IMG/VR virus record: IMGVR_UViG_3300027911_000028
From: a virus
Strand: one strand, 5' to 3'
Length of the DNA stretch: 41,726 bases
The notes beneath the pieces are model-generated. The model was not told where the DNA came from, searched no databases, and saw nothing but the letters and a program-made list of their open reading frames with translations. The position numbers and the translations under genes are program-made. Position 1 is the stretch's first letter. Every line of letters begins with the position of its first letter. Positions 1-41,726 of the stretch are shown here, one piece after another.

Positions 1-99
1 ACGAAGAGGTTTGTGAATGAAATGGATTCATGAGGATCAAAAAGACAGCAAGCCTATAGTAGGCGCCCGGATCGAGCCGATGGTTCCTGGGCCATACCT
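1..99. repeat. Direct terminal repeat copy A, identical to 41628-41726 (assembly overlap of a circular molecule)
   Basis: Bases 1-99 (acgaagaggtttgtgaatgaaatgg...gggccatacct) match 41628-41726 base for base up to the last base of the window. Confidence 0.95.
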
Positions 100-280
100 C
101 ATCGTGAAGCAGCACTACGAGGAGACCGTGAAGGGAATGGACTGGCTCAAGGCACAGAAGATGCCTGCGGTTGAAAAAATGGTGGACGAGATCCCCGCGG
201 ACATGTGGGGACAGTGCGCGATGGCGTGCATCGATGGCAGGGCGATCTTGGTGGCGTACCGATTCGACACGAGTGATTGA
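17..280 (+). CDS. Hypothetical protein, 87 aa; spans the circular junction and restarts at 41644
   Basis: ATG 17 corresponds to 41644 and forms an ATGA overlap with the stop of the 68-aa ORF ending at 41647. No recognisable motif. Confidence 0.6.
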   Translation: MKWIHEDQKDSKPIVGARIEPMVPGPYLIVKQHYEETVKGMDWLKAQKMPAVEKMVDEIPADMWGQCAMACIDGRAILVAYRFDTSD

Positions 281-291
281 GGGGGGAGAGA

Positions 292-1137
292 ATGAAATTC
301 ATCGCGCTTTCAATGATGGTCCTTTTGTCATGCTCGAAACAGGGCGCGCAAGGCCTCCGTGCATACACGCCGAGCTTTATCCACAAGTCGGCCGAGAACG
401 AGCAGGTGAGCGCGATGGAGGCCACTGCGTTCGAATGGAGTGGCGAGCTCCTGACGATGATCTCGTTCCGCGACGTCGGTCGCATAGACATCCGATCCGG
501 GACCACGACGATCGCCTCGTTCGAGACGAAGATCCAGTACGCATGCGCATTCGTCGACGGGTCAGTCTTGCACGTATTCGGCTCCTCTGGTGATGAACTC
601 TTCGAGCAGCACTCATCGAACTTGACTGACTGGTCAGCTCCGGCCCTGGTGCGTGGGAAAAAAGAGGGGATGCATCTTTTCAACTCATCGGTGACTAAGA
701 CTCCAGACGGCTACGTGATGGCTTATGAGACTTGCGAGCCTGGCACGGTGTGCTTCAACGTCCGATTTATGAAGTCCACTAATTTGATTCACTGGCAGGA
801 TGTCGGCGACATCATGAGCCCGGATAGGTACGCGGCCTGCCCGACGATCAGGTATGTCGACGGCAGTTACTACGTTTTCGTGTTGAGGGATGTCGGAGGG
901 TTCGCCACGTTCGTCCTGAAGTCGGATGACTTGATCAATTGGACGGAGTCGGAAAAAGTCGTCCTGTCATTCCTGGGTGAACCGGATGAAGGGATCGACA
1001 ACTCGGACATGGACTTGGTCGAGCACGATGGCAAGGTCGTCATCAACTATGCTGTCGGTGACCAGGACAAATGGGCCAACGTGAAGTATGCTACCTATGA
1101 CGGCAGCCTCGAACAATTCGTCAAAGAATTTTTTTGA
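292..1137 (+). CDS. Putative lipoprotein, 281 aa, with a beta-propeller glycoside-hydrolase-like repeat pattern
   Basis: ATG 292 follows GGGGGGAGAG. The N-terminus MKFIALSMMVLLSC is a signal peptide plus lipobox Cys. Three spaced blade-like motifs (NLTDW, NLIHW, DLINW) plus DNSDMD resemble 5-bladed propeller glycosidases. The function call is weak. Confidence 0.55.
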   Translation: MKFIALSMMVLLSCSKQGAQGLRAYTPSFIHKSAENEQVSAMEATAFEWSGELLTMISFRDVGRIDIRSGTTTIASFETKIQYACAFVDGSVLHVFGSSGDELFEQHSSNLTDWSAPALVRGKKEGMHLFNSSVTKTPDGYVMAYETCEPGTVCFNVRFMKSTNLIHWQDVGDIMSPDRYAACPTIRYVDGSYYVFVLRDVGGFATFVLKSDDLINWTESEKVVLSFLGEPDEGIDNSDMDLVEHDGKVVINYAVGDQDKWANVKYATYDGSLEQFVKEFF

Positions 1138-1155
1138 AATCTGGGGAGAAACAGA

Positions 1156-1362
1156 ATGGCGAAATCAAAATTGACAGAGAACTTTCAGAAGCTTTCCAAG
1201 GACGATGACTTCCTGCTAGTCCAGGCGTACATCCCGGCTGATCTCAGAAAAAAGGCCGCCGACCAGATCAAGATCGATCGAAAAAATGGCTTCGATGTCA
1301 CGTGGGACAAGCTGATCGAGCTCTGCGTCCGTCAATACCTCGAAGAACGTGGTGTGAAGTGA
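1156..1362 (+). CDS. Ribbon-helix-helix-like small DNA-binding protein, 68 aa
   Basis: GGGGAGA lies upstream of the ATG. LLVQAYIPADLRKKAADQIK (strand plus helix) and TWDKLIELCVRQYLEE (second helix) fit a CopG/Arc-type RHH pattern. Confidence 0.55.
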   Translation: MAKSKLTENFQKLSKDDDFLLVQAYIPADLRKKAADQIKIDRKNGFDVTWDKLIELCVRQYLEERGVK

Positions 1363-1502
1363 AGATCAGGTTCTGGGTCTGCGTCGGTGAATCTGGTAGA
1401 GTTTATGACATCACGTGGACGATGACCGGTGGCCCACCGACCCGCAGGCCATTCACATACAACGATGAATTCAAATGGAAGGAGCTGTTCCTTGCTGTTT
1501 AA
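1359..1502 (+). CDS. Possible small ORF, 47 aa, bridging the RHH and HNH genes
   Basis: GTG 1359 overlaps the RHH stop (GTGA). It translates to VKIRFWVCVGESGRVYDITWTMTGGPPTRRPFTYNDEFKWKELFLAV and ends 11 nt inside the HNH gene. No homology recognised. Confidence 0.3.
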   Translation: MKIRFWVCVGESGRVYDITWTMTGGPPTRRPFTYNDEFKWKELFLAV

Positions 1503-1782
1503 GAAGCCGCAGAGGATCAGGAACCGTCGACTCCTCGACACCTACCACGAGATGCGATGCCTCGCCTGCGGATTCAAATGCTGCGATCCTTGCCACATCC
1601 AATCGAAGGGCGCTGGCGGTGACGACGTCGTGTGGAACCTACTCGCCCTATGCAACTCATGCCACCGATTCCAGCACCAACACTCTTGGAGACACTTCTG
1701 TGATAGGTTCCCGCACATCGAGCTCGTGCTCGAAGCGCAGGGATGGAAGTTCAATCATCACAACAGGCTCATCAGGGCCTAG
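1492..1782 (+). CDS. HNH endonuclease, 96 aa from TTG 1492 (the ORF is open from 1429)
   Basis: The translation CLACG...DPCHIQSKGAGGDD...LLALCNSCHRFQH carries an HNH/Zn-finger signature. GGAG lies 7 nt upstream of TTG 1492. Confidence 0.75.
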   Translation: MLFKKPQRIRNRRLLDTYHEMRCLACGFKCCDPCHIQSKGAGGDDVVWNLLALCNSCHRFQHQHSWRHFCDRFPHIELVLEAQGWKFNHHNRLIRA

Positions 1783-2474
1783 TTGCAGGCCGGGACGTTC
1801 TTCTGGACGCGGGCGATGATCTGGGCGCTGCTGTCGTACTTGCCGCCCGGGTGCATGCTCGCCCAGTACAATCCACTCATTCCGACGGGGATCATGATCA
1901 CACCGTGCTTCTTGATCTGGAGGGCCATGATCGCATCCGCTAGTCGCATGTTCTCATAGGGCTTCAGGAGGTCGTCGAACCCATACCCGAAGTTGAATCC
2001 ATAGTTGTCCTGGTCGACGACGGACATCTGGAGCAGTCCGATCGACCATGTATTCTTGTCGCTCTTCGTTCCGACGTCCACGCTCTGGCTGTTCGGATCC
2101 CAACTCGACTCATAATAGGCATCCGCGACCCAGAGCTCGCTGATGACGTGAACCTTTGTTTCGTCATCGAGGACGCTGTATTTCGGACAGATCTTCGTGA
2201 TGTCCGACGCCGTCGAGTACACGGAGATGTCGGCGCGTATCAACCCTTCGAGGCTATCAGACCACGCCGCGCGCTCCGGATGGTTCGCTTCCCATGCGAG
2301 CACGATGTGCTGAGGGGCAGGTGCGACCGTTGGCTGACTCACCGGTGCGGGCACTGGGGTCGGCACTGGCGTCGGTGACGGACTCACCACGATGATCGGG
2401 GGCGCCGAGGGCGTCGGCTGTGGAAGCTGCGTGCATGAAGTGATTGCCAAGATCAAGAGGATGAAGATTCTCAT
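1779..2474 (-). CDS. Lipoprotein with a lytic transglycosylase (SLT-like) domain, 231 aa
   Basis: MRIFILLILAITSC is a signal peptide plus lipobox, followed by a Pro-rich linker. YYESSWDPNSQS...SIGLLQMS fits the catalytic Glu-Ser and GLxQ motifs of SLT domains. ATGA overlap with the upstream gene. Confidence 0.7.
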   Translation of the reverse strand: MRIFILLILAITSCTQLPQPTPSAPPIIVVSPSPTPVPTPVPAPVSQPTVAPAPQHIVLAWEANHPERAAWSDSLEGLIRADISVYSTASDITKICPKYSVLDDETKVHVISELWVADAYYESSWDPNSQSVDVGTKSDKNTWSIGLLQMSVVDQDNYGFNFGYGFDDLLKPYENMRLADAIMALQIKKHGVIMIPVGMSGLYWASMHPGGKYDSSAQIIARVQKNVPACN

Positions 2475-3103
2475 TTGCTTTGCTCCTTCGGGTATATCCT
2501 GACGAACCCGAGCGTCTGAAGGTTTCCGTTTCTGAATTTGTCCCTGGTCTTGATATAAGCACCGTCACCATCACGAGAGCCAGCGAGATTTGTGTTCCCC
2601 TCGAAGGTCGTCATGATGTTACCCGGTCCTGCCTGAAGCACGAGCATCGCATGGCCGTTCGAAGTGTCCCCGTGACGAGCGCACGCGACAGCTCCTTGCT
2701 CGCACGTCACGCTGACGAGCCCTGGCACCTTGAGCGCCAACTGGTACACACTGAGGACCTCGAGGTCAGCCGGGAATGGGCTCTCCTTCTGGAGATAGTC
2801 CTCGATGAATGCGACGATCACTTGCTGCATGCTCATGCACCATGCGAGTCCGTTCCCGCCGGGAGTGACTCCACCGATGACGTCCTGTATGAGCCCGACG
2901 GTGTGGCCCATGTTGTTCCCTCCTACCTCTCGGATGTCGCATTGAGCGAGCGCCAAGGCGATGTCGCAGGCCATCTGGACTGGATCACAGTCGAGGAATG
3001 ACTTCGGTATGCGTCCGAATTTGAACACATGATCCTCGATTAACTCCCTGAGCTCCGGAAGGAGATGTCTCCCTGACTTCCCGTCAAGGTGATGTGTGAT
3101 CAC
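2471..3103 (-). CDS. Peptidoglycan hydrolase, CHAP/NlpC-P60-like (TIGR02594-type); endolysin candidate, 210 aa
   Basis: GTG 3103 sits 6 nt after AAGGAGG. Motifs are GNGLAWCMSM (Cys), GHAMLV (His) and TFEGNTN...DGDGAY. No signal peptide. Confidence 0.7.
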   Translation of the reverse strand: MITHHLDGKSGRHLLPELRELIEDHVFKFGRIPKSFLDCDPVQMACDIALALAQCDIREVGGNNMGHTVGLIQDVIGGVTPGGNGLAWCMSMQQVIVAFIEDYLQKESPFPADLEVLSVYQLALKVPGLVSVTCEQGAVACARHGDTSNGHAMLVLQAGPGNIMTTFEGNTNLAGSRDGDGAYIKTRDKFRNGNLQTLGFVRIYPKEQSK

Positions 3104-3311
3104 TGTCGGCCTCCTTGAGGCGTTTGAGCTGAGCCTCGGCTGATTGCATGAGCTGCGCACTGCCGCTCAGGTCCTTAGATGCGGCCTCGACGAAATCAAG
3201 GAACTTCTGTTTCGTGGCGGCGTCTGCCTGGGACTTGTCGAGGTACATGCCGATGATCCTCAATGCGGTCGGCGCGATCGTGCCCAATAGGCTGAGAATG
3301 ATTGATCCCAT
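3084..3311 (-). CDS. Small membrane protein, holin-like, 75 aa
   Basis: Hydrophobic N-terminus MGSIILSLLGTIAPTALRIIGMY, then a charged helical tail. It sits directly upstream of, and overlaps, the endolysin gene. Confidence 0.55.
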   Translation of the reverse strand: MGSIILSLLGTIAPTALRIIGMYLDKSQADAATKQKFLDFVEAASKDLSGSAQLMQSAEAQLKRLKEADSDHTSP

Positions 3312-3312
3312 G

Positions 3313-4032
3313 TTAGTTGTCCCTCACCAAAATTGATTCGTATCCGATGGTCGTGATCCGCGCCAGGCGTGGACCCTTCACTTCCTTGAATATGTAGACA
3401 CACTTCCCCTTGTTGACGGGAAACTTGAACCTACCGGAATCCTGGGCGGGCAACTCGCACCCTCGATCTGGGCTCACCATGACCGGAACCGGGAAGTCGA
3501 TCGTCTGGTACAGGCCGGACCTCGATTGGCAGGCCTCGACCCCGACGAAGTCACGGGACGCCCCGTTGCATCCGATCTTCCCCGGCAACGTCATGTCCTT
3601 CGTCACGAAGTCGACGAACGCCCAGGAGTGCCTCCCGGCCTTATCGAATCCGGAGAGCTCGAGCGGGCATGCGATGCCGTCCTCGATGCCGACGACCGGC
3701 TTGTAACTGAACGTCGCCTCGCGGGTTGAGTCCACCTTCTTCGATCCCCAGCCGAACAATCCATCAGGGACCGTCGTCTGTACGTTCCACGCGGATTCCT
3801 TGGTCGTCTCCCGATGGCAGGTCGACATCACGAACAGGTTGAGGTCCCCGCGCGCGATGATGTGGAACTGGTTAACGTCCAACATCGGAGCGACACCGAC
3901 GCCCTCGAACGTGACCCCGTTCACGGTCACGATCATGTCGCGCTTGTAGAGCGTGTTCGGATCGAGCTGCTGGGATGGCTCCGTCACCAATGACGAGCAC
4001 CCGGCGAGGAAGATAATGAAAAGTCTAATCAT
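3313..4032 (-). CDS. Cys-rich lipoprotein of unknown function, 239 aa
   Basis: ATG 4032 sits 7 nt after AGGAGG. MIRLFIIFLAGCSS has an LAGC lipobox. Six further Cys residues occur in the mature part. No recognisable domain. Confidence 0.7.
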   Translation of the reverse strand: MIRLFIIFLAGCSSLVTEPSQQLDPNTLYKRDMIVTVNGVTFEGVGVAPMLDVNQFHIIARGDLNLFVMSTCHRETTKESAWNVQTTVPDGLFGWGSKKVDSTREATFSYKPVVGIEDGIACPLELSGFDKAGRHSWAFVDFVTKDMTLPGKIGCNGASRDFVGVEACQSRSGLYQTIDFPVPVMVSPDRGCELPAQDSGRFKFPVNKGKCVYIFKEVKGPRLARITTIGYESILVRDN

Positions 4033-4043
4033 GAATTGACCTC

Positions 4044-4076
4044 CTGAAAAGACGAAAGGAGGGTCTCCCCTCCTCC
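4044..4076 (-). terminator. Intrinsic-terminator-like hairpin inside the lysis cassette
   Basis: The minus-strand RNA reads AGGAGGG-GAGA-CCCUCCU (7-bp GC-rich stem, tetraloop; 4074 to 4057), followed by UUCGUCUUUUC (4056 to 4046). Confidence 0.45.
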
Positions 4077-4111
4077 GCCTAAAACAACTTCGTTGGAGAA
4101 ACAAAAAACCT

Positions 4112-4408
4112 TTACTTGGGAGGCTGCACGTTGTTCGCCACGCCGATCAGCTTGTTCGTCAGGTCACCCAAAAAAGAGAGGATGGCGCCGAACCCAGCGA
4201 AGGCGTATTGAACTGGAATCAAAACGGACAATGGCTTCGCGGTCGGGACCGCGCGCAGGATCAACTCGAACACCACGAGGATGCTCGCGACTGTCCCTCC
4301 GCTGAGGCCGATCGCCTTCAGGGCGCTGTCGAGATACGTCGGTGGTGCGGTCTGAGCGAACACCGTCATCGTGAAAAGTACCAACATGATCGCCGTGAGT
4401 GTCTTCAT
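4112..4408 (-). CDS. Membrane protein with three hydrophobic segments, 98 aa; holin candidate
   Basis: MKTLTAIMLVLFTMTVFAQ, plus two further hydrophobic stretches (VASILVVFELIL and YAFAGFGAILSFL). ATGA overlap with the upstream gene. Confidence 0.6.
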   Translation of the reverse strand: MKTLTAIMLVLFTMTVFAQTAPPTYLDSALKAIGLSGGTVASILVVFELILRAVPTAKPLSVLIPVQYAFAGFGAILSFLGDLTNKLIGVANNVQPPK

Positions 4409-4749
4409 TTGTGACCCTTTCCGTAGATCTCTTGCTTGGCCTCGACCCTGGCGAAGCTCTGCAAGAGCGTTTGTATGTCTGCCTTGATCCCATCAATCTT
4501 CGACCAGAGAGTCAAGTCGTGGTCTTTTTGCCTCGCCTTGAACTCGACCAGATCCTTCTCCATGGCCTTGATCTTGTGGATCTCCTCGATCTCGAGGAGG
4601 AAGCCCTTGTTCTCCTTCTCGAGCGCGTCGAGGCGCGCCTTCATCCTTTCCTCTGATCTCGCCATGTAGATGAGAAAAATTATCATCTGTAGGCAGAACT
4701 CTGCGATCAGTGGAGACATGTCCTTGAGCAGTTGAATGAATGAATCCAT
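4405..4749 (-). CDS. N-terminally anchored coiled-coil protein, 114 aa (i-spanin-like topology)
   Basis: ATG 4749 follows GGGGGA. It has a hydrophobic segment (SPLIAEFCLQMIIFLIYMA) then a heptad-rich charged region. Only the last 114 codons of the 433-aa track ORF look coding. Confidence 0.6.
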   Translation of the reverse strand: MDSFIQLLKDMSPLIAEFCLQMIIFLIYMARSEERMKARLDALEKENKGFLLEIEEIHKIKAMEKDLVEFKARQKDHDLTLWSKIDGIKADIQTLLQSFARVEAKQEIYGKGHK

Positions 4750-4757
4750 CGGTCCCC

Positions 4758-5732
4758 CTAGGTTTTGATGATCCAATTCATGATCATCGATGGTTGCATG
4801 TTCTGGTGCGTCCCGCCGGATCCAGTCGATTGATTCGTCGCGACCGTCGATTGGTTCGTCGCCGTCGCCACCTGGTTCGTCGCCGTCGTCACGTTGTTCG
4901 TCGCGGTAGATGAGTTCACGCTGATGTTCGTCACGGCCGTCTGCGTCCCGTAGACGAATGAGCCGACGGAGATTGATCCGTACGGATTCGTGCCCGTGTT
5001 GCCGTTGCCGTTGAAAAATGTGATCGAGTGGGAGTGCCCTGGGTCGGTGATCCCGTGTGAGTGAGCGTTCTGTGAATGCGTATGCGCGTCCTGCGTGTGA
5101 TTGTGCGCATCTTGTGTGTGCGTATGAGCGTCCTGAACGTGCGTATGAGAGGGCATCTGTGAGGTATTGATCGCGACGGATTGAGATCCGCCCGAGGCGC
5201 CGAGCGTGGTCCCGGTGATCCCAGACTCCGAGTTCGTCACCCGACCGGCGGTCGTCCCGCCCATATTGTCGAGTCCTGCCACAGTCCTGCCCCTGAGGTC
5301 GGGCAAGTTGAACGTCGTCGAACCATCGCCGGATCCGTATGTGGTCCCGATCGCGAGGAACAACGCTGAGTAGGTCGTACGACTCACCTCCTGCCCATAG
5401 CAGAGCAGGAAGAGGCTCGGAGCCGTTGTCCCAGCGAACGGGATCGTGCATCCGGCAGGGAGGAACGACGCGAACAGCGCATTGATGTTCGCGAGCATGT
5501 TCGCCGAAATGCCGTCGTCTAAGACGTCGACCCCGAGGCGGTCGCTCATCGCCTGGGCGAACTGAGATACCACGGCGGCCGATTGCCTCAACGCCTTGTT
5601 GTTGAGCGCTGAGGATGCGATCCCAGGTTGCTGCCCGAGGGTCCTCCCAGTCGTAACGAGATAGGTCGATTGTTCGACTAAGTTCGTCCCAGTGTCCGTC
5701 GGACAAAACGTGAGGAAGTCATTCGTTGGCAT
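4758..5732 (-). CDS. Tail fibre with a phage tail-collar domain and a His-x-His repeat array, 324 aa
   Basis: LLCYGQEVSRTTYSALFLAIGTTYGSGDGSTTFNLPDLRGR is a collar-domain signature. Also present are an HTHVQDAHTHTQDAHNHTQDAHTHSQNAHSH array and a C-terminal GGTHQNMQPSMIMNWII. Confidence 0.85.
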   Translation of the reverse strand: MPTNDFLTFCPTDTGTNLVEQSTYLVTTGRTLGQQPGIASSALNNKALRQSAAVVSQFAQAMSDRLGVDVLDDGISANMLANINALFASFLPAGCTIPFAGTTAPSLFLLCYGQEVSRTTYSALFLAIGTTYGSGDGSTTFNLPDLRGRTVAGLDNMGGTTAGRVTNSESGITGTTLGASGGSQSVAINTSQMPSHTHVQDAHTHTQDAHNHTQDAHTHSQNAHSHGITDPGHSHSITFFNGNGNTGTNPYGSISVGSFVYGTQTAVTNISVNSSTATNNVTTATNQVATATNQSTVATNQSTGSGGTHQNMQPSMIMNWIIKT

Positions 5733-5750
5733 TCAAAAATCTCCTATTCG

Positions 5751-7409
5751 TTATTGATAGATCTCTTCGACGATGATCAATCCAGAGCCACCATTGCCAC
5801 CGGCTGCGGAAGTACCAGCTCCACCGGCTCCGCCACCGCCCACTGTGTATGTGTACGAGGTCGTCGGGCTCTGGATATAAAATTCGACGTATTCTCCGGC
5901 CCCGCCGCTCACGCAGCCGACCGATCCCCACGTAGTATTCCCGCCAGCACCGCCGCCACCTGCACCGGAGTTAGCAGGAGCCGATTGTCCAGCACCACCG
6001 TTGCCGGCCCCGCCTCCTCCACCACCGCCGAACGCGGTGCTCGCGCCCATCATCCCACCTGTGTTGACCACACCATTGTTGCCGCTCCCGGCCGCTCCAC
6101 CGATCCGCAGAGAGGCTGTTCCGCTTCCTCCGTTCCCCCCATTTTGTCCGGATCCGGCGTTGGCAGTGATTGAGTTGAAGCTCGTCGCTCCGCCCGTGCC
6201 ACCGTTTACGTATCCAACTCCATTGGTGATCCCTTGTCCGCCGCCACCACCGCCGACCATGCGGATCTTGAGCGTGACTGGTCTCGGACCCGATGGGGTC
6301 GTATAGGTCGCGCTGGTCCCCGAAGTGAGGACCTGCACCGTCGGTCCTTTGAATGTCGTCCACGCAGGGAGGCCTGATGATACTCCGAGGAACTGAATCG
6401 ACGGAGAGCTCGATCCGATCGCCAGACGAGCGGGTGTCCCCGAGTTGTCCGATGAATAGACCAGATCTCCAGTCGTGGTGAGTGGGCTCGCGTACGGGGT
6501 CGCCCACGTCATCGGCGACGATCCACCGCCTGCGCTCGTCAGCACCTGTCCAGTCGTCCCAGCCGTCGTCGGCAAGTTGAAGTTGTACGTGCCGGCCGCC
6601 GCCTGTGGCTTGATCGTGATGGTGCCGGAAGTGTTACCTGCCAATGAGAGCGTCCCGAGTGTCGTCCCCGCCACACCGAGGGTCGGTGTCGCCGAGAATG
6701 ATGGGTCCGAAGATGCCCCTTGACCCGTGAGCAATGTCCCCGCCGCTGCGGCCGCGAGCTGCGTGATCGCAGACGTGCCGGCACCGACGAGCAAACCGTG
6801 ATTCGTGAGCGTCGTCTGACCAGTGCCTCCACCTGTCACCGGCAAAGTCACCACCTCGGGAGTCGAGCTGATGATCTGCCAGTTCGATCCATCGGAAACC
6901 ACGGCGATCATCGCGTTCTGTGCGGTCAACGACAGGGCTCCGCTCGCGTATCCGCCGATCGTCTGAGACGACGTCGTGGCGAGCGTGACGGAGTAACCTC
7001 CCGTCGTGTTGATGATGTAGAACACATGGCCCGTGTTACCGACCGCAGTCGGCAACGTCGCAGTCGACACCGCTGTGAACAAGAGAACATTGTCCGTGAC
7101 GGCGTTCAGTGAGTAACTCGCTGACTTGGATGCGACCGTCAGCCCGCCGATCGCCGAGACGATCTGTGCTTGGAGGGTCGCCGTGCTCCCGTTGTCGAGG
7201 ACGTCCTGATTCAGCTTGTTCGAGATGAATTGAGCCACCTGTGAGGCCACGAATGTCGCCTGCCTGAGCGCCTTGTTGTTCAGCTCCAGGCTCGCGATGC
7301 CCGGTGCGTTCCCTGACGTCCTCAACGTGGATGAGTTGTAGGCCGACTGGGTCAGCAGGTTCGTCCCGGTGTCCGTTCCGCAAAATGGTAGGATCTCATT
7401 CGTCGACAT
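5751..7409 (-). CDS. Tail fibre with a C-terminal glycine-rich domain, 552 aa
   Basis: The N-terminal ~75 aa are paralogous to the 324-aa fibre. The C-terminal ~165 aa are rich in GGxGG runs and end in GGNGGSGLIIVEEIYQ. Confidence 0.8.
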   Translation of the reverse strand: MSTNEILPFCGTDTGTNLLTQSAYNSSTLRTSGNAPGIASLELNNKALRQATFVASQVAQFISNKLNQDVLDNGSTATLQAQIVSAIGGLTVASKSASYSLNAVTDNVLLFTAVSTATLPTAVGNTGHVFYIINTTGGYSVTLATTSSQTIGGYASGALSLTAQNAMIAVVSDGSNWQIISSTPEVVTLPVTGGGTGQTTLTNHGLLVGAGTSAITQLAAAAAGTLLTGQGASSDPSFSATPTLGVAGTTLGTLSLAGNTSGTITIKPQAAAGTYNFNLPTTAGTTGQVLTSAGGGSSPMTWATPYASPLTTTGDLVYSSDNSGTPARLAIGSSSPSIQFLGVSSGLPAWTTFKGPTVQVLTSGTSATYTTPSGPRPVTLKIRMVGGGGGGQGITNGVGYVNGGTGGATSFNSITANAGSGQNGGNGGSGTASLRIGGAAGSGNNGVVNTGGMMGASTAFGGGGGGGAGNGGAGQSAPANSGAGGGGAGGNTTWGSVGCVSGGAGEYVEFYIQSPTTSYTYTVGGGGAGGAGTSAAGGNGGSGLIIVEEIYQ

Positions 7410-7413
7410 CTTT

Positions 7414-8082
7414 TTATGCTCCTATTCGGAGGGCCCATGAACCTTCGTTCCAGCCCTTCATCAATGTTGATTCCACGTTCCAGCCGAAGATCGGATTCGT
7501 ATCGACAGGGAACCAGTAGTTGGCGACCCGAACACCCTCGGGTTTCAATGGTATGTATCCACCGGTGATGATCGCCTGGGTTAATGAGTCGACGATCTCT
7601 CCTACGACGATCAGGTCGTAGCTCATGTTCAAATTGTCCTGAATGAGGATGTTCAGTGTCGGGAACGCAGACTCCCAAGCCGTGTAGGCGCCATTGGTCG
7701 TGCCGTCCCACTTGTTCGCGGCGATCCTCGCTCGGATCAAGGTCCTGTATGTGTCGTCCGGCAATGTCGTGATCGTCGACGGATCGTTCGCGCCGATCCA
7801 CGTGCCGAAGTCCCATCCGACCGATGAGTCGACACCGTCCCATGAGAAGAACACGCCAGAGATGGGGATGTTCACCTGCCTCGAGACCCCGACCCATTGT
7901 CCGAGGACGTCGAGCTGGGCACCGATCGCCACGTCCAAGTCGAACTGAGGCACGATGCTCTCGAGCGTCTGTTGGAGTGAGATCAACGGATTGAGGACGG
8001 CCGAGGCCATGGCTATCAGGTCAGGCTGCTGCCGGTGCTGGGCCGCGAATAGATTTAGGTAGTCATCCAATACATAACTCAT
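7414..8082 (-). CDS. Baseplate wedge/tail protein, gpI-like (DUF2612-type), 222 aa
   Basis: It sits directly after the J-like gene with an ATGA overlap. The N-terminal YLNLFAAQHRQQPDL pattern is typical of this family. Confidence 0.6.
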   Translation of the reverse strand: MSYVLDDYLNLFAAQHRQQPDLIAMASAVLNPLISLQQTLESIVPQFDLDVAIGAQLDVLGQWVGVSRQVNIPISGVFFSWDGVDSSVGWDFGTWIGANDPSTITTLPDDTYRTLIRARIAANKWDGTTNGAYTAWESAFPTLNILIQDNLNMSYDLIVVGEIVDSLTQAIITGGYIPLKPEGVRVANYWFPVDTNPIFGWNVESTLMKGWNEGSWALRIGA

Positions 8083-9242
8083 GTGACGATGATAGTGACA
8101 TCCGATGCCGGGTCACAAGTCGGAAGATGATCGAACGCGGTCGAAATGTTGGATGTCCCTCCGTTCACCGTCATCGCGGTGATGTCGAAGGTCCCCGCTG
8201 CCGGCGTGCCGAACACGTAGGCAGGGACGAAGATCTTGGTATAGAGAACGTTGTTCCCGATCCCGATCGAATTGATGTACGAGGCGACCGACTGCTGGAT
8301 GATGGTCTCGTAGTCAGACGACCATCCGACCGTCGCGGCGATCGTGATCACGACCGAGATCGTGTCGAGCGTCGGCCTCTGGAACCTGATCGTCAGCGGC
8401 ATCCCGTGCGCATCGTAGACGAGTTGTGAAGTGCTCCCATAGGTGTTGGTTCCCGGAGTCTTGTGGACCTGGATCGCCTGGCAGATGTCGGAGATTGTCC
8501 CTCCCTCCACGACCATACAGATCGAGTGCGGAGTTATGCCGTTGCCGTCCGTCGAGTCCGAATCATTCTCGTATCCGCGAGATTGAGTGACTCCGGCGAC
8601 GTTGGCGACCGCACCTTTAGTCCCGTCGAACACAGTCAGGGATGGGTTCGCGGTAGACATCGACTGACGGATTCTGAGCTGCGCATCCGATTCGACGGCG
8701 ACTCCGACGGTGGCCGCCGCGGCGTTGTTCACGCTCTGCCATCCGAGGGTCGGAGTGAATATCCCGGTGATCGTGTTCGCAGCGGCCGACACGGCCCCAG
8801 CGACAGCCGCGGTCGCAGTGACGACGATCGATCCACCACTCGGGAACGTGGTCCCATCTGGGATGATCCACTTCTGTTGGAGGCTGTCGATCGCGACGGC
8901 CCTGTTCAGAGTCACTCCGCTCTGCCCGATGAGAGTGAGGTCCGCAGTCGAGAAGGTCGGGTCCTGCCTGGTCAATCCATTGAGCTTCACGCCCCTCGAA
9001 AGGCCGACGCCCTGGGCACCAAGTGGAGACAATGAGTTGTATGAAGCGAGTCCGTTCATGCCCGCATCGTAGAGGCCCTTCGCCAGGATCGCGAGCCATT
9101 CACCGTCCTGGGAGTCTGGACCGAGGTACACATCAGCCCCGTAAATGCCCTGGAACGAGCTCGTGATGTAGGCCAACACGGTCGGATAGTCTGATGTGTG
9201 ATATCCGTTTTGATCGATATAAAATAGATCTGAATAGCTCAT
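8079..9242 (-). CDS. Baseplate J-like protein, 387 aa
   Basis: Size, position between the W-like and I-like genes, and the N-terminal IYGADVYLGPDSQDGEWLAILA pattern of gpJ / Mu gp47-type proteins. Confidence 0.75.
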   Translation of the reverse strand: MSYSDLFYIDQNGYHTSDYPTVLAYITSSFQGIYGADVYLGPDSQDGEWLAILAKGLYDAGMNGLASYNSLSPLGAQGVGLSRGVKLNGLTRQDPTFSTADLTLIGQSGVTLNRAVAIDSLQQKWIIPDGTTFPSGGSIVVTATAAVAGAVSAAANTITGIFTPTLGWQSVNNAAAATVGVAVESDAQLRIRQSMSTANPSLTVFDGTKGAVANVAGVTQSRGYENDSDSTDGNGITPHSICMVVEGGTISDICQAIQVHKTPGTNTYGSTSQLVYDAHGMPLTIRFQRPTLDTISVVITIAATVGWSSDYETIIQQSVASYINSIGIGNNVLYTKIFVPAYVFGTPAAGTFDITAMTVNGGTSNISTAFDHLPTCDPASDVTIIVT

Positions 9243-9604
9243 GTGTTCACCTGGTTTTGGAGTTGGATTGTGGTCTGACCATAGAGGGTGTCGATCGTCG
9301 TCGTCACGCTGATCTGCCTGGTGTCTGGGTCGATCGTGCTCGTGTAGTCGACGATGCCGGTCACGCCCTGGGCACTCAGGATCCTATCCTGGATTGTTCT
9401 GTCCGCGAGCTGCTTCGAGTGGAACCCGAAGATGGATTGGAAGAATGGGGTCCCGGTCGTGAGATCGAGGAACCACTCACCGAGGAATAGTTGAAAAACC
9501 GTGCTCGCGACCTGGCCAGGTCCGGCGGGAACATCCTTGTAGAAGTCGAGCTGTGAGTTGCCGAAAGAGTAGTCACCGCTCGCGGTTTGCTTCCTGACTC
9601 TCAA
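9239..9604 (-). CDS. Baseplate wedge protein, gpW/gp25-like, 121 aa
   Basis: TTG 9604 sits after AAGGAGGAAAC. Size and position between the spike and J genes fit. Carries a FLGEWFLDLTTG motif. Confidence 0.6.
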   Translation of the reverse strand: MRVRKQTASGDYSFGNSQLDFYKDVPAGPGQVASTVFQLFLGEWFLDLTTGTPFFQSIFGFHSKQLADRTIQDRILSAQGVTGIVDYTSTIDPDTRQISVTTTIDTLYGQTTIQLQNQVNT

Positions 9605-9621
9605 AGTTTCCTCCTTTTTAT

Positions 9622-10308
9622 TTACGGATTCGGGATCCCGGTTGTTCCTGGCGCAGTGGTCACAGGATGAGTATGCGTCGAAAGCTCGATCGGTGTCGAA
9701 TTCTTCTTAGCGGTCACCTCGCCGTCGGCGTCCACCTTGCCCGTCACAGTCACATCGCCGGTGATCTGGACCGACGTCGCGACCAGCTTGATGTTACCGT
9801 CATGCGTGAGCGCGATGTATGTCGATCGATCCGTCGAGCGGAGCTCGGCGTCCGTCGTCGAGATGCTGGACAGCTTGTTCGGTTGTGACTTGATGCCGAT
9901 CAGCGCGAAGCCGTCGGAGAGGTCGTGCATCCTGGGCTCGAGGGGCTGCTGAGGAGTGACTTGTCCGTTCGAGACGGCGCCGCTCTGCCACCATCCATCT
10001 ATGCACCGTGAAGAGAACACGATCAGGACCTCGTCGTTCACCTTGATCGGCATCGTCAGCGCGAATCCGGCGACCTGTGGCCACATGATGGGGACGTGGA
10101 TCAACGGAGGAAGATTCACGTATTGAGTCGTCCCATCCTCATTTGTGATCTGACCCTGGATCGCCGGCTGAGCCGTCAACGTGTTCTCAGTGAAGTCTAT
10201 CGCCGTCACCACCGCGGGGATGCATGTCCACAAACCACTCTGTAGACTCGCGAGGGCCGTCCGCTGAGCAGTCTCCGGGTCGTTGTACCACTCTTCCCTG
10301 TTGATCAT
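9622..10308 (-). CDS. Baseplate central spike, gpV / Mu gp45 / gp138-N-like, 228 aa
   Basis: The N-terminal OB-like region has IPAVVTAIDF. The C-terminal beta-helix (ITGDVTVTGKVDADGEVT) ends in STHTHP, a His-x-His apex motif. Confidence 0.7.
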   Translation of the reverse strand: MINREEWYNDPETAQRTALASLQSGLWTCIPAVVTAIDFTENTLTAQPAIQGQITNEDGTTQYVNLPPLIHVPIMWPQVAGFALTMPIKVNDEVLIVFSSRCIDGWWQSGAVSNGQVTPQQPLEPRMHDLSDGFALIGIKSQPNKLSSISTTDAELRSTDRSTYIALTHDGNIKLVATSVQITGDVTVTGKVDADGEVTAKKNSTPIELSTHTHPVTTAPGTTGIPNP

Positions 10309-11255
10309 GGGTTACCCACTGAGTTTGCCGGGTTCGTCCCTGGCGAAACGGTCGTGCATATTAGGCTCGTGTACCACTCTGTCCCCCTGGTGTCCCCGCT
10401 GTGTTCCGCCGCGAAAGCGTAGTAGATCCCATCGTCGTTCAGCTGAGCGGGAGTGAGCTGCCTGAGGTTCGAAATAGAGTCCTTCGTGGCGACGTTGACG
10501 TTGAGATTGATCTTCATCCCCTGGATCGACGAGTTGTTCAATTGGACCCTGGTCCCCATCTTGAACTTCGGGTTGAGCAGTGTCTTCAGGTTCACGCCGA
10601 TGTTCGTCTGCTGTGGTGATCCGATGAGGCCGGTCGATGAGTTGATGACCACTGCCTGATCCGGCAGGTACGAGGTCAACGAAACGAACGTGACCTGCTC
10701 GTTCTGTATCGACCACGTCTTGTCTGTGGTGTCTGCCGCGTTCTGGAGATACTTCTTCGCCGGACCATACATGACCTTTCCCCTCGGCAATTGCTGAGTC
10801 GGGAAGTCGCCGAGGTGCCCGGCGGTCACGTCCTTCTTCGCCATCTGTGCGATAGATGCTTGGACCTGGTCGAGCGAGGTGGACCCCTTAGCGAGAGTCT
10901 GGTTCACGATTGCGAAATTATAGGCGCGATCACCATCACCGGCGATGATGTCGATGAACGTGTCGGTCGCCGACTCCCTCCCGATGATGACCTGGTAGAT
11001 GTTCCCTTTGAATATGACCCCGAAGTTCGATTGGTAGCCAGCCTGAAGGATGACCTTCTTGAACTCCTTCTTGATCTTCTGTGCCGTCTCGTTTTCGAGG
11101 TTGTAGACCCGGATGTCCGCCGTGTTCGGTGTCGCTCCGTCCGTCTGCTTCGTCGAGAACTTGATCCTGAATTGCGACAGATCGAGGGACTCCTGCGATG
11201 CCGTGCCGGGCGAAATGATCAATGAGATAGCCCTGAGGTACTGCTGATCAGACAT
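10305..11255 (-). CDS. Baseplate hub protein, gpD / gp27 / Mu gp44-like, 316 aa
   Basis: Position upstream of the spike, size, and the ADIRVYNL...VILQAGY...IFKGNI pattern. Confidence 0.6.
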   Translation of the reverse strand: MSDQQYLRAISLIISPGTASQESLDLSQFRIKFSTKQTDGATPNTADIRVYNLENETAQKIKKEFKKVILQAGYQSNFGVIFKGNIYQVIIGRESATDTFIDIIAGDGDRAYNFAIVNQTLAKGSTSLDQVQASIAQMAKKDVTAGHLGDFPTQQLPRGKVMYGPAKKYLQNAADTTDKTWSIQNEQVTFVSLTSYLPDQAVVINSSTGLIGSPQQTNIGVNLKTLLNPKFKMGTRVQLNNSSIQGMKINLNVNVATKDSISNLRQLTPAQLNDDGIYYAFAAEHSGDTRGTEWYTSLICTTVSPGTNPANSVGNP

Positions 11256-11569
11256 CAGTCGACCTCGAAGTAAACATGGGATTCCGTCCCCAGGTTGTCG
11301 TAGGTCGGCGGTGCCGCGAGGTCACCGTCGGTCGCCGCGAACATCGATCCAGTGAAACCCAGGTAGGCGATGTTTTCGAATAGGTTCACTCCGGTGACGA
11401 TCGGTATCCCGGCGACAATGGAGAGCCCAGTCAATGGGTCTGAGAAATCGAGCACCCATCCACCCTCGAGGGCATCGCACCAATAAAGGGTGAGGACGTA
11501 GTTCGTCGCTCCGAGCGCGATCTGGAACTGCTGTGGGGCAGCCGTCAATGGGACTTCGAAGACCATCAT
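11255..11569 (-). CDS. Conserved tail/baseplate-associated protein, 104 aa
   Basis: Tightly coupled (TGATG and ATGA overlaps) between the tape-measure-proximal gene and the hub. No named motif. Confidence 0.6.
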   Translation of the reverse strand: MMVFEVPLTAAPQQFQIALGATNYVLTLYWCDALEGGWVLDFSDPLTGLSIVAGIPIVTGVNLFENIAYLGFTGSMFAATDGDLAAPPTYDNLGTESHVYFEVD

Positions 11570-12132
11570 CCGCCCCCGATTTTAGAAATGGTTTGTTGCA
11601 AGTTGCCGCCGAACAATGTCGAAAGGATCGATTTATTTCCGACCTTCTTGGTTGGCTGAGTCACCTTCGGTGAGGCCTGATTCATTGGATCTATCGACAC
11701 CGTCGAGATGCTGACGATGAGGATCTCCTGGAAGCTGAGGTTGAGCGCCAAGATGTTCTCGGTGTTCTTGTCTGTCGTGAGTCCGATCACGGCCAAAAGC
11801 ATGTTGTCGTACGTCCTCTTCGGTGTCTTTACGGTGAATGGGACTCGTGAGCTCTGGAGGTCGAGGAGGCTCTGGTACAGCTGAGCGAGCCCATCTGTCC
11901 CCGAGAATGCCGAGAGACCAGAGTTCTGCATAAGGATCGTCATGCTGAGGACCGTGGGCTCCTGGAATGCGTGGTCCGTGATCGAGGCGCCATCCTGGAT
12001 TGGTTGCTTCGTGATCGTCAGCGTGTCGTTCGTCTCTTCCTTGTTCGTCACGTACCCGGTGAACTCTCCGAACTGGCGAGTCTTCCCGAAGATCAATGCG
12101 CTGATGGAGATCGGCTGGCCTATGAAGCTCAC
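11566..12132 (-). CDS. Tail/baseplate protein immediately after the tape measure, 188 aa (distal-tail/initiator-like position)
   Basis: ATGA overlaps on both sides; assigned by synteny only. Confidence 0.55.
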   Translation of the reverse strand: MSFIGQPISISALIFGKTRQFGEFTGYVTNKEETNDTLTITKQPIQDGASITDHAFQEPTVLSMTILMQNSGLSAFSGTDGLAQLYQSLLDLQSSRVPFTVKTPKRTYDNMLLAVIGLTTDKNTENILALNLSFQEILIVSISTVSIDPMNQASPKVTQPTKKVGNKSILSTLFGGNLQQTISKIGGG

Positions 12133-13505
12133 TGAGCCACCGTCCTGAAGTTCCTGACCGTGCTGCGATTGACGGCGTTCTGCTGGTTGGCCACGGCCTT
12201 GCCTGTCGCCTGGGCGTCAGCGCTGCCGAGGACCGTGATGTTCGTCTGCGCGTTCAGGTTCTGGTTCGTCGTCGGTGCGGCGACGTTCGGGTTCAGCGCC
12301 GGCTTGTCCGAGAACAATGACCCGCTCCGATTCACGTCGACCTGTCCGGCCCCGAACACCGATGCGATGCTGTTCAATCCGATCACGCCGAGCTTCAGGG
12401 CAGCCTCGACCAATGACCCGACCATCTGAACGATCCCACCGACGATCTCGAGGATCCCCCTCAAGACGCCCCTGAGGTTCTCGAAGAAAGCGAGGAAGTC
12501 ACCGCGGATCAGGGATTGGAACGCGAGCACCAAGTTTCCGATGACGTCGATGATCCCCTCGATCGTGTGCCTGAACCCCTGCCACGTGGCGAGGAACGAG
12601 TCGAGCACATCCATCTTCATGAACAGGCTCGCGAACGTAGTGACGAGCGTCTTCACCGATTCGATCACGAGGTTGATCAGAGGCATGAATGCCTCGAGGG
12701 TCATCATCACCTGGTCGAACCCATCCTTGACCTTAGCCAAGGCGACGATCACACCGGACCAATCGAAGAAGGATTCACCACCCTCCTGGAACGTCTTGAA
12801 GTCATCGTAAAGCGCGATGATCGCGACGAGTCCGGCGAAGATCATGCCCAGAGGGCTGGCTAGGAAGGCGAGGTTCAGCGCCTGCCATGCGACGACGAGT
12901 CCCATGATCACCGTCGACCACCCGGATGTCGCCTCATGAAGTTTCGCGAAGAAGTCCCAGATGCGACCGAGGATCGACCAGACTCTCGTCCCGAATAGGA
13001 TCAGGGCGTCGAACGCCTGGAACATGATCTTCACGAACTTCTCGAAGAAGCGCTGGATCTTCGGCATGTTGTCGTAGATCTTTTTCCGGAACAGATCCAT
13101 CTGCTGCGTCAGCAACGGGAAGAACTTCGATGCGACGGATACGTAGATCGCCTTGAGGGCGTACTTGGTCTTCTCCATCGCGAGGTTGAACATGATCGCC
13201 TGCTGGGCCGCCTTGCGGAGGTCTACGCCGGCCGCTGAGTACGCCTTGAGGAGCTCCTGACGGAGATACATCATGCGATTGATCGATGGGGCGATGAGCC
13301 TGAGCTGATAACCGAGCTCCTCCACGGATCCGGCCGCCTTAGAGATGCCGTAGAAAATACCGACGCCGGCCGCGGTCATGGCAGCATAGAGGGCCCCGAC
13401 TCGTTTCGTGGCGCTGATGAGGCCCTGATTGAAATCACTGAATGACTTCTTGTCGATCTCGAAACCAAGACTGACTAGGAATTCCTTGATGACGTCGCCG
13501 GTCAC
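12129..13505 (-). CDS. Tail tape measure protein, 458 aa
   Basis: Position after the chaperone pair. Long helical sequence with hydrophobic segments (WSTVIMGLVVAWQALNLAFLASPLGMIFAGLVAIIALY). Confidence 0.85.
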   Translation of the reverse strand: MTGDVIKEFLVSLGFEIDKKSFSDFNQGLISATKRVGALYAAMTAAGVGIFYGISKAAGSVEELGYQLRLIAPSINRMMYLRQELLKAYSAAGVDLRKAAQQAIMFNLAMEKTKYALKAIYVSVASKFFPLLTQQMDLFRKKIYDNMPKIQRFFEKFVKIMFQAFDALILFGTRVWSILGRIWDFFAKLHEATSGWSTVIMGLVVAWQALNLAFLASPLGMIFAGLVAIIALYDDFKTFQEGGESFFDWSGVIVALAKVKDGFDQVMMTLEAFMPLINLVIESVKTLVTTFASLFMKMDVLDSFLATWQGFRHTIEGIIDVIGNLVLAFQSLIRGDFLAFFENLRGVLRGILEIVGGIVQMVGSLVEAALKLGVIGLNSIASVFGAGQVDVNRSGSLFSDKPALNPNVAAPTTNQNLNAQTNITVLGSADAQATGKAVANQQNAVNRSTVRNFRTVAQ

Positions 13506-14109
13506 TCGTTCGCCTCCCTGTAGAGAATCTCGTTCGTCTGTTCGACATCTAGATACTCGTTCATGATCGAGACGTCTTCAAGTCCAAGAGTTCCGTCCAC
13601 GAGGGATTCGTAGCGGCACATCCCGGCCCGGCACGGTCTGAGAACCCACTCCTCGCCTTCACCCATCGAGGCCCATTGGACCTCGCGCTTGGTGCTTATT
13701 GACCGTGTTTTACTTGCGGGAGCGCGGTGAAAAAACCTTGCAGGTTGTACATGAAAGCACGTCCTGCGCAGTGGAGCAATGTTGGGAGCTCGAGGGAGTC
13801 GAACATGATCACCTGGTCGGATGCGATGCGCGCCCATCCCTTGTCCTGCTTGATCTCCACGGATTGCAGGAGAGAGAGGAGGACCTTGTTCGCGTCCTCG
13901 TCGGACAGGCGAGAGAACGCGCTGATGACCGGTGAGAACTCCCCGAAGTCATCGGGGGTGAGCCCATCGGCCTTCTTCCCGATCTTCGAGAGGACTGGGA
14001 AGAGCTCAGACAAGACCGGCGTCATCCGACGCACGATCTGGAACTGCTTCAGGGCATTGATCTTGGAGAGCTTGAATGTGTGCCCTCCCGTTGAGAATTC
14101 ATTTTCCAT
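13502..14109 (-). CDS. Tail assembly chaperone -1 frameshift fusion product, G-T type
   Basis: The -1 frame stays open from the slippery site to 13502 (FFHRAPASK...EILYREANE). It ends in an ATGA overlap with the tape measure start. Confidence 0.7.
13696..14109 (-). CDS. Tail assembly chaperone, G-type, 137 aa
   Basis: Located between the tube and tape measure genes. AAGGAA lies upstream of ATG 14109. A slippery heptamer lies 11 codons before its stop. Confidence 0.8.
   Translation of the reverse strand: MENEFSTGGHTFKLSKINALKQFQIVRRMTPVLSELFPVLSKIGKKADGLTPDDFGEFSPVISAFSRLSDEDANKVLLSLLQSVEIKQDKGWARIASDQVIMFDSLELPTLLHCAGRAFMYNLQGFFTALPQVKHGQ
13729..13735 (-). promoter_or_regulatory. Programmed -1 ribosomal frameshift slippery heptamer T_TTT_TTC
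   Basis: The minus strand reads GGT TTT TTC in the zero frame of the G ORF, which is X_XXY_YYZ-compliant. The -1 ORF phase was checked from the coordinates. Confidence 0.7.
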
Positions 14110-14133
14110 GGATTCATTCCTTTGTTGTCAGTG

Positions 14134-14574
14134 CTATCCGGCACCCAGGATCACGTCCCCTTTGATGACGTCGAAGGTCCATTCCATCATCCCGCCCTCT
14201 TTGGCGTAGGTGACAGTTGGTTGCTTCGAGAACGCGCATGCTTGGAGGATGATCAAGTCCCCGCGGACTGGGTCCGTCGTGGTGATCACGTTCGCCCCAT
14301 GCAGGGCGGAGCTCGCGGTCTGGATGTTGTACATCAATTGAAGCTGGTTGTTCACCGGTGAAGTCTTGAGCAATCGCACGGTCACCTTCTTGGCGTCGGA
14401 CGCCACGAGTGAGTGCATACCGCTGCCGTCGGCACCGATGGTCATGATGTTCTTGTCCTCGTGAGCCTCGATGGTGATCCCCTCTTCGGCCGCCTGCGCA
14501 CCCGAGGCCATGTTGAATGAACCGCCGGGTCCGAGGATGGTGCAGTTTACGTTCAAAAAAGAATATACGCCCAT
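14134..14574 (-). CDS. Tail tube protein, DUF3277-type, 146 aa
   Basis: Directly downstream of the sheath gene. Size and the MGVYSFLNVNCTILGPGGSF N-terminus are typical of this tube family. Confidence 0.75.
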   Translation of the reverse strand: MGVYSFLNVNCTILGPGGSFNMASGAQAAEEGITIEAHEDKNIMTIGADGSGMHSLVASDAKKVTVRLLKTSPVNNQLQLMYNIQTASSALHGANVITTTDPVRGDLIILQACAFSKQPTVTYAKEGGMMEWTFDVIKGDVILGAG

Positions 14575-14588
14575 TGTCTATCCCCTCC

Positions 14589-16061
14589 CTATCGGTTGAC
14601 GTCGATGATGACGTTAACTTGTTGGATCGCTCCGGCCAGTTTGATCGCCACCTGGATCGGGGGCGCGATGCGCGCCTCGCGGTCAGCCTGCGATTGGAGG
14701 GCGATCGGTTGTGCATAGATGTAGTAACCGGTCTTCAGGAACGAGCCGGTCGTCAACTGACCGAACGTCGCGGTCGAAGTCCATGTCCCGGGGGCGACAA
14801 TGCCGTTCGTCACGGCCTGCGCGCACACCTGTGAGATCGCGTTCACGAGCTGGTTCATGCCCTGATCGGTCTGCGGGATCTTCGTCGGTGATGTATAAAG
14901 GAGGTTGTAGCACGCGTTCTGGACGGCGTCCTGCAACCAGTCCGTGTCGTGGATCTCGTCGAACCACGCTGGTCCCGACATGACTCCGTACTGGATGATG
15001 TTCGTGTTGTTCACGTACTGGGTGAAGACGTTGCAGCGCTTCGACTGGAGCGTGTTCGCCTGGGTCGTCGTCAGGTTCTCGGCCGCGACCGAAGGCTCCT
15101 GCTTGAACATCATCGTGATCACGGTGTTGTTCCCTGTGAAATCGACGGTGAACGCCCGACCGAAGTACGATGCGATCGCGTACTGATTGAGAGAGTACTG
15201 GCAAAAGCTTCGCAGGTAACCAGCGGCCATCTGACGGCTCGCCAGGTCCGTGGTGTTCGACGAGTCAAGCACGCCCGGGTCGATGATCGTCACGCCATAG
15301 ATGCGTCGGATGTCGACGGCCTCGATGAACGACGACACCGCGATTGACTGGTCGTCGGTCGGCTGGACTGATGCCGAGAACATGAGCCCGTACCACAGGG
15401 TCGACATGTCCGAGAGGATCGATGCGCACTGGACTGGAGTCTCCGCCGCGTACCCAGAGACGAGTCTCGCGCCGGTCGCCGCCGTGAGCTTCAGGATCGC
15501 CGAGATGTCAGTTCCGGAGCTCGATGACTGCGCGAAGCTGATCGCCGATGATGTGCCGGTCGAGCTGCTCGTGATCGTGAACTTGGATCCGTCCCATGTG
15601 CACGTGGCCCCTGTCAGGCCAGCCGTCACGATGGTCGCGACCCCATTGAGGTTCGTCGCGCCCGAGAAGTTCAGGCTCGCGATCGTGTAGAGGGTCCCGT
15701 CCACGCTGATCTTGAATGATCCGTTAGTGATGACGGTGAAGTTTGAGAGCATCTGCTGTGTCGCCGTCAATACTCCACCGATGTTCAGCCCGGCGGATGC
15801 CGTGCGGATCCATCGACCGATCATCAGGGTGGTGGGGGTAGGTGACTGGCCAAAATAGAGCTGAGCCGCATAATACTCCGGAGCACTGGTCCCGAAGTCC
15901 AGCGCCACGCCGCTGATGGATGAGTACGTCCGGAACCTCTGCGAGCCGTCGATCACGTTGGAGTCGCCGGCGATCATCAGCACGCCGAACGATCGCGTGG
16001 GCGCCGCCAAGGGCGAGAGGTTCACGATCACGTTCACAAGTCTCGATACGGGGAGTGACAT
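14589..16061 (-). CDS. Contractile tail sheath protein, DUF3383-type, 490 aa
   Basis: The MSLPVSRLVNVIVNLSPLAA N-terminus is characteristic of DUF3383 sheath proteins; position upstream of the tube gene. Confidence 0.8.
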   Translation of the reverse strand: MSLPVSRLVNVIVNLSPLAAPTRSFGVLMIAGDSNVIDGSQRFRTYSSISGVALDFGTSAPEYYAAQLYFGQSPTPTTLMIGRWIRTASAGLNIGGVLTATQQMLSNFTVITNGSFKISVDGTLYTIASLNFSGATNLNGVATIVTAGLTGATCTWDGSKFTITSSSTGTSSAISFAQSSSSGTDISAILKLTAATGARLVSGYAAETPVQCASILSDMSTLWYGLMFSASVQPTDDQSIAVSSFIEAVDIRRIYGVTIIDPGVLDSSNTTDLASRQMAAGYLRSFCQYSLNQYAIASYFGRAFTVDFTGNNTVITMMFKQEPSVAAENLTTTQANTLQSKRCNVFTQYVNNTNIIQYGVMSGPAWFDEIHDTDWLQDAVQNACYNLLYTSPTKIPQTDQGMNQLVNAISQVCAQAVTNGIVAPGTWTSTATFGQLTTGSFLKTGYYIYAQPIALQSQADREARIAPPIQVAIKLAGAIQQVNVIIDVNR

Positions 16062-16062
16062 G

Positions 16063-16410
16063 CTATTGTCCTTTCAAAATGAGTGTGATTGTTCGGTCAG
16101 CGCCCTCAGCCGAACCCGCGACGAGCTCGATGAAGTTAACTCCCTGGAGGTCGGTCGGTGGAATCACCACGTACCGTGATGCGGCCACCGTATAGCTGAT
16201 CTGGGTTCCCGTGGGACCGTAGACTGGGACGTAGGTCCCTGCCAGCGAATCGGACGCGTTGATCTTCATCGCCGTCGACGTGAGTGCCGACGGGAGTATC
16301 ATCCCGACGAGCGTGAACCCACCGATGTCGAACGCAGCACTCGTCGTCTGTCCGTTCGGGATCACGACGGTGGTAGAGATCAGATTCCCAGCGTACCCTG
16401 ACTTGTTCAT
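16063..16410 (-). CDS. Hypothetical virion protein, 115 aa
   Basis: ATG 16410 is in an ATGA overlap with the upstream gene. The longer track ORF extends into an Arg-rich out-of-frame region. Confidence 0.6.
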   Translation of the reverse strand: MNKSGYAGNLISTTVVIPNGQTTSAAFDIGGFTLVGMILPSALTSTAMKINASDSLAGTYVPVYGPTGTQISYTVAASRYVVIPPTDLQGVNFIELVAGSAEGADRTITLILKGQ

Positions 16411-16991
16411 GATGGCTCCACGGTGAAGTTTGAGTTGTACTCGGCGCCTTCGGTAACAGTATGGATAGTTCCTTGGGCCGATGCAAATGGCAAGATTTGG
16501 TAGGTCCTGACGACCTTTCTCGCGAGCGTCACGGTGACGTCGTACCTGTCGACCCACCTCTCGTTCACGAGCTCCGGTGCGCGAGTCGGGAACCCGCACG
16601 CCGTGAACCCCATGTCGGCCGCGGTCAGCGCCTCGAGGTTTTGTGTCACCTGGAACCCGTCCACGAACGCAGAGACGTTGTCGCCCGAGTTCGGGCCGTA
16701 GAATGAGCAGACGACGTTGATCGCCTCCTGCCTCGACAGTTGCGTGACGTCGAACTCATTCATGCCGACGTACGCGTTCGCGTCCTGCGCGATGATCTGG
16801 ATGTTGAAGGCTATCCAATCGACGAGGACGTCCGGCTGCTTTGGTGGTTCCACCTGGTAGGATGGCCTCACCGAAGAAGCAGGGTATCCCGAGATGCCGA
16901 CGATCACGGTCTGGATGAATTGAGCGAGCGTGAGTCCACCCGGCAACGGAGTGAGCGTGGATGGTAGGTATCCTCCTGTGGCCGAGCTCAT
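16407..16991 (-). CDS. Neck/tail terminator-like protein, 194 aa
   Basis: ATG 16991 is in an ATGA overlap. The LTLAQFIQTVIVGISGY...VRPSYQVEPPKQP pattern is seen in neck/terminator proteins of this phage type. Confidence 0.55.
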   Translation of the reverse strand: MSSATGGYLPSTLTPLPGGLTLAQFIQTVIVGISGYPASSVRPSYQVEPPKQPDVLVDWIAFNIQIIAQDANAYVGMNEFDVTQLSRQEAINVVCSFYGPNSGDNVSAFVDGFQVTQNLEALTAADMGFTACGFPTRAPELVNERWVDRYDVTVTLARKVVRTYQILPFASAQGTIHTVTEGAEYNSNFTVEPS

Positions 16992-17356
16992 GACGGAGCC
17001 TGCCTGACTGCGATCGCCTCGCACCATCCGCCACCATAGTTGAGCCATGGCGCCGACGTTTGGACCTCGTACCTCTGATTCTGAAACAAGATGATGTCCG
17101 GGTACGCTGAAGTTTTGTCTTGGAGGATCTCGATCTTGATGAAGAACGACCTCACGTCAGCCATCCTGAGCGCCTCCGGCAACCTTTGGAGCTGCTTGAA
17201 GTTCGCCGGCTGAACGGAGCAGATCGTGTTGATCTGCTGAGGTTCCGAGACGATGTTCTCACCGTAGTCGTTCACCGAGGTCGTGCGACGAATGATCGTC
17301 GTCGGGTCCACGAAGTCAGGGTCCAGCAGGAGATCGGAGACATCAAGCTGTGCCAT
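16988..17356 (-). CDS. Head-tail adaptor/head closure-like protein, 122 aa
   Basis: ATG 17356 sits after AGGAGCAAAA; assigned by synteny between the gp10-like and terminator-like genes. Confidence 0.5.
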   Translation of the reverse strand: MAQLDVSDLLLDPDFVDPTTIIRRTTSVNDYGENIVSEPQQINTICSVQPANFKQLQRLPEALRMADVRSFFIKIEILQDKTSAYPDIILFQNQRYEVQTSAPWLNYGGGWCEAIAVRQAPS

Positions 17357-17834
17357 TTTTGCTCCTGACAACCCACGTGATCGAGTTGCGGAACTGTCCA
17401 GTCACGAGCAGAGCCTTGTCGCCCTCGAATCCACGTCGGAGGCGTCCGAGCATCGTCGAGAATGCGATGTGCTCGATGCCGAGCTGGGTATCGATGACCC
17501 TCTTCACTGAGCTCGAGGCCGCGAGTCCGGCGAGGTCCATCGTCTTCTCGATGGGGATCGCCTTGTCTCCGAGCACGGACTTGAGTCCACCCTCCATGAT
17601 GTCGATGATCTTGTCGCGTGCGACGTCGAGCCCGATCGTCAGCACTGGTCTCGGTGGGATGTTGTTGATGGGAGAGCCGTACTCCGCGATGTACATGATC
17701 GCGGCGTTGCCGAACTCGTCCTGCCTCTGGTCGTCTTTCTGTGGGACTCCCACGAGGACGTCGCATGACTTCAGCTTGCGTAGCGAGTCCATGAGCTTCG
17801 TCGATGTGCCCGACTCCTTGACGGTGACCTTCAT
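17343..17834 (-). CDS. HK97 gp10-like head-tail joining protein, 163 aa
   Basis: NAAIMYIAEYGSP...LLVTGQFRNSITWVV resembles the gp10-family TG-x-L-R-x-SI motif. Confidence 0.6.
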   Translation of the reverse strand: MKVTVKESGTSTKLMDSLRKLKSCDVLVGVPQKDDQRQDEFGNAAIMYIAEYGSPINNIPPRPVLTIGLDVARDKIIDIMEGGLKSVLGDKAIPIEKTMDLAGLAASSSVKRVIDTQLGIEHIAFSTMLGRLRRGFEGDKALLVTGQFRNSITWVVRSKNGTA

Positions 17835-18214
17835 AATTGGACGCTCCCCGCACCGAATAGCAGCATGAGTCTATATAGCTGCTTCCCGTACACGGTGAGG
17901 TTCCAAAAACTCGCGTCCTTGTTCGAGGTACCGACAGAGTCATAGGTGACGTTGACGGCGCCGACCGCCTTCGACTGCGCGACACCGCCAAACGTTCCCG
18001 GGGGCCCGCCATTCGATGCGAGTCTTAGGTTTTGCTGGGCTATCACGAGTTCGTGCGCGACGTAGAGGTTGGTGGCCAGAGTATAGTTATCCTGCCACAT
18101 ATCTTGAGGGAGTAGGCTCTCAGCCACCGTCGCCCATAGGTCAAGCTGACCGTCCGGGTATGTGGCTGTGTTGGCGAACTCAGGAAAGTTTATTCTGAAT
18201 GCCGCCTTGTCCAT
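17831..18214 (-). CDS. Head-tail connector protein, DUF4054-type, 127 aa
   Basis: ATG 18214 sits after AAGGAG. FRINFPEFANT...LYVAHELV is the typical DUF4054 opening. Confidence 0.6.
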   Translation of the reverse strand: MDKAAFRINFPEFANTATYPDGQLDLWATVAESLLPQDMWQDNYTLATNLYVAHELVIAQQNLRLASNGGPPGTFGGVAQSKAVGAVNVTYDSVGTSNKDASFWNLTVYGKQLYRLMLLFGAGSVQL

Positions 18215-18215
18215 C

Positions 18216-18446
18216 TCACTCCTTGGGCTTCGATTCCTTTTTTTGCTTCTTCGGCTTCTCCTCAATCACCTCAGGCTCATCCGCTTTAATCTCTGGCACC
18301 ATCGGCGGTTCAGAGATCTCGGCGTGACCATCCTTGAGGACTGACTGAAAGAACCAATGCTTTTCCAGGGAGTCATCCACTTGGGAGACACCTGGCTGGT
18401 AACTGACCCCATCGATTCTGATGGGGCGCTTGAATTTGACCTTCAT
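18216..18446 (-). CDS. Small protein with a Lys/Glu-rich tail, 76 aa
   Basis: ORF directly after the capsid gene. The C-terminus is EEKPKKQKKESKPKE. Confidence 0.55.
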   Translation of the reverse strand: MKVKFKRPIRIDGVSYQPGVSQVDDSLEKHWFFQSVLKDGHAEISEPPMVPEIKADEPEVIEEKPKKQKKESKPKE

Positions 18447-18461
18447 GGCTGCAACTCCGTC

Positions 18462-19451
18462 TTAGATGCCGTCTGCGTATTGGATTGTCGTAGGGTATGG
18501 GATCTCAAGTTCGCCGAACGCCCACAGGTACGGAGCGATGAAGCGCAATCCCTGGTAGTACGCCGTCTCACGTCGTACGGGAACCATCGGGAAGCGGACG
18601 TACATCTCTTCGTTCGTGTAGACCATCATTCGGTCAGTGCTTCCTGCTCCTCGACCAGTCAGCCACTTGATCGGCTGGATGTCGAGCTCCTTGCCATTGA
18701 TCTCGAGGGCGATCGAGTTCTCCTTGAGGAACTTCAGGATGGAAACGTTCCCAGCCGAAGACACCTTGAGTGAGCTGATCAGAGAGAACTGGTATGGAGG
18801 GAGTCGCAATCCGGATGGGCACACCGCGAACGCAGACGCTGACCATGAGCTCTCGAGGAGCGTGTTCACGTCCGTCAAGATCTCGTCCGGGGTTTTGTTC
18901 ACCCACAGGGTCGAACCAGAAGCACCGGCAGCTACGTTTCCGTAGGTAACGCCGGCGTCGTTCAGGAGGCCAGTCGCGCTCACCTCAGAGGAACCGATGT
19001 AGACCATCTGGTCAGTGTTCATCTGATAGAGTTGATTGAATGCGTCCATCTTTTGGACATCGATTGGTTGACCAGTCAGCTGCGATCGATCGAGCTCAAC
19101 CGATGTATAGCTCACTTCTCGAGCCAACAATCGGAGGGGCTTCACCAAGCGCTCACCGTTCACGCTCACGCCGGGGATGGCGGTTCCCTCTGCGGACATC
19201 CATGGCATATTGCCACCGACTCCAGGAGAAGATGCACCACCGGAAGCCGACAACGAGCCGGCGCCAGCGAATGCTGATCGGATGAATGAGGTCGACTCGT
19301 TCGACATCGTGATGCCGGAACGAAGCTTGATGTCGCGACCCCACGACACCGAGACGAGCGGCTCATAGAGGCGCCGATCCATGTTGTCGAGCTGATTCAC
19401 GAAATAGCTTAGAGCGGAGTCTCTTGTCTGAAAGCCGTTTGTTCGTCTCAT
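18462..19451 (-). CDS. Major capsid protein, DUF2184-type (HK97 fold), 329 aa
   Basis: LSYFVNQLDNMDRRLYEPLVSVSWGRDI is the typical DUF2184 N-terminus. Synteny after the DUF2213-type scaffold and a decoration-like gene. Confidence 0.85.
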   Translation of the reverse strand: MRRTNGFQTRDSALSYFVNQLDNMDRRLYEPLVSVSWGRDIKLRSGITMSNESTSFIRSAFAGAGSLSASGGASSPGVGGNMPWMSAEGTAIPGVSVNGERLVKPLRLLAREVSYTSVELDRSQLTGQPIDVQKMDAFNQLYQMNTDQMVYIGSSEVSATGLLNDAGVTYGNVAAGASGSTLWVNKTPDEILTDVNTLLESSWSASAFAVCPSGLRLPPYQFSLISSLKVSSAGNVSILKFLKENSIALEINGKELDIQPIKWLTGRGAGSTDRMMVYTNEEMYVRFPMVPVRRETAYYQGLRFIAPYLWAFGELEIPYPTTIQYADGI

Positions 19452-19483
19452 GTGTTTTTTATCCTTTGTTTTTATTGTTGAAG

Positions 19484-19990
19484 TTATCGAGCCACTCGGA
19501 TCTCAGCGTTGTTGTCCGCATCCTTGCCGTCGGTCGCCCATGATGCCTGAGTCAGGCTCAATGCCACGTTGTTCCCTGGGTCGGATGTCGCCTCGAGGTC
19601 ACCTACTGCCTTGCCGCCAGAAGCGACTGTTCGGATGTAGACGACGCCGCCACGAGTGGGTGTGCCAGTCGGGCAGAGCACGGAAACGTATCCGCGGACG
19701 ACGAAGTTCTGTGGTTGCTGAGGATTCGGAACCGTGTTGGTCAATCCCTGATTCGTGTTCCCGCTGATCTCAGGTGCCGATCGAGCCAAGATACCGGCGA
19801 AGTCAGCCGCAGCATTGGATGCCCCGAACTGACTGATCCCGCCCGAAGCGTAGACCATCGGGATGCCGTACGCCTGGGCGTACACTGAGGAGACAGCAAC
19901 GAGCATCGCCGGCTCCGCATTTGTTTCATCGACCCGAGTGATGTCACCGGGAACTCCTGTGGGTGCATTGTAGAGGTATGCGTTGCTCAT
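19484..19990 (-). CDS. Capsid decoration/cement-like protein, 168 aa
   Basis: Position between the scaffold and capsid genes, with Gly/Ala/Val-rich beta-type sequence. Family not firmly recognised. Confidence 0.5.
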   Translation of the reverse strand: MSNAYLYNAPTGVPGDITRVDETNAEPAMLVAVSSVYAQAYGIPMVYASGGISQFGASNAAADFAGILARSAPEISGNTNQGLTNTVPNPQQPQNFVVRGYVSVLCPTGTPTRGGVVYIRTVASGGKAVGDLEATSDPGNNVALSLTQASWATDGKDADNNAEIRVAR

Positions 19991-20023
19991 CTGTGAGTCT
20001 CCTTTAAAAATTGGTTGTTGATT

Positions 20024-21280
20024 CTATTTCGCCGCGTACAGCTTGGCGTTGAGCTCGTTCATCTTCTCTGGGGTCATACCGCCTGCGAAGATGTCGCGAT
20101 CCACTACCTTGTGTTTCTTCGTGCTCGAGAGCTGTTCGCTTCGCCCCTGTCGCAGCATCTCGGATGCCGAGATGAAGAGCATGTCGACGTTGCCGTCGAA
20201 CTTGGGCTTGGCGCCAGCGAGTTGTTCGATGACCTTTTTGCCGTCAGCGGTCTTGTACGCCGTCTTCAGGGCCTCAGCCTTGAAGTCCTTCGTGATGCGC
20301 ATTCCGGGGGCGAGGATCTCGACTCGGGCTTTTTCGTCTCCGGTCGCCTTCTTTTCTTCCTTCTCGTCCTCGTCTTCCATCTCTTCTTCTTCGTCCATTC
20401 CGACTGATTCCTCAGCGGATTCACGCTCGAGGAGTTTTGAAACTTTCTCTTCCAGTGCCTTCAGGCGACCCTCGAGGCCAGACTCGACTTCGGCGTCCTC
20501 CACCTTAGGCTCAGCCGGCTCGTCTTCCTTCGGCTTGGTCTCGGCGTCCTTCGCTCCGTGGAGCTTGTCCATCTTCTCCATGATCGCGTCGAAGTATTTC
20601 TTCACTTCATCCATGCTGACCATGTCCTTAGCCTCTTCCTTAGGCTTCTCTTCCTTTGAGTCCACGACGGGCTTCTTTGAGGAAGTCACTGCTTCATCGA
20701 TGCTTTGTCCCAACAGTCTCTTCAGGTTGTCAGCCAATGCCTTGTTCATGAACTCTCCTATATGATCGTTGATTGCGTACGTTGGACCAGCCCTGCCCTC
20801 ATCGACGAGTGCGAGATGGTTTCCGATGATGTTCCTCTGCTCACCCTCGCCGTCACCGGTCTCGACGTAGTCAGCCTCATATCCACACGATAAGCCTCGC
20901 ATCCCGTCGCGCACAAGCGAAATTGCATCCTGGTCCATGATCAGGATGTCGGCGACGAGGTCGTCTTTCTGCTCTCCCTCTCCGCGCCTGACATTCTGAA
21001 AATGCCCGTGCGAGAGGTCTCTCCAATTCTCGGTTGATACTAACCCATCTGGGTGCTTCACCGTGAATGGCTTGCCTTCGAATGATGCGATCGTCTTCGG
21101 TGAGAACACTTCCTTCTCGGACCTGAAGATGCGGACCTTCCCGTTCTTCGCCTGGATGGGGGTCTCGCCTTCGGCGTAGTCCTGCCATCCGGTGCGGGCG
21201 ATAGATACATTCCGGCAGAGCAGATACCCTTCGGGCGTCTCGCTGATGTTCTCCGAAATCTTGGTCGCGTAGTACTTCAA
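20024..21280 (-). CDS. Prohead scaffold/protease-like protein, DUF2213-type, 418 aa
   Basis: TTG 21280 sits 8 nt after AAGGAG. YATKISENISETPEGYLLCRNVSIARTG is a DUF2213 N-terminus. The C-terminal half is acidic/Lys-rich coiled coil (EEEEMEDEDEKEEKK). Confidence 0.75.
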   Translation of the reverse strand: MKYYATKISENISETPEGYLLCRNVSIARTGWQDYAEGETPIQAKNGKVRIFRSEKEVFSPKTIASFEGKPFTVKHPDGLVSTENWRDLSHGHFQNVRRGEGEQKDDLVADILIMDQDAISLVRDGMRGLSCGYEADYVETGDGEGEQRNIIGNHLALVDEGRAGPTYAINDHIGEFMNKALADNLKRLLGQSIDEAVTSSKKPVVDSKEEKPKEEAKDMVSMDEVKKYFDAIMEKMDKLHGAKDAETKPKEDEPAEPKVEDAEVESGLEGRLKALEEKVSKLLERESAEESVGMDEEEEMEDEDEKEEKKATGDEKARVEILAPGMRITKDFKAEALKTAYKTADGKKVIEQLAGAKPKFDGNVDMLFISASEMLRQGRSEQLSSTKKHKVVDRDIFAGGMTPEKMNELNAKLYAAK

Positions 21281-21438
21281 GTCTTGTTCTCCTTGTGTCT
21301 CTTCAGCCAGAGGATGATCTCCATCTCCTGGCCGCACACGATGTGATACTCTTGAGTCGCACGACGGATTCTTTCCTCGGTGATCTTCTTCATCTCAGCG
21401 AGTTCTTTGAGCCTGTGCTCAAGCTGTTCTGGAGTCAT
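21277..21438 (-). CDS. Small ORF of 53 aa, below the track threshold; hypothetical
   Basis: My own translation is MTPEQLEHRLKELAEMKKITEERIRRATQEYHIVCGQEMEIILWLKRHKENKT. The ATG is 3 nt after the upstream stop, and its TGA overlaps the scaffold TTG start (TTGA). Confidence 0.45.
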   Translation of the reverse strand: MTPEQLEHRLKELAEMKKITEERIRRATQEYHIVCGQEMEIILWLKRHKENKT

Positions 21439-21441
21439 GAA

Positions 21442-21951
21442 TTAATGCTTCACAAGGACTCGGATGACCGAGCCGGCGCCTGGGTTGGCAGTGTACGTGA
21501 CCGTCAGACCATTCGTGATCAATGTCGAGTAACCGATGATCGCCACGTTGTTCGATCCTGCGACCCGTTGAGTGACTGCGAGGATGGTGTCAGTGGTCGC
21601 GAGGCCGGTACATGTGAGCGCCTCTGATGCCGCTCCACCCGAGCCAGCTGCGCATTCGACGACGACTGCCTTGTTGTTGAGCTGATTCTGGAGCTTCGCG
21701 AATGCCTCGAGGATGGTGTCGGTCGATGCGATTGCCGCGTTCGTGCCGGCACCGAGTCCGGTCAAGAGCTTCGCGGTCACGTTCGCAGTGGGGATCGCTG
21801 CCCCGATCGTTGCACCACCATTGGCGGACACGCTGACGATCTGGTTCTGAGATTTTTCACCGTATTGGTTCGTGAGGCTCATGTCGTTGATCGTGGCCGC
21901 CGCCGCGGTCACGCCTGCGAGCAAGAACAATGTCGTGATGATTGAACGCAT
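21442..21951 (-). CDS. Secreted protein of unknown function, 169 aa, inside the head module
   Basis: MRSIITTLFLLAGVTAAAA is a Sec-type signal peptide. The mature part is Ala/Gly/Thr-rich with two Cys (VECAAG, LTCTG). Confidence 0.65.
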   Translation of the reverse strand: MRSIITTLFLLAGVTAAAATINDMSLTNQYGEKSQNQIVSVSANGGATIGAAIPTANVTAKLLTGLGAGTNAAIASTDTILEAFAKLQNQLNNKAVVVECAAGSGGAASEALTCTGLATTDTILAVTQRVAGSNNVAIIGYSTLITNGLTVTYTANPGAGSVIRVLVKH

Positions 21952-22007
21952 GGATCCTCCTGGTTTTTGACTTCCAGGCTTGATCTTCTATGTGACCCAA
22001 TTCGTCG

Positions 22008-22790
22008 TCAATCAGAATCGATTCCTGGGATAATGGGGTCCTGCCAGCATCTACAATTGGGGAAGTTGCCTGCGTGTCCGGTCATGCCATCGCTGAGCGT
22101 GGGTGGATGAGCATACTCGACGACTTCGCCATTCATTTCAGCATGTGACTCCCGCTCCGCACCATCCATCGTCGTCCTCCACACGTACGAGGTCACACCA
22201 AGCGACGTCGCACGCGCCTGAAGGATTGATGCGTTCGCCTTCGCCGTCTCGGTCCTCGCTATCAGTCGAGCCCTGTTGACAGCGACCTCCTCGGTCATCC
22301 CCATCTCATTGACGAGTTGATCTATCACCGATTGATCCGGCACGGCGCGCCTGCCCTCGAAGAAATTCTCCTCCGCTATCTTCTGAGCACGAAGTCCGGC
22401 CTCCAATGGGATCGACTTGATCAGCGCCACTTGTTCGTTCAGCAGCAACCTCGCGGTCTGACCAGTCTCTCTCGCGGCGACACCCTCCTTGAGCTCCCTT
22501 GACATCTTCTGGGACTGGATCGCCCACGCCCTTTTGTTGGACTTCTGGACGGCCTCGAGCATCTTCTCTGCCTGCCTGACCGCCCACGGTGTGATCGCCT
22601 CGCTGTATTCGGAGAGGACCTTCATCATCCGCTCCGGATCCTTGAGGCTCGCGCCTTCGGCATGGGCGTCTACGATATGGCTCGCGTTCTTTGCGAGTTG
22701 CTTGAGCGCCCTGAAGAACTCCTTCTCAGCCGAGTTGCTGGTCTTGAACTTGTTCTTCCTCGCGATGGCGTCGAGCGTGAGCTTCCTCAT
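22008..22790 (-). CDS. Head morphogenesis protein, Mu F / SPP1 gp7-like, 260 aa
   Basis: NRARLIARTETAKA...YVWRTTMDGAERESHAEMNG...GNFPNCRCW matches the Phage_Mu_F signature, including NCRC. Confidence 0.85.
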   Translation of the reverse strand: MRKLTLDAIARKNKFKTSNSAEKEFFRALKQLAKNASHIVDAHAEGASLKDPERMMKVLSEYSEAITPWAVRQAEKMLEAVQKSNKRAWAIQSQKMSRELKEGVAARETGQTARLLLNEQVALIKSIPLEAGLRAQKIAEENFFEGRRAVPDQSVIDQLVNEMGMTEEVAVNRARLIARTETAKANASILQARATSLGVTSYVWRTTMDGAERESHAEMNGEVVEYAHPPTLSDGMTGHAGNFPNCRCWQDPIIPGIDSD

Positions 22791-23029
22791 CAGGGCTCCA
22801 TCATGATCTTCGGCTTGGCGGCCTGCACGGCGCCCGAGCTCTGCAAGAACCTCAGCCCAGCCCTGAACACTTGGCTCGCGACGAACTCGACTGGATCGAG
22901 CTGATCGTCGGGTATACGACCGATCCGATCACAATCCCCGGTCAAATAAAACTGGAAGTTCTTCCCGTCGTCCTTCTCCTGTACCGTGACGTGAATAGTT
23001 CGCATCTTCTTTTTAATTTCTTCTGACAT
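22790..23029 (-). CDS. Hypothetical protein, 79 aa
   Basis: TGATG overlap with the MuF start. No motif recognised. Confidence 0.55.
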   Translation of the reverse strand: MSEEIKKKMRTIHVTVQEKDDGKNFQFYLTGDCDRIGRIPDDQLDPVEFVASQVFRAGLRFLQSSGAVQAAKPKIMMEP

Positions 23030-23040
23030 CTTGCCCTCCT

Positions 23041-24597
23041 TTATTGAGCTGGATCATTGGAAAATACATTCAGAATGCCGGTTCCGTGACAATAGACGAC
23101 GGTCGATCCCTGATCAACGTCGGTCACGATGTCCTTCTGCTGACCGACTCCAACCTGGGTCGAATCGGAGCTCAGCAACGATACGAGGAATTGACCCACG
23201 GTCGTAGGATTAGTTTGGTCGAGGATCGTGTGCTGACTGTTCGGGATATCGAGGATCGTCTGATCGGCCTTCTTCAGCTTCGTCGTCAGCGTGGCTCCCC
23301 AGATGTTCAATGGCTGACCATTCCCATCCGTCGCGACGAAATGCAGGACGACCTGATCACCCTGGCTGAAGTTGACTGGTTGACCAGTCGGGGTCCCGAG
23401 AGTCGCGAGCTTCAGAGTGTTCGTCACTGGGATGAACGTGCCCACTTTTGCGACGTTGTTGATCTCGTAGTCCACGCCTTGGATCACGTTGGAGACCCCA
23501 GGATCAACGCTCGTGAGAGTCCCTGTCCGGTTCGGGGTCAAAGAATCATATTGATAGGTGGTGCCGAGAAGCACGTTCGCGACGCCTGGGTCGGAGTACA
23601 ATTCGGACGCGATGTAGGTCCCCGTCTTGCTGACTGAGTTGATCTCGTATGTGACGCCGCTCTTGACGTTGGAGACACCTGGGTCCGTGGACGTGAGAGT
23701 GCCCGTGATGTTCGGGGTCAGGCTGTTCGCCTGGTACGTGACGCCCGCGAGGACGTTCGCCGCCCCTGGATCGCTCCACAGATCGGATCCATTGTAGGTC
23801 CCAGTCCCGGTCACACCTGCGTTCGTGAAGGAAACTCCGTGCTTGATCTGACTCGCCGATGGCACCGAGTATGACTGACCATTCAACGCCGCCACCTGGA
23901 CGAACGATGTCCTCGATGGCCCATTCAATGACCCTGCTCCAGATTCGAGCTGCACATTCGTCGGGTCGATCACGTAGTCCCAGATCACGAACTCGTTTGT
24001 GTACATCGAGCACAATTCGAAGGATCCGTATCCGAGCGCCGGCACGATCAAATAGTTGTTCGGCGGCGCCGTGAATGGGTTCGAGAGCGTGGCCTGGAAC
24101 ACCATCGTCCCATTCTTCCAGAACTTGAACCCGTTCGTAGTCGTGTCGCCAGTGCAGGTCACGACGTAGTCTCCCCACGATCCGGTGTCGAACTCGACTC
24201 CGCCAATCTGCTGGAAACTCAGGATGTCGGCACCGACCTGATTCTCCGCGACCCCATAGATATTGCCGTTCGTAGACCGCAGGATCGCGAATCGATCCCT
24301 CAAGTTATCCAGTATGTTTTTGAATCCGAACATCGCCATGTCATAGTTGCCCACGCGCTTAGCACGCAGGAGGATCGAGAACGCAGTCCCTCCAGGAAGA
24401 TTCACCCCGCCCTGGTACAAGAGTCCATTATGCGCATTGGCCCCGGACGACTGATCGATGACCGATCCACCGATGGCGGTGCCGTCGGAGATCGATGGGA
24501 TGTTCCCGCTGTCGATGAATTGCCCATAATTGGCGCCACCGGTTGAGTATCTCGGAGCGACCGCATCGCCTCGTACGGCGAATGTGATTGATGACAT
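23041..24597 (-). CDS. LamG/ConA-like lectin-fold protein with tandem DPGxxNV repeats and a C-terminal Ig-like region, 518 aa
   Basis: The N-terminal ~215 aa carry a jelly-roll pattern (FSILLRAK...FKFWKNGT...NEFVIWDY). Residues ~275-390 form two ~56-aa tandem units. The gene is packed between the portal and MuF genes. Confidence 0.6.
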   Translation of the reverse strand: MSSITFAVRGDAVAPRYSTGGANYGQFIDSGNIPSISDGTAIGGSVIDQSSGANAHNGLLYQGGVNLPGGTAFSILLRAKRVGNYDMAMFGFKNILDNLRDRFAILRSTNGNIYGVAENQVGADILSFQQIGGVEFDTGSWGDYVVTCTGDTTTNGFKFWKNGTMVFQATLSNPFTAPPNNYLIVPALGYGSFELCSMYTNEFVIWDYVIDPTNVQLESGAGSLNGPSRTSFVQVAALNGQSYSVPSASQIKHGVSFTNAGVTGTGTYNGSDLWSDPGAANVLAGVTYQANSLTPNITGTLTSTDPGVSNVKSGVTYEINSVSKTGTYIASELYSDPGVANVLLGTTYQYDSLTPNRTGTLTSVDPGVSNVIQGVDYEINNVAKVGTFIPVTNTLKLATLGTPTGQPVNFSQGDQVVLHFVATDGNGQPLNIWGATLTTKLKKADQTILDIPNSQHTILDQTNPTTVGQFLVSLLSSDSTQVGVGQQKDIVTDVDQGSTVVYCHGTGILNVFSNDPAQ

Positions 24598-24618
24598 CTT
24601 TCCCCCTGTTCAATTCGG

Positions 24619-26070
24619 TTATGGATAGTACTCTTCCGAAGCGATATTGTCCGCCTTTGGCGATGGAGGCGGCTCCTCAGTTTGAATCGGTGGAGGCTCC
24701 TGCTCGGCCTCCTGGATCTCCTCATCCGTGATGTTCGTGAACATACCGGTCTCCGCTCCTTGGTCCTTAAGTTCCTTCACAGCCGTCCCAGTCGTGATCA
24801 GGCCGGCGTCGTGCGCACCGATGATCGTCTCGGTGTTCGATTTCACGACAGCTGCGCGATCCATCGCAGACATCTGCCACAATGGCACGAACGTGAACTT
24901 GAGATCTTTCGGTGGCTTCGTCCCGAACGTCGACATCCAAAGGACCTTAAAGATCTTGTCGAGTCCGAGCCTGAGCTTCGCGTTCTGCTGTGCTGAGATA
25001 TAGTCGTAGTACATCCTGATATCGGACTCACCGGTTGCGTTCATGCCAGCGGGAGATTGTCCAAACAATCGCACCAATGGGATGTTCGCGGCCCCGGAGA
25101 GCTGCTGCCCGAATTGAATCAGGAGATCTGATAGCCCAGTGAATGTGTAGTTGGAAGTCGAGAACTCATCTTTTGAATCAAGGATGGTGAGTCCCTCGTT
25201 AGTCTGGAACTGCCTCATCATGCTGAATTGAGCCTTGAGCCCGTCCATCGCCTTTCCGCCCATGGCGACGATCTCTCGCAGGTTCTCGATCTTCACAGTG
25301 CGATTGTTCGCCCGCTCGATCAAATTCGCGGAGCTCATCGTCGAGTCATCGAACGCTATCAATCGGTCCCACATGCGTTCGAGGATCGATTCTCCCCAGA
25401 GCATCTCGGTGATCGCCTGGAAAAATGGGAGCTCGATGCCGATGTTCCTGATCACACGTGAGTGATGGACAGTGAGGAATCCGGATGCGAATGCAGCTTC
25501 TTGGCCTGCCTGATTTCCGGGAGTCGTCGTCTGAGCGGTCGTCACGATCTGGTAGTATTCGGGCAATCCTATCTCTGGTCCATCCTTGATGATCTTGTCG
25601 ACCAATGGGTTCAGCTGCCAACGATCATAGACCGCGAGCCCGGTGAATTGATCCTTCCTGATGCGGTTGATGTTGAGTGGTGTGTCCAGCGCCTGCCCAT
25701 CGATCTGAAGGACAGCGATCGCACCGCCGTAGAGTCGCCCCCATTTGATCAGTGAGCAGAGAGATGTCCAGATCCCGGTCTGGACGACGGCCGCGTCGAA
25801 ATCGGCAATGTCCTCCTCGGCCTCATTCGTGCTGACCGTGGCCCCGGCGCGAGTCATATCCTCGGCCACGCAGTCCACGACTTGACCGACGATCCACGAA
25901 CCTCGATAGGCGGCCTCGAGCTGGACTCGGTTCCTCGTCACATAGTTGAACGCATACAGTCCGGCCGAGAGGGTGTTGTCGTTGTTCAGTCCGACCTTCG
26001 ACACGAAGTTGTCGTATCCGTCGAAGACCATCGTTCTCTCGTCGAACACCTTCCGCGCTTCCACCTTCAT
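24619..26070 (-). CDS. Portal protein, DUF1073-type, 483 aa
   Basis: Directly after terL. FDGYDNFVSKVG...LEAAYRGSWIVGQVVDCVAEDMTRAG is the typical DUF1073 portal N-terminus, with an acidic C-terminal tail. Confidence 0.85.
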   Translation of the reverse strand: MKVEARKVFDERTMVFDGYDNFVSKVGLNNDNTLSAGLYAFNYVTRNRVQLEAAYRGSWIVGQVVDCVAEDMTRAGATVSTNEAEEDIADFDAAVVQTGIWTSLCSLIKWGRLYGGAIAVLQIDGQALDTPLNINRIRKDQFTGLAVYDRWQLNPLVDKIIKDGPEIGLPEYYQIVTTAQTTTPGNQAGQEAAFASGFLTVHHSRVIRNIGIELPFFQAITEMLWGESILERMWDRLIAFDDSTMSSANLIERANNRTVKIENLREIVAMGGKAMDGLKAQFSMMRQFQTNEGLTILDSKDEFSTSNYTFTGLSDLLIQFGQQLSGAANIPLVRLFGQSPAGMNATGESDIRMYYDYISAQQNAKLRLGLDKIFKVLWMSTFGTKPPKDLKFTFVPLWQMSAMDRAAVVKSNTETIIGAHDAGLITTGTAVKELKDQGAETGMFTNITDEEIQEAEQEPPPIQTEEPPPSPKADNIASEEYYP

Positions 26071-26071
26071 C

Positions 26072-27655
26072 TCAACCTCCGAGTGATTCCCAAACCTTCA
26101 TCTTGTTCTGAGTAGACAACATGTCCTCGATCGCGTCCAACATCGGATCCACCTGGTCGTCGTGCGCATGCGTCATGTCCGCCTTGAAGGCTTCGCACTC
26201 GGCTATCAGGTCATTCGTGAATTCAGCGTCCTCGGGGACGCAGACGGCCTTCATTTCGATGTATGGTAACGCGTCTTGGACTCGAGTGTACTTGTCTTTG
26301 TTTCGTTCAATACCTTTGATCGGGATGATCGGAGTCTCAGACTTCAGGGATTGGATAACGTCCGTGCCTGATGACTTGTCCTCGACCTTCATCTCACGCA
26401 ACTGACCGAGTCCGAGCCCGGCCTCCCAGTCTACCGCGTGATGCTTGTTCCAGAAGGCGCGCGCTCTCCTCCGGAGCTCCGGCGACTCCCATTTCCCCCT
26501 GATCATATCGATCAAGTAGATACGACCATCGGCGCCGTATCCCCAGCATTCGAACACCGAGAAGTCATTGTGCTCCTTGGTCTTCTGTGCCGTGTCCGCA
26601 TATATCTTCCTGTACTTGATCGCCGGAAGCATTTTGTACCTGACGAAGTCCTGCCCCTTGATCACGTTGCCGCCCATGGCGACTGGGCTCTGCTGGTACT
26701 GTGAAGTGAACACGTGCTTCGAGATCATGTTCCCGGTTTTGTCGGTGATCCCGCCTTGCTCCATCTGGACGAGCTTCGTCACGGGTTCCTTCTCCTCCCA
26801 GTACGAGAAGCGCCCATCCTTGTCCTGGATGTCCATGTTCAACTTCGGGCGATACTCCCAGGGGATGAACTTATGGATCGCCTCCATGCTTATCAGCGCG
26901 GGGATCTTCACGAAGTGCCATTTTCCGGGCAGTCCGCCAGCCTCGATGAATCCAACCGGATCCATCTCCGCGATCCTTTGCATGATGATGACGACCGGTG
27001 TGTCGGGCCTCGCTCGTCGGGATTCGACAGTCGTCAAAAGCCTGCGATTGGCCTGCTCGAGCTTGAGCTTAGAGAATGCGTCCTCCGGCTTCAGCGGGTC
27101 ATCGATAATGATCGCCCCATTGAACCCCGGCTCCATGTGCCCGGCACGGAACCCGGTGACTTGACCAGACAATGATGTTGCATAGACGCCGCCGGCCCTC
27201 TTTCCGTCCTCAGTGACGACGTTCCATCGCTTCTTCGACTTCGTGTCGCCAGCGATCCTCAGCGGCCATAAAGCCTGAAACTCCTCGCTCGAGACGATGT
27301 CTTTAGCTATCTGTGAGTTGAGCAGGGCCAGTTGATCCGAATATGACAGATGGAAGAACCGCGCCCTCGGGTTCAACGCCAATCCGCGGGCGATCAGGTT
27401 GATGACGACGAGCTCAGTCTTGGATGAACCGGGTGCGACGTTGATCACCACGTTCTGGAGCTCTCCACCGATCACTCGGTCGATGACCTCTGAGATATAT
27501 TCGTGATGCCAATTGCAGATGAACTTCGACCCGGTCCTCATTTTGTAGAAGTACCGGGTGAAAAATAGGTGTGATCTGGTACAATTCCGCTTCGCAGCGG
27601 CGAGATAATATTCGTCCATAGCGCATCTTGCCCATAAAATATTTTCAAGGGCCAC
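26072..27655 (-). CDS. terL: Terminase large subunit, 527 aa
   Basis: Walker A-like NVAPGSSKT, Walker B-like IIIDDP, and a C-terminal nuclease region with VEDKSSG and AHDDQVD motifs. The start is uncertain (GTG 27655 or ATG 27619). Confidence 0.9.
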
Positions 27656-27674
27656 GGATGGCCCCCATTTTTGT

Positions 27675-28073
27675 TTACTGTGCTGCTGGTGCTGCGGGAG
27701 CTGGATCGACAGGAGCTGCCGGAGCCGCCGGTGCGACCGTCCCGAGGATCAATGCCTTGATCTGATCGAGGGATGCCTGAACTGCGGTCACTCTGTCTTT
27801 CAATGCCTGGACTGAATTCGCCTCCATCGTCTCCTTCGCTGTCTCAGCGTCGAGAGCCGCTTGCAGTGTTGCCAGATCGGACTGAGCCTTGGCCTGTGCA
27901 GCTGCGAGGTCAGCGGCGTCCTGCGCGATCTTCGCGTTCAGTGCCGAAACGTCGGGCACAACGACCGAAGCTGCTCCGGCATCGAAACACGCGCCGAGCG
28001 CTGATTCGAGGGCTTGAACTTCAGCATCTTGTACGGACTTCAATTGAGTTGCTACAACATCTTCCTTAGCCAT
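27675..28073 (-). CDS. Ala-rich coiled-coil protein with a Pro/Ala tail, 132 aa, between terS and terL
   Basis: ATG 28073 sits 6 nt after GAGGAGG. The frame stays open upstream to ATG 28199, which overlaps the terS stop by 8 nt, so a 174-aa form cannot be excluded. Confidence 0.6.
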
Positions 28074-28191
28074 GTGGCCTCCTCTGTTTCGTTTACGATA
28101 GGGCCGCGAGCGCTCATAGTAAATACTATATTCGGGGACGGTCCAGAAGTTCACATACTCGATCAATTGAAAAAAGAAGCGCTCGAGGTCC

Positions 28192-28818
28192 TTAAACATC
28201 CTCCTCCAGCTTCTGCATCGCGATCGCCACTCGTTGTTCGAACGAAACTGCTTCCTTCGTCTCAGGTGCCTTGTTGTCAAACGTGAGGACCGGGTCGGTG
28301 ATCATGTTAACGTTCAGCGAGTCCTGCCGTCTCCATGATCTCGGGATCCTCCTGCTCAATCGCTCCATCGCGGCCCTCCAATCGGACTTGATCTCCGACT
28401 GCTGGATGACTGGGTTTCCCTCGGAGTTGAGCACAGGCTCCATCAATGGCTTGCCTGGGCTCTCGAATATGACCTTCCCCTCGTGGTCGACGACGGGCTT
28501 CATCAAGAATTTCGCTGGTCGTCCCATCGCGTGGGCATCGAGTACGCTGATGTCGCGCATCTCGTACTCGCTCAAGGCTTTATGCAGCTTCGCTAGAAAT
28601 GCGGCGTGCGGCGACTCTGGGTCCTCCTTCGCCTTGATCACCCACATCCTCACTGTATCATACGATATGCCCGCAAAAGCGGCAGCAGTCTCTACTGGAG
28701 CGCCGATCTTTATGGCGTTCAGGATCTTGTCTTCGATCGTCGGGTCGAGCTCGAGCATCGGCAGACGCCCTGATCCTTTGAATCTTCTATGTCGAGGGTT
28801 CTTGAGTTTACCGCCCAC
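28192..28818 (-). CDS. terS: Terminase small subunit, 208 aa
   Basis: N-terminal HTH pattern ILNAIKIGAPVETAAAFAGISYDTVRMW. Position upstream of terL. GTG start sits after AGGAG. Confidence 0.7.
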   Translation of the reverse strand: MGGKLKNPRHRRFKGSGRLPMLELDPTIEDKILNAIKIGAPVETAAAFAGISYDTVRMWVIKAKEDPESPHAAFLAKLHKALSEYEMRDISVLDAHAMGRPAKFLMKPVVDHEGKVIFESPGKPLMEPVLNSEGNPVIQQSEIKSDWRAAMERLSRRIPRSWRRQDSLNVNMITDPVLTFDNKAPETKEAVSFEQRVAIAMQKLEEDV

Positions 28819-28842
28819 TTCTTGGTGCTCCTATGCCTTATC

Positions 28843-29055
28843 TTAAGGCAGACGTCGGACCTTTACATCCCTCTTCGCTTTAATCGCGACCTTCACCTGA
28901 CGGAATGCGATCTCATTCACGTGGATCGCTGAGTCTCCAACCATCAGGATGTCGCCGACCTTCAGCTTTTGGACGAGATAGCCTCGTTCATCATCTGGGC
29001 TCTGATCTGATCTACCGTTCTTGGGGTCATCGGGGTTATCCGGATGATCGTGCAT
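28843..29055 (-). CDS. CsrA-like RNA-binding protein with a 25-aa acidic N-terminal extension, 70 aa
   Basis: Residues 26-70 (YLVQKLKVGDILMVGDSAIHVNEIAFRQVKVAIKAKRDVKVRRLP) align by eye with E. coli CsrA [46 protein letters not shown]. AAGGA lies 6 nt upstream of the ATG. Confidence 0.6.
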   Translation of the reverse strand: MHDHPDNPDDPKNGRSDQSPDDERGYLVQKLKVGDILMVGDSAIHVNEIAFRQVKVAIKAKRDVKVRRLP

Positions 29056-29531
29056 TCTTGTTCCTTCTTGGTTGTTGATACCTTCTCAGAAGATGAGGCG
29101 AAATAATGGACGTCGTCAAGCTCCAGGACCATCTTGAGGGCATCCAGGCATGGCTTCAGCCGGTTGTCGGCGTCGGGAGCATTCTCATGGTTCAAGCGTT
29201 CCACGTGGAACACGAACCAGCAATCGACCCTGAGCGCGAATTTCTCTCCCGATGCGTTCTGTGCATTTCGATGATCGTGCAGCGACGCCTTCATCCTCGA
29301 GACGGCCTCGTTGTTCATGAGGGCCCACTGGAGGCACCTTTGCACGTACTGCTTCGATTCCTTCGTCTTGACCATCCTGCCTTGACGATATGGCTTCCCC
29401 TTGGATGTGAACTTCACCTTGCCGGCGATCGGCATAAGTGACTTGTTGACGGTCGGAGGTAGAGGGAATCCGTTGAGCCAGAATGTTAGGTCCATGATTT
29501 GATCATGCGCAGTGTATGCGTGAGGAGTCAA
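28962..29531 (-). CDS. rusA: RusA-like Holliday junction resolvase
   Basis: PLPPTVNK near the N-terminus, DADNRLKPCLDALK...ELDDVHYF (the RusA catalytic Asp cluster) and a terminal CTIIRITP strand. The start is TTG 29531 (TTGA overlap) or ATG 29495. Confidence 0.75.
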   Translation of the reverse strand: MTPHAYTAHDQIMDLTFWLNGFPLPPTVNKSLMPIAGKVKFTSKGKPYRQGRMVKTKESKQYVQRCLQWALMNNEAVSRMKASLHDHRNAQNASGEKFALRVDCWFVFHVERLNHENAPDADNRLKPCLDALKMVLELDDVHYFASSSEKVSTTKKEQECTIIRITPMTPRTVDQIRAQMMNEAISSKS

Positions 29532-29803
29532 ATCGGGTATTCGTTGAATCCCAATTGCTCAGATACATAGAGGATCGCGAAAAGGCTGTCACGATCGTCG
29601 AGGAAGTAGAGTTGTCGGATCTTGAGCATGTAGAATCCGCGGATGAACGCGGCCGTGAACTTGAGGCCTTGCTCGTCATCCAATTCCTCGAATGCCCCTC
29701 TGCGCGTGATCGAGTCGACTCTGGACTTGAGCTCAGTCATCAGGTCATTGGCCTTCTTCGCGACCAGTGCGAAGTCGAGGTCTTGAGTCGAGGCACAGAT
29801 CAT
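29528..29803 (-). CDS. Hypothetical protein, 91 aa
   Basis: ATG 29803 is in an ATGA overlap with the upstream membrane-protein gene. The remainder of the 174-aa track ORF is out-of-frame read-through. Confidence 0.55.
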   Translation of the reverse strand: MICASTQDLDFALVAKKANDLMTELKSRVDSITRRGAFEELDDEQGLKFTAAFIRGFYMLKIRQLYFLDDRDSLFAILYVSEQLGFNEYPI

Positions 29804-30078
29804 CTCCGCATCCTCCGACGGGTGGCCCGATCCATCCTCACCATGTTGATTTTTTCCTGCTCGCTGTTGTGCTCGCGATCGATGTACTCGGCCATGATCA
29901 GAAAAGGCCATCCAATCAATGAGACAAAAAGACTCAAGGTAGCGGCCGACAATGAATAGAGGAAGGGCTTGTTCGGGACCCAGAAGTTCCCGATGCTCCC
30001 ATATTTTAGGCAATAGTATGTCGTGATGATCACGTAGAACAAAAAGCCACAAACTAAATACATCTGAGCATAAATCAT
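29800..30078 (-). CDS. Small integral membrane protein, 92 aa
   Basis: ATG 30078 is in an ATGA overlap. It has two long hydrophobic segments (YLVCGFLFYVIITTYYCL and LSAATLSLFVSLIGWPFLIMA) and a basic tail. Confidence 0.55.
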   Translation of the reverse strand: MIYAQMYLVCGFLFYVIITTYYCLKYGSIGNFWVPNKPFLYSLSAATLSLFVSLIGWPFLIMAEYIDREHNSEQEKINMVRMDRATRRRMRR

Positions 30079-30296
30079 GCTGTCTTCCATTTCATTTCTG
30101 GGAAGGGCCTCCTCGGACGAGAGAATTTTTCGGCCATTTCCTCTGTCGTTATGTACTTGATCTTGTTCCCCTTCGAGAGCCATTCCTCGACCATGACCCT
30201 GAGGATCTCCCTCTCATTCGCCCTGCGATCATCAAGCCTCTTGTATTTCACGGCCAAGAAGTCTCGCGCCTTGTGCTTATCCATACGTCCGACCAT
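30075..30296 (-). CDS. Hypothetical protein, 73 aa
   Basis: ORF in operon phase; no motif. Confidence 0.5.
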   Translation of the reverse strand: MVGRMDKHKARDFLAVKYKRLDDRRANEREILRVMVEEWLSKGNKIKYITTEEMAEKFSRPRRPFPEMKWKTA

Positions 30297-30480
30297 GGTC
30301 CGGGTCCCTTTCGAACCCCCTGACCAATTTACAGATCTCGCATTTGGTCTCGGTCTTCCATGCGATGTACTCTTGCCAAGTGTCGAACGAAGCGATGCCG
30401 ACCTCTGATTCGTACTTGTAAAGGGCGTAAAGCCTGGTCTTGTTCTTGATCCTTGGCTGCACTTTATGTCGCGAGGTCAT
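30277..30480 (-). CDS. Hypothetical protein, 67 aa; resembles the N-terminal half of an endonuclease VII-type HNH
   Basis: LYALYKYE...CEICKLVRGFERDPDHGRTYG stops where the second half of the motif would be expected. Confidence 0.45.
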   Translation of the reverse strand: MTSRHKVQPRIKNKTRLYALYKYESEVGIASFDTWQEYIAWKTETKCEICKLVRGFERDPDHGRTYG

Positions 30481-31135
30481 TGATCACATCCTCCATGGAC
30501 TCCTTCGGAGGAGTCACGTCTTTCTCAAATGCTTCCATGACATCCTCGTGGTACGCAACCCCATTTAATGCCGATGCATAGTTTGACCTCAGGGCCCTGG
30601 CCCGAGCCTTGTGCATGAGCATGTCCTTCGTGTATTTCTCCCAAGTCGGGTTCGACAGGAGGCCAGCCTTCCTCGCGTCATCAATGGTGAACACGTACTC
30701 GTTTGATATTTGTGAGCCCTTTTTGTTGACGATACAGACCGCCGCCCATGCAGCCTTGTGCAAGTTCTTGTTTGTTGAGCAGATCACTTCTTGCTCTTCG
30801 TCCAGGAAGAACTCCCGCTTGTCCCCATATTGTGGATGCCTCTCTGCCAGAGCGGTCACGAGGGATCCGAACTGTGTGAGCTTCCCCTTCACCCACGCCA
30901 TCTCACCCATCGCCTTGTCTGGGAGGCCGAACTGGCGACAGAACAGCATCGCCGCCGCGACGGCCTCGACCCCTTCCTTCCTTAAGTGCTCCGGGGCCAT
31001 CTTCAACTTCATCATCAAATTCGCTGCGCGTGACAACTCAGTGTGGTCGCTGAACATCAAGTCTCCATGGGACCCGATGCCGATCGGCTTCACTGTCACT
31101 GTCTTCACTTCTTCTTTCGCCTCTTGTTCGCTCAT
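30464..31135 (-). CDS. recT: Single-strand annealing protein, RecT/Redbeta superfamily, 223 aa
   Basis: FGLPDKAMGEMAWVKGKL...FTIDDARKAGLLSNPTWEKYTKDMLMHKARARALR is the typical C-terminal SSAP motif. Paired by ATGA overlap with an exonuclease gene. Confidence 0.65.
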   Translation of the reverse strand: MSEQEAKEEVKTVTVKPIGIGSHGDLMFSDHTELSRAANLMMKLKMAPEHLRKEGVEAVAAAMLFCRQFGLPDKAMGEMAWVKGKLTQFGSLVTALAERHPQYGDKREFFLDEEQEVICSTNKNLHKAAWAAVCIVNKKGSQISNEYVFTIDDARKAGLLSNPTWEKYTKDMLMHKARARALRSNYASALNGVAYHEDVMEAFEKDVTPPKESMEDVINDLAT

Positions 31136-32040
31136 AGCTCTATATCCTCTCTCTCAACTGAATTTCTGATGAACCACTCCGGCACATGTCCAGGCTGGAT
31201 CGATTGTTGTCTCATCGGCCAGTGATTATGATCGACCGCATGCCTGATCTTCTTCAGGGTCGCATGGTAGTCCGTCTCCGCCTGCTGGAGCTGGATTCGG
31301 TTGTACGAGTACACGGCGACCTCGTACGGCCAAACCTTTTCGACCGCGAGGATGATGATCCTTCGCGGGAACTTGCCTGTGATCGCCTCGATTCCTTTCG
31401 CGTACATCAACAATTGGATGTCGATCCTCATCTCGCCGAAGACCTGCTTCCCGAAAGCGAACTGCTCGCATGACTTCGTCGTCTTCAAATCTATGAAGAC
31501 CGACCCGTCCTCGCGTCGGAGGTCCGGCTTTATTTTGCATCTGATGCCTGTCTCATTATCCAAAAAGAATCCTGGGACCTCCGGGACCATAGCCCTGAGC
31601 ACATCCTTGCCCTGCGGGTGCTGCATGATCGACTCGGCGATCCCGGTCATCATCTCGAGCTCGTCCTGCGTGACCACCACGCAATCCTTCGGGAGGTCGG
31701 AGAGCCATAGCGCGCGCTTCTCGTTGGCCTCCTTTGATCTCGTCGACACCTCTCCCTTTTGAGTCAGCCCGGTGAACTCCGGCATGACCCTGTGAGTGTG
31801 CATGAACCTCTCGCGCTCGAGCACTGCCATGTGGATCTTGCTACCGAGCTTCATCGCTGGCGATGCCTCGATCTTTTTTCCCTGGATGACGATGCCATGG
31901 AACAGTTTGAGTGAGCTCATGGCGGCCCTGACGCTCGATGAACCTATCGCCGTCGTGTCCGCATGGTATTCCTCATCCGACATCTCTGGGCTCCAGCAAT
32001 CGAAAAAAAATCCAGAAGACGGTATGAAATTCGGGGTCAT
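31132..32040 (-). CDS. PD-(D/E)XK exonuclease, RecE C-terminal / PDDEXK_1-type, 302 aa
   Basis: EYHADTTAIGSSSVRAA, GSKIHMAVLE, FIDLKTTKS (the D-x-K motif) and QLLMYAKG. Confidence 0.7.
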   Translation of the reverse strand: MTPNFIPSSGFFFDCWSPEMSDEEYHADTTAIGSSSVRAAMSSLKLFHGIVIQGKKIEASPAMKLGSKIHMAVLERERFMHTHRVMPEFTGLTQKGEVSTRSKEANEKRALWLSDLPKDCVVVTQDELEMMTGIAESIMQHPQGKDVLRAMVPEVPGFFLDNETGIRCKIKPDLRREDGSVFIDLKTTKSCEQFAFGKQVFGEMRIDIQLLMYAKGIEAITGKFPRRIIILAVEKVWPYEVAVYSYNRIQLQQAETDYHATLKKIRHAVDHNHWPMRQQSIQPGHVPEWFIRNSVEREDIEL

Positions 32041-32306
32041 TGGTGATCCCCTGTGCTGACGTACTCCATGAACTTTATTTGGGCCTCTGAGTGTGCCTGG
32101 ACGTAGAACCTGAGGCTCGCCATCAGGCGATCGATCCGCTCCTGCTGCTGGATGTACCTCTTCGAGAGATGCTGTAAATCATATTCCCGGATCTCGCACC
32201 TATCGCACTTGTGGGCGTTCGGGTCGATGTATTCTCCGCCCTTTGGGCCAGTAGACTCATACTTGATGCCATTTTTTTTGCACCATTCTTTGGCTTCTTG
32301 ATACAT
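32037..32306 (-). CDS. Hypothetical protein, 89 aa
   Basis: AAGGAG lies upstream of ATG 32306. Contains HKCDRCEIREY (CxxC). Confidence 0.55.
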   Translation of the reverse strand: MYQEAKEWCKKNGIKYESTGPKGGEYIDPNAHKCDRCEIREYDLQHLSKRYIQQQERIDRLMASLRFYVQAHSEAQIKFMEYVSTGDHQ

Positions 32307-32423
32307 GCTGACTCTCCTTCTTGGTTGGCTATTTTTTATTTTAAAAATAGGTCGATGTATACAATAAAAAATTCTGATTTTTTGAGCTTTTGAAAGTTCA
32401 AATATATGAATTCACTCGTCACT

Positions 32424-32457
32424 AGATAGAACTAGTGATTTCAATAGATAGAACTAG
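32424..32457. repeat. Two copies of TAGATAGAACTAG spaced 21 bp apart (operator-like), the first inside the palindrome CACTAG-N6-CTAGTG
   Basis: Read directly: copies at 32424-32436 and 32445-32457, in the AT-rich intergenic gap 32307-32460. Confidence 0.6.
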
Positions 32458-32460
32458 CGC

Positions 32461-32703
32461 TCATTTGAGCGCATCCCGTGCGGTATCGATATAATATTGA
32501 GCTTCTTGATGAGCAAAATTAAAATTCGAATTATTTTCGTCTTCAAAAGCAATTTTTCGCAAAGCCTCTTCGAGCTTTTTGATACGTTCATTCGCAGCGT
32601 CGAGGTGTTTCTTTTCAACAACGTGAACAATAGATTCATAAGCCATTGGTTCAAAATCAAAAAGATGACTAGCATAGGTCCACCATTCTTTCACCTCACT
32701 CAT
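32461..32703 (-). CDS. Hypothetical protein, 80 aa, AT-rich gene
   Basis: ORF MSEVKEWWTY... with a central helical EKKHLDAANERIKKLEEALRK. Composition is far below the genome average. Confidence 0.5.
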   Translation of the reverse strand: MSEVKEWWTYASHLFDFEPMAYESIVHVVEKKHLDAANERIKKLEEALRKIAFEDENNSNFNFAHQEAQYYIDTARDALK

Positions 32704-32862
32704 CCGCGCCCCCTTCCTCTAAAGCCAAATAAATCAATTTCTCAATTTTTTCCATTCCACAGTTGCACTCATTGTCTTCATAAGATGAATTAGCACAGTC
32801 CTCATAATGATTGAGTCCGTGACTCTGAATTCTTTGTAAAAGTCATTTCCTCGAGCATCTTG

Positions 32863-32997
32863 TCAAAAAAATTCTCGTTTAGACAATTCAGTCATTGTAT
32901 TCCTTTTTGTTTCGGAATTGTAAAAAATCAAAAAGACAAAAACCACCAAAATGAAAAACGCCACAATATAAAAAATAGTGTTTTGGGTTTCATTCAT
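32863..32997 (-). CDS. Tiny single-pass membrane protein, 44 aa, below the track threshold
   Basis: My own translation is MNETQNTIFYIVAFFILVVFVFLIFYNSETKRNTMTELSKREFF. Confidence 0.4.
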   Translation of the reverse strand: MNETQNTIFYIVAFFILVVFVFLIFYNSETKRNTMTELSKREFF

Positions 32998-33006
32998 TGG
33001 CCCACC

Positions 33007-33133
33007 TCACTTTCGATCGCTTCTTTCAGTGTCATTTTCTTTCTCCTCAGCTGGTGGGTTAAAAACCAAAAATATGAACAAGACGACGATCAAAAAAGCG
33101 ACGATATAAAAAAATCACGTCCTCATTCTTCAT
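33007..33133 (-). pseudogene. Paralog of the 44-aa membrane ORF, interrupted by a +1 frameshift in a T7 run (A7 at 33108-33114 on the plus strand)
   Basis: Removing one T gives MKNEDVIFYIVAFLIVVLFIFLVFNPPAEEKENDTERSDRK (41 aa), which parallels the neighbouring ORF (IFYIVAF core). As written, the frame ends after 24 codons. Confidence 0.4.
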
Positions 33134-33305
33134 TGCTCGCTTTTTCCAATCGCAACGTCGATTCCTTCAGCGTCTGATAGTCGTCGAAGATGACCTCATC
33201 GATCGTAAATCTCTTGAACTCATCGAACTCGCTCGGGCGGATCCAGCGGTCATCCCCTGACCTTTTGTACGGCAGCCCGCTCAACAAGGCTTCACGGAGG
33301 GTCAT
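33123..33305 (-). CDS. Hypothetical protein, 60 aa, with a weak DUF2829-like end pattern
   Basis: MTLREALLSGLPYKRSGDDRW at the N-terminus and FTIDEVIFDDYQ near the C-terminus. Pattern-level only. Confidence 0.5.
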   Translation of the reverse strand: MTLREALLSGLPYKRSGDDRWIRPSEFDEFKRFTIDEVIFDDYQTLKESTLRLEKASNEE

Positions 33306-33658
33306 CTCCAGACCTCGACAATGGACTTGTGGTCGTTCTCAGCTGGCGCCGACTTCGTGAGGCCATTCGGGAGCTTCTTCACGACCGACTCGATGGTCTT
33401 CCCCTTCGCGATCACGTCGCGCATTTCTTGCCCCACTTGCTTCCTGATCACGTACTGGCCAGGGAAGTCTGATGGGTCCTTGAACACCACGAAACAAACC
33501 GGCAGGTGATCACGATCAGTGAACCTGATCTCGCTCGTCGGGACCTTCACCACTTGGCCCTCGAACGTTTCTACCATAGCGACGAGACCCGCCTTCAGCT
33601 GGAAGTACCCGACGAAGTACCCTTTGCTTCTCCCGTTGTTGAACTCCACTGTCCTCAT
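33302..33658 (-). CDS. Hypothetical protein, 118 aa
   Basis: ATG 33658 sits 4 nt after GGGAGG. No motif. Confidence 0.65.
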   Translation of the reverse strand: MRTVEFNNGRSKGYFVGYFQLKAGLVAMVETFEGQVVKVPTSEIRFTDRDHLPVCFVVFKDPSDFPGQYVIRKQVGQEMRDVIAKGKTIESVVKKLPNGLTKSAPAENDHKSIVEVWR

Positions 33659-33767
33659 TGTTCCTCCCGATCATCAGCCATAGGGCGATGAGCAATAAAT
33701 TTGTTGTGATCGCGATGACTGACAACAGTCCGATCGCGATGTCTATCTTCTTTGGTACCATGTTCAT
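33516..33767 (-). CDS. Possible small membrane ORF overlapping the next gene out of frame
   Basis: ATGA overlap with the upstream stop. MNMVPKKIDIAIGLLSVIAITTNLLLIALWLMI is a clean TM segment, but the last ~45 codons are Arg/Gly-rich and overlap 33302-33658 by 143 nt. Confidence 0.3.
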   Translation of the reverse strand: MNMVPKKIDIAIGLLSVIAITTNLLLIALWLMIGRNNEDSGVQQREKQRVLRRVLPAEGGSRRYGRNVRGPSGEGPDERDQVH

Positions 33768-34162
33768 TCACCGAGAAGGGCGAGGATCAACTTCACCCTT
33801 TTTTCGGCACTAAGTTTCATCGCGAGTATCTCAAAAACATTCTCAAATAGTTCATCAAGTACAGCTCTTTCATGAGCTCGATCTGTCCAATCTTTCGGCT
33901 TCGGTTGATCAGCTTTTTTTTGTCTTTCTAATGTGACGACCTTTTTCTTTGATTTGTTCGGCCTGTTACATTTTTTTTGAATCCTATAGCCCATCTTGAT
34001 CATGAATTTCGACATGTCCACTTCGCGGATCGGTGATCCATTTAGTTTCACAAAATCAGGGAAGTGATGCTCGACGATGTCCTTGTACGACATCCCGTTT
34101 TGATTGAGCTCTTTGATCTTGTCAAAATGCCTCGGCTGTAGGGTCTTCTGTTCTTCGTTCAT
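33764..34162 (-). CDS. Hypothetical Lys-rich protein, 132 aa, possibly HTH
   Basis: ATGA overlap with the ATPase gene. IKELNQNGMSYKDIVEHH is HTH-like, and the centre is basic (KKCNRPNKSKKKVV). Confidence 0.55.
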   Translation of the reverse strand: MNEEQKTLQPRHFDKIKELNQNGMSYKDIVEHHFPDFVKLNGSPIREVDMSKFMIKMGYRIQKKCNRPNKSKKKVVTLERQKKADQPKPKDWTDRAHERAVLDELFENVFEILAMKLSAEKRVKLILALLGE

Positions 34163-35598
34163 TGCAAAGTCCTTTCTATTTTCCCGTTCGACATAATTAT
34201 GGCTGGTGATCCAGGGAGAGGGTCACCGACCTTTGAAACAAAATACGTGAACCCGTCATCCTTGGTCTCATCCAGGAAGGCCCTCCAAGTCTGCTCATCG
34301 AGTGCTTCGAGGCCATCGATGCAAATGATCTTCACCTTCTTAGCGTGAGCTCGTGCGATGGCCACGGCGAGACGCATGGACTCTGAGGTGGACAGGTTCT
34401 CGACCCTGACGTCGTTGAGCAGGAACTCACCGTCACGATACTCGAGGCCCTTCACTGGCATCTGAACTGATGACATTAATTTCTGCTTGATCGGGCCCGC
34501 GAGCGAACGGACCTTGTAGTCCAGCGATTGAGCGAACATCTTCGCCGTCATGCATATCGACTGAAGCTCATCGACGGCTCTCTTCTGCGCCTGTTGTGCC
34601 TCGTACGTCTCTAGTTCCTTCTTCGCTATGTCGAGCGCGAACCTTTCCCGCCGCATAACCTCCTCCAACTGTTCGAAGTCTTGGATCTCCGGCTCCGGCA
34701 TCGACTTCAGTCTCGCGATGGATGCGAATATTTCATGCTTCCGGCCATCGATGTTCTGAGACCTCTCAGAATACCTCAGCCTCAATTCATCTATTTTTTT
34801 TTCCAGTTCCGCGCCCATGCTGTCGAGCTCGGCATCCAACGCGATGACCGTGGCCTCGGCGCGCTTGATCTCCTCCTCGACCTTCAGCGATTGCTTGATC
34901 GCGAGTTCCTGCTCCTTCTTGTTCTTGGTGATCTTCGTCATCGTCGCGTTCCACCTGACCGCCTCCCTCTCGAGGTCATCCCAGCTCATCAGCGGCTGCT
35001 CGTGATTCACGAGCTCGGCGGACTTCACCTTGAAGCGCACTTCCTTGTCGATCGCGTCCTTGTTCGCCTCAGCACGTCGCTGGTACATGTACTTGTGTAC
35101 GTCGTCGATGACCTTCAGGCCGTGCTGATCGAAGTTCACCGGGGGCAATTCCTCCGGCTTCATATCCAGTGCTGCAGCGATGTCGTCCGCAGTCACCCTC
35201 AGGTTGATCGCGGAGAGGATGGCTTCATTCCTCTTCTTCGGATCCAACAGTTCGATCGGATTGAACGCGGCAGAATCGAACAATTGGTCGAGGTATGATT
35301 GGGGCGCCTTCACCTCGAAGTCCCCCTTCGTGACCATCGTCGACTGTCTTCCAGTATTGTGGATGCGTCTACGGATCTTGGTGTCGTCGGAGAGCTCGAC
35401 GAGGATCTCCGCAGCCTCCTCGCCATTCCTCACCATCGCTCCATCTGTGGATCCCTCGGCGGCTATCCCGAGCGCCTTGAGGATCGACGTCTTCCCCTGG
35501 CCGTTACGGCCCGTGATCTGGTTGATGTGACCTGGCTTGATCTCGACGTCCGAGATCCCCAGGAAGTTCTTGATTCTGATGCTGACAATGTCCGACAT
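34159..35598 (-). CDS. SMC/Rad50/RecF-like ABC ATPase with a coiled-coil insert, 479 aa
   Basis: Walker A GRNGQGKTS, about 230 aa of heptad-rich sequence, a signature-like LSTSESMRL, and Walker B/D-loop KIICIDGLEALDE. Confidence 0.75.
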   Translation of the reverse strand: MSDIVSIRIKNFLGISDVEIKPGHINQITGRNGQGKTSILKALGIAAEGSTDGAMVRNGEEAAEILVELSDDTKIRRRIHNTGRQSTMVTKGDFEVKAPQSYLDQLFDSAAFNPIELLDPKKRNEAILSAINLRVTADDIAAALDMKPEELPPVNFDQHGLKVIDDVHKYMYQRRAEANKDAIDKEVRFKVKSAELVNHEQPLMSWDDLEREAVRWNATMTKITKNKKEQELAIKQSLKVEEEIKRAEATVIALDAELDSMGAELEKKIDELRLRYSERSQNIDGRKHEIFASIARLKSMPEPEIQDFEQLEEVMRRERFALDIAKKELETYEAQQAQKRAVDELQSICMTAKMFAQSLDYKVRSLAGPIKQKLMSSVQMPVKGLEYRDGEFLLNDVRVENLSTSESMRLAVAIARAHAKKVKIICIDGLEALDEQTWRAFLDETKDDGFTYFVSKVGDPLPGSPAIIMSNGKIERTLQ

Positions 35599-35666
35599 TC
35601 GGACTCCTTCCGTTTCGGCACAAATTCTTGTGTGCGTTTCAGGTTGTCATACTCATTAATTTTAAA

Positions 35667-36515
35667 TTAGTAAACACTCATTTTAGATCTCAGCTTGTTC
35701 AAGTCGTCCTCTGTGAGCTCATCTATCTTGAAGCAATAGGTCCCGAGATCGGGGTGCTCGAAGTAGAGGCGTTGTGGCGTCTCCTTGTCGAACTCGAAGC
35801 CATCGATCAATCGATCGAACGCGGTGGCCAAACCGTTCTCGTGGTAGTTCTTCGATTGATAGTTGACACCTTCAGAGTCTTGATACTGGGTCGGGGTGAA
35901 TGGGTGACCGATGAAGGCCAAGAACTTGCTGATGTTCGCCTCTGACAGGCCGTGGAAGTACTTGGTTCTAATCTTGGGGAGAGTGATGCATCCGTATGGG
36001 ACCGGATTGTCGCCCTTTCGGATTCGCTGCATGCTCTCTAGCTGCTTCGCATGCGTCTCGACCTTTTCCTCGACCACATCGACACGAACGACGGTCTTTT
36101 TCAGTTCGGCGCTGGTCCTGGCCGCAATCTTCTCCTGATTGACCATTTGCTGGGCGTACGCGAGGAGCTGCTCTGCGTGGGTCATTCCTGAACTATAGCT
36201 TCCTGTTTTTCGGACTGATGGAAGCACATCGGACGTAACCCATTTCTTGAATTTCTTCGCCTCTTCTTTACGCGATCCCATTATCAAAGAATAAAGCCCT
36301 GATTCGTTTACTACCGTGTAGGCTTGTCTCTTTCCTGCGGAATCAACGAGGTCTCTTGAAGAGACCTCGTCTTGGTCCAATCTCTTCGTTGCCAGCGCAA
36401 CCCTCAACCCCAATGCATCGCAAACGTCCTTAGCGACGAACCAAGGCTCACTTGCCTCATCTACGTGCATTCTTATTTCGTCGTTTTGAAATTGCTTCGT
36501 TATCAGTTCATTCAT
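35667..36515 (-). CDS. Bro-N domain antirepressor-like protein, 282 aa
   Basis: FQNDEIRMHVDEASEPWFVAKDVCDALGL...VNESGLYSLIMGSRKEEAKKFKKWVTSDVLPSVRKTGSY is a clear Bro-N signature. Confidence 0.8.
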   Translation of the reverse strand: MNELITKQFQNDEIRMHVDEASEPWFVAKDVCDALGLRVALATKRLDQDEVSSRDLVDSAGKRQAYTVVNESGLYSLIMGSRKEEAKKFKKWVTSDVLPSVRKTGSYSSGMTHAEQLLAYAQQMVNQEKIAARTSAELKKTVVRVDVVEEKVETHAKQLESMQRIRKGDNPVPYGCITLPKIRTKYFHGLSEANISKFLAFIGHPFTPTQYQDSEGVNYQSKNYHENGLATAFDRLIDGFEFDKETPQRLYFEHPDLGTYCFKIDELTEDDLNKLRSKMSVY

Positions 36516-37113
36516 CTTTCGTCTCCTTCTTGGTTTGTTGAATCCACTTGCTCGCCGGTACGTTGATCAGGCCCGAATTGCTCGTTCCCCGGCCCTCCAG
36601 CGCATTTTTCGGTGTCGACCCTAGTGAGATTGGCTGGTCCAGCTTCCCGGCGTTCTGGGCCTCAATAAGCGCTTTCGCGAGATCCCGCGATTGTGCGTGA
36701 TAAGTCAGCGCGTTGAGTTCCGACCCGTGGTTCTCGCAAAGGTACTGCCACCCACCGGAGCGTTCGACGACCTTCCACCCGAGCTCGCCAATGTGCTTCC
36801 GGGCACCGACCGGATCAGGCCACCCAAACTTTCCGATGGCTTCACGTATCCGCGCCGCCGCCTCGTTCGCCTGAGCGTCCGGGGTCATGACCGGGCACAC
36901 GATGGCCCTCACGTCTGATGACTTCGGCCAGGTCTTGTTCTTCGGGTCACGACGATAGACCGTGAGCGCATTCAAACACTTCTCGAAGTCGAGGTCCTCG
37001 ACGTCCTCCACCACCATGCGGGCCACTCCTGTGTCGATCTGGCGATCGTACAGCTTCGCGGTCTGCACCAACCTCGCCGCGAACTCGTTTCTTTGCTCCT
37101 GAGTCCAGCTCAT
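36508..37113 (-). CDS. Replication-associated protein, helicase-loader-like, 201 aa
   Basis: ATG 37113 is in an ATGA overlap after AGGAGGGG. It sits downstream of the initiator-like gene. The N-terminal pattern (LYDRQID...FEKCLNALTVYRRDPKNKTWPKSSDV) resembles G39P-type loaders. Function call is weak. Confidence 0.45.
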   Translation of the reverse strand: MSWTQEQRNEFAARLVQTAKLYDRQIDTGVARMVVEDVEDLDFEKCLNALTVYRRDPKNKTWPKSSDVRAIVCPVMTPDAQANEAAARIREAIGKFGWPDPVGARKHIGELGWKVVERSGGWQYLCENHGSELNALTYHAQSRDLAKALIEAQNAGKLDQPISLGSTPKNALEGRGTSNSGLINVPASKWIQQTKKETKDE

Positions 37114-37937
37114 ATCCCCTCCTCGTAGATCTTTCGGATCGTCTCGTCGTACTCGTCCTGCTTCTCGTACTGCCGGATGTGAGTCTGCGTGATCGGCTGG
37201 TTCCGCTTCATCTGCGTGTAGAGCGTCTCGGCGTCTTTCAGGCAATAACCGAACGCGTGGGTGTTCTGCAGGTAGAACGACTTGTTGTGCTCGACGTAGA
37301 ACTTCACGACCGCGACCGCGTCCTCGGCCCCGAGTCGTTTCACGAGCTGTGCGACCTGACCGTTCACGGTGGCGTTTCGTTTCGGTTCGAGGTTCCATCG
37401 TTTCACGAACGCATCGCGATACGATTGCCAGACGGCTCGGTTGCCTTCAACTTCGGCTGCTTCTTTTTTAGGCTTCTTTGGCCTCTGCGGTTTCACGAGA
37501 ACAAGCTCGTTTTTCGGTTCAGGATCGAGCGAATGCTGAACGGGCTCCAGTGGAGGTCCTTCGACCTCGCTGGAACTTCTTGTAATGTCATGTACTGTCT
37601 TGTCTTGTAATGTAATGTAATGTCTAGTAAGGGCGGTTTTTGATACCTTAAGTAATTGATATCTCTCAAGCGACTCGAGGCATTTTGACAGCAATCCATC
37701 ACCAACTCGCAGGTATCTCGGCAGCATTCCAGCATGAAGTGAGATGGAACCCGACGCGAAGTCAGCAGCAACCGCAAGGCAATACAGATACATTCTGAAC
37801 TCAACTGCATTGCATTTTGATATCATTTCGTTGTCAAAGATGCGCTTTGAGACCATGAAATGAGTGTGACCTCGCTTCTGCTTTCCGTTGTGTTTTTCCC
37901 AATTGGGGATGGTTATTTCGTAGGCATATTTGGACAC
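37110..37937 (-). CDS. Replication initiator-like protein with an N-terminal winged-helix-like domain, 275 aa
   Basis: GTG 37937 sits 5 nt after GGAGGGG. It is the first gene of the leftward early block. A phased DNA repeat and AT-rich tract lie inside it at the domain boundary, as with lambda O. Confidence 0.55.
   Translation of the reverse strand: MSKYAYEITIPNWEKHNGKQKRGHTHFMVSKRIFDNEMISKCNAVEFRMYLYCLAVAADFASGSISLHAGMLPRYLRVGDGLLSKCLESLERYQLLKVSKTALTRHYITLQDKTVHDITRSSSEVEGPPLEPVQHSLDPEPKNELVLVKPQRPKKPKKEAAEVEGNRAVWQSYRDAFVKRWNLEPKRNATVNGQVAQLVKRLGAEDAVAVVKFYVEHNKSFYLQNTHAFGYCLKDAETLYTQMKRNQPITQTHIRQYEKQDEYDETIRKIYEEGI
37581..37625. repeat. Nine consecutive 5-bp units TGTNN: tgtaa tgtca tgtac tgtct tgtct tgtaa tgtaa tgtaa tgtct
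   Basis: Read directly. The 5-bp phase is not a multiple of 3. It is flanked at 37636-37665 by an AT-rich stretch (ggtttttgataccttaagtaattgatatct). Confidence 0.85.
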
Positions 37938-37942
37938 TTTGT

Positions 37943-37979
37943 CCCCTCCGTAAAATCAGTTTTACAATCTCGAGAGGGG
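37943..37979 (-). promoter_or_regulatory. Leader hairpin able to sequester the SD of the initiator gene
   Basis: The minus RNA reads CCCCUC-ucgagauu-GUAAAA-cuga-UUUUAC-g-GAGGGG-acaaa-GUG. The 3' arm GAGGGG is part of the SD GGAGGGG. Confidence 0.4.
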
Positions 37980-38221
37980 TTGTTATGAACCGTTTCAAGC
38001 GGTACACGATATCACCCTATCGTCGCGATCTCTGAGGGCTGCCAGGCTCATCAGAGAACACTAGCCCCCCGAGCTTGTCCCTCGAGGAGCCATTTAAAAA
38101 TTTGATCTCTTATACTCAAACCTTGATCAGAATAAACCGAAAACGTGTAAAAATGACACGCGTTGTCGTATTTTCTATGACCATGCTCATACCTATGGCA
38201 AAACATTGCGTAGGAGGCAAT
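37980..38221. promoter_or_regulatory. Divergent control region between the leftward early block and the xre-type gene
   Basis: 242 bp noncoding, holding two TTGATC boxes (38102, 38123). TTGATC-N18 is followed by an AAAAAT/TAAAAA -10-like box at ~38147-38154, overlapped by the inverted repeat CGTGT-N7-ACACG. Also present are palindromes TCTCGAGA (37968) and CCTCGAGG (38079), and TCTCTGA-N15-TCAGAGA (38030-38058). Confidence 0.4.
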
Positions 38222-38482
38222 ATGGACAGACTCGGAAAGCTTATTCGTGAGGCAAGAGATAGCAAGGGTGAAACGCTCAAAGAAATGGCAAAAGCGATCA
38301 AGTGCTCAGAGGCATTCGCTCGGCACATTGAAAGCTCTCAGTCAGTGCCAATCAGCGATCGGTTGATTCAGGCATGCATCGCTCATTTCAAGTTGCCGAA
38401 GGTGAAAACCATAGCTGCAGCGAAGGAGCGATACACTCGCGGTCGTTCATACTATCGCAAATGGAATGCTAAGCAGGCTTGA
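38222..38482 (+). CDS. XRE-family HTH transcriptional regulator (Cro/CI-like), 86 aa
   Basis: ATG 38222 sits after AGGAGGCAAT. LGKLIREARDSKGETLKEMAKAIKCSEAFARHIESSQSVP fits the HTH_XRE pattern. Confidence 0.75.
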   Translation: MDRLGKLIREARDSKGETLKEMAKAIKCSEAFARHIESSQSVPISDRLIQACIAHFKLPKVKTIAAAKERYTRGRSYYRKWNAKQA

Positions 38483-39656
38483 CCGCAGCAATCCGCTTTT
38501 CGGCAATTGTCATGTATTGAGGGTCAATTTCACATCCGACGAAGTTAAACCCTAGACGCTTGGCCGCGATGCCGGTCGTTCCTGAACCCATGAATGGATC
38601 AAGAACGATGCCGCCTGGTGGTGTGATCAAGCGAATGAGGTATTCCATCAGCTTTGCTGGTTTTACCGTAGGGTGGATGTTTTGAGTTAATCCCGTTCTA
38701 CCGGCACCGGCACGAGGTGAATTAGATCCAGCTGATCCTGGAGGACAAGACTTATTTACAATTCCGACATCAAGATCTTCGCATCCAGCGTTTCGTTCTC
38801 CTTTTGAAGCTTTGGCAACATAGAAGAAGCGCTTAGATTCTCCGAGCATTTCACCTGCTTGTTCATCGAGCAGGACATTGGCCGGCCATCGTCCAATTGT
38901 TTCACTTGACGGACCTCTCTGCATGACCGATCCGAATATGGCGCTGGCGCTGGTATTCGTCCGCCTTTCATCACCAATCTTTGAACCATTGATGTTGATA
39001 GATCCAGTTCCCCATTTGAGCACGTTTTCGGCCACCGAGGATTCCGACAAGGGCTTCATTGCAAGGCAGATCGGCTCACATGCTGGCTTGAGTGCTGTTC
39101 CCCATCCATCCCACTTTAGCGAAGCGGGCGAAGCGGGCTTGGTGATCTCATACATCGCTCCCTCAGTAGGAACATAACCATCATTTGCACCGCGAGTCTT
39201 TGCAGCGCCATGTGAACCCTTCGTTCCTTTATTCGGTCGCGCTGTTCCTTGAAGAGGCCTTGTTGATTCTACTTCTCGATCGACACCCAACCAAGCATCG
39301 ATTCCCTTGCTCACGTTGTGAGACTTTGGAAAGCCTGAGCCATAGAGCCAAGACAACATGTCGCGAATCTCGAACCCAGCATTCTCCATGCGAATGACCA
39401 TCATGTGATAGGTCCGAGTTCCAGAGAATGACAAAACGTGACCGCCTGGCTTCAAAATGCGAAACGCCTCTTTCCACATATCGACCGATGGAACATCATA
39501 GTCCCATGACTTGCCCATGAAGCTGAGTCCATAGGGTGGATCGGTCACGATCGCATCGATTGAATTGTCAGGCAGCTTTCGCATGGAAGCGATGTTGTCG
39601 CCAAGTAGTAACTTAGTCTTCGAGCTTGTAGCCGCATTTCGGGCACTCTTTGCCAT
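38469..39656 (-). CDS. DNA methyltransferase, N6_N4_Mtase family (beta class), 395 aa
   Basis: Motif IV AIVTDPPYGL is near the N-terminus, and motif I VLDPFMGSGTTGIAAKRLG near the C-terminus. ATG 39656 was chosen; the ORF is open to 39728. Confidence 0.85.
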   Translation of the reverse strand: MAKSARNAATSSKTKLLLGDNIASMRKLPDNSIDAIVTDPPYGLSFMGKSWDYDVPSVDMWKEAFRILKPGGHVLSFSGTRTYHMMVIRMENAGFEIRDMLSWLYGSGFPKSHNVSKGIDAWLGVDREVESTRPLQGTARPNKGTKGSHGAAKTRGANDGYVPTEGAMYEITKPASPASLKWDGWGTALKPACEPICLAMKPLSESSVAENVLKWGTGSININGSKIGDERRTNTSASAIFGSVMQRGPSSETIGRWPANVLLDEQAGEMLGESKRFFYVAKASKGERNAGCEDLDVGIVNKSCPPGSAGSNSPRAGAGRTGLTQNIHPTVKPAKLMEYLIRLITPPGGIVLDPFMGSGTTGIAAKRLGFNFVGCEIDPQYMTIAEKRIAAVKPA

Positions 39657-40221
39657 GCTTCTCCTTAACCTTAGCGGTGAATGTGACCTCTTTAGTTTCC
39701 TCTTGTGGTGTGAATACGTCCTGACCAATCACAGTCGCATCCGGAAAGAAGCCTTTAGTGAATCGGTCCATGTCGAAATCAGCAAATGAGAAGTGCGATG
39801 CGATCTCATCCGAAGAAAGTCCAAGGTCGTTTGTGAAATCAAACAAAGCTTTCTGATCAACGACTCCATACTGAGAGGCCATCGCGAGAATCTTCCTCTT
39901 GGCGTCGTTCACGTTCGACGCCTCGACGTAGCTCACTGGCACCGCCGGGATCTTCCATCCGTCGGCCTTCATGCGATTCAAAACCTCGAGCCGCTGATGG
40001 CCATTCAGGACGAACACCTTGCCGGACTTCGGGTCTTCCCAGATCGAGATTGGCTCGATGAACCCATCGGCCTCGATCTCGCGCTTGAGCCGCTGGTAGT
40101 TCTCATCGGGCAGGGTCTTGAGCTCGCCCTGCAGTGGAGTCAAGAGGTTGATCGCCAACGTGCCGGCGCCCTTGCAGGCTATCCGGACGACCTTATCATT
40201 CGGTGTCTTCTTCTTTGCCAT
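39613..40221 (-). CDS. ParB-like nuclease domain protein, 202 aa
   Basis: LKREIEADGFIEPISIWEDPKSGKVFVLNGHQRLEVL is a ParBc pattern, with a C-terminal CPKCG. Possible starts are ATG 40221 (no SD) or GTG 40236 (AGGAAA upstream). Confidence 0.7.
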   Translation of the reverse strand: MAKKKTPNDKVVRIACKGAGTLAINLLTPLQGELKTLPDENYQRLKREIEADGFIEPISIWEDPKSGKVFVLNGHQRLEVLNRMKADGWKIPAVPVSYVEASNVNDAKRKILAMASQYGVVDQKALFDFTNDLGLSSDEIASHFSFADFDMDRFTKGFFPDATVIGQDVFTPQEETKEVTFTAKVKEKHGKECPKCGYKLED

Positions 40222-40330
40222 GCGTAGAATATACACGTTTTTCCTGAGCCTGTGTCAAGTTGAGACAATATATTATTTAGTTATTTACTTTTTTAATATA
40301 TATTGATATATTGTATTCATGGAGGCAAGA
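40222..40330. promoter_or_regulatory. AT-rich divergent promoter region
   Basis: Rightward: TTTACT (40284-89), N17, TATATT (40307-12), then GGAGG and ATG 40331. Leftward, on the minus strand: TTGACA (40258-53), N19, TATATT (40233-28), then 6 nt to ATG 40221. AATATATT-type boxes repeat at 40268, 40297 and 40305. Confidence 0.45.
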
Positions 40331-40564
40331 ATGCCAAGCAAAGCTGAAAGAATGCAAGCGGTCGATACCATCCTGGCTGAACTGAGAGCTATGATCTCAG
40401 ATGGACTAGATAACTCAGAGTATGAATTAGCCGATGAATCTGCTTTTGAGTTAATTCATAGCTCAGTTGTTGAATACCAGGATCTTGATGAGGCTAGGAC
40501 AATTGAGTTGTATGAAGCCTATTCTGATGAGTTGAGTGCAGAGGTGAAAAATGAAACAAACTAG
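40331..40564 (+). CDS. Highly acidic small protein, 77 aa; first gene of the rightward operon
   Basis: ATG 40331 sits 5 nt after GGAGG. By my count it has 20 Asp/Glu versus 5 Lys/Arg in 77 residues. Confidence 0.65.
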   Translation: MPSKAERMQAVDTILAELRAMISDGLDNSEYELADESAFELIHSSVVEYQDLDEARTIELYEAYSDELSAEVKNETN

Positions 40565-40916
40565 AGTCATCATCATCGACTCAGAAAAACGAGAGGTCAG
40601 AGAGGGGACTGTGTCTTCTCTTGAGGATTGTCAGAAGCTCGTCGGTGGGCTGATTGAACGCGCTGGGTATCTGATCACGAATGATGAGGTCTTCGTGAAC
40701 GAAGAAGGCCTCATGGGTCAACCGAAGCACTTCTTCATGTTCCAAGGCGGTCACAGTCCAGTTGCTGGGAATGGATACATCACGGGCCCAACTGATTCAA
40801 AAGGCAATGAAACTGACTGCACGCTGAGCTTGGAACAAGCTTATCGCAAGATCAAATTTCTGGACATCAACACCGTGGCTCTGGTTGCTCAACTCCGCGG
40901 GGACTCCGAGGAATGA
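40551..40916 (+). CDS. DUF3846-like protein, 121 aa
   Basis: LEDCQKLVGGLIERAGYL...VFVNEEGLM fits the VGG-x-IE ... NEEG pattern of DUF3846. Confidence 0.55.
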   Translation: MKQTRVIIIDSEKREVREGTVSSLEDCQKLVGGLIERAGYLITNDEVFVNEEGLMGQPKHFFMFQGGHSPVAGNGYITGPTDSKGNETDCTLSLEQAYRKIKFLDINTVALVAQLRGDSEE

Positions 40917-41158
40917 GGAAAGCCTTCAGCCCAAAAGCAGACGAGATCTATCAGCTCTTGCTGGTGATCTCGTTGCTGGAACCTCTCCATGAGACAAACA
41001 TCAGCATCACCGAGCTCAAGAGGATTGCAAAACGGAACTACTGGACACAGGCGAACATTCAAACCGTCAACGAGGCTTTCGACATGCTGGTCAAGTATGA
41101 GCTCGATAACAAATACCAACTACCGCTGAAGCGGAAAGTGAAAGGGAGTATCAAATGA
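40913..41158 (+). CDS. Hypothetical protein, 81 aa
   Basis: ATGA overlaps on both sides; no motif. Confidence 0.55.
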   Translation: MRKAFSPKADEIYQLLLVISLLEPLHETNISITELKRIAKRNYWTQANIQTVNEAFDMLVKYELDNKYQLPLKRKVKGSIK

Positions 41159-41439
41159 AGAAACACACACCTGGCCCGTGGCACCTTCAGGATAACGATG
41201 GTGCGCATGTTTGTATCCGCGGCCTACCATCTAGCGGTTTCAATGGCCAAATGGTGGCAAAAGTTTGGCTTCAGGATTCAGATTTTAACGACTACAATGC
41301 TCGGCTCATTGCTATGGCACCGGACATGCTCTCAATGTTAGAGGCCTTGTCTTTATCGATGGTCATTGACCAGAACTTTGATAAACATCAGTGGCAGACC
41401 CTCATTCGAAATTTAATCAATAGAGCAAAGGGAGAGTGA
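41155..41439 (+). CDS. Conserved phage hypothetical protein, 94 aa
   Basis: TPGPW near the N-terminus and NARLIAMAPDMLSMLEAL, a pattern common in small phage proteins of unknown function. Confidence 0.6.
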   Translation: MKKHTPGPWHLQDNDGAHVCIRGLPSSGFNGQMVAKVWLQDSDFNDYNARLIAMAPDMLSMLEALSLSMVIDQNFDKHQWQTLIRNLINRAKGE

Positions 41440-41440
41440 A

Positions 41441-41647
41441 ATGAAAGTTCGAAAAGCGAAATCAAATGAGAGAGGTGAATTCATAGCTGATGGTCGTTCC
41501 TACATCGTGGACGCCGCTGGTTCAATCTTTGAGTTGTCTGAATCAAAGTCAGCTTATATTCACATCGGAAAGACGAATGGCAGAACCGCAAAACAAGCGA
41601 TCAAAGACATTCTCGAATCAGAAGAAGACGAAGAGGTTTGTGAATGA
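41441..41647 (+). CDS. Hypothetical protein, 68 aa
   Basis: ORF with an acidic tail (ESEEDEEVCE). Its stop overlaps the ATG of the junction-spanning gene. Confidence 0.55.
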   Translation: MKVRKAKSNERGEFIADGRSYIVDAAGSIFELSESKSAYIHIGKTNGRTAKQAIKDILESEEDEEVCE

Positions 41648-41726
41648 AATGGATTCATGAGGATCAAAAAGACAGCAAGCCTATAGTAGGCGCCCGGATC
41701 GAGCCGATGGTTCCTGGGCCATACCT
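41628..41726. repeat. Direct terminal repeat copy B, identical to 1-99
   Basis: See copy A. It contains the 5' end (41644 onward) of the gene annotated at 17-280. Confidence 0.95.

Follow-up and report, generated by a model that had tools for sequence, protein, structure and literature searches.

Which protein is encoded by the short ORF that lies immediately ahead of the terminase genes in this viral DNA, and what might a phage use it for at that place? The window, that is, the whole stretch of DNA analyzed (41,726 nucleotides), approximates a phage genome of ~42 kb with a G+C content of ~56% and nearly all of its genes on the minus strand. Along this strand, the gene order begins with ParB/methyltransferase genes, an anti-repressor, an SbcC-like gene, a PD-(D/E)XK exonuclease and RecT, continues with small ORFs, a RusA-like gene, the 70-aa ORF under study (hereafter csrA-like) and terS, and ends with an Ala-rich ORF with no assigned function, terL and the portal gene (Table 1). 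The csrA-like gene is located at the boundary of the recombination and packaging modules. The initial annotation had described it as the last gene before the terminase genes, which is correct since terS, terL and the portal gene follow, and the AAGGA Shine-Dalgarno (SD) sequence with 6-nt spacing that it had reported was also found. The product of the 70 codons, MHDHPDNPDDPKNGRSDQSPDDERGYLVQKLKVGDILMVGDSAIHVNEIAFRQVKVAIKAKRDVKVRRLP, begins with MHDHPDNPDD and ends with VKVRRLP. The product of the upstream gene was assigned as RusA-like from its match to Pfam RusA (23.0 bits, cutoff 22.8) and to phrog_140, and the motif DADNRLKP is conserved in it. An Rfam scan of the window gave no match, hence no CsrB/RsmZ-like decoy RNA belonging to a known family, and tRNA genes were likewise absent.

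Table 1. Location of the csrA-like gene, its parts and its neighbors in the window.
Feature	Position	Strand	Details
csrA-like ORF, 70 aa	28843..29055	minus	stop TAA 28845..28843; from the ORF list and the sequence
SD of csrA-like, AAGGA	29066..29062	minus	6-nt spacer to ATG 29055..29053; embedded in rusA-like codons K-[DE]
CsrA-homologous beta-core, residues 25-70	28846..28983	minus	beta1-beta5, R68 = CsrA R44, without C-terminal helix; HMMER, hhalign, AF2
csrA-like/rusA-like overlap, 94 nt	28962..29055	minus	csrA-like residues 1-31 over the rusA-like 3' tail
rusA-like Holliday-junction resolvase gene	28962..29531	minus	likely ATG at 29495; conserved C-terminal tail PRTxxxI/V
Palindrome/hairpin TGCCTTA-AGA-TAAGGCA, perfect 7-3-7	28834..28850	minus	straddles the csrA-like stop codon, directly 5' of the terS SD
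terS translation initiation region	28816..28832	minus	AGGAG 28832..28828, 9-nt spacer, GTG 28818..28816
terS, small terminase subunit	28192..28818	minus	phrog_4102, E 3e-17
terL, large terminase subunit	26072..27655	minus	phrog_38, E 3e-97; Pfam Terminase_6C
Portal gene	24619..26070	minus	after terL
PD-(D/E)XK exonuclease	31132..32040	minus	upstream of RecT
RecT	30464..31135	minus	between the exonuclease and the small ORFs

The resemblance to CsrA had initially been noticed by eye, and the comparison with the Pfam CsrA profile (PF02599) supported it in part: a match was obtained with an E-value of 6.3e-4 (residues 28-68 on model positions 3-44 of 53), but the 20.1 bits reached by the window protein alone are below the gathering score of 27 bits. 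The match to phrog_9500 (E 0.018, 16.1 bits) covered model positions 7-44 of 65 only and not the full length including the helix, while E. coli CsrA scored 120 bits on the same model. Against the PDB sequences, CsrA/Rsm chains were found at E 0.06-0.2, the sole other match being the archaeal Pbp11 (E 1). Therefore, taken as a single sequence, the similarity of the window protein to CsrA appears marginal. In the HMMER alignments, residues 25/28-68 corresponded to CsrA residues 1/3-44 and R68 was placed on R44 of CsrA, the equivalence already proposed for this arginine. A match to DUF977 (E 0.021) was set aside, being below threshold and absent from the relatives.

A word-indexed homology search with the single protein returned only itself, so an exhaustive HMMER search, covering 1.84 billion representatives, was needed to find its relatives. 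Eighteen were obtained, of which 17 are proteins of 66-77 aa with a common architecture, and the remaining one, P0015, has 173 aa and carries two canonical CsrA domains in tandem. Two alignments were used, A2 without P0015 (18 members, the family profile) and A1 with it (19 sequences). All of the 19 sequences of A1 matched PF02599 at E <= 0.1, and several relatives (P0007, P0013, P0016, P0018, P0020, and P0021) carry a precomputed match to this family. When A2 was compared with the PDB sequences, only CsrA/RsmE/RsmN/RsmF chains were detected, with a best E-value of 6e-7. Moreover, hhalign aligned A2 with a canonical CsrA alignment (A4, E. coli CsrA plus four phage CsrAs) with 95.7% probability and an E-value of 8.9e-9 over 44 columns, L27-P70 corresponding to CsrA 2-46. 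At the family level, the profiles thus indicate a similarity well beyond chance; the initial assignment to CsrA is borne out there, and these comparisons support a remote homology to the CsrA beta-core. The csrA-like ORF is very probably a real gene encoding a CsrA-fold homologue.

The AF2 monomer model built with the 18-sequence alignment predicted five strands (residues 24-31, 36-39, 42-45, 54-61, and 66-69) and no helix, with pLDDT values of 71-87 in the core and below 50 in the N-terminal 20 residues. These strands coincide with the aligned strands of CsrA, beta1 to beta5 in the CsrA order, at the positions that we take the latter to occupy. No counterpart of the C-terminal alpha-helix (CsrA residues ~45-58) was observed in the alignments or in the model, either in the window protein or across the family; the window protein lacks it because it terminates at P70, two residues past the equivalent of R44. 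The description of the homologous region as almost the whole CsrA fold consequently holds for the five strands and was overstated with regard to the helix. In CsrA, the five-strand core forms an interleaved homodimer, and the first residues of the helix after beta5 help to hold the RNA. A Foldseek search of the PDB with the monomer model detected no CsrA chain, as expected because a CsrA-type chain folds only as a dimer, and such a monomer search is uninformative for an intertwined dimer. The best match in BFVD, a weak one (E 0.02), was an uncharacterised 164-aa protein of a marine virus.

The positions equivalent to those which we take to be the RNA contacts of CsrA/RsmE (L2/L4 and R6/R7 on beta1; V40, V42, and R44 on beta5) were inspected in the family alignment. 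The equivalent of L2 (L27) is invariant, that of L4 is mainly hydrophobic, that of R6 is hydrophobic throughout the family, and that of R7 is K or R in most of the members. On beta5, the equivalent of V42 (I/V66) is nearly invariant, and the equivalent of R44 (R68) is R in 10 and K in 6 of the 18 sequences, thus basic in 16/18, with L and T occurring once each. The RNA-contact positions therefore seem to be partly kept.

A feature missing from the initial annotation is an overlap with the upstream gene over the first 94 nt of the ORF, the ATG at 29055 being located 94 nt inside the 3' part of the RusA-like ORF. An overlap of 91-124 nt was observed in every overlapping locus (L001, L004, L005/6, L117/8, L119, L120, L121/2, L127-9, L130, L135, L136, and L138, of which L135, L136, and L138 are IMG/VR loci). 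The start codon, ATG or GTG across the loci, falls within the RusA codons E/R-C (GA-ATG-C), and AAGGA was found at equal spacing in 11 of the 12 overlapping loci displayed, the exception being L138 with TAGGG. When eight distinct loci were compared over a block of 78 nt without gaps, the nucleotide entropy at RusA codon positions 1/2/3 was 0.74/0.65/1.24, a pattern that indicates purifying selection on the RusA frame within the overlap; variability is lowest at RusA position 2, which is the third position in the csrA-like frame. The mean pairwise identity was 47% for the RusA tail versus 27% for the CsrA-like extension. Beyond the RusA stop codon, the signature switches to that of normal coding in the csrA-like frame, and the core outside the overlap showed codon-position entropies of 1.14/0.77/1.61 (positions 1/2/3), which is a coding pattern.

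The N-terminal extension without a CsrA counterpart that was noted initially, 25 residues, acidic and Pro-rich, is indeed present. It appears, however, to be mostly a by-product of the overlap, overprinted on rusA-like and consisting chiefly of the RusA tail PRT..E.. read in the -1 frame, and not an independent functional add-on, because it is the RusA frame that is selected and because the relatives with no rusA-like overlap (P0007, P0020, and P0021) have extensions of only 8-17 residues. Additionally, a scan of the overlap for -1 slippery heptamers found none conserved, and the ATG is retained in L127 although the RusA residue changes there from E to R; for these two reasons, independent initiation seems far more likely than a frameshift fusion. 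In the public gene calls, the rusA-like ORF was dropped in L005, L119, and L121 and replaced by a spurious antisense ORF in L127 and L130. The csrA-like and rusA-like genes thus form a conserved dual-coding overlap that is systematically miscalled in public annotation.

The csrA-like ORF was found to be conserved in ~13 distinct metagenomic phage contigs. The order rusA-like, csrA-like, terS, terL, portal is present in the window and in L001, L004, L005, L117, L119, L120, L121, L127, L130, L135, L136, and L138, and csrA-like adjoins a phrog_4102 terS in all of the 13 main-family contexts. The two genes overlap by 4 nt in L130 and are elsewhere separated by up to 37 nt (3 nt in L135; the terS start is ambiguous in L136). 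Among the more distant relatives, placement before packaging genes was also observed with two further types of terminase module: P0022 is encoded one gene upstream of a phrog_51/Terminase_2 terS, and P0021, in an HK97-type module, follows an HNH gene and is one gene ahead of terL (phrog_2). The exception is P0007, with ParB-like and queuine-tRNA-ribosyltransferase-like genes as neighbors. The early/late boundary proposed initially for this phage gene can accordingly be specified as the recombination/packaging boundary, a position conserved in the ~13 contigs and extended by the two further terminase lineages.

By means of TerL, relatives were also collected from 80 IMG/VR and 30 genome loci, including Acinetobacter prophages (~50% identity) and a Nitrospirota-binned contig (64%); they carry other terS types, and the csrA-like gene was present in none of these loci. 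The gene tracks the rusA-like/terS (phrog_4102) pair and not terL. In L137 (IMG/VR), rusA-like with its tail runs straight into terS and there is no csrA-like gene; hence, the gene is accessory or dispensable for that phage type.

The leader of terS was then considered as a candidate RNA target. In L001, L004, L121, and L136, the SD of terS lies in GAUGAGGAWCAUC, a 5-bp hairpin whose loop contains GGA (GAUGAGGAACAUC in L121 or L136), and analogous hairpins were observed in L117 and L138, giving a total of 4-6 of the 13 loci. GGA in a hairpin loop is the classical architecture of CsrA/RsmE sites. This hairpin is absent in the window itself and in about half of the loci, so the signal may be regarded as suggestive but not general. 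In the window, the terS leader contains the perfect palindrome across the csrA-like stop codon, followed by UAGGAG. A stop-straddling hairpin comparable to this one was found in 6 of the 8 loci tested, with modest z-scores; the palindrome itself is not conserved in L001, L004, L127, L130, and L135.

A genome-wide scan for GGA-loop hairpins at gene starts detected ~2 per kb, mainly at internal in-frame starts. The search of phage leaders for GGA-in-hairpin sites put forward in the initial annotation was consequently non-discriminating, and such hairpins, common as they are throughout the genome, are unusable as evidence for a regulon. A consensus scan for promoters and terminators around the gene gave 7 versus 4.2 +/- 2.0 and 9 versus 6.1 +/- 2.6, values within ~1.5 SD of the shuffled mean, and it detected no terminator between csrA-like and terS.

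We propose that the gene encodes a phage-specific, divergent CsrA-fold protein that tunes or times the translation of the terminase, an explanation which, as a whole, falls slightly short of an even chance. The csrA-like protein would be translated from its own SD and ATG and, since both sit within the 3' end of rusA-like, it would be the final product to be synthesized from the recombination (early/middle) block. By analogy with CsrA, its five-strand, helix-less core would form a homodimer, and this dimer would bind GGA-containing sites at translation initiation regions. That the protein is an RNA-binding post-transcriptional regulator seems, on this analogy, rather likely. The leader of the adjacent packaging/late gene terS would be the likeliest target because the position of csrA-like directly upstream of terS is fixed, and its own AAGGA SD might be a second one; the outcome would be a terminase whose translation is tuned or timed. 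The placement before packaging genes hints at a control of late-gene translation. Even so, the designation of the terS/late leader as the main target is tentative and somewhat doubtful. A more elaborate version, in which a phage-intrinsic switch gates the terminase through binding of the helix-less dimer to the terS SD hairpin (and maybe to its own SD) and was recruited independently before the packaging/head genes of several unrelated lineages, is considered unlikely. The lineages concerned in this version are those with the phrog_4102 terS, the phrog_51 terS, the HK97-type terL and the Bcep22 major head gene.

Alternatively, the protein might be an accessory for host takeover, a mimic of the host CsrA/RsmA that retunes the Csr regulon (metabolism, motility, CRISPR-Cas-type defence) and not the late genes. 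Host takeover is the general proposal for phage and plasmid csrA (PMC7366521; PMC8450108, cited in PMC11879866; plasmid RsmQ, PMC9928087), and the dispensability of the gene in L137 is what would be expected of an accessory gene. In the sole functional test found, that is, the dCas13d knockdown of the csrA homologue gp28 in phage PTXU04, a reduction in plaque size was the only effect (PMC11879866). By contrast, the csrA-like core is ~32% identical to canonical CsrA, has no helix and differs at the R6 position, all of which makes the mimicry of a host protein doubtful, and it is encoded near packaging genes in three terminase module types versus the early regions occupied by the canonical phage csrA genes examined. 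This reading is, in our opinion, rather improbable.

The CsrA fold could also have been put to some other use in packaging or in the virion, for example by interacting with TerS, by binding DNA at the palindrome or as a minor component of the particle. Genes of this kind lie inside packaging-morphogenesis modules or at their head, as in the window and in Bcep22-like phages, where the portal and major head protein genes flank the gene, and the CsrA-like gp47 of JC1 was detected in purified virions (PMC9144972), although by a single peptide and for a member of a different family (phrog_8397). The loss of the helix, the relaxed RNA-contact positions of the family and the perfect 7-3-7 palindrome beside terS would also fit; against this, beta1 and beta5 have kept their basic residues, and the palindrome is not conserved in the five loci named above. 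Moreover, we know of no CsrA-fold protein that binds DNA or a terminase, and such a role is regarded as clearly unlikely. Finally, the reading that there is no independently initiated gene, but only a by-product of the conserved RusA tail or a RusA fusion made by -1 frameshifting, is highly improbable and appears largely refuted, since, although the first 31 codons lie in the -1 frame relative to rusA-like and under RusA-frame constraint, the 44-codon core beyond the overlap has its third codon position most and its second least variable and shows significant homology to CsrA, the SD keeps a fixed spacing, the start codon survives the RusA change in L127, the overlap holds no conserved slippery heptamer, and the core is still encoded in P0007, P0020, and P0021, where there is no rusA-like overlap.

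To return to the preferred explanation, a divergent CsrA-fold regulator of terminase translation, its interest lies in the fact that phage csrA genes have been catalogued since 2020 with a mechanism demonstrated for none of them, host manipulation being the usual assumption. In at least three terminase lineages, the present family is linked to the point where the packaging operon begins, and it is reduced to the beta-core. If the translation of terS/late genes were regulated by it, no CsrA-type regulator before it would have had a phage target dedicated to it, and it would show a minimal CsrA fold that still works.

Phage CsrA-like proteins are a class already known, of which the window family is an unannotated variant; what is new here is the helix-less core, the conserved dual-coding overlap with rusA-like and the repeated occurrence at the front of packaging modules. 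None of the three PHROG CsrA families (9500, 5527, and 8397) includes the window protein, its tblastn search against 50,697 deposited phage records gave no match, and neither did a megablast of the 7 kb around the gene against deposited phages. With no representative in PHROGs v4 or in these 50,697 genomes, the family is currently invisible to annotation. No paper linking a CsrA-like gene to terS was found in the literature.

With canonical CsrA/RsmA/RsmE (E. coli CsrA; P. fluorescens RsmE; PDB 1y00 and 2jpp), the window protein shares a homologous five-strand core (residues 27-70 = CsrA 2-46), keeping the motif VG-x-x-L-x-[IV]-GD, the A-x-[KR] of beta4-beta5 and the Arg at R44. Unlike these proteins, it has no helix, a hydrophobic residue at the R6 position and a 25-residue acidic extension, and it is encoded by a phage gene next to the terminase. 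Among phage regulators, T4 RegA binds RNA and represses translation at initiation regions in the course of the early-to-late transition; it provides a functional analogy only, its fold and recognition sequence being unrelated to those of the window protein.

CsrA-family genes on phage genomes, as here, are also represented by the canonical csrA of phages (RsmM-type of Pseudomonas phages F116 and phi297; Vibrio phages; gp28 of E. coli phage PTXU04; phrog_9500/5527). Unlike the window protein, their products retain the helix and share 55-65% identity with E. coli CsrA. Canonical CsrA was detected in 88 of the 50,697 deposited phage records, and in the four records inspected the gene is located in early regions near a repressor, an exonuclease or RecT, away from the terminase. 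A catalogue of 2020 listed csrA alleles in 30 of 2517 phages (PMC7366521). These genes have been proposed to encode post-transcriptional regulators, mechanistic data being essentially lacking (PMC7366521; PMC11879866). In Bcep22-like phages, a CsrA-like gene has been annotated inside the head module (PMC9144972). The novelty claimed in the initial annotation, where no characterised system of this kind was known at such a position, therefore does not extend to phage csrA as such, which was already known (PMC7366521, and the 88 records), nor to its presence in a head module (PMC9144972).

The closest known system is that of Bcep22 gp54 and JC1 gp47 (Burkholderia, phrog_8397, "CsrA-like regulator"), phage-encoded proteins of ~64 aa with a CsrA beta-core, like the window family. 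The window protein itself had no match to phrog_8397 at E <= 10, and the relatives P0013, P0020, and P0022 matched it weakly (E 1.7e-5 to 4e-3). The Bcep22-type gene lies in the late/head module, after the portal gene and directly upstream of a major late gene, that of the major head protein, whereas the window gene precedes terS. Unlike the window gene, the Bcep22-type gene has no rusA-like overlap, and its product has no N-terminal extension but a 19-residue C-terminal tail. Nevertheless, Bcep22 gp54 was the best profile match to the window family (hhalign 97%, E 1.2e-10, ungapped), and both have in common a beta2-beta3 turn shorter by one residue and an R-x-P ending after beta5. The window family and phrog_8397 are thus best viewed, from these profile comparisons, as related but separate families.

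The RusA-like resolvase encoded upstream of the csrA-like gene carries, past the usual RusA end, a conserved tail of about 20–25 aa (PRTLxEIKxxM...), both in the window and in related phage contigs (L005, L119, L121, L127, and L130). The tail is also retained in a natural variant, the IMG/VR relative L137 (IMGVR_UViG_3300005690_000028, 3977..5196), where the rusA-like gene directly overlaps terS (ATGA) with no csrA-like gene in between. In public assemblies the rusA-like ORF was left uncalled or was replaced by an antisense ORF call, apparently because it shares a long stretch with the csrA-like gene on the same strand.

No rusA-like gene lies upstream of the distant csrA-like relative P0022 (L131 332..592, GCA_040384245.1). 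This protein retains a 35-aa acidic extension (MDQDPKDD..PKDG) resembling that of the window protein, MHDHPDNPDDPKNG, and the +1 frame at this extension reads TPRM..QM, possibly a relic of a RusA tail left by recombination. Another relative, P0015 (173 aa), contains two near-identical canonical CsrA domains, duplicated in tandem within one chain, and could be a covalently linked “single-chain dimer.” The top structural match in BFVD to the predicted monomer, A0A0F7LAB4 (164 aa), is similar in length to P0015 and may be a protein of this type.

Coordinates of features in the window and in related phage loci (L-numbers)
Feature	Location	Strand	Remark
rusA-like resolvase gene	window 28962..29531	-	conserved C-terminal tail
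rusA-like resolvase gene, related loci	L005 7555..8103; L119 7558..8094; L121 7588..8106; L127 7483..8100; L130 7609..8124		
Perfect palindrome TGCCTTA-AGA-TAAGGCA	window 28834..28850	-	spans csrA-like stop codon
terS Shine-Dalgarno hairpin	L001 ~355-375; L004 ~612-628; L121 ~8238-8254; L136 ~4685-4700		
Ala-rich, coiled-coil-like ORF	window 27675..28280	-	between terS and terL; no family match
G+C-rich hairpin and T-run	window 27646..27667		junction of Ala-rich ORF and terL
Two ORFs	window 32497..32793; 32860..33177	+	inside low-G+C region
123-aa gene	L005 12671..13042; L006 6673..7044		just 3' of portal gene in related phage

As listed, the Ala-rich ORF overlaps the 3' end of terS by 89 nt at its 5' end; its true start is probably an internal ATG (MAKEDVV...). 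Farther along the window, positions 32001..34000 have a G+C content of 44%, compared with about 53–60% elsewhere, with few long minus-strand ORFs and several promoter-like matches. This stretch may have a regulatory or switch function, or it may be an insert that was acquired recently. The 123-aa gene gave a weak Pfam match to Acb2/Tad1-hairpin, and on this basis its product is a possible anti-CBASS/Thoeris sponge.

The palindrome at the csrA-like stop codon ends 1 nt 5' of the terS Shine-Dalgarno sequence. It lacks a U-tract and was therefore rejected as an intrinsic terminator. Similar stop-straddling hairpins of differing sequence occur in L005, L117, L119, L120, and L121; none was present at the csrA-like stop of L001, L004, L127, L130, or L135. 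In L001, L004, L121, and L136, the Shine-Dalgarno sequence of terS lies in a conserved 5-bp hairpin, GAUGAGGA(A/U)CAUC, with GGA in the loop. In Bcep22, the leader of the major head gene, 3' of the CsrA-like gp54, reads CAUGAGGCACAUC (L140 ~9448-9460).
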